A stretch of 63,397 nt of DNA, counting the filler, from Trichomonas gallinae (lineage: Eukaryota): assembly GCA_008369845.1 (NCBI GenBank). It is 10 parts of 10 records of this genome, joined end to end, with 100 filler letters (N's around TTAATTAATTAA, not from the genome) between each part and the next. Parts side by side here need not be neighbours in the genome. Positions count along the whole stretch, not along the records: positions 42,438 to 45,277 come from MRSU01001431.1; 9 more parts are not named here. One strand, written 5' to 3'. The notes beneath the pieces were generated by a model. The model had not been told where the DNA came from and did no database searches. It worked only from the letters and a program-made list of their open reading frames with translations. The position numbers and the translations under genes were made by a program. Positions within the stretch are counted from its first letter, which is position 1. Every line of letters begins with the position of its first letter. Of the stretch, positions 1 to 63,397 are shown piece by piece.

Positions 1-99
1 TTCGAGCAGTTCAAGGAGCTCCGTGACAACCACTCCATCGTTGACTGCGGCAACCACGTCAAGCGCGTCTACCGCCGTGGCCCAATCCCAACACACTAA
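1..99 (+). CDS. RPL10: 60S ribosomal protein L10 (uL16), C-terminal end only
   Basis: Frame 1 translated by hand: FEQFKELRDNHSIVDCGNHVKRVYRRGPIPTH*, which matches the eukaryotic L10 C-terminal pattern. Strongly biased high-expression codons; stop forms TAAA. Confidence 0.75.
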   Translation, partial: FEQFKELRDNHSIVDCGNHVKRVYRRGPIPTH

Positions 100-634
100 A
101 TTTATTTTATTCTCGAGTTGAGTAATTGCCACTCGTATTTAGGACCACAATAAATCAAATTTATTACAAAAACCAAAAATAATATTTCATCGGAAAAAAT
201 TAATCACAAATCAACCAAAAAAATTCATTATTTCATTTCTTTTAGATTCAATTTTCCATAATTTTCTCTATAATTTGTCTGATTTATTGATTCTAATTTT
301 GATTTTGAAAAACAGCCAACTTTGAATTCATTTTTATACAGCTGTGTTATCATGCAATATTTTTTCTAATGTTTAAAGCAAATAATCAATTTGTAAAATA
401 TTCAATAAAGAAAATATGCATAAAATGCTAAAAAGAAGAAACAATTTTCTAGTTTTGGATCTTAGCTTTGTAATGATATGAAAACTAATAATATTTAAAA
501 AGATATTTTTGATAGAACATAATTTATATCAACATTATAAACAATATAGATTGGATAATAACAAGTATGCAAGAATAAAACGCAAATATGAGATATCAAC
601 AAGTAAAATACGAAAATTAAAATGATGTCGAATA

Positions 635-1246
635 TTATTTTGGTATTTTAATAGTCGAACTCTTAGGTTTGTAACGAGAATTTACAATTTGTTCGGCTTT
701 AGCAGCAAGCCTCTTGTTTTGCGCATGAAGTTGTTCGATTTTATCAGTTTTTTCACGAGAATCTTGTTGAACTCGCTCGATTTCACTCCTAAGCTGATTA
801 ATTTCATTCTTTAGTGATTTGTTGCCGCTCTTCAACTCATCAATGTTAACAGAAAGTCTATCGATTTCTTTTTTCTTCTTTTGTGCCTGGTGAAGCAACG
901 AATTTATCTCATTTTGGAAGTGTCTGTATGTCATTTCATAGTCTTTTTGTGTTGCTTGAAGCATAGCATTCGTTTTTGATTCTTCAATCTTTATTTCTCT
1001 ATCAAAAACATTGAATTCGTGCTGTCTGACTGGTTTTTTGTATGATGTCTGTGATGAAACAACGTCTAATTCGAATTGTACGTCTTTTAGTTTCTTTCTT
1101 GCTTCTTTAATTTTATCTTTATATTGTTTTAGACGTCTTTCCGCCTCATTTTTCCTTGATTCGTATTCACCTTCGAGTCTGATCTTTTCGGTCTGCATCT
1201 CGCCGATCTTTGCAATAAGATCAGACACAGGAATCGAAAAATTCAT
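635..1246 (-). CDS. Coiled-coil protein, unknown function
   Basis: 203-aa ORF rich in K/E/Q with heptad character throughout. Confidence 0.75.
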   Translation of the reverse strand: MNFSIPVSDLIAKIGEMQTEKIRLEGEYESRKNEAERRLKQYKDKIKEARKKLKDVQFELDVVSSQTSYKKPVRQHEFNVFDREIKIEESKTNAMLQATQKDYEMTYRHFQNEINSLLHQAQKKKKEIDRLSVNIDELKSGNKSLKNEINQLRSEIERVQQDSREKTDKIEQLHAQNKRLAAKAEQIVNSRYKPKSSTIKIPK

Positions 1247-1565
1247 TATTTGATAAACGTCTTGATAAGATAATAAACAAATCTGGTGATTAAAACGTAA
1301 TTAATACAAGTATTTATATGATTTTACGAGTGATTTTGATGTTTTTTCACATTATTTATGGATTAATTTCAAATCTCAATGATTTCATCATATAATAAGG
1401 TATATCAACCACTTTATCTTGAATAATGTTCTCCAAGCAAGTTAATATAGCGATCAAAAGTACTATTTAGTCTTTAAATGTAAATATAATTATTATAATG
1501 GTAATATTAAAGACTATAGTAATATTTTATTTTTAATTAGAAAGCTGCTATTGATTATTCGTATA

Positions 1566-2259
1566 TTATCTACTGTTTTGATTCATCACTATGTAACAGC
1601 ATTGGAAATTGATGTAAAAGAATTTAAAGATCCTGTTTTTAAGTCTTGTTTCTATTTTTGGATTAGAACCAATAAAGTTTCCCGTTCCAACAAGATATGA
1701 AAATTGTTTGGTTTCACCAACATTAATGATTCGATTTTTCCAACAAAAATATAATTGATCAGCATCACTACTTGCATATTTTGTATCTGGCCATTTGTTA
1801 TCATTTGCATACCCGTCGACATCTGTAACAAAAGCAGAATCACTCAGTAAAAAAGTGATATTTACATCAATTGCATAAGCATTTGTACCTTTGTTTGGAT
1901 TGATATTTTGGAAGTTGACGATATCGTTTCCTCTTAAATATAGATCGAATTGAAGTCTTAGATCTAATATGTGACTTCGTTTGTCGTCTATGTTTCGAAC
2001 TGTGTGTGTAACTTGCATGTAATCAGAGTTGTCAAAATTAAATGATGATGTTGTCAAATCAATTTTGTCATTTGAGTAACTTCCTGATGATGGGATAAGT
2101 ATTTCTGAGCTACCATCGATTTTAATATAGAAATAAAGATGATTATTATTACGAATAACTTGGAAATTTTTTATTAGCGATTACATATGAATATGTACCT
2201 TCTCGTTTGAGTGACCAATTATATGCTGAGTGTAGATTTAATTTCGGTTTGGATTTCAT
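1566..2259 (-). pseudogene. Frameshifted paralog of the 2568-3269 gene
   Basis: ATG at 2259 reads MKSKPKLNLHSAYNWSLKREG, aligning with the neighbour's MKLNLHSDYNWSLKQG. One extra A in the run near 2170 (AATAAAAAATTTCC vs AATAAAAATTTCC) shifts the frame; the 694-nt span is 3n+1. Confidence 0.7.
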
Positions 2260-2567
2260 GTTATATTTCGAGTTATGTTTGGAAAATTTTTAGTTTTGCT
2301 AAAAATTTGAATGAATTTTAAATAAATTATTAAGTATATGATGCTCGATGGCTTGATTATGTTAATTTGTTGTTGAAATCTCTTTGTTTTCTACATAGAA
2401 ACAAAAACATCTTTGAAGGAAGTTTTCGATGTAGACGTTTATAATAATGAAAATTTGCCAACACATCAAAAAGATTTGCATTCTGCATAAGTCAAGACAC
2501 TCCATTTTTCGACTTAAAAACACAAAAAAATGTAAAACTGCAAATATATTATGAAAGAAAGAAATAA

Positions 2568-3269
2568 TCAATTTAATTCGCTCGTGTCAATAACATGAAA
2601 ACAAAGAAAACAAAAACATGGAATTTTGTTGAAAAAGAGAATTAATGCCTTAATATTATACTTTGTCTCTGTTTGAGGAATTGTTGCATTAAAGTTGCCC
2701 GTTCCAACAAGATACGAAAATTGTTGAGTTTCACCAACACTAAGATTTCGATTTTTCCAACAAAACGTTAAACTGCCATATTTCCCATTTGCATATTTAG
2801 TATTTGGCCACCATTCGTATGTAGAACTCACTGCGTAACCATCGACATCAGTAACAAATGCAGTGTGACGTAACAAAAAAGTGACGTTTTTATCACCCAT
2901 ATATGCATATGCTCCTTTACTTTGATTTATATTTTGGAAATTTATTATATCTTGATCATTCAATTTCAAATCAATGTAAAGACCTACATCAATTTTGTGA
3001 CTTATTTTGTCTTTGTTTGCTATTGTATGCATAACTTGCATATAATCATAATCGTCAAAATTCATCGATGATGTTGTCACATTAATAACATCACCAGAAT
3101 AATTTCTTGATGCTGGAATATTTATCATTGACCCACCATCGATTATAATTCTGAAATATAGTAGATCATTATTATAAATTACTTGGAAATTTTTATTAAC
3201 GATAATATATGAAAATCTATTTCCTTGTTTAAGTGACCAATTGTAGTCCGAGTGTAGATTTAATTTCAT
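2568..3269 (-). CDS. Hypothetical beta-rich protein, tandem duplicate
   Basis: 233-aa ORF sharing DYMQV, FVTDVDGYA, FCWKNR and FSYLVGTGNF with the adjacent copy. Confidence 0.7.
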   Translation of the reverse strand: MKLNLHSDYNWSLKQGNRFSYIIVNKNFQVIYNNDLLYFRIIIDGGSMINIPASRNYSGDVINVTTSSMNFDDYDYMQVMHTIANKDKISHKIDVGLYIDLKLNDQDIINFQNINQSKGAYAYMGDKNVTFLLRHTAFVTDVDGYAVSSTYEWWPNTKYANGKYGSLTFCWKNRNLSVGETQQFSYLVGTGNFNATIPQTETKYNIKALILFFNKIPCFCFLCFHVIDTSELN

Positions 3270-3835
3270 GATTCATGATTTATTTCGAATATTTTGTTGA
3301 AAATTATTTGATTTGTTATTTTTTGAATGAATTTTGTGCGATTTGAAAAATATATGATGTCTGATAACTTCTTTGCGTAAATATGCTGTTGAACTATCAT
3401 TGTCTACACTATACATGCAAACTTAAACAAGCTTTGCATGGATACGGTTATTTATGTCTGACACTTTACAATGACAATATATTGTCAAAAAAGTAAATGT
3501 CTTCACTTGATTGGTTATAAGCTGAAGCTGTGTCTATTTTGACACGAAAAGCTCAATCATTAACTTGAAATTAGCTAGTTTTAAAAATATTCAATTTGAA
3601 TTAATTAATGCAGATTTATTCAAAAACTATACTATTTTTGTTATATTTATTAACTATTTATGTGATTAAAAGTAATAAATTGTCCATAAGTTCATTTTTA
3701 AAATTTGAATAAAATAAATCCATATTAATAACGAATTTTAGAATGAAATATCAGCAGTTTATGTCCAAAAACTAGTAAATATGCTACGAAATCCGCAGTT
3801 TTGCATTCCTGAAAATTAACCTTATATAGATCACA

Positions 3836-5005
3836 ATGAGTCGCTCTGGTAGTATACTTTTCTCTCCGATCAATGTCGGTCATCACAAGATCATGAATCG
3901 GTTCATGAGGTCAGCTACAAACGAATACAGGGCAACAGAAGAAGGTTTACCTAAAGACGAGTTGAAAAAAATGATGATTAATCTCGCAAACTGCCAAGTG
4001 GGCTTAATTGTCCCAGGATGCATGTATATTACATCCCACGGAAGGCGTGGAACCAATCAATGCGGTATGTGCACGGTAAATCAAGCTCGCGAATGGAAAA
4101 ATGTCATTAACGAGATGCACAAGAGTGGCTCAAAGGTCATGTTTCAAATCATGCATGCAGGAACAGCAGCATTTCCAGCTACAATGGACGGCGCGCCGTT
4201 CTTCGCTCCTTCAGCAATTTCGAAAGGATCTGTGGCATTAACAAAAGCACAAATCGAAGACATCATTCATTTATTTAGATCATCAGCTGAACTTGCATAC
4301 AAGGCTGGTGCCGATGGTGTACAAATTCACGCTGCTCATAGCTATTTAATCTCACAGTTCCTTTCTCCTTACTATAACAGACGCAATGATGAATATGGTG
4401 GAGACAGAGATCGCAGAATGAGGATCCTTGGCGAAATTATTCACGAAATTCGCCAATCTTTGCCATTAAATTTCATGTTATCGGTTAAAATGAACGGAGA
4501 TGATTATGTTGAAGGTGGTTTGACACCAAAAGATGCTTCATACATTGTTTCGAAGCTATCCGGCGGTGTTGACTTATTCGAGATTTCAGGCGGCGCTGTT
4601 GGCATGAAATCGATGCCATTCAACTTAGAAGAGCACTTCCTGCTTAAGGGAGCGAAACCAGAGCTTCACAAAGAACTTCTTCGCAAAGCAAGATTATTAT
4701 CGAAAGATAACGCGTACAAGCCTGAATACAATGTTCCTGCAGCTAGAATCATCAGAAAGGACAATCCACACGTTAAACTCGCCGTTGTTGGCGGATTGAG
4801 GAATTTCAAGTCCATGGAGAAATTAGTCCAGGATGGAGTGTTCGATATCTGCTCTATATCACGTCCATTCATCAGAGATCCTTCCATTGTCATGAGATAC
4901 AAAGTTGCAACAATTGATGCGCCAACATGCAAGAATTGCAATGATTGCATCCTCAATGTTCCAAGATCTGGAATTTTCTGCCACATTCCTGCGTACATGC
5001 AGTAA
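3836..5005 (+). CDS. NADH:flavin oxidoreductase (Old Yellow Enzyme family)
   Basis: LFSPI..NRFMRSAT N-terminus, GADGVQIHAAHSYLISQFLSP catalytic motif, NRRNDEYGG, C-terminal CxxCxxC. Inr-like TCAC directly before the ATG. Confidence 0.95.
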   Translation: MSRSGSILFSPINVGHHKIMNRFMRSATNEYRATEEGLPKDELKKMMINLANCQVGLIVPGCMYITSHGRRGTNQCGMCTVNQAREWKNVINEMHKSGSKVMFQIMHAGTAAFPATMDGAPFFAPSAISKGSVALTKAQIEDIIHLFRSSAELAYKAGADGVQIHAAHSYLISQFLSPYYNRRNDEYGGDRDRRMRILGEIIHEIRQSLPLNFMLSVKMNGDDYVEGGLTPKDASYIVSKLSGGVDLFEISGGAVGMKSMPFNLEEHFLLKGAKPELHKELLRKARLLSKDNAYKPEYNVPAARIIRKDNPHVKLAVVGGLRNFKSMEKLVQDGVFDICSISRPFIRDPSIVMRYKVATIDAPTCKNCNDCILNVPRSGIFCHIPAYMQ

Positions 5006-5882
5006 TTTTATCCTATGTAATCTATTATATATTATATTTCTTATAAAATTCTCTATATTTATTATATTTTGCAAATTAATTTTTATAGTCTAGGCTTTGT
5101 TTTGATAATATTAAATTTGCTCAATTATCAAAAAATTAAATTTGAAATTAAAATTTAAACGGATTTGGACAAGTTTGATGTAGGGAAACAGTTAAGAAAT
5201 TCCATGCTAATAATACGAAAAACCATTTTATGGATTTTACGTCTTTCTAACAATTTCTCAGAAAAAAACTTCCAAATTGATGAAGTTTGATCAAATAACT
5301 ATGTTGGTTTGACAGTATGTGTGTGAATTATTATGTTATTTTTGGCCCATTTTATCAACGAATTCGAAAATAATTAAATGTTAAACGTATGTATTGAGGA
5401 TTGCTATTTAGGACAATGTATATGATATAATTGCAAGGCCCTTAGCATGGATACAAGGTTCCTGTGATCTAGATTTGAGATTCAAAAAATCGATAAAAAA
5501 AATATACACCACAACGCCGTTTTTTAATGATAAACAAGATATACACAATATAACTAACTAAATAAACTAGTAATTAGCCTTTTATGTAAACTGTCAAAGT
5601 ATGATCGATAGAAAGAGTGTGTTGAAGTTGCCTATATTAAATAATGTAGCTAATTAGATGCAAGGAAAGATAATATATAAATAAGAGCTCACAAAAACTT
5701 ATTTTTGAAATTGTTCAATTTTTAATTCCTTTTCGGAGCATATAGCCCCCTGAACTGATAAGAATTGGTAAATTTATGAAGATTTAATAGAGTTTGTGGT
5801 GATAGTTTTTAATGAATATATACAAATTTTAATAAAATAAAATACTAACAACAATACAAAACAAAACAAGAACCTTCCGCAT

Positions 5883-6293
5883 TTATCTATATCTCTCTGT
5901 ATGAGAAGGAAAATTCGGTGTAGAACTAATTAAGGGTGAATTTCTAGATGACACGGAGCCTAGCCTTGGTCTTAATATACTACTCATATCACTCTGTGAT
6001 GCTCCTATAGGGTAGCTTTTGATTATTAACAAAGCTGGTTCATTACATCTTGACTTGGATTGTCTCGGAGGCTTCTTTAATAAGGCGTATGGTTTCTGTT
6101 TAGGCTCATTGTGAAACTGTGACTCTATAGATGGTTTTCTGTTTTCATTTGAATAATTATTCCTTCGCTTTGTAGATATTACAGCTTTAGTTCGTATAAA
6201 TTTAAAGTTTGTGTCTATTTCGTTTTTCATGTTATTGATTGCTTGCATGCGTTTGCTGAAATCATCAACAAATCCAAGATTAGGCAAACTCAT
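5883..6293 (-). CDS. Small basic hypothetical protein
   Basis: First ATG (MSLPNLG) at 6293; Ser/Pro/Lys-rich; preceded by a cluster of AAAGTGAC motifs. Confidence 0.6.
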   Translation of the reverse strand: MSLPNLGFVDDFSKRMQAINNMKNEIDTNFKFIRTKAVISTKRRNNYSNENRKPSIESQFHNEPKQKPYALLKKPPRQSKSRCNEPALLIIKSYPIGASQSDMSSILRPRLGSVSSRNSPLISSTPNFPSHTERYR

Positions 6294-6311
6294 AATAAAA
6301 AATTTTAAGTA

Positions 6312-6422
6312 AAAGTGACGAATAAAGAAAAATGTCACTTTTTGTAATTGAATTTGTTTTTAAAATTGAGAAGTGTCACTTTTTCACTCGAATCACTTTT
6401 GAAAATTGAAAAGAGTCACTTT
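6312..6422. promoter_or_regulatory. Cluster of four AAAGTGAC (trichomonad M2-type) promoter motifs
   Basis: AAAGTGAC at 6312-6319 (+) and GTCACTTT at 6334, 6375 and 6415, upstream of the minus-strand gene. The motif also precedes the genes at 33104, 35439, 59947 and 62301. Confidence 0.6.
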
Positions 6423-7863
6423 TATGTGTACCTTAGGTCATTGTCTGATTTTTGTTTTTTCATGATCTACAATTTGTATGTGATATTTAGTTACAGTGAA
6501 GTTGGATCAAAATACATTCAAAATATATTGAATAATCATTCAAAATTTATAATTTTGAATAGTCCCGTGGACGTTGAAATTTTCACAATTCAAATAAGAA
6601 AAACCAATCTCACTGTAACTAAATATTCTCATGCACGTTGGACATGTTTTCAATTCTAAGGCGTCCCTGAAAAGAGGAGCCAAATTATGCATATATAGGT
6701 AGATAAAACGCAAACATTTATGAATATAAAACGATTTAACTGAAAAATCTAATTTTTTGAAAACAAGGTTTCGAATTTCGTAACGATTCTCATGGGAGTG
6801 TATCTATTGCATAGACCTTTTCACACTGAATATTTTGTATAAGGAAATTATGAGAATTATAGGATTTTTCTATAGGATTTGGTATTGATTTTGTCCGATT
6901 TCACATAACTTTGTTTACATTAACGTGCTACTTCTTAGCCTTTATTTTTTAATTATATTTAATCAAAAATATTTTTTCGATTTTTTGTAAAACAAAATTT
7001 TCAATGTTTACAATGACAAATAAAAGTGTATTAGCGAGATTTTCGATTTTTTGGTGGAATTAATGAGTGCAATAGCTAATATAATCCAATAAAAAGAATA
7101 ATTGATGTGGTGAGTGCTTAGATAATCTCATATGAATTTTAATAAATTATAATATTCCTTAGTTTTAATGATATAACAGGAATCTTAATGCATAAATTTA
7201 ATGTATGCATATATAAAATATAACACACAACTCCTTAAGCAAATATCTTTATGCTTTTCAGGACAAAATCAATGAGTAATATTTGAAAAAGGTGACACAC
7301 AAAAATCTATTTTGAATGATTTTACTATTTATATGAATGTTAGCCTAATATGATTGAAATAGTGTCAGATAAGTGGCAGAGGTTTGTGAAGAAATGTGCT
7401 AAAACCGTTTTCCTCATCTCACTATATACTTTTTATGTTATATATAGCATTATAATAGCATGTGGATTCTAAATTTCATACTTTTTGTATTTTTTGCTAG
7501 GCCGAAACACTTCTTGACAACCCCACAATTCAGACTTTTAAAAATGTCGGCCTTAACGGCTTAGATATTAACCTATTAGATTAACTCCACCTTTCGTCAA
7601 AATTACAAAAATTTCAAAATTAATTATTTCTTTGTTAATCATCTTGTTTGGTATCTGCGATAAAGACTCATCCTTGTCATAACCTATTTCTTTCGCCAAA
7701 ATTACAAAAATAAATAAATTAAATCTTTGTTCTTCACCGGGTTTGGTATATGCAATAAAGAGCTGTTGTGTAGCTTATTATGATATTAGAAAGCAAGGAT
7801 TACAACTAAGAAAATTTAGATTAATACAATTAACCTAAACGTATATGGGAAATAAAACCTTTG

Positions 7864-9150
7864 TTAGTGGTTATTCTTACGGACATAGTCAATTGCATCT
7901 CCAAGCTTCATATTTGGATCGACATTCTTCAAACAGAATTCGAAGCCTTTTGTAATGTGTGTTGCCTCTTCTGTGGATGCCTCGTCTTCCTTGTAGTTGA
8001 ATAAACCGGAAAACAGCTGATTCTTCGGTGTTTCCAAAGTATATGTGACGAAAGAAAGCCATTTCGAGACCTGGTCGCCGTCAATGCCTGAGTCTAAGAT
8101 GAAGTCTTCGATCTTTCCTCCAATCTTGAACTTTCCGACTGATGATAATTCAATTCCTGATCCAGGTGGATGCTGTGTAGCAATATTGTCATCAGTGATG
8201 AAGTTATTCATCAGTGAAAGGAATTTGAAGTGTTCGTTCTCTTTAAGTGTTTTTTCAAATGCTTTCCTTAGATTTGAATAAACTTCTGAGACTTTTTCAG
8301 TTGAAAGGGCTTTTGTAAACGCATCGACTTCTCCAATGAAGTTGGCGTATGCGTATTTCTTGTATTCTTGGTCTTTCTTGATTGAGAAATATTCTCTAAG
8401 ATACTCTGTGTTCTTTGTTGGAGTGGAGCGAAGATCTACAGGAATTGAGCATCCCATATAATAATCTTTCTTCGTTGGTGTCATGGCCGCAAATGAAATG
8501 GCAGCTGCGATTAATTGATTTTCTGTGAGTTTCCTTGGTTTCTTTGCTAATGCATCATAGCAAGCGAGCTCACTGACTGGGAATCGGAAGAGAATTGTCT
8601 TCACCGTTTTTGTTGGTATTGGATTGATTTGTTTAGTAACAAATCTTGAGATGTATGGATCTGTTGGGCAGAAAGGAATCATGATAGGCTTCGGATCCAA
8701 CTCGTGTTTGAAGTATTGTGATGGATCAATTGGGATTCCTTGAAGAGGTTTAATATCTGGCAAATTTTCTAATGAAAGATCTGAGGCAAGGTTGGCAGCA
8801 AAGCGGCCATCTCCCATGCAATGGCAGAGATTAAGCACGACAAATCTGTCATTGCAGCCGATTTCGCCGAGATTTTTCTCTTTTTTGTATCCAACGTTAT
8901 CTCTCATCCAATTTGTGGCTTTATATAGATTTGTGATGTTGTCTGGGATTTTGACAACAGAAGGATTTGGTAAACCTGAGATAAGTTGATTGTTTTCGTA
9001 TTTTATTCTTAATCCCATTGTTCTTTGTTGGATTTTCGCGACAATAGATGGCACAGAATGCTTATCTGCAACTGTGAAGCCCAATTGTATGTAGCAATTG
9101 GATAACAAATGCAAGCATTCAAGTCCGCATGCAGATCTTTTTTCGATCAT
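7864..9150 (-). CDS. CoA-dependent acyltransferase / condensation-domain-like protein (alcohol acetyltransferase-like)
   Basis: HxxxDG motif (HCMGDG), PVDLR and ELSSVG motifs. Likely start MIEKRS at 9150 after Inr TTCACATT; the ORF is open up to 9264. Confidence 0.7.
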   Translation of the reverse strand: MIEKRSACGLECLHLLSNCYIQLGFTVADKHSVPSIVAKIQQRTMGLRIKYENNQLISGLPNPSVVKIPDNITNLYKATNWMRDNVGYKKEKNLGEIGCNDRFVVLNLCHCMGDGRFAANLASDLSLENLPDIKPLQGIPIDPSQYFKHELDPKPIMIPFCPTDPYISRFVTKQINPIPTKTVKTILFRFPVSELACYDALAKKPRKLTENQLIAAAISFAAMTPTKKDYYMGCSIPVDLRSTPTKNTEYLREYFSIKKDQEYKKYAYANFIGEVDAFTKALSTEKVSEVYSNLRKAFEKTLKENEHFKFLSLMNNFITDDNIATQHPPGSGIELSSVGKFKIGGKIEDFILDSGIDGDQVSKWLSFVTYTLETPKNQLFSGLFNYKEDEASTEEATHITKGFEFCLKNVDPNMKLGDAIDYVRKNNH

Positions 9151-9705
9151 GAAATGTGAAATAAATGTTGATGGAAAACAAAATTTTACATCATGAAGAA
9201 GCATAATCCGTAGTCCTAATTCTAATTCAAAAATTTGCCATTTGTAAACTTTATTTTCTGACATTTGTCAGATTTTGATTATCAGTGCATCACATGTTTT
9301 TGGAATTCATATTCTGATTTTACTTGACTAATATTCCATTTTTATCTATAAATCAGGTTCCTAAAATAAATAGTCAAATAGATATTTTACGTGTTAAATC
9401 TTTTCCCAGGTGTAACTGATTAGAACTGAACTAGCCTAGTATGCTAACATGATACCACATGATATACTTTACTAACAAGACGCAAACTCTTAATTTCTGA
9501 TATTTGTCAAAAATTCAGCGAGTGAATAATTGAAGTCTACTGGCATAACTGCTTAGGACATAATTATTATAGTAGTCAAGCATGGAAATACAGTATATTA
9601 ACTACTAGCAAGATATTTTTTCGAAATTCAAAAAATATACAATTTCTAATGATAAACTATATAAATAATCCTTTTATTCAATAACATTAACATCACAATG
9701 CTTAA

Positions 9706-10675
9706 TTAGTCATAAAGAAAGTTAATGTTGAAAGACATTTTTCTATATTTTGGTATAGTATAGGATCTGCTGTAATGGTAGTTTCTTCTTTATAGATGCA
9801 ATCAGCAGTTGTGTAATAAGTGTAATGATACGTTTTAAATCCCTTATTAACGTTATTCACTCTATAAAACGCACTATCAGAAGGATCACACTGAGTTAGA
9901 TTGTCTATTAAACAATCTTTTAATGATATTTTTCCGCCCCAAAAGCTTCCGAAATATTTACCAAAAGGTTATGGACCTCGAATTACGCATTTTTCTATTT
10001 CTGCTAATTCACGAAATTGTATTTGAATCATATTATAAAAACTTTGTTCCAGTGATGGATTGTCAACAAAATTGCAAAAATATATAATTTTTAAAATATC
10101 CATCATTATTAAATATCACTCCATATTCTTTCTCTGTATTATGAGCAAATGAAGAGAAATTGCACATTGACTGCCCAGTTGAATGATAAATGTCATATCC
10201 AGACGTATGTCGCAATTTATTATAACTTGAATTAAAATAACTGACTTCAACAATTCCAAAGTTAATTACCATCATAACATAACATTTCTCATTGTTTGTT
10301 CCAGTTACTGAGCATTCACTAATAATATTATGAATATTCCCATTTGCAGTTAATTGACATGCAGAAAAAGCTCCTTGTGAGCTGTTTACAGAGCAGTTTA
10401 AACTCAGTGCCGCCATCATTTTTTTCAATTGTGCGAACGCAATCTTTGAAATAGCAGTTTGAATGTAGCAGTTTAGAGTTATTTCTCTGTATTGATATGA
10501 CGCCTTCATATACTTGTTCGAAGAAACAGTCGTAAACGAAAACCTCATCATTGCTTGTGTAAATTTTAATATTGACTTCTGAAGCATATTCATCGCCATT
10601 TAAGCTATCGCCGAAGTATTGGGCCCATAGTTCGGAAGGTGGTACATCTCCATGCAATGATAAACTCAAAAACAT
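9706..10675 (-). pseudogene. Disrupted member of the Cys/Asn-rich beta-helix-like secreted family
   Basis: Signal-like MFLSLSL..WAQYFG start. The frame changes near 10410 and near 10075, there is an in-frame TAA near 9970, and the reading continues to ...FNINFLYD* at 9706. Confidence 0.6.
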
Positions 10676-11048
10676 CTAGCAAAATTTTCTAAATTTTTAG
10701 CAGGAAAATTATAGGTCCATACAATAATAAAAAATGACAGTTTTTTTGCATTGTTGCATCGATTGTTTGTTTTCAATTATTACCAACAACTGCATTAAAA
10801 GTAATCATAAGTGTATGACCGTGAAACAGGATCTATCACTTATATTCGATGCAAAATAGTAATTCATGTAATCTGCTTTGACATGTAAACTTTACATGGC
10901 AAAATGACGAGTCTGCATTATATTTAATTTACATGACAAAGTATATATATTTGACAAATTAACTTTACATGGTATTTACGTGTTAGATGTATTATTTACA
11001 CGACAAAAATAAAATTTACTTGACATAATTAATTTTTTTTTAGTTTCG

Positions 11049-12791
11049 ATGAAATCCCATCAAATGTTAGTTCATATTGATGGGAAACGTCCTTATTGTG
11101 TCATGGTTGAGACTCTTGTTGTCAGTGACCAACTTATACAGATTGCTTCCAATGCTTTACAAAGATATAATTCAATTAACTGCACCACATTCGATATTTC
11201 GCAAGTACAAGTGTTTATTATCGATGAAAATGATACTGTAGAGATTCCTGTTAAAAATTTTGATCAAGATCCATCAGGTTACGAAATGGTTATTCGACTT
11301 CCGGATTTTGAACCAATAGAACATAAAATAACAGTCAAACCTGATAGAGAACTGAAATATATCGAATCTGCTTTAGAATTAAAGAAAAAAGGAGATTTTT
11401 TGTCTGCAATAACAATGTCGATGTATACACCTGGAAATTATTTAAAATTATCAACAGAATTCAAACTCAATATCTATTCGCAATTAAAGCCATACGAAAC
11501 AAAAGATTTTAGACTACTTACTCCACAAAAATTAACATTAGAACAACTTCTTCAAAAATGCGAAGAGAATTACGACAATATTATGCTATTTAGGATGTAT
11601 TGTCTCGAGATTGCCAAGAAATTTCCATTTTTAGTCATCAAAATTATTTTTAATTTTCCAGAAATGCTTCAATTACTTCCAGAATTCACAGACGATGAAG
11701 AGAAATTCGAATACGTGCTGAGTGAAATCAAGCAAATTAGCGTTACTCCAGCCTGTCTTAAATATATTTCTGAAATATATTTTAATCAAGGTTTAATCGA
11801 ATACTCTTCACGAATTTACAATTCAATAGATATGGTTGCTGCATGTTCAGATGAAGACTTTAGAAATTACTGCTGGAAATTATTTTTACTTCATGATATG
11901 CCTAAATTGCATCAATCTCTTGTCATTTTCTTCAGAATCAACAGACAGATCAGTATAGGTGTCTTAACATTCGATAGAGTCTACCAATTGCTTTGTGATT
12001 TATATACTGGCACATCAACACTAGATTCCATCAATAACATCCACTATACAACGGTTTCTTACGAAAGTAGGCCGTTTTTATGCCACATTTGTTTCCTTGC
12101 TGGCCTTTGTTTGTTTTATTGTGGAATGTTTGACCAATTTTACTTAATTTTTCAATGCCATCCTGGTGTTCCGGCCCAAGAGCTTCTCAGAATGAAGCCA
12201 TCAGCAAGAGAATGGAAAGTTGGCAAAGCAATATTGTTAAATCAAGGATGGGGCTGTGAAAAGCTTCCAAAAGACAGAATGAACTGTGTTTTAGCTGACT
12301 ATCCACAGTATAAATACAATTTCTCGCTGTATCCCGTCTCAAGGCCACATGATACTTATTTATTATCTCATGTTTCGTTTTATGAGATTGCAAATCCACT
12401 ACCATCTTTCTCTAAGCGATGCTTCTGGAATTTAGTTGATATCGCGAGCCAGTATCATACATTGACGATATTAAATGGTAGATATGACTACAAGAGTGTT
12501 ATGCCGCATTTGATACAGAATAGAGTATTTGCGTCAACAAGAGCAGCATTAGACGCAATCGCGAATTGCACAGCTGAAATTTTCACGCAAATTCACGAAA
12601 AATATCCACATCTTAAGCTAGTCTTTGTTGAACTCCCTGTCTACGACAATGACATCGAGATCGATATAACCGATCAATATAACGAGTTGATTAAAATGGC
12701 TTTGCCTGATTTCGTCCAATTTCTTCCTCTTCCCGGCGAAGAAGCAGATACATCTGATTTATATGGGAAATGCTTCCCAAGTGTATATTAG
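11049..12791 (+). CDS. Hypothetical 580-aa protein (helical repeats, possible SGNH-like C-terminus)
   Basis: Long intact ORF; the C-terminal HEKYPHLKLVFVELPV..YNELIK segment is loosely SGNH-like. Confidence 0.75.
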   Translation: MKSHQMLVHIDGKRPYCVMVETLVVSDQLIQIASNALQRYNSINCTTFDISQVQVFIIDENDTVEIPVKNFDQDPSGYEMVIRLPDFEPIEHKITVKPDRELKYIESALELKKKGDFLSAITMSMYTPGNYLKLSTEFKLNIYSQLKPYETKDFRLLTPQKLTLEQLLQKCEENYDNIMLFRMYCLEIAKKFPFLVIKIIFNFPEMLQLLPEFTDDEEKFEYVLSEIKQISVTPACLKYISEIYFNQGLIEYSSRIYNSIDMVAACSDEDFRNYCWKLFLLHDMPKLHQSLVIFFRINRQISIGVLTFDRVYQLLCDLYTGTSTLDSINNIHYTTVSYESRPFLCHICFLAGLCLFYCGMFDQFYLIFQCHPGVPAQELLRMKPSAREWKVGKAILLNQGWGCEKLPKDRMNCVLADYPQYKYNFSLYPVSRPHDTYLLSHVSFYEIANPLPSFSKRCFWNLVDIASQYHTLTILNGRYDYKSVMPHLIQNRVFASTRAALDAIANCTAEIFTQIHEKYPHLKLVFVELPVYDNDIEIDITDQYNELIKMALPDFVQFLPLPGEEADTSDLYGKCFPSVY

Positions 12792-13819
12792 TTGTTTTAT
12801 ATTTGTTTTTGTTTATAAATATATTATGTTATTTCCTACTATGATGGCGTTTCAGCAGCAAATTAGTCTAATATTACTAACAATAATTATTAATCAGTCA
12901 TTTATAAGTAATATGACTTACTTTTGACATGTTTGGACATTTTTGACATGTAAATTGTTTTGTCATGTCAAAATCGAGAATGTTCTTACTATGAGATCAT
13001 TAATTTAAACAAGAAAATAAAACTATAAGATGCTTATGTTAGGAATAAAGAAGTATTATGTCGTATTGTGTGTTTTTAACTCAACTACAATCAATTACTA
13101 AACTAAATTCACTCCATAAAATAATTTTTTTGTATTAAAAAGTTTGTCATGTAAGTATTTATATGTCAAAAGTCTAAATGATTAATCAATACGCTGCTGA
13201 TGTCTATGTATAAACTAACTCTATATATTGTTATATTCATATGCTCTTATATATGAACTTTGTAATGCTTGAAATAGCAGAAAATACAATCCACTCATGT
13301 TGCATTATTGCATATTTAGTTTTTTCTTCTAATTAAACCTCGTAAATATTGCATTTGTATTGGAAATCGTATTTTAATATAAATAATGTAGTTGCTAAGG
13401 TTTAATAGATGATTCTTTGAATTTTCATAAAATATTCTTTGTCATAATATCACTGAAATCTTAGAGATTATAGGTCACAAGATCTATTAAAACCAAAATT
13501 TTGTTGACTTAACCTATAATATTGATTAATTATTGTTGTCGATTAAATCATGTTTTAATTGCAATTATCGTGTTAAAACTGTCATATGTACCTGTAGTAT
13601 AAATGAATTTAAGGCTCAAAATCATATCTTCTCCCTTCAACAACCGAACCTTGAATAATATATCAGTAAATCCTTAGCATAAACAATCTATTTCGTCGTG
13701 TATTGGTCCATGCATCCTAATGGTAATGCCAAAAGATAATTAATGTACGAACATTTATAAACATTTATAAACATGAATAATGTAAATAACAAACATAAAA
13801 ACACATAAACTTTCTAAGT

Positions 13820-14719
13820 TCACATATGGATGCTACATCTTGAACTGCGGCAAAGCTTTGGCTTGATGATAAGCGATGTTTGGGATAAAATTGCGCGCGG
13901 TTTCGCTGCTAAGCTTTGTTTCTTGATGCAAGTCAATGAATTTTCTCTGAATATGGGCAGCTCTAAGAGCTCATCTACTGTTGGTCTAAGTTCTGGATCT
14001 AAATCAAGGCAAGATTTAATGGCAGTGGCGAGCAATTCGTCTTGTACATACTCTAATTGTGGATCTTTTGTCATTGCATTCTGCGATAACTGATTTCTAT
14101 CTTTACCAGTCCATGGAAGTCTTCCTGTAGCTAGCATGTACAAAGTAACGCCAACAGACCACATATCAGCCTTCTTTGGGTCATATACATTATGGCAAAC
14201 GATCTCTGGAGCCATATAAGGAACAGATCCAGCAAACTGCTGCTCTTTCTCGATACCTGACAAATTCGCTGATAAGCCAAAATCGCAGACACGCACTCTA
14301 TCGTACTGATCGATTAAGAAATTTCCAGGCTTAATATCAAGATGAGCGATGTTGAATCTATGGCAAGCGCGGATTGCCTTGAGAACACCAATCGCGTACT
14401 TCTTGACTGTATCAGAGCACAAGTTTTTATGTTTCCTTAGATATTGGCCAAGAGATGTCGGGCAGTATTCCATTAAAAGGTAAACGCTGCCTTCAAAGTA
14501 CTCGTATCCATACAAGCGAACGACATTAGGATCGTCGACTTGTTTCATGCAGTCGATTTCATTCTTATTGAACTTTGATTCGAAAACAGATTTTAGGGCG
14601 AAATCGCAATCGTAGTTGGGGTCGTAGATTCTGTATACTACTCCATTACCACCTGCGCCTATCTGTTCTTTGTACACGAAATTTCTCATTTTCAAGTATG
14701 TTTCATCTCTTGCATTCAT
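13820..14719 (-). CDS. Ser/Thr protein kinase, CAMK-like
   Basis: GAGGNGVV, ALK, HLDIKPGN, DFG, APE and DMWSVG motifs all intact. Confidence 0.95.
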   Translation of the reverse strand: MNARDETYLKMRNFVYKEQIGAGGNGVVYRIYDPNYDCDFALKSVFESKFNKNEIDCMKQVDDPNVVRLYGYEYFEGSVYLLMEYCPTSLGQYLRKHKNLCSDTVKKYAIGVLKAIRACHRFNIAHLDIKPGNFLIDQYDRVRVCDFGLSANLSGIEKEQQFAGSVPYMAPEIVCHNVYDPKKADMWSVGVTLYMLATGRLPWTGKDRNQLSQNAMTKDPQLEYVQDELLATAIKSCLDLDPELRPTVDELLELPIFRENSLTCIKKQSLAAKPRAILSQTSLIIKPKLCRSSRCSIHM

Positions 14720-17028
14720 TTTTTATTTTTAATAATTTTGAGGAGCTTGAAACTTTTGATATATTTACAAAAAAATAATAGCAACATTGTTATTGACATT
14801 ATTTAGCAAGCATGAAAATAAATTTATTAAGAAAAATGTTTTTATGATAATATGCAAATAATCGTATAATAAGCATTATTTTACAGGTTAATATTCTATA
14901 ATCATTTTCAATGGTTTACAATTAATTTACTCACATTTACAATATTTAAATATATCACAATATGTATCAAATATTTATCATTAAATACTTTCAATAGTTT
15001 ACGAAAGACTTAACGATATGGTTTATTATGGGTTATATTTAATAAATATTCAATTAAATTGATAAATAAAGAATTAAATTGAATAATAGTGTTGAAAATA
15101 TCGGTTTGGTATTTATAGAGTAGATATCAATATTATTATTTTAAACGCCTAAAAATAATTCAATTCATTACCAATTTTTTGTGAATTTACATGAAAGAAT
15201 AGTTGAATTCTTTAATTAACATTTATAATTATCACATAATATGTTACTTTTGAAAATTAATTGAATGCTCAACCAAGTTTTGAATAAATTTAATATTCTT
15301 GAACTGCATGATAAATAAATACTTCTAAAATAAAAATAATGGCTTCAATTCTTAACTCAGTTTTGAATCCATTTTTTGAGAATAAAAGTATAGGGCATAT
15401 AGTTAGCAATAGCGTCATAATTCAAAAAATTCAATGATTATAAAATTTGAATGTTCGCTGCAATTTCATATTCAATTTTTTAGAAGAGTAGAATATTCTA
15501 CGTTGGAATAAAATTACTTCTTATATTGTATTGTCATAATGGAATATATTTTCAAGTGTAGCAAAATCAAAACCAAGTTTAGTGTGAATAAGATATTTCA
15601 GATGATGGAAATCATTAATATGACTATTGGTATAATAATTATTAAGTCAAATCATTCTAACTCGACATTTAATATTAAGTGAAATATGATTGCTCTAACC
15701 CCATTCTAAAAGCTAAATTTGATATTCTGTATCAATGTGGAATCTAAATCAATAGGATTTATTCTTCTATTAGTAGATGAGACTCGGAATTGTTTTAGAA
15801 TTGATTATAGACAGGATTTTGTAGTATATTTGAGTCCTATATTTATTTCTTATATCAATATTAAAGCCTTTTAAGTCGATTTTCCCATATTAATCCTATT
15901 CCAATAATGTGTATAAGCTCTGAACCTTTATATACAATAAACTAAAAGTACCCACATACAAGGTGATATTATAAACGCAATACTCTGATAAAATTCGAAA
16001 AGTTTTTACAATGATTACTCTAGCGTCAATATTACAATTTATTTGTATACAATGACTTATATAGATAAGTCTTAGAATGCAATGTTAAACAAATTTGGCT
16101 ATCATGCATAATTAGTTATAATATACGGCAATTCTTGACTGAGTTATGCAGTAATTATGGATTACTTAGTAAATTTTCCTAACTATCCTTGAACTATAGC
16201 GATATAACTAAGTTGTTTTATCATTGCAGCATTTAAATATAAATATTTATCTAAATCTGGAAATTCGAATGATATGAGGAAATCAATAATCTATAATAGT
16301 ATACTTTCACTTTTGTTAAATAACAACAGCTCTAATTCACGATTTGGCATATCGAATTTGAGAAAGTTAAGTTCATTAAGCTTAATGTTCTCAATATTGT
16401 CGCATTAGGTTGTAATATTCAAAATATATCTAAATATTGGATTAAAAAGTTTGATTTTCATTGATTTTTTTTCAATTTTGAATGAAATAAAAAGTAAATC
16501 TCGAGAAAAGATATGAAATACTTGAAAATATTAATCTGTTATATGAGTCAATATAAATAAGACTGATTGAATATTTCATCTTAAGATCTTAAACAGAAGT
16601 GATCAAATGATATTTGTCAGCGAAAAGGATTTTTAATCATTCATGAAATACGATTAAAATCATGCATAATGTTAATCACGATGAAATATTATACCGGTAA
16701 ACTTTTAAAAATCGATTTTTTTTTTTTGTCAAAAATAAACAAACGATTATTTTCACCTCAAAATTCTGAACAATTTAAAGTAAAAATAGTTATAAGACTT
16801 ATTGTAATAATAATTTATCAGTTTTACCATGCTTTCACGCCCGTAAAAATAACCAAAAATTTCCACCAAATTTTTTAGTTGACACTTTTTATTGGATTAT
16901 TTTGAATTTTCAAAAAAATCGGCTGTACATATTGAAATATAGTCCTATTGGAGTATTTCTGTGAATATTTCCAAAAATGATCCAAAAATTCAGTATAGAA
17001 ACCTGGATCCGAAAATAAAAATCAAATA

Positions 17029-17934
17029 ATGTTCTTCCTGTGTGTGTCCTCACTTTGCCACCAGTACCAAGACATTGAAATAGGTCAGCACGAGTTTAGA
17101 ACATCATCAAATGCATTGGAATACATTGTCCCGAAAAATATTTTTGTGATTCTTCATCCACTTAAAGGATATGACGATGATTATGATGTTGAAGTATCCA
17201 TTGGTTCAGAAGAACACATTAGAATGCTTGGAAACACTAAAACTTATGCCGTTATCTTTGACTCAATTGGAATCATAAAAATATCAGCAAAAACAAATAT
17301 TTCTTTGAAGTACACAGCATTTAACATCACAAAAGTGTTTGAAGGCAATACTAAGCTCAAATGCGATACCTATGGCTATTTAGACGGAATTACAACAATA
17401 TCAGCACAATCGAGACCGAATCAAATGGGATCAATGAACTTAATTGATGGAAATAACTGTATATTTGTCACATCTGAAACAAATGAATCAACTTCAATTG
17501 AAATTAAGAATCAAAATAATAATTATCTTTTGTATTCCACACCAGAAGGCAAAACTATTCATAAGGATGATATAAAGAATAAAGGAACTTTCCTAGCACT
17601 CGTTAAATCATACAAACCGTACAACAATATTTCATTGTTATTAAATTTAACAATTCCGAATCATCAGAATGAATACCAATATGCTACATCTAATAGTATT
17701 CACAATGGAATCATTGGTTATAAACCAATCATCAAAATTTACTCCAAACCAAGAGATTGGATAAAAGTTGGTTTTTCTGTTGGTTGTACTGTTGTAATTC
17801 TGATCCTTATCGGAATATTCATAATATGGTACAAAGACAGGAAAAATACAATAGAATTAATTAATAATTCAAATTTACTCATTGAAAGCAGCAATGTTAA
17901 AGATGCTATTCCGGTTTCAAGCCCTTATGTTTGA
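17029..17934 (+). CDS. Single-pass type I membrane/surface protein
   Basis: Short hydrophobic N-terminus, TM segment VGFSVGCTVVILILIGIFIIWY followed by basic residues, C-terminal SPYV. Confidence 0.8.
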   Translation: MFFLCVSSLCHQYQDIEIGQHEFRTSSNALEYIVPKNIFVILHPLKGYDDDYDVEVSIGSEEHIRMLGNTKTYAVIFDSIGIIKISAKTNISLKYTAFNITKVFEGNTKLKCDTYGYLDGITTISAQSRPNQMGSMNLIDGNNCIFVTSETNESTSIEIKNQNNNYLLYSTPEGKTIHKDDIKNKGTFLALVKSYKPYNNISLLLNLTIPNHQNEYQYATSNSIHNGIIGYKPIIKIYSKPRDWIKVGFSVGCTVVILILIGIFIIWYKDRKNTIELINNSNLLIESSNVKDAIPVSSPYV

Positions 17935-18324
17935 ATTTATATCATGTAACTTTTAAAAATCAAGTAAAAACCAAAAGCGAGGAGAAAACGCAGATATGAC
18001 TCCTCGTTCTTTAACATTATTTTAAAAAAAAAAAACAGAGTTTAAAGATACAACTCTTCATTTTTGGGCTGGCGCAGATCGCAAAATGGACTTCACCTAC
18101 AACCCCATGTTCTGACCTTATGGCTATATTTAGTTCCCCAAGTAGATGCTAAGTTGTACGCACAGATATACGAAATATCGAAAATTCGTCGAAATGATAT
18201 GATATGATGAAATAAAAAACGAAGCAAATCCAAAATACAATGATTAGATAGGAAACGAAAATATAGGCTTATGTTACATTTCATTGAAGTAGTAGAAGTC
18301 ACTACATAGCGAGATAAAGTCGAT

Positions 18325-18402
18325 TTAAGGGTGCGCTTGCACGAAAACGGTTTTTATCGTCTTTTTTCATCCACGCTCATTTTTTAATCTCTAGACCTTT
18401 AG
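18325..18402 (+). mobile_element. Possible DNA transposon terminus (TTAA-GG, Kolobok-like) at contig end
   Basis: TTAA|GGGTGCGCTTGCACG just before the gap; resembles the reverse complement of 59139-59151 (TTAA|GGATGCCCT). Confidence 0.35.
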
Positions 18403-18502
18403 NNNNNNNNNNNNNNNNNNNNNNNNNNNNNNNNNNNNNNNNNNNNTTAATTAATTAANNNNNNNNNNNNNNNNNNNNNNNNNNNNNNNNNNNNNNNNNN
18501 NN
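18403..18502. other. Artificial contig spacer
   Basis: 44 N + TTAATTAATTAA (stops in all six frames) + 44 N. Confidence 0.98.
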
Positions 18503-19116
18503 AGGAAAGGTAATAGCGTTCATAATAAGCCTTTTGAAGTATACTTTTATTACGCCTCGATGACTATCAGCTTTTCGAAGCCATGGTTGAGAACAGCGGC
18601 GATAACCATGATCGAGTCCGAAAAAGTGAGCTTTTTTATAACGTACAAACCTCCGGGGGACATTTATTTATACGTGTCGAAATGGCGCTAGAATTTAGGC
18701 GCCATATGGTTCGCCGGCGCCAATGGCGGAACGATAACGATAAATTTGTTAAAAAAATAGTGGTAAGAAAAGTGACGATTTTCAATTTTGTTTGGCACTC
18801 TTTTTGCCTAGTAAATATTTTATTTGTTAAAAAAATGTAAATCAATAAAAGGATATTTTTGCCTGGAAGATTGGGAAAATGGAGTTTGGGAAATTTCCAG
18901 AATATCTTCCGAATTTGCATCCCTACATTTTAACTATACTTGCAACCAAAGAAGTAAATTTTATTAATATATTATTAATCTTCCAAGCGTTTTTTAATTC
19001 TATAATTGGTGAATATTATTGAATTATAAATAATCGTAAGTCGTAAAATTTTTTTGATAAGTTTATGAATTTTATACGATTTTATATTGTCATAAATTTG
19101 TCATTTAGCTTGTCAA

Positions 19117-20160
19117 CTGCTCATTAGTATATTATTTCTCGAACAGTCCTGGGATCAATACTACTCAAGTTCAGGCTATCAAGAATACTTCAATAAAACC
19201 ACTGCTACTGATATATTTAAAGGAAGTTACTGGATTCGAACATGCAATTTCATTGGTATCACAGAAAATGGTGTCATTCGATTTTACAGTCTTGAAGCAG
19301 ATACTTTAGTTCTACATGAAATTTGTTCATTTGTTGACTGTTATCAAAGCCGACCAGGATGTTGTTGTATGTTTTTTGGAGAAGGAACTGAATGTATCCA
19401 AGAACGAATAACATCAAGCAAATGCTATTCACTTTATGGTCCTCATTTTTGTCATGTTAAAATAGATCCAAAAATTGCTGAAAACAAACGAAATTTTTTA
19501 CTCTCTTCATCAATAGACTTATGCTCATATGACAAAGAAAATCCTGGATTGGGGTTAGTTATTGATAATTCATTTGGAGTTCATCATTTGTCATCGGTTA
19601 ATGTAACAAATTGTGAAACCAGTTATTCGGGTGCAATAGACATTCGTCAATTTTATAATCAAAGCTTTCTTGTACTATCAAATATAATAAACAACACAGC
19701 TGGATCAAGGATTTCCGAATATACTTTCACTATGACTTATTTTTTTATAAGTAAAGATGATTCAATTTTTAAGATTGATAGGTGTTCATATTTTAGAAAC
19801 AAGCAACTGAAATCAAATCTTTGTTTAATAGGTATACATACTGGACTTATCAGCATTTCTCAATGTTGTTTCTCAAATAATAGTGTCGCTTATACATTTT
19901 ATATATCTACAAATAACGCCATAGCATTTGTTTATGAATGTTTTATTGATAAAATAATACTTGATCCATCAGGAACTAAATTGTTATATACAGAAAAAGA
20001 AATAATAGAAGCAGATAAATGCTTTTTTCGTTGGCAGGGAAACACAATTGAAAAAGGACATTGGGCAGGAGATTGCAAATGTGATATTCAATGTACTGAA
20101 AACTTTTTCAAATATGATGGCTTCATGATGAATCTTATCATGTTTACTGCATATTCATGA
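19117..20160 (+). CDS. Cys/Asn-rich beta-helix-like family protein with CTG in place of the start codon
   Basis: The frame is open 84 codons upstream of ATG 19369, back to CTG 19117 (LLISILFLEQSWDQYY), matching the family's signal-like N-terminus plus WxxYF/Y motif. Inr TCATT at 19101. Confidence 0.6.
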   Translation: MLISILFLEQSWDQYYSSSGYQEYFNKTTATDIFKGSYWIRTCNFIGITENGVIRFYSLEADTLVLHEICSFVDCYQSRPGCCCMFFGEGTECIQERITSSKCYSLYGPHFCHVKIDPKIAENKRNFLLSSSIDLCSYDKENPGLGLVIDNSFGVHHLSSVNVTNCETSYSGAIDIRQFYNQSFLVLSNIINNTAGSRISEYTFTMTYFFISKDDSIFKIDRCSYFRNKQLKSNLCLIGIHTGLISISQCCFSNNSVAYTFYISTNNAIAFVYECFIDKIILDPSGTKLLYTEKEIIEADKCFFRWQGNTIEKGHWAGDCKCDIQCTENFFKYDGFMMNLIMFTAYS

Positions 20161-20216
20161 AAAATAATATTAATATTAAAGAATCAATTTATAGAATAAA
20201 ATTGCCCATGATAATA

Positions 20217-20969
20217 TTATTGCAAATTGAAAAGAGGTTCATTCAAGAGTGATGCGGTTGTTGTGCCAATAGTGACTGTCTGTGCATAACGGCGAAGTGC
20301 AGTTGTCAAGTTCTTCTTTGTTTCGACAGCTGTCATGTTCGGTGATGTCTTCAGTGCCTTCATCAAGTTGTATGTGAACATTCCTTGCTCGACTCTGTCT
20401 GCGACTGTCTGCTTTGCTGTTTGCTTGTCGTTAGCAGCAGAGATAGAGATCACTCCTTCTGGGAGCTTCCGTCCATTGACGTTTCCTCCCTGAAGATCCC
20501 AAACTGTTCCTGAGTGGCAGCAGTCAGAGATGAGGATCACTTTGTTCTGGTTGTTCTTGTTCTTGATCAAGCTGTCGACGAGGTCATCGTCGACGACATT
20601 TCCATCAACGAAAACTAATGCCTCATCTTCGCCATCTGCTTCGTCACCATTTGTGTCAACAACGTTTGTTCCGTGTCCAACATAGAAGACAGCAAGTTCC
20701 TTCATTGTGTTCTGTAGGAAGAAAGCGAGTTTGTCCATGAATCCTTTCTTCTTCGAGTCAAGTGTATAGAAGACCTGGTATCCATACCTCTTCAAACACT
20801 TCGCCATGTTGTATCCATCGTTCAACGGACCATCACCGAGGGAATATCTTGTTCCGATGTAGCAGTTGATGACAACAAAGCCAACTCTCTGGAGGTTCTT
20901 TGGAAGATTGTTCACGCTGACATTCGTGATGTCTGTTCCGTACTTTTTAATGTTTGTCTTTGCACTCAT
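20217..20969 (-). CDS. Metacaspase (peptidase C14, clan CD)
   Basis: FYVGHG, DxxGDEADGEDEAL and ISDCCHSG motifs give the His-Cys dyad. ATG at 20969 after Inr TCACTTCATT. Confidence 0.92.
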   Translation of the reverse strand: MSAKTNIKKYGTDITNVSVNNLPKNLQRVGFVVINCYIGTRYSLGDGPLNDGYNMAKCLKRYGYQVFYTLDSKKKGFMDKLAFFLQNTMKELAVFYVGHGTNVVDTNGDEADGEDEALVFVDGNVVDDDLVDSLIKNKNNQNKVILISDCCHSGTVWDLQGGNVNGRKLPEGVISISAANDKQTAKQTVADRVEQGMFTYNLMKALKTSPNMTAVETKKNLTTALRRYAQTVTIGTTTASLLNEPLFNLQ

Positions 20970-22116
20970 GCAGATAAATGAAGTGATTTCCAATTGAGAA
21001 CACTGATAATTCTATTGTTTATTGATCTTAAACTTTGCAAAAAGCAACGATCTATATGAGTATAGCTAAATTACAAGTTTAGATTTAACCTCATATAAAA
21101 AGTGGCGATTTTTTGATAACAGCAGCACGTTAGAAGTTTTTTGAAAATTTTGAGGTTTAAATTTTTACGTCATCTTAACATCATCGAAAAACATTCTACA
21201 ATTGTCAGCTTTTTTCATCTGTTTAGGAGTAATACATATGAACGGATCAAAAAATTTTATAAAAACAATCAGTGAGGTTAGTTATCACTCTTGCTGCATT
21301 ATTTTAGCTTGCCCGTTGTTTATATTAAATTTGGATAGATAAGAAATCTGATTTTATGATTGTAATTTGAATCGTTCAAAATTTATGTGATGATTGGAAT
21401 TATACTTATTACAACGGTGAATGTCTTTGTCCAACATGCAAAAGATTGATCTTAAAGGAAATTAATTTTGCGATTCTCCTTTGAAATTTGATTTATGGCT
21501 TATTTTAGATATATTTCAGTATATTTGCTTTAGAAATGGCGATATTTAATACTATTATTTCCATATAACAAAAAATTATAAATTTTTTTTTGATTGTGGT
21601 ACATTGCACATAAAAGTATATTTAGTAATATTAAGTCATTCAGCATTCAAAATATCTCGCATATTATGTATATAAATATCGATAATATCAAATTCGGATA
21701 TCATCAAGGCTGATGAGGTATTGATTTTGATGTAGTCAATGAGATTAATTTATCTAACATCAGAAAACAAATATCAAAAACAAATATTTAAAAAAAGAAA
21801 TATAAATGGAAACACACCTATCTACTCATATCCATAAGCACTATTAGGTTGTTACACTCAGATATATCCATACTATGGATAATAGTGCTATAAAGCTAAA
21901 AAGCTTGTCAAACTTCAAAATGGACTTCTGGTGTTGTAGGACACATCTGTTAGACAGTTGTGATATGTGCTTTTGCTGATACTTAAATTGATGCAATAGT
22001 TGCTTTTGATTCAACTTCATATGTTTTTTATATGTATAATGCAATATGCATTAAAATTTATATATAATTTTGGGTATCCAATAGATTTTAATAATGTCTG
22101 AGTTATTTTTTCATAA

Positions 22117-22941
22117 ATGCAGCTGATTGTAAATAACATCTCTTGGATAATTTCAGCTGCGGTCATAGTTTTTGTATCAATCAGTCTATTGATGAAAATA
22201 GAAGATACTTATGATGGATATGAACAATATTGGCAAACAAATTCTCAAAATCAAGAAATAAATCTTTCAAATTGCTGCATTGCAACTACATTCAATAGAG
22301 ATACTGCTTTAAATGCAATAGTACTTGGTCATTCATTACATAATCTTGGTATAAATAATATTCGAATTTTTGCATTCTCAAAGAATAAAGATACATCCGA
22401 AAAACAAAAGATAATCGAATCATTGTTCAATTATACTGAATATAATAGTAATAATAATGATGAAAAATCAATATATAACAATTTTTGGATTGCAAATCAA
22501 TGTAAAAGAATTATTTCGGTTTCTCCTATGGGTATTTTCAATAAATTTCCATTCGATGCATGCAAATCAACTGGATTTTCGGCAGTTGCACAGCTCAATG
22601 ATATAATAAAATACGATTCACACTTTTTTGCATTAGATACTGAAGGTATAAAAGGCAATCATTTAGACATTCTGTTCGATGGCAAAATTACTGGTATTTA
22701 TCATGATTACAATCCATTACCAACAGATTATTGCGTGAAAGATTATTTTAATGAATTTCTAGACTTTTGGTCGAGATTTGCTTCTCCTACATACATTACA
22801 TATAGCTCAAAAACATTCAGCAGCGCATTATCTAAGAAATTTGCTAATTCAGATCGAGATAGTTCAATCTATTTATATCCACTTATTTATAAAGTAGTTA
22901 ATGAAGCAAATATGAAGTATAATTTCACTATATTGAATTGA
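22117..22941 (+). CDS. Type II membrane protein, divergent glycosyltransferase family 8 (glycogenin-like)
   Basis: N-terminal TM anchor and GT8-like ALNAIVLGHSL motif; no clear DxD motif. Confidence 0.55.
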   Translation: MQLIVNNISWIISAAVIVFVSISLLMKIEDTYDGYEQYWQTNSQNQEINLSNCCIATTFNRDTALNAIVLGHSLHNLGINNIRIFAFSKNKDTSEKQKIIESLFNYTEYNSNNNDEKSIYNNFWIANQCKRIISVSPMGIFNKFPFDACKSTGFSAVAQLNDIIKYDSHFFALDTEGIKGNHLDILFDGKITGIYHDYNPLPTDYCVKDYFNEFLDFWSRFASPTYITYSSKTFSSALSKKFANSDRDSSIYLYPLIYKVVNEANMKYNFTILN

Positions 22942-23290
22942 TTAGACAATTTTATCGTCTAAGCAAAATATATTCAATTCAATTTTATCATTTCAATTTT
23001 GAACTATTTTAGATATGGACACAATTAAGAACATACAAATTCTGCTCTTTATCATATGCTCATTGCATCTTTTCTTAATTTCAATTATTTTGTATATTTT
23101 TACGGCTTTAATTGAAAGTTCGAGTATAATTTAGTTATATCGATAAATCACGAATTTATCATCAACTCATAAGTAGAAATTTTCGAGCCAAGATCAAAAT
23201 TACAAATAATAACTTATGTGGTTTAATAAATGTTCTTGGTGTCAAGCAAATATAATAAATTCATTGGTGAACAATACCTTATTTTCTATT

Positions 23291-23366
23291 TACCGTCATC
23301 CGCTTTTCGGGGATCAGCTGGGTTTTCGGGGATCTATTCAATTTTTTGACTCACGAAAATTAAAAT
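23291..23366 (+). mobile_element. Possible Tc1/pogo-like terminus at contig end
   Basis: TA|CCGT start followed by two copies of TTTTCGGGGATC, abutting the gap. Confidence 0.3.
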
Positions 23367-23466
23367 NNNNNNNNNNNNNNNNNNNNNNNNNNNNNNNNNN
23401 NNNNNNNNNNTTAATTAATTAANNNNNNNNNNNNNNNNNNNNNNNNNNNNNNNNNNNNNNNNNNNN
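23367..23466. other. Artificial contig spacer
   Basis: N44-TTAATTAATTAA-N44. Confidence 0.98.
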
Positions 23467-24613
23467 ATTTTGAATATTAGGCAGTCTAACTGAGTGAGTA
23501 GCTATGCTTCAATGTATACATCAATAATATCGGTATCATGATTGGGCTTGTAGTATAAAAAAAAGTTACATCAAAGATTGATGAATCTTGCAAGGGAACA
23601 TGGATACATATGGACGGTTATGTTTGGAAAATCAATATAGGGTGATAGTTGCCTTTAATTACTTACCTAAATTTGCGAGAGAATATTGCTATCTGCTTTT
23701 TCTATTCGATTTAATGATATTTCTTCAGTAAAACACTTTATTATGCAATAAAGAGGCACTTCTGCATGACAAAATTGCGTCGTTACATATGCTTACAAAA
23801 CAATGATAAAATTGCCTTAATTCGCTCCTATTTCGTCTAAATATGTCGTCGATGACATAATATATATACTCTTGTTTCATTAAAAGCGCCGTGACATGTT
23901 CTCAATTTATCACCTCTGTTTTTGTGAACGTGTTGGATAAGTAAAGAAAGAAAATAGAAAAAATGAGGAAGATTTATGGTGAATGCTGTTTTTAAAAGCA
24001 TAACCCCCTACAAAATGTAAAGGAAAACGAAAATAAAAGTTCAAAATGATCGCAAATTTTTATCATAATGTTGTTTTATCCATTTTTATATTTCAAAACG
24101 ATTCCGTATTATGTGGGTATTTCGCATATCACTAAAAGGGAATGGGAAAAACGACATCTCCTTTTTCTCTCAATTTTTGAGGCGTCCTTAGGCCAATAGT
24201 TCATTTCGGCGGAATACAACAACTGGCCGACCACACATTAACACAGTGTATTGATGCCCGTGATGTTCTCATTGAAAACGCGAGTTTACTTTTTGGAAAA
24301 TTTTGTAATTGCTTCAAAACATGCACAAAAGATAATGTCTAGCGTATATGTACAGAACATGTTATGTTTTGAAAAAATTAAATTGAAATCCACACAAACT
24401 GTTGAAAACTAATTGAAAGCTTTGAGAGGACAGTAAAACTTAGCTTTTTTTTACACCTTCTCTTCAAAAATATTATATAATAAGTTGTAGCTTATAAATA
24501 TGTAAAAGAACCTGTCATGCCAATTCAATATTCTGCTGCTTTACAATTTTTGATAGGAAATAACAATCCTCAGAAAGTCACAGCAACTTCATTTTTTCGA
24601 TTCGCAGCAACAA

Positions 24614-25909
24614 ATGGCGAACTTCTGCGTCAAAGAGCTGATCTACGGTCTCATCATCATGACCGCATCAATGAACTTCGGATACACAGTCGGTTTCCCA
24701 TCACCTCTCGTCCCATGGTTCCAGGAGAAGTGGGGAATCAGCACAATGAACACAACGTGGTTCAACGCCGTATTACCTTTACTCGCTATCATCGGCCCAT
24801 TCATCACAACATTCATGTTAAGCTTCATGCCAAGAAGGTTAGTTTTCTGCATCCTCCAAGTTACATCTGCAGTCATCTACTTGATCATGATGGCAACGAA
24901 CGCTAAGAACTTCTGGCTCATGATCCTCATGCGTGCCATCTTAGGATTAGTCATCGGTGGCGTCACATCAATCGCACCAACAATGCTCGTCGAAGCTGCA
25001 CCAGCAGGCCTCTCTGGCTTCTTCGGAAACTTGAACCAGATCGGATGCGTCATCGGCATCATCATCATGTACCTCCAAGGCAACTGGGAAGTCAACGTCT
25101 CTAAGACAGGCGCAAACAACTGGCGCTCACTCGAGATCACATGCGCAGTCCTCAACCTCGTCGGTGCCGGCCTCATCTGGGTCTGCCCAGAGACAGGCAA
25201 GATCGCAAAGAAGGATGAAGGCGACAACACGGAGGAGAAGCCAAAGGAGAGTGTCTTCCAGAAGCAGTACCTCGGCAAGCTCTTAGTCGGCATCGCGATG
25301 ATGTTCATCCAGCAGTTCTGCGGCATCAACGCCATCCTCACAAACCTCGACCAGAACTTCAAGGATGTCGGTGCACCACTCGACAGCGGCATCGCATCAA
25401 CAATCTCTGTCGTCGCACAGCTCCTCGCAGTCTTCGTCTCTGGCTTCTTAGTCGACAAGCTCGGAAGAAGACCACTCTTCTGCATCTCTTGCCTCGGATG
25501 CGGCATCATGCTCATCATCTTCGCTCTCAACTACAACTTCGGATGGGCAGACTGGCTCTCGATCGTCGTCATCTTCATCTACATGTTCTTCTTCGGCGCT
25601 GCACTCGGTCCAATCCCGTGGTTCGTCGTCCCAGAGCTCTTCCCAGACTCGGTCAGATCAATGGGTGCATCAATGATCTCAATGGCAAACCAGCTCTTCT
25701 CGTTCATCGTCATCTTCATGTTCCCATGGCTCAAGGGTGACGTAGACGCAAACGGAAAGCGCACAAGCGGAATCGGCCTCATGTGGACATCAATCATCTT
25801 CGCGATCATCGCATGCGCAGGCTCTGTCTTCGGCTTCTTCTTCATCACAGAACCAGACAACAAGAAGGAGTCACTCGACAACGACGACCCTCAGGCTGCT
25901 GACTTGTAA
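24614..25909 (+). CDS. MFS sugar porter (hexose transporter)
   Basis: 12-TM pattern with QQFCGINAI, VDKLGRR and GPIPWFVVPELFP; strong codon bias; Inr TCATT upstream. Confidence 0.95.
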   Translation: MANFCVKELIYGLIIMTASMNFGYTVGFPSPLVPWFQEKWGISTMNTTWFNAVLPLLAIIGPFITTFMLSFMPRRLVFCILQVTSAVIYLIMMATNAKNFWLMILMRAILGLVIGGVTSIAPTMLVEAAPAGLSGFFGNLNQIGCVIGIIIMYLQGNWEVNVSKTGANNWRSLEITCAVLNLVGAGLIWVCPETGKIAKKDEGDNTEEKPKESVFQKQYLGKLLVGIAMMFIQQFCGINAILTNLDQNFKDVGAPLDSGIASTISVVAQLLAVFVSGFLVDKLGRRPLFCISCLGCGIMLIIFALNYNFGWADWLSIVVIFIYMFFFGAALGPIPWFVVPELFPDSVRSMGASMISMANQLFSFIVIFMFPWLKGDVDANGKRTSGIGLMWTSIIFAIIACAGSVFGFFFITEPDNKKESLDNDDPQAADL

Positions 25910-25991
25910 GATAAATCTCACATTTTTGTTTAGTAATACCTAAAATAAAAAGCCTAGCTTTATATTAATTTGAATTTCATGAAATTTGTCA

Positions 25992-26091
25992 NNNNNNNNN
26001 NNNNNNNNNNNNNNNNNNNNNNNNNNNNNNNNNNNTTAATTAATTAANNNNNNNNNNNNNNNNNNNNNNNNNNNNNNNNNNNNNNNNNNNN
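25992..26091. other. Artificial contig spacer
   Basis: N44-TTAATTAATTAA-N44. Confidence 0.98.
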
Positions 26092-27232
26092 ATTATTGCA
26101 GGAGCAGGTGGCTCTAGTGGTGATTTATCAGACTATTATTACGGCCTCAATCCTCCGAATAGTTGTAAATCTGGATTTGTTAATGGCATTAATTGTTGAA
26201 TAAATAATTTCAAAAAAGCATATGTTGAAAATTATTATAATGTTCCAGAAATTTCAATGATTTATAAAAGTTCCAGAAATTTGAATGTTTTACAAAGGTC
26301 TCAATATTGAGAGAAAGTGGACTTCACTTTTTGATAATTCCAAATTGAACACCTCATTTAACAATATAGTTACAGTTCATGGTTCATCAGCGGCTTTGAT
26401 TTCCATTAACCATACAGATACGCTAAATAACGTATCTATGGTTATTAATATCAGATTTATTTCAATGAGCTCAATGAATTTTAGAAATCTTTCCAGTGAG
26501 TTATTTTCGCGAATTTTTTTATAGATAATATCTTATCTAGTATTATTGATGTTTATCTACCGACTAAAAATTGCAAAGTAAGCTGGAATATTCAATTCAA
26601 ATTTCATAGCAATTAAAGGTAGAAATGATTTGTTTTATTTGGATGATTTTTGCACATTTATGAGCCTGTAAAACTTTGAAATGTGAAAATATATTTATTT
26701 AAACTGAACAGATTTTCGCGCGTATAAATTGTTTTGCTTATTGGTGCTGTAATTATGCAAGATAATTTGTAAATTTTTCGATTTAAAAATTTTTAACAAA
26801 TTTGACGAAATTATCTAATTTAATTTTTTATGGGACATCGAAGCAACGTTAGATGAAATTCGAGATACTATTAGTGAGACATAGCATTTTATATTGATAT
26901 TGATATTGAAAAATATAAAAATTTAATTTCAAAATCACTTACCAGCACTAGATAAAGAAATGATAATTATATTTATATATCATTTTTGCTATTCAATTTT
27001 TCTTCTGTTTATTTTTAGTAAATCATATATAGTTCATGATTTTTATATATGTGCAAAATTTCCTATGAACAATAATGCATTGAAACTAATAATTATTTGA
27101 ATTTTGAAGTTCTTTCAAAAAATCACGAAATTTTATTTTGAATGGGGTACTTATCCATTTTATTTATTATTATTTTTATGTTGCTTTCAAAAATTCTAAG
27201 CAGATGATTCAATTTTTAATATTTATAAGCAG

Positions 27233-29240
27233 ATGATAGTGCTTTTCGCTAAATCAGTTCAGGCCTCATTATTTGGTTGGCACTCCTATAGGAACGCGAC
27301 ACAGCCTGGTGTAGAATACTATAATTCCCAAAAAGGCGAAAGATTGATTTCGAATACTCAATACTTACCATTAGCCGATGATTCAATGACATCAAACCTG
27401 AATTCAGATCCACTACCAACTTTGAGGATTCTATCTGATAAGTATGTGTTTAAAAGTAATGAACCTCAAAAAATACAATTCGAAGTTCACGGTAGAGATC
27501 AAAATGAAAATTTAGTAGTAAGATGCATAGTATATGGAAAGAAAGAAGAACTAATTCACAATGGAAGTGCAGGCACATTTGAATCAGAAATACACGCCCC
27601 AGCAGGAATCAGTTTAATAGGCTGCGCAGCCTGGGATTCGCAAATGCAACGATCGAATATCGCAATCTCACTTGTTACAGTACATACTCAAGGATCACCT
27701 TCATTAAAAGACCTCTCATATAAAACTAAATTTGTTGTTGGTGATACAGTAAACATAACAGGCAAAATCGTCCAAGATCACGTCTCACCTGTGATCTTAT
27801 ATCATTACTTAAACGAATCTAATCCACGTAATAACATAACCGATCACGTCGGAATGGAATTCAAATCAGCGCTTTCACCTGGTAGCGATTTCGCTTATAA
27901 CTTTACTATAAATGAAAGCACGCCAATAGGAAATGCAACATTAACTTTCTACGGAGAAGATGACATTTTTACCACAACTAAATTTTCATTAATAGATATT
28001 GAGATATTTGATAAGCCAGAACTTATCATAGATGAATTACCCACACAATTTGATAAAAAAGAGTCACCATTCACCGTTAATTCATTTGTTTTAAAAGGTA
28101 TTAGAGGCGCAACATATGATTTGAAAGCCATGATTGGTTCGTATTCATTCAATTCTAAATATACAGAAGGAGAAAACTCGACCAAGATCCAATATGAAAC
28201 AAATAATCTTCCAAGTGGAACTTATAATTTTTCAATTTACGCTGCAGAACAAACATATCCATCTCACAAAACAGATACAACCACAAAATCAATTATTTTT
28301 GCTTATGTTCCACACTTGAAAATTGTTTTTCAAAAGAACGAATATACTTATGGAGATCCTATATTTATAACTTTTGATTTGGATGATAATGATCCTCAAG
28401 ATAAAACAACGTTGTATTATTCATTAAATGGAGAAAGCTACAAAGCTGATACCACTAAATACTCAAATGGTACATTTAATTTTACTGTTCCGGTTCCTGA
28501 ATATTATGATGGCGAACTCAAACTTTCTTTCTATGCACAAGATACTTATGGAGCTAAGTCTGAAACAATTAATACTAAATTTATGGTAAGAGTTAAGCCA
28601 GAAATTTCTGTTGAATTCCTTACAGGCGAAGATATTAAGATTGGACAAGAGATACAAATCAAAACTACTCTAATAAGATCCCATCAAGGCGATCCTGTAA
28701 AAATCAAAGCATCATTCGGTTCATTAACTCTCACTGATGTTAATTACAATGCTGGTACAGAAGGATACATGCTTATCAAACTTAAAGCTCCTGTTGCTTC
28801 TGATCACATTCTAACAGTTTATGCTTATGACTCAACATACGAATCACGACATGCAACAAAGTATTACAGCATATTCTCAAAGCCAGTATTAACAATAAAA
28901 ACAAATCAATTCAACTATCTAGTTGGAAATGATGTCGTTTTGAAATTCAATATTGCTCACCAGGTAGATTATGAAGTATCCGATATTTTTGTTTCAGAAA
29001 ATGATAGAGATTTTTTACCATACCTTAAAAAAATTAATGGAGATTTCAATTATACAATAAATGCCAAAGTTGCTATGATCAAAAAATATCAGTTTATTGC
29101 TCAAAATAAACTATTTCTATCCGATCCAATAGAAGTAACAATAGGCATCTACAACAAAGAAAAGGTTTCAGCACAGACAGAGATGAGAGCTTATGTTGCA
29201 CTTGAAGAATCTGTAAAAATCAAACTAAAAGTAATCGACG
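27233..29240 (+). CDS. Large secreted/surface protein with tandem ~95-aa Ig-like (Bap-like) repeats, truncated by gap
   Basis: Signal-like start; repeats begin with P-x-L/I and end with YAxD..S; the ORF runs into the N spacer. Confidence 0.75.
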
Positions 29241-29340
29241 NNNNNNNNNNNNNNNNNNNNNNNNNNNNNNNNNNNNNNNNNNNNTTAATTAATTAANNNN
29301 NNNNNNNNNNNNNNNNNNNNNNNNNNNNNNNNNNNNNNNN
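29241..29340. other. Artificial contig spacer
   Basis: N44-TTAATTAATTAA-N44. Confidence 0.98.
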
Positions 29341-29429
29341 AGATCATATTCCCCTATGCCATATGTATCCAACAGGCATGGTTTCGAGTCGATCTGAAAA
29401 GGTGGAGGGAGTTCCCCCCCCCCCTTTAT

Positions 29430-29630
29430 TAAATTGCACCATAATCTTTAAGCATTTTTACGATTTCATGATGACGTCCTTTTGAAGCCAAAATCAAAGC
29501 ATTAGATTATCTTTTGCGTTGACATCTATTCCAGGAACTGCGCGAAGGAGTTTGACAATTTCATGATGATCTGAAGTAAGAATCAAAGCTGTGTTATTGC
29601 AAAAATCTTTTGCGTTTGCCTCTATGTCTG
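29430..29630 (-). pseudogene. Ankyrin-repeat remnant
   Basis: Reads IEANAKDFCNNTALIL..HHEIVKLLRAVPGIDVNAKD, then after a frameshift ALILASKGRHHEIVKMLKDYGA. Confidence 0.65.
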
Positions 29631-30379
29631 ATTCATTTCTTCGATATTTTTGTTGACTGATTGACTTTGTGTCTGTAATGTAGATATTTGCGTTTGATCA
29701 TGAACTTCGTCGAGTGTATCAGTTTCAATCATCGATGGCGTGAATTGGAAATTAAACTGACAAATGTTGAAAAATTACATTTATAAAGCATGCAATTATT
29801 TTCAATTCAATTATAAATGTAATTTAAAGTGAAAATAATCATAAGCCTCATGATTATAGTTTTAGCACATTTTTAGAGTGATTACACGCCCGTACAACGT
29901 GGAAATATTATATGGCTGACAAATGTTGGAAAATTTTAAAAACTGACAAATGTTGGAAAAAATTTTCTTTCTGTTTTGTTAACTGGAATAGCCAGTATTT
30001 GGTACACTAACGTGATATTTCGTTTCAGACCCGATTTTTGAAATTCAGTTTTTGAATATTAATCTTTATGAGTCGAGTGAGAGTGATTAAAATATGTATA
30101 GGTTTATAGAAAACATGCTTGGATAACATTGACTTTATTCAAGGTATTTTGTTAAACGTTTCCTGTGATATTATCGTATTATCAAATAAACACTAGTAAT
30201 TTTTTCTTGAATAAAATTTAAAACAAAAAAATCATAAAAATAGTGATGATTTCGCAAGGTTATGAATATTAAATCATAATATTCTTATGTTTACTAACTA
30301 ATTTGATTGAAAGAAATATTATTTGAACAAAAAACACACAATTTATACAAACATTTATATAACAGACGTGAAGGCATTA

Positions 30380-31000
30380 TTACATTCCTTCAGTCTCTGA
30401 TTCTTCGTCGCAAGAATCTATAAAATCAGTAATTGGTTTTAATACCGGAAAACATTTGACTAACATACTATTAATATCGAATTTAAAATCAATGCGGTCT
30501 ATGATGTTCATTTGAGTATACATTTTTGTATCACTTTTCAAAAATTTAATGACGATTTGATTTTCTCCCTGTGTTGCCGATATATCCGAATCAAAAACTA
30601 TGAAAGGAAGTCCAAGAGTAGAAATTGGTCTTGGAATATTACGATTTCGAACGATTAACGCATTAATATACGCTAATAGTCTCATTTTGTATTTGAGTTT
30701 TTCGATTTTATCTTTTATAACTAAATTTTTTGTGACGTAATTTATCTGATCTTGTTGAGATTTTATGTTATTTGAATATCCAACCCACGTAATGTTTGTT
30801 CCATTCTTGTTTATGATGTCTGCTGCGGCTAAAACGCCAATAACATCATACACGCGTCTTTTCATTGATGTTTGCTGTGAAGGTCCTTGAATTCCCGAAA
30901 TCATCATAGATGTTAGATCCGAGGCATTCATGGTACCCGATGACTTTAGTTTTTCTGCAATTACGGCGGAAATTGTTTTCAAACTTCCGTCTTGACTCAT
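30380..31000 (-). CDS. E2F/DP-family transcription factor (DP-like)
   Basis: Winged-helix signature KRRVYDVIGVL..IIxK..ITWVG, followed by a coiled coil and LIVRN..LPFIV dimerisation segment. Confidence 0.88.
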   Translation of the reverse strand: MSQDGSLKTISAVIAEKLKSSGTMNASDLTSMMISGIQGPSQQTSMKRRVYDVIGVLAAADIINKNGTNITWVGYSNNIKSQQDQINYVTKNLVIKDKIEKLKYKMRLLAYINALIVRNRNIPRPISTLGLPFIVFDSDISATQGENQIVIKFLKSDTKMYTQMNIIDRIDFKFDINSMLVKCFPVLKPITDFIDSCDEESETEGM

Positions 31001-31758
31001 TATAGAAAATAAAAATTGCGGGCTTTTTTTTCTTTCGACGTTTGGACTCAGCACATGATACTACCCAGGAATTGCTGACTCGCCGCCTTCAAACACATGA
31101 AACAATTATGGCGCCATAATATTATTCAATTTTACCTCCATTTCACATCCATTAATACCATATATAGGAGGATTGGATCATATATCTCTTATTGTAAAGT
31201 TTAATCTGATTAGATTATGAAAATCATATCAAATAAACTCTTTTTGTACTTGCAATACACAAATATACAATTCTGTACTCCAAAAAACTTCAATATCATT
31301 AGATAACAATATATTAAGAACATAAATATATGGATAACAAAATTATCACTGAAAAATGAGTGATTTTAATCCATGTTTAAAAGATGTATTTTCTTGATAA
31401 ATATATATCTCATTATATATAAAGATATTCAATAATTTTGTAAAGGAAACATATTTGTTTATTGACAAAGGGACTTCCAATGTGTGCAAAACATCATGTT
31501 GTGTTAATTGGCAGCCCATTTTTTGGTACACTTATGTGACCTTTCGTTTCTGACTTTCTCGACTTTTGAAATTCTGTTGATTCAATGGTGACAAATTTGG
31601 CCATAAATTTACCAACAATTTTTAATGTGCTTGTTAAATTATCATGAAATTGTTTTTATAAGGGTAACCTTTATAATTCGTGATATTGGATACTTTCACA
31701 AATTATGAATTTTTCCATCAATTGAATTTTTCAAAAATGGTCAAGTCATTTTTTTATA

Positions 31759-32921
31759 GATGGACTCTACCAATATAGGCGATATTCAATCAATGATTTC
31801 TAATGATCCACTCATTAAAAGTTTCATAAGGAGAAACTCTGTACATGTTTGAAAAACACAAAGTTAAATTTCACTGAATCTTCATATATTTTTCAGCAGA
31901 TAAGATCTAAATATGAAATAATAGACAGACTCGATATAATTCGTAGCTTATCTATTGATTTTGATGAAATTAACAATATTGAAATATCAAAAATTCTTGA
32001 ATTGCTCAGAATCTTTGGTATATGCATCGAATGGAATGCTTTCGATTCAATTGTTGAGATCATTGAGTTTCCAAAACGATAACAAGAATATCAAAGCTTT
32101 GCAAGCTGCTTATAATTTCGGCCCAATATACGACATTTTTAATAAAATTGATGAAGAAAATGATGTTGAAGCTATGTCTTTTGCTATCAATGAAAAACTA
32201 CACGAGAAAAAAAAAAAAGAATATATATAATCATGATATATTTTCATACTCATTGAAAAAATCCAACTTGAATTCAACCTCATTTGTTTTATGATAGAAT
32301 ATGAAGTTGATTTCAAACAGAATATATTGCTTGCGAATAACATATTTTTCAAAAATCCCACACTTTGACGTCAATGCATAAGACAGAAACAACGCTACAG
32401 CTATGATTTATGCTTCCGAAAAAGGTCATCATGAAGTTGTCAAACTGCTTCTCACAGTTCCTGGAATAGGTATCAACGAAAAAAAAAAAAAAAAAAAAAA
32501 AAAACAATTGGAACGATACAGCTTTGATTAGGGCTTCAGAATGGTCATCATGAAATTTTTAATCTTTTTTGCATCTCCTGGAATAGATATCTATGCAAAA
32601 AACTAATACAACAGAACAGCTTTGTTTATGGCTTCATTAAATGGCCACGATGAAGTTGTTAAACTCCCTCTCGCAGTTTCTGGAATAGAGGTCAACACTA
32701 AAGACAACTTTACCAAAACAGCTATGATTATGGCTTCAGAAAGAGGTGATGATGACATGGTCAAACTCCTTCTTGCAGTTCCTGGAATAAAAACTTCTAT
32801 AAAAAAATTTAAATCAACGCAAAATATCAAAATTCTTTTCAGAGAAATTATTTCAATTATTAGTTTTAGAAGGCGCGTCCTCGACGCTATCATCTCTCTG
32901 CATTATATTGTATTCTTGTAA
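31759..32921 (+). pseudogene. Ankyrin-repeat pseudogene with multiple frameshifts and stops
   Basis: Fragments ASEKGHHEVVKLLLTVPGI, ASLNGHDEVVKL..GIEVNTKD and ASERGDDDMVKLLL lie in different frames; long A runs near 32207 and 32479-32503. Confidence 0.7.
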
Positions 32922-33103
32922 AAATTTCCTTAAGCATATCATTGGTAAAATTATTATCAAAGATATATTTTTTTATATAGATATGATGATAATTTTTAGT
33001 ATTTTGCATATATAAGAATATAGAATGCTAAATATATAGTTTAAAAAGGCTAAATTTGAGTTTAGAAAAAAAGCACAAAATTTTAATAAAAGTGACAGAT
33101 TCT

Positions 33104-34297
33104 ATGACGCAGAAAGTTGTTGAATTTGAAGTCCTTTACGAAGACGGCCCCGCTCGCTGTGCTAAGATGGGATTTCACCGTCCAAGCGATTACTACTTCG
33201 AAACACCCATTTTCATGCCTGTAGCCACACAAGGCTCATTGAAGGGAATGACGCCCGAGCAAATCCTCGCTCTTCCACACAATCCACCGATCATTTTGGG
33301 AAATACGTATCACCTTGGTCTCAGACCGGGCCCAGAACTCTTAAATGAAGTTGGAGGTCTCCATAAGTGGATGAACTGGCCACACGGCATGCTAACAGAC
33401 AGCGGCGGCTTCCAAATGGTTTCCCTCGCCAAACTTTCAACTGTTACAGAAGAAGGTGTTAGATTTACAGCACCTCATGCAAGTGGCGCAGAAATTTTAC
33501 TCAAACCGGAAGATTCCATACATATTCAGAACGCAATCGGCTCAAATATCGCCATGATGCTCGATGACGTCGTCCCCTCACTCATGACCGGTCCCCGCGT
33601 CGAAGAAGCCATGTATAGAACAATCAGATGGTTGGACCGCGCAATAGAAGCTCACCAGCGCCCGCACGACCAAGCAATCTTTGCAATCGTCCAAGGCGGC
33701 CTCGACCAAGACAGAAGGAGGTTCTGCGCCCAAGAAATGGTTAAGCGCAAGGATAAACTCGGAGGATTCGCGATCGGCGGACTTTCTGGCGGCGAAGCAA
33801 AGGAAATCTTCTGGCAGTCGGTCAAAACGTCCGTTTCTCAGCTCCCAAGAGATATCCCGCGCTACTGCATGGGTGTTGGCTATGCAGAAGACATCGCTGT
33901 ATGCATAGCATTAGGCGTTGATATGTTCGACTGCGTTTATCCGACAAGGACAGCAAGATTCGGTACTGCTCTCACGTGGAAGGGCAACGAGCACGTTTCG
34001 AAGTGGAAGGACATGGAAGGACCAATCGAGAAAGAGTGCGGATGCTGGACATGCACGCACGTCTCGAGAACAAGCCTTTATCACATGCAGCACACGCCAA
34101 TGTGCGGACAACTGCTGTCAATTCACAATGTTGAGTTCCAGAACAGACTGACAAGTTACTTGAGAGAAGGTATCAAGAAGAAAGAGCTCGGAAAGTACGA
34201 AAGAGAGTTCTTCTACGCGAGATATCCGGACGGAAACATCCCACAGTGGGTTGTTGATGCCCTCGCTTCTGTTAATATAGATATAAAGCAATGTTAA
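33104..34297 (+). CDS. QTRT1: Queuine tRNA-ribosyltransferase catalytic subunit (TGT)
   Basis: [53 protein letters not shown] and zinc motif CxCxxC...H. Confidence 0.95.
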
Positions 34298-34659
34298 TAT
34301 TATTATTTAATCACAAAATCTTTTTTTTTCATCATTCACTATAAAACTATAATAAACAATAAAAATTATAAAAATTTAGATATAATTTAATTCAATCAAT
34401 TAAAATAATTTTAATTAATTTTTATTTGATTTATTCACGTTTCTTCTAGTATGATATATAATGATATATAAGACTTGATTCGAATTTGATTTGTGGTTTT
34501 CAGTTTGAAAGAAAAAATGATAAACAAAAAAATAAAATAGAAAAAATAATTCGCATTTATTCAAACAATATGAAAATTTTCTTATTAGGATCCATATGAA
34601 ATTGTTTCTATGTGTTTCACTATGCATTTCCAGTTTTAATAATAAAAAATGAATAATTC

Positions 34660-35439
34660 TTATTTGCATACATTCCAGTATAGTATTTTATGCGACAATG
34701 CTAATTCATTTGCTTTTTGATTCACTAAATACATATTTCGACTTATAACTGGAGAATTCGTTTTGATGTATAGAATTTTGGTAGTATTATCAATCAAGAT
34801 TCCTGAATTATGGGTTTTAACTAAGTTTAGCACTTCATCTTTATCTTTTGATAAAATACTCGCTGCTGTTTCTAGATTTAATTTATCATTCTCTGATATT
34901 AATTTCTTCAAGGATTCTCTGAGATTATTCGCCTTTTTTGCTGCTTTTTTATCAAGTATAAGATCCAACAAAGTTGCAGACTCTCTTTCAAAATTTTCAA
35001 ATAATATGAAAGACGCATTTTCCTCATCATCATTCTGTAAATAAGTGTAAAAAGTTTTGTCGTCATTGTTATTATCGATATTTTCGATATTAATGTCATC
35101 AATTAAATATCTTCCAATGATGTAATAATACTTAGCATATGGTTTATAAAACGGTGTTAACACTTCATAATTATGGGCTTTGGATAAATAGAAAACAGAT
35201 TTTTTGTATGATTTGTGATTGAAGAAATATATTCCTAGGCCTAATGCGAGAATTTTGTTATCATCATTAAATGTGTGATATAATTTTCTTGACAGTCTGC
35301 ATAATTCGTTTGTATCACTATTATTATACGCTTTCATTAATTTAATCTGATTTTCGACATCTGCAGCTATGCTTTTGAGTGGACGATACGTTTTCTCATC
35401 AGATGATTCTTGTAGGAAGCTCTTTATATAATTATTCAT
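34660..35439 (-). CDS. Hypothetical protein, possible PCI-domain subunit
   Basis: Helical N-terminal part and winged-helix-like C-terminus (LNLETAASIL...ILIDNTTKILYI). Confidence 0.55.
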   Translation of the reverse strand: MNNYIKSFLQESSDEKTYRPLKSIAADVENQIKLMKAYNNSDTNELCRLSRKLYHTFNDDNKILALGLGIYFFNHKSYKKSVFYLSKAHNYEVLTPFYKPYAKYYYIIGRYLIDDINIENIDNNNDDKTFYTYLQNDDEENASFILFENFERESATLLDLILDKKAAKKANNLRESLKKLISENDKLNLETAASILSKDKDEVLNLVKTHNSGILIDNTTKILYIKTNSPVISRNMYLVNQKANELALSHKILYWNVCK

Positions 35440-36210
35440 TTATTTAAAGTGAAGCACTTTACAATTGTCATATTTTTGTAAAGTGACAAAATAATAAGTA
35501 TTATGTTTGTAAACTGTCAAAAATATTACATCAAATTATTTGCGTATCAAAGATCCAAATATTATTATCATCATTGAAGTATTGGTATTATTAGCTAGCA
35601 ATTATATGTTCCATGAAGCCTAGAACAAGATGATTTACCCAAAAAAGATATATGTGGAAATAAAACTAGGATTAGACTTACTTTTTCCTGACCATTTCTT
35701 TAGAGTCATCTTTTTAGAATGTAATCTTTATACCTACACATTTTGAAGTCGTTATTGCGTAAAACTACAGTGTTCTAAATTCGCATTTCATATTTTAAGA
35801 TAACTTTTATGATAAAGAATAAATATTATGAGAATAAAATTGTTTATTGCAATAATGACTTGAATCTAAAGAATATCAAAAAGATTCCTACAGCAGCAAG
35901 ATCAAAGCACTTTGTATATCTATCCCCCATATGGCATTGTACCTATTTATAGACTTTGAGCCAAATTTCAAGGTTATTCCGAATTTATAACTAAAATGTT
36001 TATTTTGGAAAACTAATGAATAATACAATAATATATCAATAATTCTATCATTTTCTAATGTGTTGAATGACTAAAATTGATTTTTTAAAATTCAAGATTT
36101 TTATTTTCGTTGCAATCTGAATTTTTTCACGATATTTCTTAATAAAAGCATTTTTCTAGCTGATTTATCAAATAAAATTGAAAATTTGAAAATTCGTTAA
36201 ATAAAAAGAA

Positions 36211-38049
36211 ATGAAAGGATTTAACACTCGTAGAGGAGTTTCAGCGCATAACGACGAAATTCTTTTTGATCCACTCCCGCAGCCCTATCGTTTTATTTCT
36301 AAAATATTAGTACAAACCATAGAAGAAGCAATAAATCTCGCAGAAGATGGCGGTTCTACTGAAGCACAAAACGCTTTTGTATGCCATAATCTGCGCCTCA
36401 CGAAAGTTGGTAAAATTCCAATTGTGTCTTTAGACAAATACGTAACTTCAACGGAATTATCAGAAAATGAAATTACAAATTATCAGATTTACGCGAATAC
36501 AAAGAATCTTTTATTTGGAACATCGGTTGGTACGGTCCATATTTACAATCCCGAGTCAAAACAAAACTTATTGACTATAAATGTCTCATCTATCTCGAAA
36601 TTCGCTCAAGGATCAATTGCACACTTATCATCGTTCGAAACAGACTACGAAAATAACATTATTGTGTTCACTTGCGAAGAATCTGCGTTTATTGCATTTA
36701 TCTCAAATTCTTTTCAAGTTCGCGGCACATTAGAAATAGATATCACGCAATTTCATCAAGATACATTAACAATTACTCGAAGTTCTGATTTTTATGTTGT
36801 TTTCACAGATGGAACAGGAAAATGCATTGTTTACGACTGCCATTCCCCGCAAGAGTTCCAAGCACAAGACACAAACAGCCAAAAAGCTCCAACATCGAAA
36901 GCTTTGAACATAGAGCCAATTTTCGAAACAGAAAAATGTTTAGTATCGAATCAACCAGTGAATTCAGAACAGTCTACAGCAATTAAGATAGAAGATCCTG
37001 CAACAAAGAAGAAGAATGCAAGAAAAAACAAGCTTCCGCCAGCTAAAGGTAAAATGAGAAATAGATCTCCTTCAAACTTAACAGCAGAAGCTATTGCTCC
37101 AATTGTAATAACTCACTACAATGCAACGATATTCGTTCATGAAGGACATATCCTTGTTTACTATGAAGGATTCCAAGTTTTATTATTATTCCAATATACT
37201 CCTCAATTGCAGCAAGTTTCAGACTTTTTGTTGCCTTCTAAAGTCATGTGTATGTGCGAAGTAACAAAAGGTGTGATTGCTTTCGGTTTTGAAAACGGAT
37301 CAATTTGTGTTTTGAATATTAAGCGAAGAGCGATCTCAGCACACACGTTCCAAAAGAAAGGAGCAATAAAGAAGATAAAAGCAATCGATAATATCATATA
37401 CACGATGACAAATGCAAGAAATATCACTGCATACGAATTCGACGGCAAAAAGGTAGTAGGGGAACTGTTTTCTTTCAGCGATGAAGATGTCATTGATATG
37501 GTCTCGGCATCGTCAATGCTTGTCACTGTGATTGGCAGGCCTTCTGATGCAGGTTTGTGCAGCTATTTGAGCAAAAAGTTGGATTTTTCTGGATTGACTT
37601 TAGATTTGATTCCAACTGTTTCTTTCATGAACCCGAATGGAAAATATATAGGAACAATAAGAACGCCATCAAATTTGGATCACATTGACATACTTTGGGG
37701 AAATAATTTTGCGATTTTCGTTTATAAGGATCCGAAAGAGTATCTCGTCCCAGCTGCAAAGACAGCGCCACAGCCAGCACACGGAAAGAAGGGACTGAGC
37801 CCGAAAGCAGACAAAAAGCAAACATCATCAAAAGTGAAATCCACGAAGTCTATAAAGGATATGAAGAAGGCTGTCGAAGAAGCGAAAGAAGAGCCAGAGC
37901 CAATGGTTATCATGAGGAGAGAAATCATTGGTTTTATGTATATCGATGAAGTTAAAAAAGAATTTGAAGATGCTGCAACTCAACTAGAAAGGGCTGCAAA
38001 TGAAAGACTTTTGTCCGTTGCAAAAAGCCAAAAAAATAAAGATAAGTGA
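36211..38049 (+). CDS. WD40 beta-propeller protein, WDR93-like (ciliary)
   Basis: N-terminal DPLPQPYRFISKIL resembles the conserved WDR93 LPQP(Y/F)R motif; beta-strand repeats follow. Confidence 0.6.
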   Translation: MKGFNTRRGVSAHNDEILFDPLPQPYRFISKILVQTIEEAINLAEDGGSTEAQNAFVCHNLRLTKVGKIPIVSLDKYVTSTELSENEITNYQIYANTKNLLFGTSVGTVHIYNPESKQNLLTINVSSISKFAQGSIAHLSSFETDYENNIIVFTCEESAFIAFISNSFQVRGTLEIDITQFHQDTLTITRSSDFYVVFTDGTGKCIVYDCHSPQEFQAQDTNSQKAPTSKALNIEPIFETEKCLVSNQPVNSEQSTAIKIEDPATKKKNARKNKLPPAKGKMRNRSPSNLTAEAIAPIVITHYNATIFVHEGHILVYYEGFQVLLLFQYTPQLQQVSDFLLPSKVMCMCEVTKGVIAFGFENGSICVLNIKRRAISAHTFQKKGAIKKIKAIDNIIYTMTNARNITAYEFDGKKVVGELFSFSDEDVIDMVSASSMLVTVIGRPSDAGLCSYLSKKLDFSGLTLDLIPTVSFMNPNGKYIGTIRTPSNLDHIDILWGNNFAIFVYKDPKEYLVPAAKTAPQPAHGKKGLSPKADKKQTSSKVKSTKSIKDMKKAVEEAKEEPEPMVIMRREIIGFMYIDEVKKEFEDAATQLERAANERLLSVAKSQKNKDK

Positions 38050-38354
38050 GAATACTTTAAGTAGGATTAGTACGTGCAATGTATAATAGAATAATTCATG
38101 TGGTGAACGCATGGGTAATCTCATATGTATTAAAATGTTATTTAATCTTAATCACTTTACTTCATAAGCAAGTATCTTATTATCTCTCCTTTTTCTTCAC
38201 ATCATCAAAAATAATTTAAACGAGGAGCAATCTCAACTCTTGATTGATTCGATCCTTAGATATCTTATATATACCATGTTCCTCACATTTATATAATACT
38301 TGCAAAATTTGAAACAATTTCCTAGAGCTTTTCGAAAAGTTTTCATATCATATA

Positions 38355-38650
38355 GAACTAATCGACAAAATTGTAAAGAACTAAGGTGACAAAATGAGAA
38401 ATTTGAGAATTTTACATGACAAAATTGTAAAATGTCAGAAAGACAAATGACGAAAAAATTGAGAATTTTACATGACAAAATTGTAAATTTCAAAATGTCA
38501 AATTGCAAGAAATTTGAGTAATTTACATGACAAAATTGAAAAATACCAAAATGTCAAAATTTAAGAAATTTGAGTAATTTACATGACAGATTGTAAAATG
38601 GTAAATTGGCAAATGACAAGAATATTGAGAATTTTAATTGACAAAAGTCA
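38355..38650 (+). repeat. Degenerate ~56-bp tandem repeat containing TTTACATGACA
   Basis: TTTACATGACA at about 38411, 38467, 38522 and 38578 within AAATT(T)GAG..TTTACATGACAAAATTG units. Confidence 0.8.
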
Positions 38651-38695
38651 GAATAAATTTTGACTATTCATAATTTTGGCATATTTTAATTTCAC

Positions 38696-39796
38696 ATGGC
38701 ACAGAAAAACACTCATCTTTGGATTGGAGGCACTGCAATCTTTGAGTCTGAGGAACAGTTGCTTGATGAAGTCAAGGCGGCAACAGGAATTACACCAGTA
38801 AACGTTCGTTTAATCAGAGATACAACAACCGGTCAATTAGCCGGCTACGGATTCATCAAATTCCAAAACGCATCAGATGCTACTGAAGCTCTCCGCATGC
38901 TGAAGGGATCAATCATCAGAATAAAGCCAACTCTCAGATGGACGGTAAATTGGGGAACAGACAAAAATGAAGTTACAGACGCTGACAGCTTTGCCAAAGC
39001 TGAAGGATACTCTTGCTATGTTGGAAACCTCCCAACAACGGTCGATGATGAGCAGCTCCTGGCTTTTTTCAGATCGCATATCCCAACAGCAATTAATTCA
39101 CGTGTTATTTACCAGAATGGAGTTCACAAAGGCTTCGCATTCGTCAAATTCTCTACTCACCAGGAGGTTATCGATGCGTGCAACAAATTAAATGGAATTA
39201 GCGCGTGGGGCCGTTCTATTAAGGTTTTAGAAGCAGAAAATAACAGAACTCTTGACGTTAACCAAGATACAAATACAATTTTATTCTTATCTCAGCTCGA
39301 TCCAAATATCGTCACTGAAGAAATTTTGATTGAGACATTCAGCAGATTTGGTACTGTTATTTACGCTAAGATAGACCCACAGAAGCCGCAGTGGGCTCTC
39401 GTTAAGATGGAAACTCACTCTCAAGCAGAAAGTGCTTTGAATGATTTGCAAGGAGCCAAATTTGGCGGTATTACTAAAGCAATTATTGCATGGGGCAGAG
39501 ATGTTACTGCTACAACACAGTCAGAAAAATCAAATCGCATCAAGATTCCGTATTTCAAACCACAAAACAAAGACAAGAAAGCTCATGCTGAGTTTTACAA
39601 CAAGGAGAATGTCCATAAGATCATAAATATTATCCAAACAGTCGCTGAATGCCAGAGAGAGCATCCATTAGAAGATCGCAATCCGAAAAGAGCAAATCGC
39701 GCCTATGCAGCAAGCCAAGTATCTTTAATGAACCTTTATAATATGGAATGCTTCTCAGACTATGTTAATAATGAGCAAAAACTTTGGTATTTTTAA
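38696..39796 (+). CDS. Three-RRM RNA-binding protein (Nam8/RBP45/TRNAU1AP-like)
   Basis: RNP motifs LWIGG/GYGFIKF, CYVGNL/KGFAFVKF and LFLSQL; the WTVNWG and IIAWGR domain ends are typical of the family. Confidence 0.88.
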   Translation: MAQKNTHLWIGGTAIFESEEQLLDEVKAATGITPVNVRLIRDTTTGQLAGYGFIKFQNASDATEALRMLKGSIIRIKPTLRWTVNWGTDKNEVTDADSFAKAEGYSCYVGNLPTTVDDEQLLAFFRSHIPTAINSRVIYQNGVHKGFAFVKFSTHQEVIDACNKLNGISAWGRSIKVLEAENNRTLDVNQDTNTILFLSQLDPNIVTEEILIETFSRFGTVIYAKIDPQKPQWALVKMETHSQAESALNDLQGAKFGGITKAIIAWGRDVTATTQSEKSNRIKIPYFKPQNKDKKAHAEFYNKENVHKIINIIQTVAECQREHPLEDRNPKRANRAYAASQVSLMNLYNMECFSDYVNNEQKLWYF

Positions 39797-40180
39797 TTTG
39801 AAATATTATTTTGCATTTTGATATAATATCTTTATCAATGCTTTGTTAATTACCAACTAACATAAATAATACTGTTTTTTACCTTATATAACGTTATATT
39901 TAATTCTCATATTCTCTATTTTCGAAATATCTTTATACTTCTATAATTTAAACAGTTGAATGCTGCATAAATATAATGTGAAACTGCTTAGTTACATTAT
40001 ATACATATATAATATCAAATTAAATTTTTCATCATTACATACTCGATAGTAGGATGCTTTATATCATTTAATTTCAATATATAAAGTCATTTACTATAGA
40101 TATTAATTAATTAAACTACTGCAAATTTCCTATATATATATTTATAAACATGATATCATGATATATATATATATATTAAA

Positions 40181-41950
40181 TTATTGGTAAGGGTTTGCAT
40201 ATTGATCTTGATAAACAGGTTGTGGTGCGTATTGAGGAGGGCTGTAAGGTGGCTGAGAGTTAGACGATTGACCATTATATGGAGGTGGATAAGAAAGAGG
40301 AGCCGCAGCAACATATTGGCTGTTGTATGGAGTTGCGTAAGTTGGTGGAGGTGGATACTGTTGTGCATTTGGAGGTGGGTATTGTGGTGCGTTTGGAGGT
40401 GGGTATTGTGGTGCATTTGGATGTGGGTATTGTGGTGTGTTTGAAGGTGGGGACTGTTGTGGTCGAGGCGGACCAGATGGTGTTGGAGATGGAGAACCAC
40501 CAGCATTGTTGCGACGATGAGATGATGAAGAGGTACTTGAAGACGATTGTTTGACGCGAGATTTCGACCTGCACTTGCGGCAGCAGAAGATTATACAGAC
40601 AATTACGGAAATTATTATCAAAATAAAAATAACTATAAAAACAATGAGGCCTACAGAAAATTTTCTATCAGGTGAATCATGTGGATTATTTGAATTCAGA
40701 TTTGCAACCTTAGAACCGGAAATTGAGTATGTTTTGTTGGTGTTTGTGCCATCTCTAATTAAGAGTTTGTTTCTCGATTTGTAATTGTCGTGAGAATCGA
40801 ATTTTGTTTTTTCCCGAGAGTCTGAAATCACGACCTGAATAGGGCTATCGAATGTCATCTTATCAGAAATGACGTAATTTCTCGTACCACTTTCAGTATA
40901 ATAACTAATCGAAGAATCTGGTATAACGTCTATAGTTGCTTCAAAATTAGGAATATAAACACATGTTTGGATTAGTTGTTTCGTATGAACGATGAAATCA
41001 GCTTGATTTGCAACAATAATTTCATCACAATATCTAGTGGAAAAGGCATCTTTGAACACATAAAAATAAATTTGACGACTGCCATCGTTGGTGGAAAGTA
41101 AAACTGCACCTGCAGCAACAAAGGAAACGGCTTTAATTCCTGTATTACCAAGAATATCTAGCGTTTTTGATCCAACTCTTGCAGTTCCAATAATGTTTGA
41201 ATCTGAGTCAGGGAAAACGATAAAGTATCCACTATCAACCAATTTTGTCAGTGGTGTGCTGCTTAATGTAAGAGTGTTTTCGCCAATTGCTACTGAAGGC
41301 ACTGTACTAAATTTCGCGTTGAATCCAGGCACGGTGTACCAATTGCCTTGATCAAATGTTGCTTGCGAAAAGGATTTCACGCCCATTTCTGTACCACTTT
41401 TAATCACACTTCCATCCATTGATATTTTAATACCAATAGAGTTGGATCCCAATTCCGTTCTGGATGAAACTTCAGACATGCTTGATGTAAAGTCATATGT
41501 AGTGGTATAATAAAGTTTGTCAGAGCTTTCAGTGCTATATGATTTGTAAAGGTTATATATCAATGAATTTTGATAATGGAAGAGAATACAATACGTATTA
41601 CTATTTGATAAGTCTGAAGAAGTTAATGTGTAAGATCTAGATGTAGGGCCATCAATTATAACGTCAACATAATCACACTGGAAGCTGAGAATGAAAACTG
41701 AAAAATAAATAACTGATTCTGTACTGGAGGAAACTGTAATTGAGGATGGACTTCTATATACTGGCTGAAGTTGAGATCCATCTGCTGTTGTCCAAGATGA
41801 AGATTTCGAAAAGGCAACAACAACGAATCCAGAATAAAGGTTTATATTGAAATTGATGGTCTCTGTTCCATCTACCCTCTCCTGGTGATATCCAAGTGTT
41901 GATATGGAAATTGTCTGTAAAGTTATGTAGGGGAATAAGAAGAGTAACAT
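40181..41950 (-). CDS. Single-pass membrane protein with Cys-rich juxtamembrane segment and Pro/Tyr-rich tail
   Basis: Signal-like start, TM VGLIVFIVIFILIIISVIVCIIF, CCRKC, then 8-aa NAPQYPPP repeats. Confidence 0.85.
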   Translation of the reverse strand: MLLFLFPYITLQTISISTLGYHQERVDGTETINFNINLYSGFVVVAFSKSSSWTTADGSQLQPVYRSPSSITVSSSTESVIYFSVFILSFQCDYVDVIIDGPTSRSYTLTSSDLSNSNTYCILFHYQNSLIYNLYKSYSTESSDKLYYTTTYDFTSSMSEVSSRTELGSNSIGIKISMDGSVIKSGTEMGVKSFSQATFDQGNWYTVPGFNAKFSTVPSVAIGENTLTLSSTPLTKLVDSGYFIVFPDSDSNIIGTARVGSKTLDILGNTGIKAVSFVAAGAVLLSTNDGSRQIYFYVFKDAFSTRYCDEIIVANQADFIVHTKQLIQTCVYIPNFEATIDVIPDSSISYYTESGTRNYVISDKMTFDSPIQVVISDSREKTKFDSHDNYKSRNKLLIRDGTNTNKTYSISGSKVANLNSNNPHDSPDRKFSVGLIVFIVIFILIIISVIVCIIFCCRKCRSKSRVKQSSSSTSSSSHRRNNAGGSPSPTPSGPPRPQQSPPSNTPQYPHPNAPQYPPPNAPQYPPPNAQQYPPPPTYATPYNSQYVAAAPLSYPPPYNGQSSNSQPPYSPPQYAPQPVYQDQYANPYQ

Positions 41951-41984
41951 ATTGAAATAAAAATCGTTACTTTGATAAAATCTT

Positions 41985-42192
41985 TGTCATGTAAAGTAAA
42001 TTATTTTCAGATTACTAAATTTTGGCATGTAAAATATATTTGACTTGTAAAGTACATTTGATATGTAAAGTGATTGAATTGATTAATTTTTGACATGTAA
42101 AATAAATGGATTTCAGATTATTAGATTTTGACATGTAAAGAATATTTGATATGTAAAGTTATTGAATTGATTAATTTTTGACATGTAAAATA
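41985..42192 (+). repeat. Array of eight TGWCATGTAAA-like motifs with an ~88-bp tandem duplication
   Basis: Copies near 41986, 42023, 42041, 42059, 42091, 42129, 42147 and 42179, between divergent genes. Confidence 0.8.
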
Positions 42193-42235
42193 TACGTATT
42201 GACAGAATTATTGGACTAATGAAAACGTGACATGG

Positions 42236-42240
42236 CCTTT
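42236..42240 (+). promoter_or_regulatory. CCTTT (M5) alternative initiator of a ribosomal protein gene
   Basis: CCTTT ends 8 nt before the RPL3 ATG; it is the known trichomonad core element enriched in ribosomal protein genes. Confidence 0.7.
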
Positions 42241-42248
42241 TTGCTTGA

Positions 42249-42337
42249 ATGTCTCATCGTAAGTTCAATGCTCCACGCCGTGGTTCTCTCGGCTTCCTCC
42301 CACGTGGCCGTTCCCATGCCGTCCGTGGCCGCGTACG
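42249..42337 (+). CDS. RPL3: 60S ribosomal protein L3 (uL3), N-terminal fragment cut by gap
   Basis: Translated by hand: MSHRKFNAPRRGSLGFLPRGRSHAVRGRV, the conserved L3 N-terminus; absent from the ORF track. Confidence 0.95.
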
Positions 42338-42437
42338 NNNNNNNNNNNNNNNNNNNNNNNNNNNNNNNNNNNNNNNNNNNNTTAATTAATTAANNNNNNN
42401 NNNNNNNNNNNNNNNNNNNNNNNNNNNNNNNNNNNNN
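42338..42437. other. Artificial contig spacer
   Basis: N44-TTAATTAATTAA-N44. Confidence 0.98.
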
Positions 42438-42655
42438 GGAAGAATCATTTTATCAATACATTTATCGAGAATTACAATGATAATGAATGCTTGTCGCGGT
42501 TCTAAATTATCTTGATTTATTAATTGCAGTAAATTCATCAGCATTTCCATTGTTCTCTCATTCAGGTACTCATATAAAGTCTTTTGAGCGTTATCTAATT
42601 GCTCAGATTGAGTTAAAGCAAAAGCCGCGAAAATCAATTGTTTGAATTCTTCCAT
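42438..42655 (-). CDS. N-terminal fragment of an importin-beta/HEAT-like protein, cut by gap
   Basis: MEEFKQLIFAAF..LDNAQKTLYEY..RQAFIIIVIL resembles an importin-beta N-terminal domain. Confidence 0.5.
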
Positions 42656-42757
42656 AAAAATGAAAAATTTACATTAAAAATAATAGAAAAATGCTATAAT
42701 GCATGTCAAAGGACTTGACTTCATTTTTGATATAGGGTCTACAAATTCTCAATAGTT

Positions 42758-43174
42758 CTCGGTCTTCATTCTGCAGCTCCCTCCATGAAAGTGATATAGG
42801 GAGCTGCAGAGTGAAGACCGAGGCTTTTTTGGCTTTTGCCCGAAATGTTCTTAGATAATTTCGGGCGAAGGCCTAAAAGCAAACGATCGGAAGAGGTCAA
42901 GACACATCTGGTAGATATTCTCTACCAGATGCGTCTTGACCTCTTCTGGCGTGCTCGGAAAGTTCTGTAAGAAGGAACTTCTCCGGCCTTGCTGCCATTG
43001 CTAGTACATCAGCTAGTAATGTCACCAAGGCCAGAGAAATTTAGTTTTGTTGGTCCTGTCATAAATCTTATTTTGTAATTCAGCTTCAGACTTCGGACGG
43101 GACCAGTTTCCTGCGAGGATTTTGCACATAGAGAGCTTCCTGAATCTATCTGTGTGCAAAATCCTCGCAGGAAG
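42758..43174 (+). ncRNA. Putative structured ncRNA: six tandem long hairpins (pri-miRNA/siRNA-cluster-like)
   Basis: Hand-paired stems: 42758-42822 (25 bp), 42823-42880 (~22 bp), 42883-42952 (~31 bp), 42979-43038 (24 of 27 pairs), 43050-43106 (11-bp base plus symmetric mismatches), 43107-43174 (26 contiguous bp). G-U pairs on the + strand far outnumber A-C mismatches. Confidence 0.7.
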
Positions 43175-43724
43175 TCGCCAAATCATTTCTATTTTCAATC
43201 TGTCTGTCATATTTGACATGTAAACTGTGGAGTTTGAAAAGAATCTTTTTGTTCAAGCTAGAGCAAGAAACTTCTTGGACCCTAATAATATTATATAAAT
43301 ATAATGAGTTCTAGCTTCAACTATGTATTCAACATTCAATATTATTTTCAAAATCCTCTATTCCTCCCATTATATGTTTGAAGATCTTGAACATTATTAT
43401 GCATACTCATGGCAACTTAAAATATTATAATAAATACTCTATAATACTATATTATGTCAATATTAAATAGATATTAATCACTATTTTAATTTACTCTATA
43501 ATTTAGTTGTATATTGGTTGGTTATCGAGTTGAAAATCATCTAAATGATAAATTATATGCATGTTATGTTTGAAAATTGAAAGATGTTGATTAGATATTG
43601 AGCAATAATCTATATTTCTAAAAACAGATTTGAAAAATAATCTTATTGCTGTAATTAGATGCTAATAAACTAGAAATAAAGAAATTTGGAATTTACATAA
43701 TAAAAACGTGACAAATATAGGAGA

Positions 43725-44285
43725 ATGGGTAAAACAATTGCTGAAGCATTAAAAAGTGTTTTATATGACTTCGAATCTAAGGATGAAATATTATTCGAGG
43801 AAGTAGATCTCGACCCATTAATCCCTACAATGCCTAGCGCTTCTTTCCAAGTTAAAACAAATCTTAAAAAGAGCACAAAGACATTTATCGATACGAGTGC
43901 GCTGACAAAAGAATCTATTAACGCTGCTAAAGTTAAGCGAGCTGAGCAAAAAGGCTCAAATGAAAAAGAAGAATTATTAAGGAAGAGTATTGAGCTTGAA
44001 AACCTGATTAAAGAGAAAGAGAAGATGGTTGAGGAGCTTGCAAAACAAAAGAAAGAATTACAACTTCAATTGCAAACTTTTCGTGGAAGATCTTCAATCA
44101 GATCCAATAGACCAGGTACAAGATCAACAGCAGCTGATAGAGAAGTTAGAAGATGGAAAGAATTACGTGATAAAGCTGAAGCTGAATATAACAACCTTAG
44201 ACAAGAGCTATCAAGCAAAGGCATCATCGTTAGAAAGTCGAGCAATGCTGTTCACGCAATCCCTGAACCAAAGCAACCACGCTAG
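43725..44285 (+). CDS. Coiled-coil hypothetical protein
   Basis: 186-aa K/E-rich ORF. Confidence 0.75.
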   Translation: MGKTIAEALKSVLYDFESKDEILFEEVDLDPLIPTMPSASFQVKTNLKKSTKTFIDTSALTKESINAAKVKRAEQKGSNEKEELLRKSIELENLIKEKEKMVEELAKQKKELQLQLQTFRGRSSIRSNRPGTRSTAADREVRRWKELRDKAEAEYNNLRQELSSKGIIVRKSSNAVHAIPEPKQPR

Positions 44286-44623
44286 GGAAGTTCTCAAAAA
44301 ACGTTTTTTAATTTTGTTTCATTTTCCAAAACTCCACTCTATATTGCTTTTAAGTAATGTACGAAGTCCATTGAATTGGTTTACATTCTTTCTGAGTCTT
44401 GTTTTACTTATTTAATCTTCAAATTTTTAATGTAATTAATTCCTAGCAAATTAGTATTATTTGTATTAATCCTGAAAGGAAGAACAATCTATGGGACACC
44501 AAAATGGTTCCAAATACTTATAATTTAAAGATCTAAAATTTATATTTAGTATAAATAACAAAATATTTCGAAGTAACAAGTAATAACAGCAGCTGTGAAC
44601 ATACATAATATAGTCTGACGAAT

Positions 44624-45130
44624 TTATGGATTTGTGGCAGGTGCCTTTTCTTTTTCTGGCTGTGGTTTATCTGCTGGAGGCGGCGGTGGTGGGCTGTTAA
44701 CAACTGGCGGTTCAAAGGCCGTTGCAGGTACCATAGGAATTGGATTTTCGATTAAATTTTTAATTCTTGTGTGTAATTTCTTGAATTTCATCATCCACTT
44801 TTCATTTATTGTTTGTGGATAATTTTGTAATTTATTTTCAAACCATTTCGATAAATCTGCGGCAATTAAATATTTTGGATCATCTGTTTGGTAATAAATC
44901 ATTGCATTATACCAAATAAGTCTAATATCAGAAGCAAATTCCATAACTGTCTGATATTTATAGCTTTTGAGGCTTAACTGGACTTGGGCTAAATTCATTG
45001 GCTGTTTAACAATTTCATTGTATCTTGGATTTATATCAGTTGCAACTGGTTGTTTGAACGGGCCTGATGTTGGCTTCTTATCAAGTTTCTCAAGGATTTT
45101 CTTACACCATTCATGTTGGAAACCCTTCAT
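44624..45130 (-). CDS. Bromodomain-containing protein
   Basis: PFKQPV, YNEIVKQPMNL, FASDIRLIWYNAMIYY; Pro-rich tail. Confidence 0.92.
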   Translation of the reverse strand: MKGFQHEWCKKILEKLDKKPTSGPFKQPVATDINPRYNEIVKQPMNLAQVQLSLKSYKYQTVMEFASDIRLIWYNAMIYYQTDDPKYLIAADLSKWFENKLQNYPQTINEKWMMKFKKLHTRIKNLIENPIPMVPATAFEPPVVNSPPPPPPADKPQPEKEKAPATNP

Positions 45131-45277
45131 ATGTTTTTTTGAAAAATGTGACGATAATATTTACATGTCATAATTGTTTTTGCCACCAATTGTTTACATA
45201 TAAAGGTTGTCCGGCAGAAAAATACAACTAAAAATTCTGTAAATTAATAATATAGAATGAGCACATAGTGACCATTA

Positions 45278-45377
45278 NNNNNNNNNNNNNNNNNNNNNNN
45301 NNNNNNNNNNNNNNNNNNNNNTTAATTAATTAANNNNNNNNNNNNNNNNNNNNNNNNNNNNNNNNNNNNNNNNNNNN
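45278..45377. other. Artificial contig spacer
   Basis: N44-TTAATTAATTAA-N44. Confidence 0.98.
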
Positions 45378-45410
<33 letters not shown>

Positions 45411-45565
45411 CAATACGGGCGTGAAAGCAATTGTTAAAATTTTATAAAATTGCAATATTTATAATATATGATAGTTTTCGTTTTCATTTTTAATAATATT
45501 TGAATTGATAACAAGTATTTCGGCATATGTATTTAAAATATTGTGATTATAAAAGTAGTAGATCA

Positions 45566-47026
45566 TCATATTTGTATTTTAAAAATTTTGGAGTTGACAT
45601 CAAGTACATTTTTGTATGTTTGATTTTTCTGTGTTTCCTTAATGATTAGCTCCTTTGTATTACAGATGAAGGATAAAGGAATGATCTTGATTTCATCTTG
45701 AGACTCGAAGCTTACTAAGTTTGAATCTTCAGCGAATCGAAACACGAAAAACAAAGCCATGTTACCAGAGTCCTTCCTATATAATGCTGCATTATCAGGA
45801 AGAGAAGCTATTGCAGTGTTTTCACCTTTCATTTCGCTCCATAGAGGCGTGAAGTTCTTGAAAATGATGAGGAGGAACTTCAGCTAAGTTATATTTCTTC
45901 CATCCTTCACATTCGATTTCTCCTGTGTCATCACTTGGCAGCTCGTATCTGACGAGGATCTCCTTCAGCTTCCAATTCATTCCATCTATGAAGACGATGG
46001 AATGCATGTTTTTGTTTTCAAGCAATGAAGGAAACTCCGTGTCATTCCAAACATTTCCATACTTGCCTGTCGTAGGATCTGGATTGCCAAAGAGAAAGAA
46101 GGCGCTGCCGCGTGCTCTTTGGGCAAGAGGCCCAGAGAGGGAATTCCAAAAGAAGTCAAAAATATAAGCACTTCTGGGGGATTCAATAAATTGTCTAATG
46201 ATTGTTTTGATGTCAATTCTTTCAATCATTTTGGAATAATCACTTGCAACATCCGCAACGCTAACCCTTCTTTTGCTATTCCAATTCACTGCAATATTGT
46301 CTAAGCGTGACCAAAACAGAATCAGATCTTCTGATGAGCTCATAAAACTACGTTCATCAATGATTTCACAGACAATTCTATCAATTGAAGGAACCTGTTG
46401 AACTGTATTTTTTGGATACGTAATTATTTCTTGAAATTTACGATATTAGTGAAAATTTTCTTGACCAAACTCAATATTCATATCACTTTCATCACTTTCA
46501 AGTATCTTGCGAACTCTATTTAAATCAAGCCGAATTCTCTTTATTTTTTTGAAATCTCTAATTCTTGATAGTTATCTGTGACTTTCGTACAATAGTCAAA
46601 GATATTCAATGTATAATCTCCACAAAACATGTGTCCATTAAAGTTGGCACTAATTAGGGGCTATAATTGTGAAAAGATTCTCCTCAAAACTGAGTGTAGG
46701 GTTGAATCTACGTTTCTGTCTTCCAAGAAACTCAGTATATCATTAAGTAATCCGAATATATGCGTTTTGAGAAGGTTAGTACCATTCTTTGAAATGATAT
46801 CTTTGTATAATGCAATGAAAGCATCTTTATCAATGTTGTCCTTGATGAGTAACTCTTTGAAAAGATTGGCGTTGATTTGGAATAAGCCAATAAGAAAACA
46901 CTCTTCATTTCCAGATACATCATCTAAGTGGCGTGTTTCGAAGGCCTTATGTTTGGAATGGCATAGCTATTCAAGGGCAGTGATCACATTATCATCGAGA
47001 GGCATGCCACTCGCATAATCATGCAT
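45566..47026 (-). pseudogene. Disrupted gene of unknown family
   Basis: From ATG 47026 reads MHDYASGMPLDDNVITALE*LCHSKHKAFE...IFSQL*PL with in-frame TAGs, continues into the 45822-46343 ORF, and frameshifts near 45830 into 45566-45832. Confidence 0.55.
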
Positions 47027-47340
47027 CTCAATGAGTAGCACTTTTTAGCATATCAAAATTAATTGATATTTCATTTTGGGGAAAATAATGATCAAAAAAG
47101 AAAGCACTATATATATTATCCAGTTAACTTAACTTAACGGTTTTTTGTTGTCAGAAGATCCACATCAAAAATATGCTAAAAACGAAGATTCGGGTCTAGA
47201 AATATGTATTAAAGATATATTTGATAATTAAAATCGGAAATATTTTATTTTCACAAAAAAGTCATAATTATTTTCTTGATGAAATATGATTCTATACATC
47301 ATTCCTAATCATAAAATTGAATGAAATCAAAGATTTGTAT

Positions 47341-47440
47341 NNNNNNNNNNNNNNNNNNNNNNNNNNNNNNNNNNNNNNNNNNNNTTAATTAATTAANNNN
47401 NNNNNNNNNNNNNNNNNNNNNNNNNNNNNNNNNNNNNNNN
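47341..47440. other. Artificial contig spacer
   Basis: N44-TTAATTAATTAA-N44. Confidence 0.98.
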
Positions 47441-48337
47441 CATTTTTTGTAAAGATTTTTTGTAAATTCAAGATTTTTGACATTCTGTTTAACAAAAAAG
47501 TGTTTTAATTTAATGATATAACATCTATTATAATACCAAATTTGAATGCACTCTAAGAAAAATGCTTTTCTCTATGTGTTGTTTTTTCGAATATATATAT
47601 ATCAACTTAACATGATATTTGAGTCAAAATAACTTGACATCTCGAAAGCATGCAGCATGGAAAGTGATTCTGATATAATCTCCACAATATCGAATTCGAT
47701 TTTCTGGATAAATAAAAATATTTCTCTATCCCTTTAAAAGATAGATTATTATATGTAGAATAAAAATATTTTAAAATTTTCCCGAAAAAGCCATTTTTTG
47801 ACCGCGGCACCTCTTCTTTATCATTGTGATTTCTCCTTCTATTATTATTGACTTCATTAATTATGTGCAAAACATTCTATAACAAAGATGGTCCTATCAA
47901 TCTTTTTGATTAATCGGAATAAATATGAAATGATAATTCCATTGCAGAATTTAGATATTTATATTATATAATGACGATTTTCATCCATAAATTCGTAAAA
48001 TAGCCACGATTTTTATTTTAATAATTGAGAAAACGATGAAGCGTGAATTCACTTATTGAAATGATCGGTTTATTCAAAAGTTATGCAATATCATAAGTAA
48101 CTATGCAAAATGATTAGAAACTTGTTCACTTTTTAAAACTTCGATCAATGTGTTGCGAAACTTCTTTTATCCATCCGCACATAGCTTAAATATGAATTTT
48201 AACGCGGCGATTTCCTTGAACTCTATTATTTGTCTGATTTCTGATATTTGAATTGACTCTATCAAAATTTTGAAAAAAGCAGAAAAATTATCGTTTCTTC
48301 TCAAATTAACATCACTTAATCAACTCATTTTTGAACA

Positions 48338-49681
48338 ATGGAGTGTGTCCAAGCTGTTCTTGAACAAGTTAAAGCTCGCGATCCAATGGAGAAGGAATTT
48401 ATCCAGGCAGTCACTGAGGTTCTGACATCTCTCATTCCAATCCTTGAGAAGGAACCAAAGTATCAAAAGATCCTTCCAGCTCTTGTTGAGCCAGAGCGTG
48501 TCATCATGTTCCGTGTCCCATGGGTCAATGACAAAGGCGAGATGATGGTTAACCGTGGTTACCGTGTCCAATTCAACTCTGCAATTGGCCCATACAAGGG
48601 TGGATGCCGTTTCCGTGGCAATGTTAACCTTTCCATCTTGAAGTTCCTCGGATTTGAGCAGGTCTTCAAGAACTCTCTTACAACACTTCCAATGGGTGGT
48701 GGCAAGGGTGGTTCTGATTTTGATCCAGCCGGAAAATCAGATGGCGAAGTCATGAGATTCTGCCAGTCATTCATGCTTGAGCTTGCACGACACATTGGCG
48801 GCAACACAGATGTACCAGCTGGTGATATTGGTGTTGGTGCTCGTGAAATTGGCTACATGTTTGGTCAGTACAAGCGTCTGAAGAATGTCTTTGAGGGTGT
48901 TCTTACAGGCAAAGGAATTGCCTTCGGTGGTTCACTCATCCGTCCAGAAGCTACAGGATTTGGTCTTGTCTACTTTGTCACAGAAATGCTCCGTGCCCGC
49001 AACCAGGAAATCACAGGCAAGCGTGCGATGGTCTCCGGCTCTGGCAATGTTGCCCAGTATTGCTGCAAGAAGTTGATGCAGCTTGGTGCTATTCCAGTTT
49101 CCTGCTCTGATTCTCATGGTGTTCTTCTTTTCAAGGATGGAATGAACGAAGAACATCTCAAGGCTGTACAGCACATTAAGAATGTTGCCCGTACAGAACT
49201 GAAGAAGATTTCTGAGCTCTTCCCAGATCTCAAAGGGTACGAGTACATCGATGGCAAATCAGTTTGGGCCTGCGAAATTCCATGCGAAATGGGCCTTCCA
49301 TGTGCTACACAGAACGAAATTCTTCCAGAACACGTTCCAATCATGGTTAAGAATGGCGTCAAACTTCTTGCTGAAGGTGCTAACATGCCATCAACAAACG
49401 AGACAATCGAACTCTACATGAAAGAGAATATCTACTACGGCCCAGGTAAGGCCGCTAATGCTGGTGGCGTTTCCGTCTCTGGCCTCGAAATGACACAAAA
49501 CTCAGTCCGTCTCGCTTGGTCAGCTGAAAAGGTCGACAAGAAACTCAAGTCAATTATGCACGACATCTTCGAGGCTGCTCACGCTGCTTCTGAGCAATAT
49601 AATGTTCCACTCTACAAGGGTGCTAACCTTGCTGGCTTTAAGCGCGTTGCTGAGGCCATGCTTGCTTACGGTTGCTGCTAA
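48338..49681 (+). CDS. gdhA: NADP-specific glutamate dehydrogenase
   Basis: GPYKGG, PMGGGKGGSDFDP, DVPAGDIGVG, RPEATGFG, SGSGNVA, EGANMP and KAANAGGV. Inr TCATT 12 nt upstream; TAAA stop. Confidence 0.97.
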   Translation: MECVQAVLEQVKARDPMEKEFIQAVTEVLTSLIPILEKEPKYQKILPALVEPERVIMFRVPWVNDKGEMMVNRGYRVQFNSAIGPYKGGCRFRGNVNLSILKFLGFEQVFKNSLTTLPMGGGKGGSDFDPAGKSDGEVMRFCQSFMLELARHIGGNTDVPAGDIGVGAREIGYMFGQYKRLKNVFEGVLTGKGIAFGGSLIRPEATGFGLVYFVTEMLRARNQEITGKRAMVSGSGNVAQYCCKKLMQLGAIPVSCSDSHGVLLFKDGMNEEHLKAVQHIKNVARTELKKISELFPDLKGYEYIDGKSVWACEIPCEMGLPCATQNEILPEHVPIMVKNGVKLLAEGANMPSTNETIELYMKENIYYGPGKAANAGGVSVSGLEMTQNSVRLAWSAEKVDKKLKSIMHDIFEAAHAASEQYNVPLYKGANLAGFKRVAEAMLAYGCC

Positions 49682-49831
49682 ACATAATAGTAAATCTGAA
49701 TAATAGTTGCAACAATTTCTTAGTATTTTTGTTATTGCATATTCATTTCGAATTCGATTTGAAAAAACTATTTTTTTGTCAAATATTTAATTATTATATT
49801 ACAAACAAACAAAAAATTTAACAACAGCAAA

Positions 49832-51991
49832 TTAAATATCAGTTTCATCGCCTTCGAGATTTTCTGTGACATTTTCATGAGTTTTATCTGAATTATTGAT
49901 TCCTTGGGCATCATATTCGTATTCATTTTCGCATCCTTTAGCTTCCGTAAATATTCTATCTTGAATCGATGCTAAATCATTTTTGAAAGCATCCAAATCG
50001 AAATCATCATGGTGCTGATTGCCGATAAAATTCAAATAATCTTTTGTAGAATTTATCATGTAGTTTAATCGTTCATCAAGTGTTGTCAACCTCTTCTTTT
50101 TATCAAGCATGATGAAATAATCCTTTAACTCTGGACCAAGTCTTGCTGGATTGATACCTAGCACAAACATATCTTCGTGTGGCACATCGCACTGCAATAT
50201 GTTGTCGCTAATCGCAATCTGTTTCCAAAGATCGAAAAATGATTGAGGTGTGTGTGGGCGAAATCCATCCGCACCGACTTCAACTAATGATTTCATTTTC
50301 ATGAGTAGATCTTTGTAACCATCCATTCCATTATCGCCTGCATTCTTGCATGACAAAACCAATCTTTTCAGCTGCAAATCGCTAAGAGAATTCATGAACT
50401 GAAGAAAAACTGTAGTCTGAAATTTTCCACTTAAGTCTAGACCTTTAACTGGAATTAAATGCATCAATTGTGTAAGATATGACAAAAAAAGTGTTGAATC
50501 ACCGGAAGTAATTTCGTTAAATGATAAGAGTCGGCAGTTTTTCTGTGTAAACAATAAGGCGAAAAAGAACCTCATTGATGGCTTAGGAATGAAATTGCCA
50601 CTCCAGTCTATTTCACTGAAATTTGGTTTTATTCTATTGAATTCAAGCTGACCTAAAATTTCAATAAATTCGCTCTTCAAAACTAATTCACATGCTTGAA
50701 GGATGTATGGAACATCAACATCCTTATACAATAAAAACTCTAGCATTGTTTTGAACGTTGTTTCTGAAAATGATGAATAAGATAAATTAAACATCAAAAG
50801 TGATTTTGGAAGTTCCAGATCAAATGCTACATCTGTTTTGAACTGTACATGAGTTAGGCATAATGCTCGTAATTTTGTATGTGATGTACAAACTGCCTTT
50901 AAGAGATGAGTTGCATCAATATCAAGGCAAGCACGAACTGTAAGCGAAATTAATGATGCTGTGAATCCAAGTAACCTTGTGATGTCGAAGAAAGGAAATG
51001 GCTTCATTGTTACCCTAACCAAGTAAAGATATCGAACGCCGCATGCAGAGGTGGATTCTGAGAAACAAGTAACAATATCACCGAATTCTTGCGGTCTGAG
51101 AACGCATGATGCAATAATAATTTCATCCATGGGTGAAGGGAGCATAGCGGAGTTATAAAACATCGAGTAAATTACTTTACCACAGGATCGCATGAACCAA
51201 TATCTCTTTACTGTAGTTTTTTCAATCTGTTCAAGCTCCAAATTGAAAGATTTTTTTTCAGAATAATCTGAAAAAGCAATTCTTTGAATATGTTGCGAAT
51301 TTTGTAGTATAGATGTAATCAATTGTGAAATTTTCGACATTGTGCAGCTCTGAAAACAAACCGTATTAACGTTTGGGTCCCACGCGATTGCATGGCCAAA
51401 TGGCACAACAAAATTTCCTGGATGGAACCTAGGACCTATAACAAGAAGGTTTTTCCCACTTTCCTCAAATTTTGTAAAATAATCAAAAGCTTCAATATGT
51501 TTTCCATTTTGATCATAATAATGCGCCATAAATAAGGCTCTATGTCGTAGTGCATCATAAGGACGTATGGTAACTTGATAACTTGGTAACTGAATATCTG
51601 ATTCTATTATCATGGATCTGAAATCTTTAACTCCCAAAGTACATTCCGAATAAATAGACAGAATTGCACCCGAAATCTCTATTATTTCTGGTGCTTTGAT
51701 TTGCAAGCCTGTTTGTTCAAAAACAAAAGTAATCTGATTTGCTTTGAGTTCAAATTTACGACATTTCATTAAACTATAACGGTTCGTAAGTTCAATATTA
51801 CCGAACATTGAGGATTTAAATATGTAAATCGATCCAAATGTTGCTAGAATGTATCCATTAATGAATTTATCGTCTGAGTTCTCAATGAATTCAACTTTAG
51901 TGGCTAGGATTGGCTTCTCTCCTTCAATGAAAACATTTTTCAACATAGCTTGAAGAATATTATCATTAACGGAGAGATAAGATTGATCCAT
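49832..51991 (-). CDS. CARMIL-like PH + leucine-rich-repeat protein
   Basis: N-terminal PH-like region (ILATFGSIYIF) followed by degenerate LRRs (FNLSYS, IDWSGNFI, LDLSG). First ATG (MDQSY) at 51991. Confidence 0.65.
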   Translation of the reverse strand: MDQSYLSVNDNILQAMLKNVFIEGEKPILATKVEFIENSDDKFINGYILATFGSIYIFKSSMFGNIELTNRYSLMKCRKFELKANQITFVFEQTGLQIKAPEIIEISGAILSIYSECTLGVKDFRSMIIESDIQLPSYQVTIRPYDALRHRALFMAHYYDQNGKHIEAFDYFTKFEESGKNLLVIGPRFHPGNFVVPFGHAIAWDPNVNTVCFQSCTMSKISQLITSILQNSQHIQRIAFSDYSEKKSFNLELEQIEKTTVKRYWFMRSCGKVIYSMFYNSAMLPSPMDEIIIASCVLRPQEFGDIVTCFSESTSACGVRYLYLVRVTMKPFPFFDITRLLGFTASLISLTVRACLDIDATHLLKAVCTSHTKLRALCLTHVQFKTDVAFDLELPKSLLMFNLSYSSFSETTFKTMLEFLLYKDVDVPYILQACELVLKSEFIEILGQLEFNRIKPNFSEIDWSGNFIPKPSMRFFFALLFTQKNCRLLSFNEITSGDSTLFLSYLTQLMHLIPVKGLDLSGKFQTTVFLQFMNSLSDLQLKRLVLSCKNAGDNGMDGYKDLLMKMKSLVEVGADGFRPHTPQSFFDLWKQIAISDNILQCDVPHEDMFVLGINPARLGPELKDYFIMLDKKKRLTTLDERLNYMINSTKDYLNFIGNQHHDDFDLDAFKNDLASIQDRIFTEAKGCENEYEYDAQGINNSDKTHENVTENLEGDETDI

Positions 51992-52570
51992 TAAAAAACT
52001 GTTGATTTTTTTTTCGGAAATGAAATACAAGCATTTCTGCTGTTATTAGGAATTTGAAGCCCTAAACATTTATATCAAATTTAAGTTATTGTAATTTCAA
52101 CTCCTAACGTTTGTTATTGAAATAACCACACGTGATGGATAATTGCGAAAATCATGTAATTTGACTATATATCCATTAATTTGTAGTAAAAATTAAATTT
52201 CGTTGATTGCTTTTTTTCAAAATTTAAATTTTTGTATTATTGACATAAAGAATATATTCTCTAAGCGCTAAAAATCAAAAATATCATTGCCAATTGAGAA
52301 TTTAAATGCTCTTAAGATATTCGATTAATTAAAACTATGAGAACCGCAATTAGTATGAAATAGAATGAGTATATGCATGAGGGCATTAGCATTGGTGCAG
52401 GCTATAGACATTTACAGGTTGATCAAAATCGTAAAAATTTCAAAATGAAAACACGAAAAATCGAATCAATCTAAACAGCCTATCAAAAACAGATTAAATT
52501 TAACGAAAAGGTTAAAAAGTTTTCGCGCTTTGAAAAAATCGTGAGTTTTTGATAAACCAAATTTCAACAA

Positions 52571-54763
52571 ATGAACGGATTACCACCTCCACCAGGAGGA
52601 ATTGGCGGCTTACCACCGCCCCCAAGTGGAATTGGAGGTCTTCCACCTCCGCCTGGAGGCATGGGTAGCTTTCCTCCACCTCCAGGATTTGGATACAATC
52701 GTGGAATTACCCCATTAAGCACTGGATTACCACCATCAGGAGGAAATGGTCTTCCTCCACCTCCTGGCGCATTTAATGGACTTCCACCACCAATTGGTCA
52801 ATTTGGGTCTGGAAGAGGACTGGGTACTGGTTTACCACCACCACCAGGAGGCTCTAACAGTGGTTTGCCTCCACCTCCAAACGGATCAACAAGTAGATTT
52901 CCATTACCACCAACAAGCAATTTCAACTCAGGCAGAGGCTTAGGTACGACATTGCCACCACCACCAAATGGTTCTACTGGCTTACCTCCACCTCCAGGCG
53001 GATCAACAATTAGATTTCCATTACCACCAACAAGCAATTTCAACTCAGATAGAGGCTTAGGCACGACATTGCCACCATCACCAAATGGTGCCAGTGGCTT
53101 GCTTCCTCCACCAGGGGGTATGGTAGGATTACCTCCTCCTCCTGTTAATTCTGGTGGTTTACCACCGCTATCAAGCTTACAACAATCAGGTGGCTTCCCA
53201 CCACCACCTATGTCAACTGGTTTGAACTCTGGCAGAGGGATTACACCATTATCTACTGGATTACTTCCACCGCCAGGCACTGGTGAATTACCACCACCAC
53301 CAGGTGGTGCTGGATTGCCATTACCACCTCCAGGAACTGGCGGTTTACCACCTCCTCCATTGAATCAGTTTGGATCTGGAAGAATTGCTCCCCCAAGCTC
53401 AGAAATTCCTCTTCCAGTATCTGGTATCGGCATACCACCAATGACAAGCTACCAATCAGGAAGAATTGCAGTCACGACTGGTCAGATTCCACCAACAGGA
53501 ACCATGGCTCAACCAGGGTTTGCAGGACCAGCTCCACCTCCACAATTGAACTCAATGAATTTTCAATCTCAAATGTCTTATCAGTCAAATATGATAGGTC
53601 CTACACTATCAACAATGGGGCCTCGAATGGGTCCACCGGTTCCTTCAATGACTGGACCACGAGATGACTTAGGTCCAGAAACTTCACTCTTGAAAACATG
53701 CAAAGTATGCTCCAAACCATGTAAGGACAAGTATATCTTTGCATTTGGCAACTGCTATTGCCCGGGTTGTCTAAATTGCAGTATGCTAGGCTGTCAAAAG
53801 CCACTCTCACCTCCAGAAATTGTTATGTATAAAGAAAATCCAATTTGCTTGCAATGTGCAAAAGTTAACGGCAAGCTCAATCGTTGCCCAGTATGTCAGG
53901 AGTTCTTGATTAATAATGAAGATATAATTACAATAAGAGATTTGAACTTAACGATTCATGCCGATTGTCTAAGATGCTGCGAGTGCTCATGCAAGCTTCA
54001 GCCTTCAAACTATCAAATAATCAAAGATCAAATATGTTGCGAATCATGCAAACATTTAGCCCAACAGAGGGCATGTAGAGAATGCCAAGAGCCAATTCTG
54101 GGCAGGTTTGTATATGATCGATCACACTTTTTCCATATTGACTGTTTCAGATGTTCAGAATGCGATAAACAGCTTAGCGGTAAGAACTTTGTCGTTCACC
54201 ACAATCGCTATTACTGTCCAGAACAAGGTATTAGATATCTTAAGACATGCTCATATTGCAAGAACGAGATTTCGATGACTGAATTAAACAAGCTTAGATG
54301 GCAGAACAAATGGTACCATAAAAGATGTTTTGTTTGCAGAATTTGCGGTATCCAGTTAGAAACAAAAGATGCATTTTGTTGCCACAACAGACCTCATTGC
54401 AAACGTTGCTTTGATCAAAGAGTTAAAGAAGGAGATGTTACTGAATCAGGAAGGACGCCTTCAAATCACGAACATGCACATAAACCTTCCGTATCTCGTC
54501 AACTACGTGAAAGATTTATGAAAAAGTTTGGAGATGAGAAATTTAGAATGCCTAAATACGCTAATGAAGAAGAAAAAGAGAAATCTGATTCGGTTAAAAT
54601 GTCAAAACATTCTAGTAAAAAAGGATCAGGTTCGGGACATTCAAGCAGAAAAGGCTCTGGATCAAGTCACAGGGAACACGAAAGTCATAAAGGGCATAGG
54701 AAATCATCATCGAGTAGCAGTGATCATTATAAGAGCCATAGATCTCATAGATCAAGACATTAA
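52571..54763 (+). CDS. Pro-rich LIM-domain protein (paxillin/zyxin-like architecture)
   Basis: About 20 GLPPPP-type repeats, four LIM domains (CxxC...HxxCxxCxxC...CxxC) and a His/Ser/Lys-rich tail. Confidence 0.92.
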   Translation: MNGLPPPPGGIGGLPPPPSGIGGLPPPPGGMGSFPPPPGFGYNRGITPLSTGLPPSGGNGLPPPPGAFNGLPPPIGQFGSGRGLGTGLPPPPGGSNSGLPPPPNGSTSRFPLPPTSNFNSGRGLGTTLPPPPNGSTGLPPPPGGSTIRFPLPPTSNFNSDRGLGTTLPPSPNGASGLLPPPGGMVGLPPPPVNSGGLPPLSSLQQSGGFPPPPMSTGLNSGRGITPLSTGLLPPPGTGELPPPPGGAGLPLPPPGTGGLPPPPLNQFGSGRIAPPSSEIPLPVSGIGIPPMTSYQSGRIAVTTGQIPPTGTMAQPGFAGPAPPPQLNSMNFQSQMSYQSNMIGPTLSTMGPRMGPPVPSMTGPRDDLGPETSLLKTCKVCSKPCKDKYIFAFGNCYCPGCLNCSMLGCQKPLSPPEIVMYKENPICLQCAKVNGKLNRCPVCQEFLINNEDIITIRDLNLTIHADCLRCCECSCKLQPSNYQIIKDQICCESCKHLAQQRACRECQEPILGRFVYDRSHFFHIDCFRCSECDKQLSGKNFVVHHNRYYCPEQGIRYLKTCSYCKNEISMTELNKLRWQNKWYHKRCFVCRICGIQLETKDAFCCHNRPHCKRCFDQRVKEGDVTESGRTPSNHEHAHKPSVSRQLRERFMKKFGDEKFRMPKYANEEEKEKSDSVKMSKHSSKKGSGSGHSSRKGSGSSHREHESHKGHRKSSSSSSDHYKSHRSHRSRH

Positions 54764-55351
54764 ACTAATAATCTAATATAACTATTTTTGTATGTATTTT
54801 TTTTTTTTATGAGTCTATAAAGTTTCCAAGCGAATCTTTTGCTTGAAATGTGTTGTTTCATGTAGATTTTAGTACGAATCTGTCGATTTTGCTTAATCCC
54901 ACACTTAGCCTAAAGTTCCAATGAATCAAATTACAGGAAAGATAGTTCGAAAAGTGTCATATATAAAGCTTGTGATAGATATTTTGTTGGCAGTACGCCC
55001 TTGTTTTGAGGCAAACTACGAGCAACTTTATCTATAAATACACTAAATTTGCCAATCGACATAACAATAAGCAGGAAAAAAGCCAAAATCGACATGTTAA
55101 TTTCATCGTACTTCATTTGACTAAGATAATGACGTATTCTTAGTCATATATCAAAACATCCGTCAACATCTTCGCTAAACAGAACAGTTTTCTAATAAGT
55201 CTCGACTTTGGACTACAAAGCACCGTAAATGCTACAAAAATAGTGATCACTACATTATAATACATCCCCCGCATACATTAAAACCTGAAAATCACGTACT
55301 ATGTCAAAACCTACGTGTTGTAAAGAGACTTTATTGATCATTCTCTAGGCT

Positions 55352-55451
55352 NNNNNNNNNNNNNNNNNNNNNNNNNNNNNNNNNNNNNNNNNNNNTTAAT
55401 TAATTAANNNNNNNNNNNNNNNNNNNNNNNNNNNNNNNNNNNNNNNNNNNN
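55352..55451. other. Artificial contig spacer
   Basis: N44-TTAATTAATTAA-N44. Confidence 0.98.
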
Positions 55452-55825
55452 TGGTTTTAGTATGTCACAGCTTACTTTCGCTCCATTGGGTTTCGTCCGT
55501 TAAAATAAGGTTCTGAGTTGCAATACCTTTTCTCAAATTAATATTTTCATTTTAATATCTCAAATATTAGCTAATTTCCTTATAATCTATTATAAAGATC
55601 ATAAAGAAGATAATAAATACTTGCTTTTCATAATAAAGTAACGCGCAATTTTTTTTTTTATTTTCTACAACTATTCGATAATTAAAGCTGAACTAACATA
55701 ACAAGTATCTATTTTAAAAAATCATGATTATACTAAAATTCCATCAATAAGTATGGAACATATTTTCATTTCTTTATTAACGCGAAGAAGCTTGCTATTT
55801 CCTGATCTGGGAATGAACTATGATT

Positions 55826-56450
55826 TCATAATAACAAGTGAGATAACAGAAAGATATCGATCTGAAAATGAGAATATGCAGCCACATGAAAGCTGAAGTC
55901 TTTCATCACAACATTTTTATTATTATTATTATGAACATCAAATATTTCGCTATTATAATCAAATGATGATGCATTTTCTCCATTCCAAACAATATTATCA
56001 CCAAAATTGAAAGTATTATCTTCGAAATAACAATTTTCTATGGTTATGTCGCCATATCCAATAGTAAAATATTCATATTTGTGATCATTTTTAATGAATC
56101 TGCAGCTTTTAATTAAGCAGTTTGAATTTCTAACCATATCAGTACCAAGAAAATTACAAGAAAAGTTACAATTAGTTAATCCAATATTTAGGCTACTTTC
56201 TGCATCAATAACCGCACCTTGCTCTACTCTTGAATTAGTTAGAATTGAATAGTCTATTTTTGTAAAACCAAATGGATCTCTTTTAACATAATATTATTCA
56301 TGCCATATCAATTATTTTCGAGTATTTTGTAATACATTAAATTGCCTAAGTTTTATTTAGAATTATGAACGCAACAACCAAAAGATATCGTTCTGAAAAA
56401 ACGAAAAAAACACCACATGAAAATTGAATTTGTTATAACAGCATGTTTGA
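55826..56450 (-). pseudogene. Truncated tandem copies of the 56505-57452 gene
   Basis: ENCYFEDNTFNF..VWNGENASS parallels ENCYFEGNNFTF..IWNGVNASS; the 3' tail AAAGATATCGATCTGAAAA..CCACATGAAA recurs near 55850, 56380 and 56540. Confidence 0.6.
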
Positions 56451-56504
56451 TTGCTATAACAAATATTAGAATTAATTCCATCTCCAAGAGAAAATGATGA
56501 GTAA

Positions 56505-57452
56505 TTAAGAATTATTTAGAATCACAAGCGAGATTACTGAAAGATATCGATCTGAAAAAACGAACTGACAGCCACATGAAACATTAATTTTTTCATTGCA
56601 GCATTCTTGATTTTTACTCGGAATGCTTTTAATCGAATAACAGTTTAGGTTATTATGAAATTCAAAATTATTTTCCAATGAAGATGCATTTACTCCATTC
56701 CAAATTACTTTTTCACTGAATGTAAAGTTGTTACCTTCAAAATAACAATTCTCACAATCACATCTTTCATTATAAAATGAAATAAACTTTGATTCTAATT
56801 CTATATTGTTTTGAGAAAAAAGACAACTTTTTAATATAAGTATAAAGACATTAAAAAATATAATACCAGCAGTGTTATTGATGAAATCACAATTTTTCAA
56901 ATGATATTTGACTTGATACCCATATATTATAGAACCTGATTCTAAAAATGAGTTTACGACTGATAAATATTCTATTTTTGAGTCTTTGAAAGCAACTAAG
57001 AAACCACTGTATTTTACATGAACTTCTGTAGCATTAATTTGATTGAAGAAGCTATTATCCAATGATAGCAATTGAGATTTTAGCGACTGACCACATTCAA
57101 AAAATAAAGAACTATTAATAAAACTTTCGCCAGAAATATGCAAACATTGCCCATCATTAGAATCATGACCATAACCATAACACAGTCTTATGCATGTTTT
57201 ATATTGATAATATTGGCAATGTATTGCTCTTGCTACTGATCCAGTGCCAGCTGTACTCACTTTTACGAAGGTACAATCATTAACATATATCATTATTTCA
57301 TTTCTTCGATAATAGTTTATAACAGAATCTGAAATTGAAGAAAAAAGTGATTTTTCGACAAGTGTTTTGCAATTTATTCCTTCATCAAAATTAAATTTTT
57401 TTAATTCAGGAGAATTATTGTATAAATCACTCCAATCTGAGCATATCCTCAT
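56505..57452 (-). CDS. Cys/Asn-rich beta-helix-like family protein (signal peptide disrupted)
   Basis: NDCTF, NCDFINNT, SCLFSQN and NCYFEGN repeats; the upstream in-frame ATG at 57473 is followed by TAA TAA. Confidence 0.6.
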   Translation of the reverse strand: MRICSDWSDLYNNSPELKKFNFDEGINCKTLVEKSLFSSISDSVINYYRRNEIMIYVNDCTFVKVSTAGTGSVARAIHCQYYQYKTCIRLCYGYGHDSNDGQCLHISGESFINSSLFFECGQSLKSQLLSLDNSFFNQINATEVHVKYSGFLVAFKDSKIEYLSVVNSFLESGSIIYGYQVKYHLKNCDFINNTAGIIFFNVFILILKSCLFSQNNIELESKFISFYNERCDCENCYFEGNNFTFSEKVIWNGVNASSLENNFEFHNNLNCYSIKSIPSKNQECCNEKINVSCGCQFVFSDRYLSVISLVILNNS

Positions 57453-58510
57453 TTATTACATCATAATGCTCATTTCTGCATTAATTAATTAACAGACAGA
57501 AAGTTTTTTTAAAAAATATACTTTATGGCATTTGCCGTCAAATGACATCATCCAATTTTTTTCGATCTTATTATGAATAAAACAAATAACAAGAAAACAA
57601 AAGAACATAAACAGTCAAAATGCAACGCTTTTCAAAAGATAAAATATGAATAAATTCAAAATTAATTTTCATGTTAGACTGCTTTGTATTGTTTATTATA
57701 GCGTAGTTTATGAGTCTAATAATAAAATAAAGACGTAGATAAAAAGATAAATTCTTGAACTATAATTATTCATGTAGAAACAAGTTTTATCTGGGAAACT
57801 AAATACTTTGCGGTTAACCCATAAAGATGCAGAGATTACTGGATCATTATTGGATAGTTTTAATTTCAATTTCTGTAAAACCTATGGAAAAACACCAGTC
57901 ACGGCCACCTGGACAAGATTATATGATCTAACAAGACCTCTCCAAGGGCAACTTGTAAAGTCTCGTTTTGCAAAGTATTTAATAGAACGGAATCCATCGA
58001 CTTTGTAGGGTTTATTATCACAGTCTTTCTTTAGATCATATAGTGGATTGTTATACTGTGTCCAGAAGTTGTAAAGGTTTATCAGAACTTCTGTGGAAAT
58101 CACTCAAATTAACTAGGATAGAGTATATATATGGATCATTAACAGAATATTCAGCCATATGATTATATCATTTAAATTAAAATTCTTTAGTGTGTTGATG
58201 TAATGCTCGTTAAAAATTCAAATTTTGGAATTTTTTCCTCGGTGATTATCTTCAATGTCAAAGTCATCAAATAAGAAGATTTTAGACGATTCGCATATAG
58301 TTTCATAATAAAGCTTATGTGCAAGTTATAACTAATTCCTCTCTAAATCTAATTTCATTATCGCGAAGAATGCGCAATTTTCTCTTCAATGATAAATGCT
58401 GAATCTCTTTCAACTTATATGACCTCATTCAAATAAATTGACAAAGAAAAATGACTTTTATTATTGAAATTGATTCAGACTCTAACAATACATTCAATAA
58501 TAGAAAATTT

Positions 58511-58972
58511 TTATAAAATTATTATGATAATTTCTAAAATATTAAATGAAAACAAGCTATACACACAGTTGTTAACCATACAAGTCGGAATAATGAAATT
58601 TGGATAAAATCCTCCAAAGAAATAAAGACGAGATAAAGTAAGAATATTTTCGTTATGACTATCGAATGATGTGGCCTGTATTTTGAATTTATTATATATA
58701 TTTGGATATTGACAAGTAAAATTCTGCATAATATTATAACCATCGGCTGGATCACGATTAAAATCAGCATTTTTTCGTGAATCGATTAGCCTCCAACTAT
58801 TGATTCCTTTCATACCGTATAAATCCCAAGAAGTTGGATTTCGAAAATCATTAGGTTTATTCTTACGTATATAAAATGAATATGAGGTCAAATTAATATA
58901 TGAATTCTTCATGTTGACTATTATGTAAGGAAAATCGTCTTGCCCTCCAGTAAGAAATCTTCCGAAATCGTA
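58511..58972 (-). CDS. F5/8 type C (discoidin-like) domain protein, 3' part after gap
   Basis: INLTSYSF..PTSWDLYG...WRLIDSR...FKIQAT...LSRLYFFG and a hydrophobic tail. Confidence 0.6.
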   Translation of the reverse strand, partial: YDFGRFLTGGQDDFPYIIVNMKNSYINLTSYSFYIRKNKPNDFRNPTSWDLYGMKGINSWRLIDSRKNADFNRDPADGYNIMQNFTCQYPNIYNKFKIQATSFDSHNENILTLSRLYFFGGFYPNFIIPTCMVNNCVYSLFSFNILEIIIIIL

Positions 58973-59072
58973 NNNNNNNNNNNNNNNNNNNNNNNNNNNN
59001 NNNNNNNNNNNNNNNNTTAATTAATTAANNNNNNNNNNNNNNNNNNNNNNNNNNNNNNNNNNNNNNNNNNNN
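58973..59072. other. Artificial contig spacer
   Basis: N44-TTAATTAATTAA-N44. Confidence 0.98.
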
Positions 59073-59151
59073 ATAAGTTTAAAGCTTGTAAGTTTAGCCA
59101 ATTCAGAGTTATGAGGGCAACAAAAAATGAGGGGGGTTAGGGCATCCTTAA
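59073..59151 (-). mobile_element. Possible Kolobok-like terminus (CC-TTAA) at contig start
   Basis: GGGGGGTTAGGGCATCC|TTAA, followed by a duplicated CTTAAGAAGGAAATTT (59147, 59172). Confidence 0.35.
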
Positions 59152-59946
59152 GAAGGAAATTTTTAAAAATTCTTAAGAAGGAAATTTAATGTTTTCTCAA
59201 AAATAAGGTAATTCAATGCATTTGATATTATCCAGCATTCTAGATAGTCTTATTATGAAAAATATTTGTTGTATTATATCCAAAATCAATTTATTATAAT
59301 ATATCTAGAAAACTTAAATTAAATCTCGCACTAATATATGATTTCACAAATTATATATTGTTACATACCAATATTGATGATGATCTCAATGTCTCTATGG
59401 AGAAATAAGCTTTACATCCAAAAAATTTAATCTCAAAACCAGATCGTATAAAATTATTTATAGAGTCCTAATCACATACATTTCCTAAAACCAGGGAATT
59501 AAGCATTTTAACAAGTTTAATTAATTTCATCAAATTTTTTTTGTAGGAATATGAATAATTTTTATAGTCTTTTTATTATTTCGTGGATGTATTAATGCTA
59601 TTTCCAGTATAGTTATTGAAAAGTAAAGTGAACAATATTAAGTTTTGTATTTTTCATGCATTAAACTATATTTAGCAGCTTCAGCGGAATTATTTGATGA
59701 CACAAAAAGGGTTTGCGTCATCCAATAAGTTAAAAAATGATTTTAGCCGTGGTCATGCGAAAAAATCCAAAAATCTGATTTGTAAAATTGTCACTTTTGA
59801 AATAAAACAAACAAAATATGAAATCAAAAGTGAAATGGTGGTTCTATAAACCGAAGCCTCACAAAGCCGCGACCGCAAGAATTTAAAAGAGAAATTATAT
59901 GTATTGTGAAAAACCGATTTTTTAAAACCACTTTTTACTAAAAAAA

Positions 59947-60543
59947 ATGGCATCCGAACCAAAAGAACTTAAAATCGTCCTTGTCGGACATACAAATGTC
60001 GGAAAGACATGCATTGTCCGCCAAGCTACAACAGGCGTTTTCAGCGAGGATAGCGCACCAACACTCGGCGCATCTTACGTTTCCAAATTAGCAAACGTTA
60101 ACGGCACAGAAGTTCGCCTTCAAATTTGGGATACAGCTGGCCAAGAAAGATATAAGGGCATGACTCCAATGTATTATCGCGGTGCACAGACAGCTTTAAT
60201 TGTTTATTCTGTTACAGATTCCGAATCTTTCGAATCCGTTGACGGATGGTTAAACTCCCTCCGCGAAAACGCTGAGCCAGATATCACATTATTCCTTCTT
60301 GCAAATAAGTGTGATTGCGATAGTGACCGTACAGTTACAACAGAACAAGGCCAGGAAAAGGCCCGCTCAATGGGAGCTCATTTCTACGAAGTTTCCGCTA
60401 AGACAGGTCAAAATATTGAAGACGTCTTCACAGATATTCCAAAATACTTCCTTGAAAATCAGTCACCTGACACACTTGATAAGGGATCTGGTGGCGTTTC
60501 TCTTGACCGCCCAACCGCTCAGAAGAAGAAGGGATGCTGCTAA
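59947..60543 (+). CDS. Rab GTPase (Rab5-related group)
   Basis: GHTNVGKT, PTLGASY, IWDTAGQE, PMYYRGA, NKCD, EVSAK and C-terminal CC. Confidence 0.95.
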   Translation: MASEPKELKIVLVGHTNVGKTCIVRQATTGVFSEDSAPTLGASYVSKLANVNGTEVRLQIWDTAGQERYKGMTPMYYRGAQTALIVYSVTDSESFESVDGWLNSLRENAEPDITLFLLANKCDCDSDRTVTTEQGQEKARSMGAHFYEVSAKTGQNIEDVFTDIPKYFLENQSPDTLDKGSGGVSLDRPTAQKKKGCC

Positions 60544-60636
60544 AAAACGTTTTGAATTTTTTTTATAGTTAGGGTAAAAATTATTTCTAAATAACCTTAT
60601 TCATATAACCTTATTTCCAAATAACCTTATTTCAAT

Positions 60637-61830
60637 ATGATTGATTCTGATAACGAATCTAGCTCAAGCAGCTCTGATGTTCAGTTCAAAGATGACTTAT
60701 CGACGACTGCCGGTTATTCCATTGATGACCTTGTCGCTTTAAGAGAAAAAGAGTCAGAAGAAACAGAAAATGATAAGAGTGAATCAACAGATAAAACAGA
60801 TATAACGAAAATTGGCTTCGAAGCACCATTTAAGATACCAGATATAATAGAAAATGATCCTTCTATCTTCAATTTAACAGATAATCCGTTTCCTTATGAA
60901 GCATTCGATTATATTCGATATAAACAGATATCTAGTGCTATTATTAATCCATTAGAACCATGGAAGCGATTGGCACTAGAAAATTATGTAGAAAATATGA
61001 AACCAGATCAAAATACTTTTTATTCAATAATTCATGATCTAATCAACACAAAATCTGATCAGTTAGGCTACATATTAGTCAAGTACAGTGAAAATTTTAC
61101 AGAATCATCTCTAGATTTTGCTATATTTTTACGTTTATTCCACGATGCTTCTGAGCAAGCGCCAGAGATGTTGTTCTTCATACTAGGTGCTGTTACGCCA
61201 GAAATTTTCGTTGCTCAAACAGATGAAGCCAAAGTTCAGGTAGTTCATGATTTAATTTTGTTAAACTTTGCTTCTTTATTAACACCAAAGGCGATTACGC
61301 ACTGTGGAGCATACCATTCACTTGTAAAACTCCGCCATTTGTTTAATCTTGCAAGTTTCGCAAGTTCGATTATTGATGATCTTGCTGATGTTTTAGTTAA
61401 TCTTTGCCAAACTACAAATAAGGAAAATATTTCGTTAATTACGTCATATTTACCACTTAACGGTTTCGGAAGTGATATAATGATTTCTGCTGGTGTTAGA
61501 ATCATTTGGATCTTAATTCCAAACGAGCATGAGAAGTCATTAGAATGGCTGTCTGTTATATTGCATGAACTTAAGAATATGTGCAATTCAGATCCGATTT
61601 CGGCCTCAGCAGTTGTTTCACTAGTTGAATCCACTGTAGCAGCTGCTATAAAGGCAGGAGAGATAGACCAAGAGATCGTTAAAAATATTATCGAAGCAAT
61701 GAAGTTTAATATTCCATGTACAGATCCAGGAATGTTAACAATGTTGAAAGAGCAACTGCAGGTTACAAGAACGCAATTGGAACTCCTTATGAAATCAAAT
61801 TTCATCATTTCATCGCAGACTTACGAATAG
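60637..61830 (+). CDS. Hypothetical helical-repeat protein
   Basis: 397-aa intact ORF with an acidic N-terminus. Confidence 0.75.
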   Translation: MIDSDNESSSSSSDVQFKDDLSTTAGYSIDDLVALREKESEETENDKSESTDKTDITKIGFEAPFKIPDIIENDPSIFNLTDNPFPYEAFDYIRYKQISSAIINPLEPWKRLALENYVENMKPDQNTFYSIIHDLINTKSDQLGYILVKYSENFTESSLDFAIFLRLFHDASEQAPEMLFFILGAVTPEIFVAQTDEAKVQVVHDLILLNFASLLTPKAITHCGAYHSLVKLRHLFNLASFASSIIDDLADVLVNLCQTTNKENISLITSYLPLNGFGSDIMISAGVRIIWILIPNEHEKSLEWLSVILHELKNMCNSDPISASAVVSLVESTVAAAIKAGEIDQEIVKNIIEAMKFNIPCTDPGMLTMLKEQLQVTRTQLELLMKSNFIISSQTYE

Positions 61831-62300
61831 AGCTTTTTTGTTTTATATTAAATATTAGAGTGTTATATTTATTTGAAATTCATAACCATAATAGCACAGA
61901 ATTGAAGTTCTTACAGATATTAAAAAATATAAAAAAGTTAGATTCTATTTAAATGTGTACCTATATATGGAGTTTGGGTCAATTTTGGAAGCTTCATCTC
62001 CATTTCTATTCCTAGTGTAGATAGAGTCTCAAATCATAGATATTGTTATGTAAAGATGTATTCAAATAATTTGCATCATTGACATATAAACTATTAAATA
62101 TGGTGTGTAAATAGTATAATGTCATGTAAATTTTAGTAATTTTGACGTATAAAGTTGAAAAATGACACATAAATCATTCAATTATATATAATTATGACAT
62201 ATAAAGTTTGAAAATGACGCATAAATAATTCAATTATATTTGATTTTGACATATAAAATTGAAATTTGTCACTTTTAATATCAACGAATTTTTCCTATAA

Positions 62301-63056
62301 ATGATTTCTGGTGGATATCGACCGTACACACCAGGGACAAGGCAGTTGATATCGCACGGTTATAAAGGCGGCAACAATGAATATAGCGTCCCAATGAAAC
62401 TAGCAGATGAAATTGGCGTTTTAAAACGTGAAAAACAAAATTTAATTCAAGAAAAAAGCTTATTAAAAGCAAAAATTGCTCGCCTTACCAATAGAGTTAA
62501 GAAACCACAGAGTTTGGCGACAAATTCGGCTGTTCAAAATTCTTTAGAAAAAGAACTTCGTCAGATTGAACAGACAACAGCAAATTACAGATCAGAAATA
62601 GCACTAATTAAACAATCCGATAGAGCAGCACTTATTGATGAACTCCAAGAAGAATGTTTAATGCTTCATATGGAATTAATCAGAATGAAAAGCTTGAAAT
62701 CGAAAGCTGATAAAGAAAATAAGGAATTATCTAAACTTCTCGCTGAAAAACAAGTCGAATATTCAAGAGATGTCTTGAACAGACAAAAGAAAGAAATAAA
62801 TTCTTTGCAAAAAGAAATTGCATTACAAAAATCACGAAATGATATCATAGCAGAAAAAGTTCAAAAACGAGAAATCGCAAAAGATCAACCAGATGAAAGA
62901 GTTAGAGTTATATTATCTACAATTAACGATATTGATAGAAAAATCAAAGACGAAGAGGATGAAACCGAGAAAATCAAAGAAGAAATCAAAAGATTGCATG
63001 AAGAACAAAATGATCGAATTAAATTGCTCGAAGATCGTCTTAAATCACTTAGTTGA
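62301..63056 (+). CDS. Coiled-coil protein, possibly IQCE-like
   Basis: LADEIGVLKREK..LKAKIARL and IDELQEECLMLHMELIRM resemble the IQCE N-terminal coiled coil (recalled from memory, not searched). Confidence 0.6.
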   Translation: MISGGYRPYTPGTRQLISHGYKGGNNEYSVPMKLADEIGVLKREKQNLIQEKSLLKAKIARLTNRVKKPQSLATNSAVQNSLEKELRQIEQTTANYRSEIALIKQSDRAALIDELQEECLMLHMELIRMKSLKSKADKENKELSKLLAEKQVEYSRDVLNRQKKEINSLQKEIALQKSRNDIIAEKVQKREIAKDQPDERVRVILSTINDIDRKIKDEEDETEKIKEEIKRLHEEQNDRIKLLEDRLKSLS

Positions 63057-63397
63057 TCAATATCAGCTAGGTTTTGTGTTTGTAAACATGTTTATTAGGT
63101 TAATTTTCTAATTTTTATATTTAAAATGATTTGAGAGTTTCTATACAGCTAAATAAGGGAAATTAAGATATAAATATATTATAGTGCTTCTATTGACTTT
63201 AAATACAACGCATTGTGATAAACAAAAATAAAAATTGAAAATTAAACAAATAAAATTCAGGCTTTGCAGAGTAATAGAACATTGCGTTTTTCACATATAT
63301 TCTTATACCGAGAATACAGATGTAAACGATAGACTAAATTGAGTCGAGGAAAAAATCCGAGTATGAAATTGAGACTCGCTCGCATTCGCTCGGTGTA

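Follow-up and report, generated by a model that had tools for sequence, protein, structure and literature searches.

Genomic setting of the hairpin block

The window analyzed here is a stretch of 63,397 nt from the draft genome assembly of Trichomonas gallinae (GCA_008369845.1), within which a 417-nt block, at positions 42758–43174, consists of six hairpins, denoted H1 to H6 (Table 1). The block had been described as intergenic, and it is: it lies between two divergent genes, of which the left one, on the minus strand, has its ATG at a distance of only 102 nt. The N-terminus encoded by the remaining part of this left gene is 93% identical, over 72 aa, to a 791-aa protein (P0003), the best Trichomonas vaginalis match of which, TVAG_319540, is named ARM repeat/importin N-terminal and, at 29% identity, may be a paralogue. 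The protein encoded by the right gene shares 59% identity with T. vaginalis TVAG_262460 and 99% with protein P0001; no Pfam family was detected in it, and an Atlas search produced unnamed clusters only, with low recognition. Because the best matches of the two neighbors, TVAG_262460 and TVAG_319540, are located on different T. vaginalis contigs (27.7 and 26.1 Mb, respectively), the neighborhood is probably not conserved in T. vaginalis.

The window contains nine identical 100-base gap markers, each composed of 44 N, a 12-mer with stops in all six frames and another 44 N; the scaffold order is probably artificial and adjacency across the markers unreliable. The block itself is contained in a single gap-free stretch (42438–45277). 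Elsewhere in the window, there are genes for an NADH:flavin oxidoreductase (3836–5005), a queuine tRNA-ribosyltransferase (33104–34297) and a glutamate dehydrogenase (48338–49681), along with gene-sized tandem duplications at 635–3269 and 55816–57452 (~73–81% identity). The contig end before the gap nearest to the left gene (42270–42337) consists of GC-rich, degenerate short repeats (cgtggcc-like). A near-palindromic motif with the core TTTGACATG, which might be the site of a transcription factor or represent a small family of repeats, recurs in the intergenic DNA, often in clusters, with nine exact copies in the window.

Table 1 Coordinates of the hairpin block, its neighbors and associated features in the window
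Feature	Position	Strand	Remarks
H1	42758–42822	+	25-bp stem, 15-nt loop; 24 Watson–Crick pairs and 1 G·U; −49.4 kcal/mol
H2	42823–42880	+	21-bp core with basal extension; 18 Watson–Crick pairs, 2 G·U, 1 mismatch; −33.1 kcal/mol
T6 run	H2 5′ arm	+	
H3	42883–42952	+	26-bp core (~31 bp with base), 5-nt loop; 25 Watson–Crick pairs and 1 A·C; −51.4 kcal/mol
Small extra hairpin in H3–H4 spacer	42956–42985	+	in MFE and centroid structures; competes with H4 base
H4	42979–43038	+	decayed stem; 24 of 29 Watson–Crick; −33.1 kcal/mol
H5	43050–43106	+	weakest hairpin; 14 of 18 Watson–Crick; −19.0 kcal/mol
H6	43107–43174	+	26 contiguous pairs in 31-bp core; 28 of 31 Watson–Crick; −44.4 kcal/mol
Initiator-like TCATTTTT	42721–42728	+	~35 nt before H1; same octamer as at left gene
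Putative closing helix, 5′ strand	42742–42757	+	flush with H1
Putative closing helix, 3′ strand	43223–43236	+	predicted RNA end shortly 3′
Left neighbor, ARM/importin-like gene, 5′ end	42438–42655	−	cut by gap 42338–42437
Right neighbor, hypothetical gene, 186 aa	43725–44285	+	divergent from left gene
TTTGACATG-core motif sites	10877–11025, 12923–12972, 41979–42200, 42702–42710, 43212–43224		
Gap markers	18403–18502, 23367–23466, 25992–26091, 29241–29340, 42338–42437, 45278–45377, 47341–47440, 55352–55451, 58973–59072		

Structure and composition of the block

Folding recovers the six hairpins at the coordinates at which they had been reported. The MFE of the block is −239.4 kcal/mol compared to −119.5 ± 6.9 for shuffled sequences (z −17.4; equaled by 0 of 100 shuffles), and when the whole window was folded in 70-nt windows, the seven most stable ones all fell inside the block. 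A strand-neutral scan of the window for short-loop inverted repeats produced 12 with a score of at least 11, among which five are H1, H2, H3, H4 and H6, whereas H5 is below this cut-off; the three top scores (23, 22 and 22) all belong to the block, and the best one outside it is 15. The ungapped core stems of H1 to H6 span 25, 21, 26, 29, 18 and 31 bp, and the loops are 15, 11, 5, 8, 19 and 4 nt long; 133 of the 150 core pairs are Watson–Crick, and almost all of the block is paired in the fold.

Some details of the preliminary description required adjustment. The 25-bp stem of H1 stands, and the GAAA cap proposed for it is present in the MFE structure but absent from the centroid. H4, given as 24 of 27 pairs, has 24 Watson–Crick pairs in an ungapped core of 29, and its mean pair probability is 0.63. 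H5 is weak. The 26 contiguous pairs of H6 were found as described, within a longer core. The 26-nt spacer between H3 and H4 exists as well but is not plain, given that it folds into a small hairpin of its own that competes with the H4 base.

The arms of the hairpins had been called unrelated, in agreement with our comparisons, all 15 of which yielded p values of at least 0.15 against shuffles; unrelated arms argue against a repeat family. The GC-richer island is equally evident: the block is 46% GC, whereas the 665 overlapping non-coding windows of 417 nt have a median of 27% and never exceed 37%. The stems are 48% GC and both flanks 24%; the loops and spacers, at 40%, do not differ significantly from the stems (p 0.21). 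There is no second copy of the block within the window, and no reading frame that overlaps it exceeds 76 codons from stop to stop, so the statement that it includes no credible ORF holds. The block is a real and rare feature that matches no Rfam family.

Fold-back chimeras formed during amplification or assembly could, in principle, create such a block, and this is a draft assembly with all the gap markers listed above in 63 kb. However, 17 of the 150 core stem positions are mismatched, decay differs among the hairpins, and the sequence of the block, rich in GC, has no relation to that of its flanks, in a gap-free stretch with intact genes, so that an artefact appears highly improbable.

Searches for known RNAs and homologs

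The assignment of the block to no known class of non-coding RNA was borne out. In the Rfam search, nothing reached the gathering score, with shape-only matches far below it; numerous miRNA-shaped matches to miRNA families were obtained, the best of which scored 34 bits against a gathering threshold of 82, with no sequence relation. No covariance-model match to snRNA, snoRNA, SRP RNA, RNase P/MRP RNA, telomerase RNA or ribozymes was found in the block, nor did it contain a tRNA detectable by ARAGORN or a match to rRNA.

Several specific candidates were examined. The segment 42953–42970 of the H3–H4 spacer is similar to the most 5′ of the regions conserved in RNase P RNA, and it could pair with a part of H5 (43084–43094) as a P4-like helix. 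RNase P RNA was rejected at the block on the order of the elements, the misfit of the last conserved region and the blank Rfam result. The 3′ arm of H5 (43087–43106) appears to be antisense to a segment conserved in the large-subunit rRNA of eukaryotes (~16 of 19 positions), a match that, by a rough hand estimate, is near the chance level. For an H/ACA snoRNA, which was also rejected, the best match had an E value of 0.8–2.4, far under the gathering score, and no ACA box was seen by eye after H5; the RNase P, MRP and H/ACA RNAs of T. vaginalis are listed in PMC3228867. A spliceosomal intron was rejected because the branch-point motif is on neither strand between the two genes, and a Pol III polycistron because of the T6 run and four T4 runs on the plus strand. 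The T6 run (42823–42830) lies directly 3′ of H1, an arrangement seen in short-hairpin transcripts made by Pol III, and it is also paired, forming the base of H2.

Searches of the block by blastn against plasmids, phages and E. coli genomes, and of one translated frame against viral contigs, matched nothing, and no relatives of the right neighbor were found by alignment in metagenome or viral contigs. A 17-base piece of the H6 arm, the one arm of the 12 that was scanned, had no viral matches but was found at 77 metagenome and 70 prokaryote loci; the longest extension was 22 bases, and an inverted copy within five mismatches was present at 0 of the 77 and 2 of the 70 loci, so that these matches are attributed to chance. 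The blanks in the plasmid, phage, E. coli, viral, metagenome and prokaryote sets say little because trichomonad DNA is not expected there. In the literature searched, which mostly consisted of papers available without subscription, no report of a trichomonad hairpin array was found, and the available parts of PMC12289875, PMC10045372, PMC12316389 and PMC13735942 describe no comparable array.

A predicted transcript of about 500 nt

Three elements are new in this analysis, namely, the divergent-gene setting, an initiator-like motif on the plus strand and a weakly supported closing helix; the latter two were both identified post hoc. The motif, TCATTTTT, which resembles the initiator consensus, also directly precedes the ATG of the left gene (position 42663). 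It occurs in 1.3% of the 6,910 intergenic 50-nt windows, and a looser form occurs in 11.9% of these and precedes 8 of 34 ORF starts; on the minus strand, there is no initiator-like pentamer in 43175–43306. The lncRNAs of T. vaginalis are reported to have an Inr of their own (PMC4223856). An RNA start on the plus strand near 42723–42724 is predicted.

Folding of 42724–43240 brings together the segments on both sides of the block in a putative closing helix, 11 of the 14 pairs of which have probabilities of 0.92–0.95. This helix includes two to three U·G pairs that are mismatches on the opposite strand, and its energy is −15.7 kcal/mol on the plus strand vs −9.8 on the minus strand. The signal is borderline (p ~0.05): it is equaled by 4.9% of 1000 shuffles and by 4.6% of 1,969 intergenic pairs, and by 12.5% when wider flanks are allowed; in a stub test (300 trials), the energy was reached by 24% and the pair count by 1.3%. 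As the putative helix joins both flanks, it suggests one RNA of ~500 nt.

Such an RNA could function intact, as a structured non-coding RNA of about this length in which six or seven arms, enclosed by the closing helix, form a multi-branch junction that binds proteins and is not diced. The highly probable pairs of the closing helix, flush with H1, and the flush arms, which suit coaxial stacking, speak for this possibility, as do the GC island and the nearly complete pairing of the block. Stems that are long, without gaps, nearly perfect and similar in size are better suited to an enzyme that cuts double-stranded RNA than to a protein scaffold. We consider the intact RNA somewhat doubtful, albeit a serious alternative. 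If this possibility is true, a deep-branching eukaryote would have a structured RNA of half a kilobase that belongs to no recognized class.

Strand asymmetry and possible neutral origin

The mismatches in the core stems comprise six G·T, four A·C and seven others, without a significant G·U strand bias (p 0.75). The plus strand folds 25 kcal/mol better than the minus strand, an advantage that is as large in 29% of 150 simulations of neutral decay; with neutral boundaries, four to five of the six hairpins favor the plus strand. When folded as DNA, the two strands are equal (−128.3 vs −127.8). Comparison of the 12 arms with the 28 ORFs of the window identified no target better than shuffled sequences (lowest p 0.05). 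Of six hairpins compared for codon usage, one, H6, had an arm that was slightly codon-like (p 0.018, uncorrected).

These observations bear on the possibility that the block is a non-functional or foreign relic, that is, a GC-rich insert, such as a piece of a mobile element or virus, at a rearrangement point, with template-switch palindromes in neutral decay. The mismatch spectrum and the strand energies agree with neutral decay, and the equal folding of the DNA strands, the GC-rich loops and spacers, the probable non-adjacency of the neighbors in T. vaginalis and the codon-like H6 arm are all compatible with this scenario; furthermore, whole hairpins are reported to be able to arise in one template-switching step (10.1101/2023.04.19.537475). 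However, the relic would require six independent events in 417 nt, whereas the remaining 63 kb show nothing of the kind; the window lacks a second copy of the block, and the arms are unrelated. No target-site duplication is seen at the flush joints, and the inverted 9-mers that flank the block, which might be taken for the terminal inverted repeats of a MITE or DNA transposon relic, were rejected as such because they represent the common intergenic motif with nine copies in the window. Composition points the same way: the seven inverted repeats outside the block are 9–33% GC, and stems copied from the intergenic DNA nearby would have been AT-rich instead of GC-rich as observed. Six GC-rich stems in 417 nt of an AT-rich genome make neutral local copying hard to credit, and a relic seems to us somewhat unlikely, although it is a serious alternative. 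If it were one, the block would be a striking palindrome hot spot of modest importance.

The equal folding of the two DNA strands, the location between divergent genes and the 5-nt loop of H3 could also fit a DNA element, with palindromes that extrude as cruciforms between divergent promoters and serve replication, chromosome segregation or promoter control. Loops of 11–19 nt, such as those of H1, H2 and H5, disfavor cruciform extrusion, G·U pairs are part of both the basal extensions and the closing helix, and no precedent was found in the literature searched; this explanation appears very unlikely.

Interpretation: a candidate precursor of several guide RNAs

The most economical reading of the GC island, the six unrelated GC-rich stems, the initiator-like motif and the possible closing helix is a non-coding RNA. 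Within this reading, we tentatively prefer a stand-alone non-coding RNA gene of ~500 nt, the product of which would be a precursor similar to hairpin RNAs, from which several guides would be diced; the probability we assign to it, roughly 40%, is, like the wording chosen for the alternatives, a matter of judgement and not of computation. The plus strand would be transcribed by Pol II from the initiator-like motif near 42724, the six unrelated stems of 18–31 bp would be cut by the RNase III/Dicer of the parasite into different small guides, and these would be loaded into PIWI-like Argonautes. Each stem was most likely born as a short inverted duplication, perhaps by template switching of the kind described in 10.1101/2023.04.19.537475, with H4 and H5 probably being the most decayed. 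The mode of action would be that of an endogenous hairpin-siRNA locus and not that of a Drosha-cropped miRNA cluster. Given that the small RNAs of the 34-nt class exceed the stems in length, the products would belong to another size class or include loop sequence. We infer the strand, the start, the closing helix and selection on the stems.

The preliminary proposal of a polycistronic small-RNA locus thus fares unevenly: a non-coding RNA is the most economical reading, but the pri-miRNA label fits poorly with the flush spacers and with the 34-nt PIWI-like pathway. The genome of T. vaginalis includes genes for a putative RNase III and for two PIWI-like Argonautes, AGO1 and AGO2, and the small RNAs of this species show a 34-nt peak with a 5′ U bias, the role of Dicer being open; the small-RNA loci were called with hairpin detection off (PMC7845603). 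Of 27 published miRNA candidates, 9 were recovered by deep sequencing, with low counts save for one tRNA piece (PMC7844918). The guide reading is weakened by a 34-nt peak that exceeds every core stem and by published miRNAs that are mostly unrecovered. The absence of a significant G·U bias, the strand advantage that simulations reproduce, the borderline closing helix, the equal folding of the strands as DNA, the lack of a target among the 28 ORFs of the window, the non-significant difference in GC content between the stems and the loops and spacers, and the probably non-conserved neighborhood also count against it.

A more elaborate form of the preferred guide-precursor reading, which we regard as quite improbable, is a memory array, in which pieces of transposons, viruses or genes would be captured as inverted duplications and added under one promoter, each hairpin supplying a guide for PIWI-like Argonautes. 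In that case, the spread of decay, with H1, H3 and H6 nearly perfect and H4 and H5 worn, would reflect the order of acquisition, and trichomonads would have in this locus their first genuine gene for hairpin-derived small RNAs, an analog, made of hairpins, of CRISPR or of a piRNA trap.

Comparison with known systems

Clusters of pri-miRNAs in animals, plants and some viruses contain, as does the block, several unrelated hairpins of 57–70 nt over a short distance, and the long stems in hairpins of ~60–70 nt typical of miRNA precursors are present here, H5 being weak. In contrast to such clusters, spacers of 0–2 nt leave no single-stranded basal flanks: Drosha-type flanks are missing at the spacers of 0, 2 and 0 nt, H1 is flush with the closing helix, and the stems are nearly unbulged. 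The fit of a miRNA cluster is no better than that of a hairpin-siRNA-like precursor or of a structured RNA that stays intact.

The hairpin RNAs (hpRNAs) that give rise to endo-siRNAs usually have longer stems, or stems of related repeats, and match known targets. The block shares with this class its non-coding, near-perfect fold-back stems, although 18–31 bp is short for the class, and differs from the Drosophila loci in having six short, unrelated stems without a target among the ORFs of the window. The Drosophila hpRNA loci (for a paper on these, see PMC10317233) resemble the block in anatomy, with a non-coding transcript the long, near-perfect stems of which feed Dicer and Argonaute.

The piRNA-like 34-nt RNAs of T. 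vaginalis would be the likely effector pathway in common with our preferred reading of the block; they derive from repeats and genes, with matches on both strands, and exceed its core stems in length (PMC7845603). Hairpins born by template switching offer a plausible origin for each ungapped stem of the block, but those reported in 10.1101/2023.04.19.537475 are scattered single events in primates, unlike six flush, GC-rich hairpins.

The closest comparison by lineage is with the published trichomonad miRNA candidates Tvm1–11 (PMC2817412) and Tga-miR-1 to -3 (PMC3995805), which share with the block the idea of a hairpin precursor. None of the 14 sequences printed in these two papers (11 Tvm and 3 Tga-miR) matches the block by eye, a comparison confined to these. 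The Tga precursors, at −21 to −26 kcal/mol, are less stable than five of the block hairpins, at −33 to −51 kcal/mol. As a candidate source of hairpin-derived small RNAs in trichomonads, the block is, by its structure, far stronger than the earlier miRNA candidates and offers six exact places at which to look in small-RNA data.
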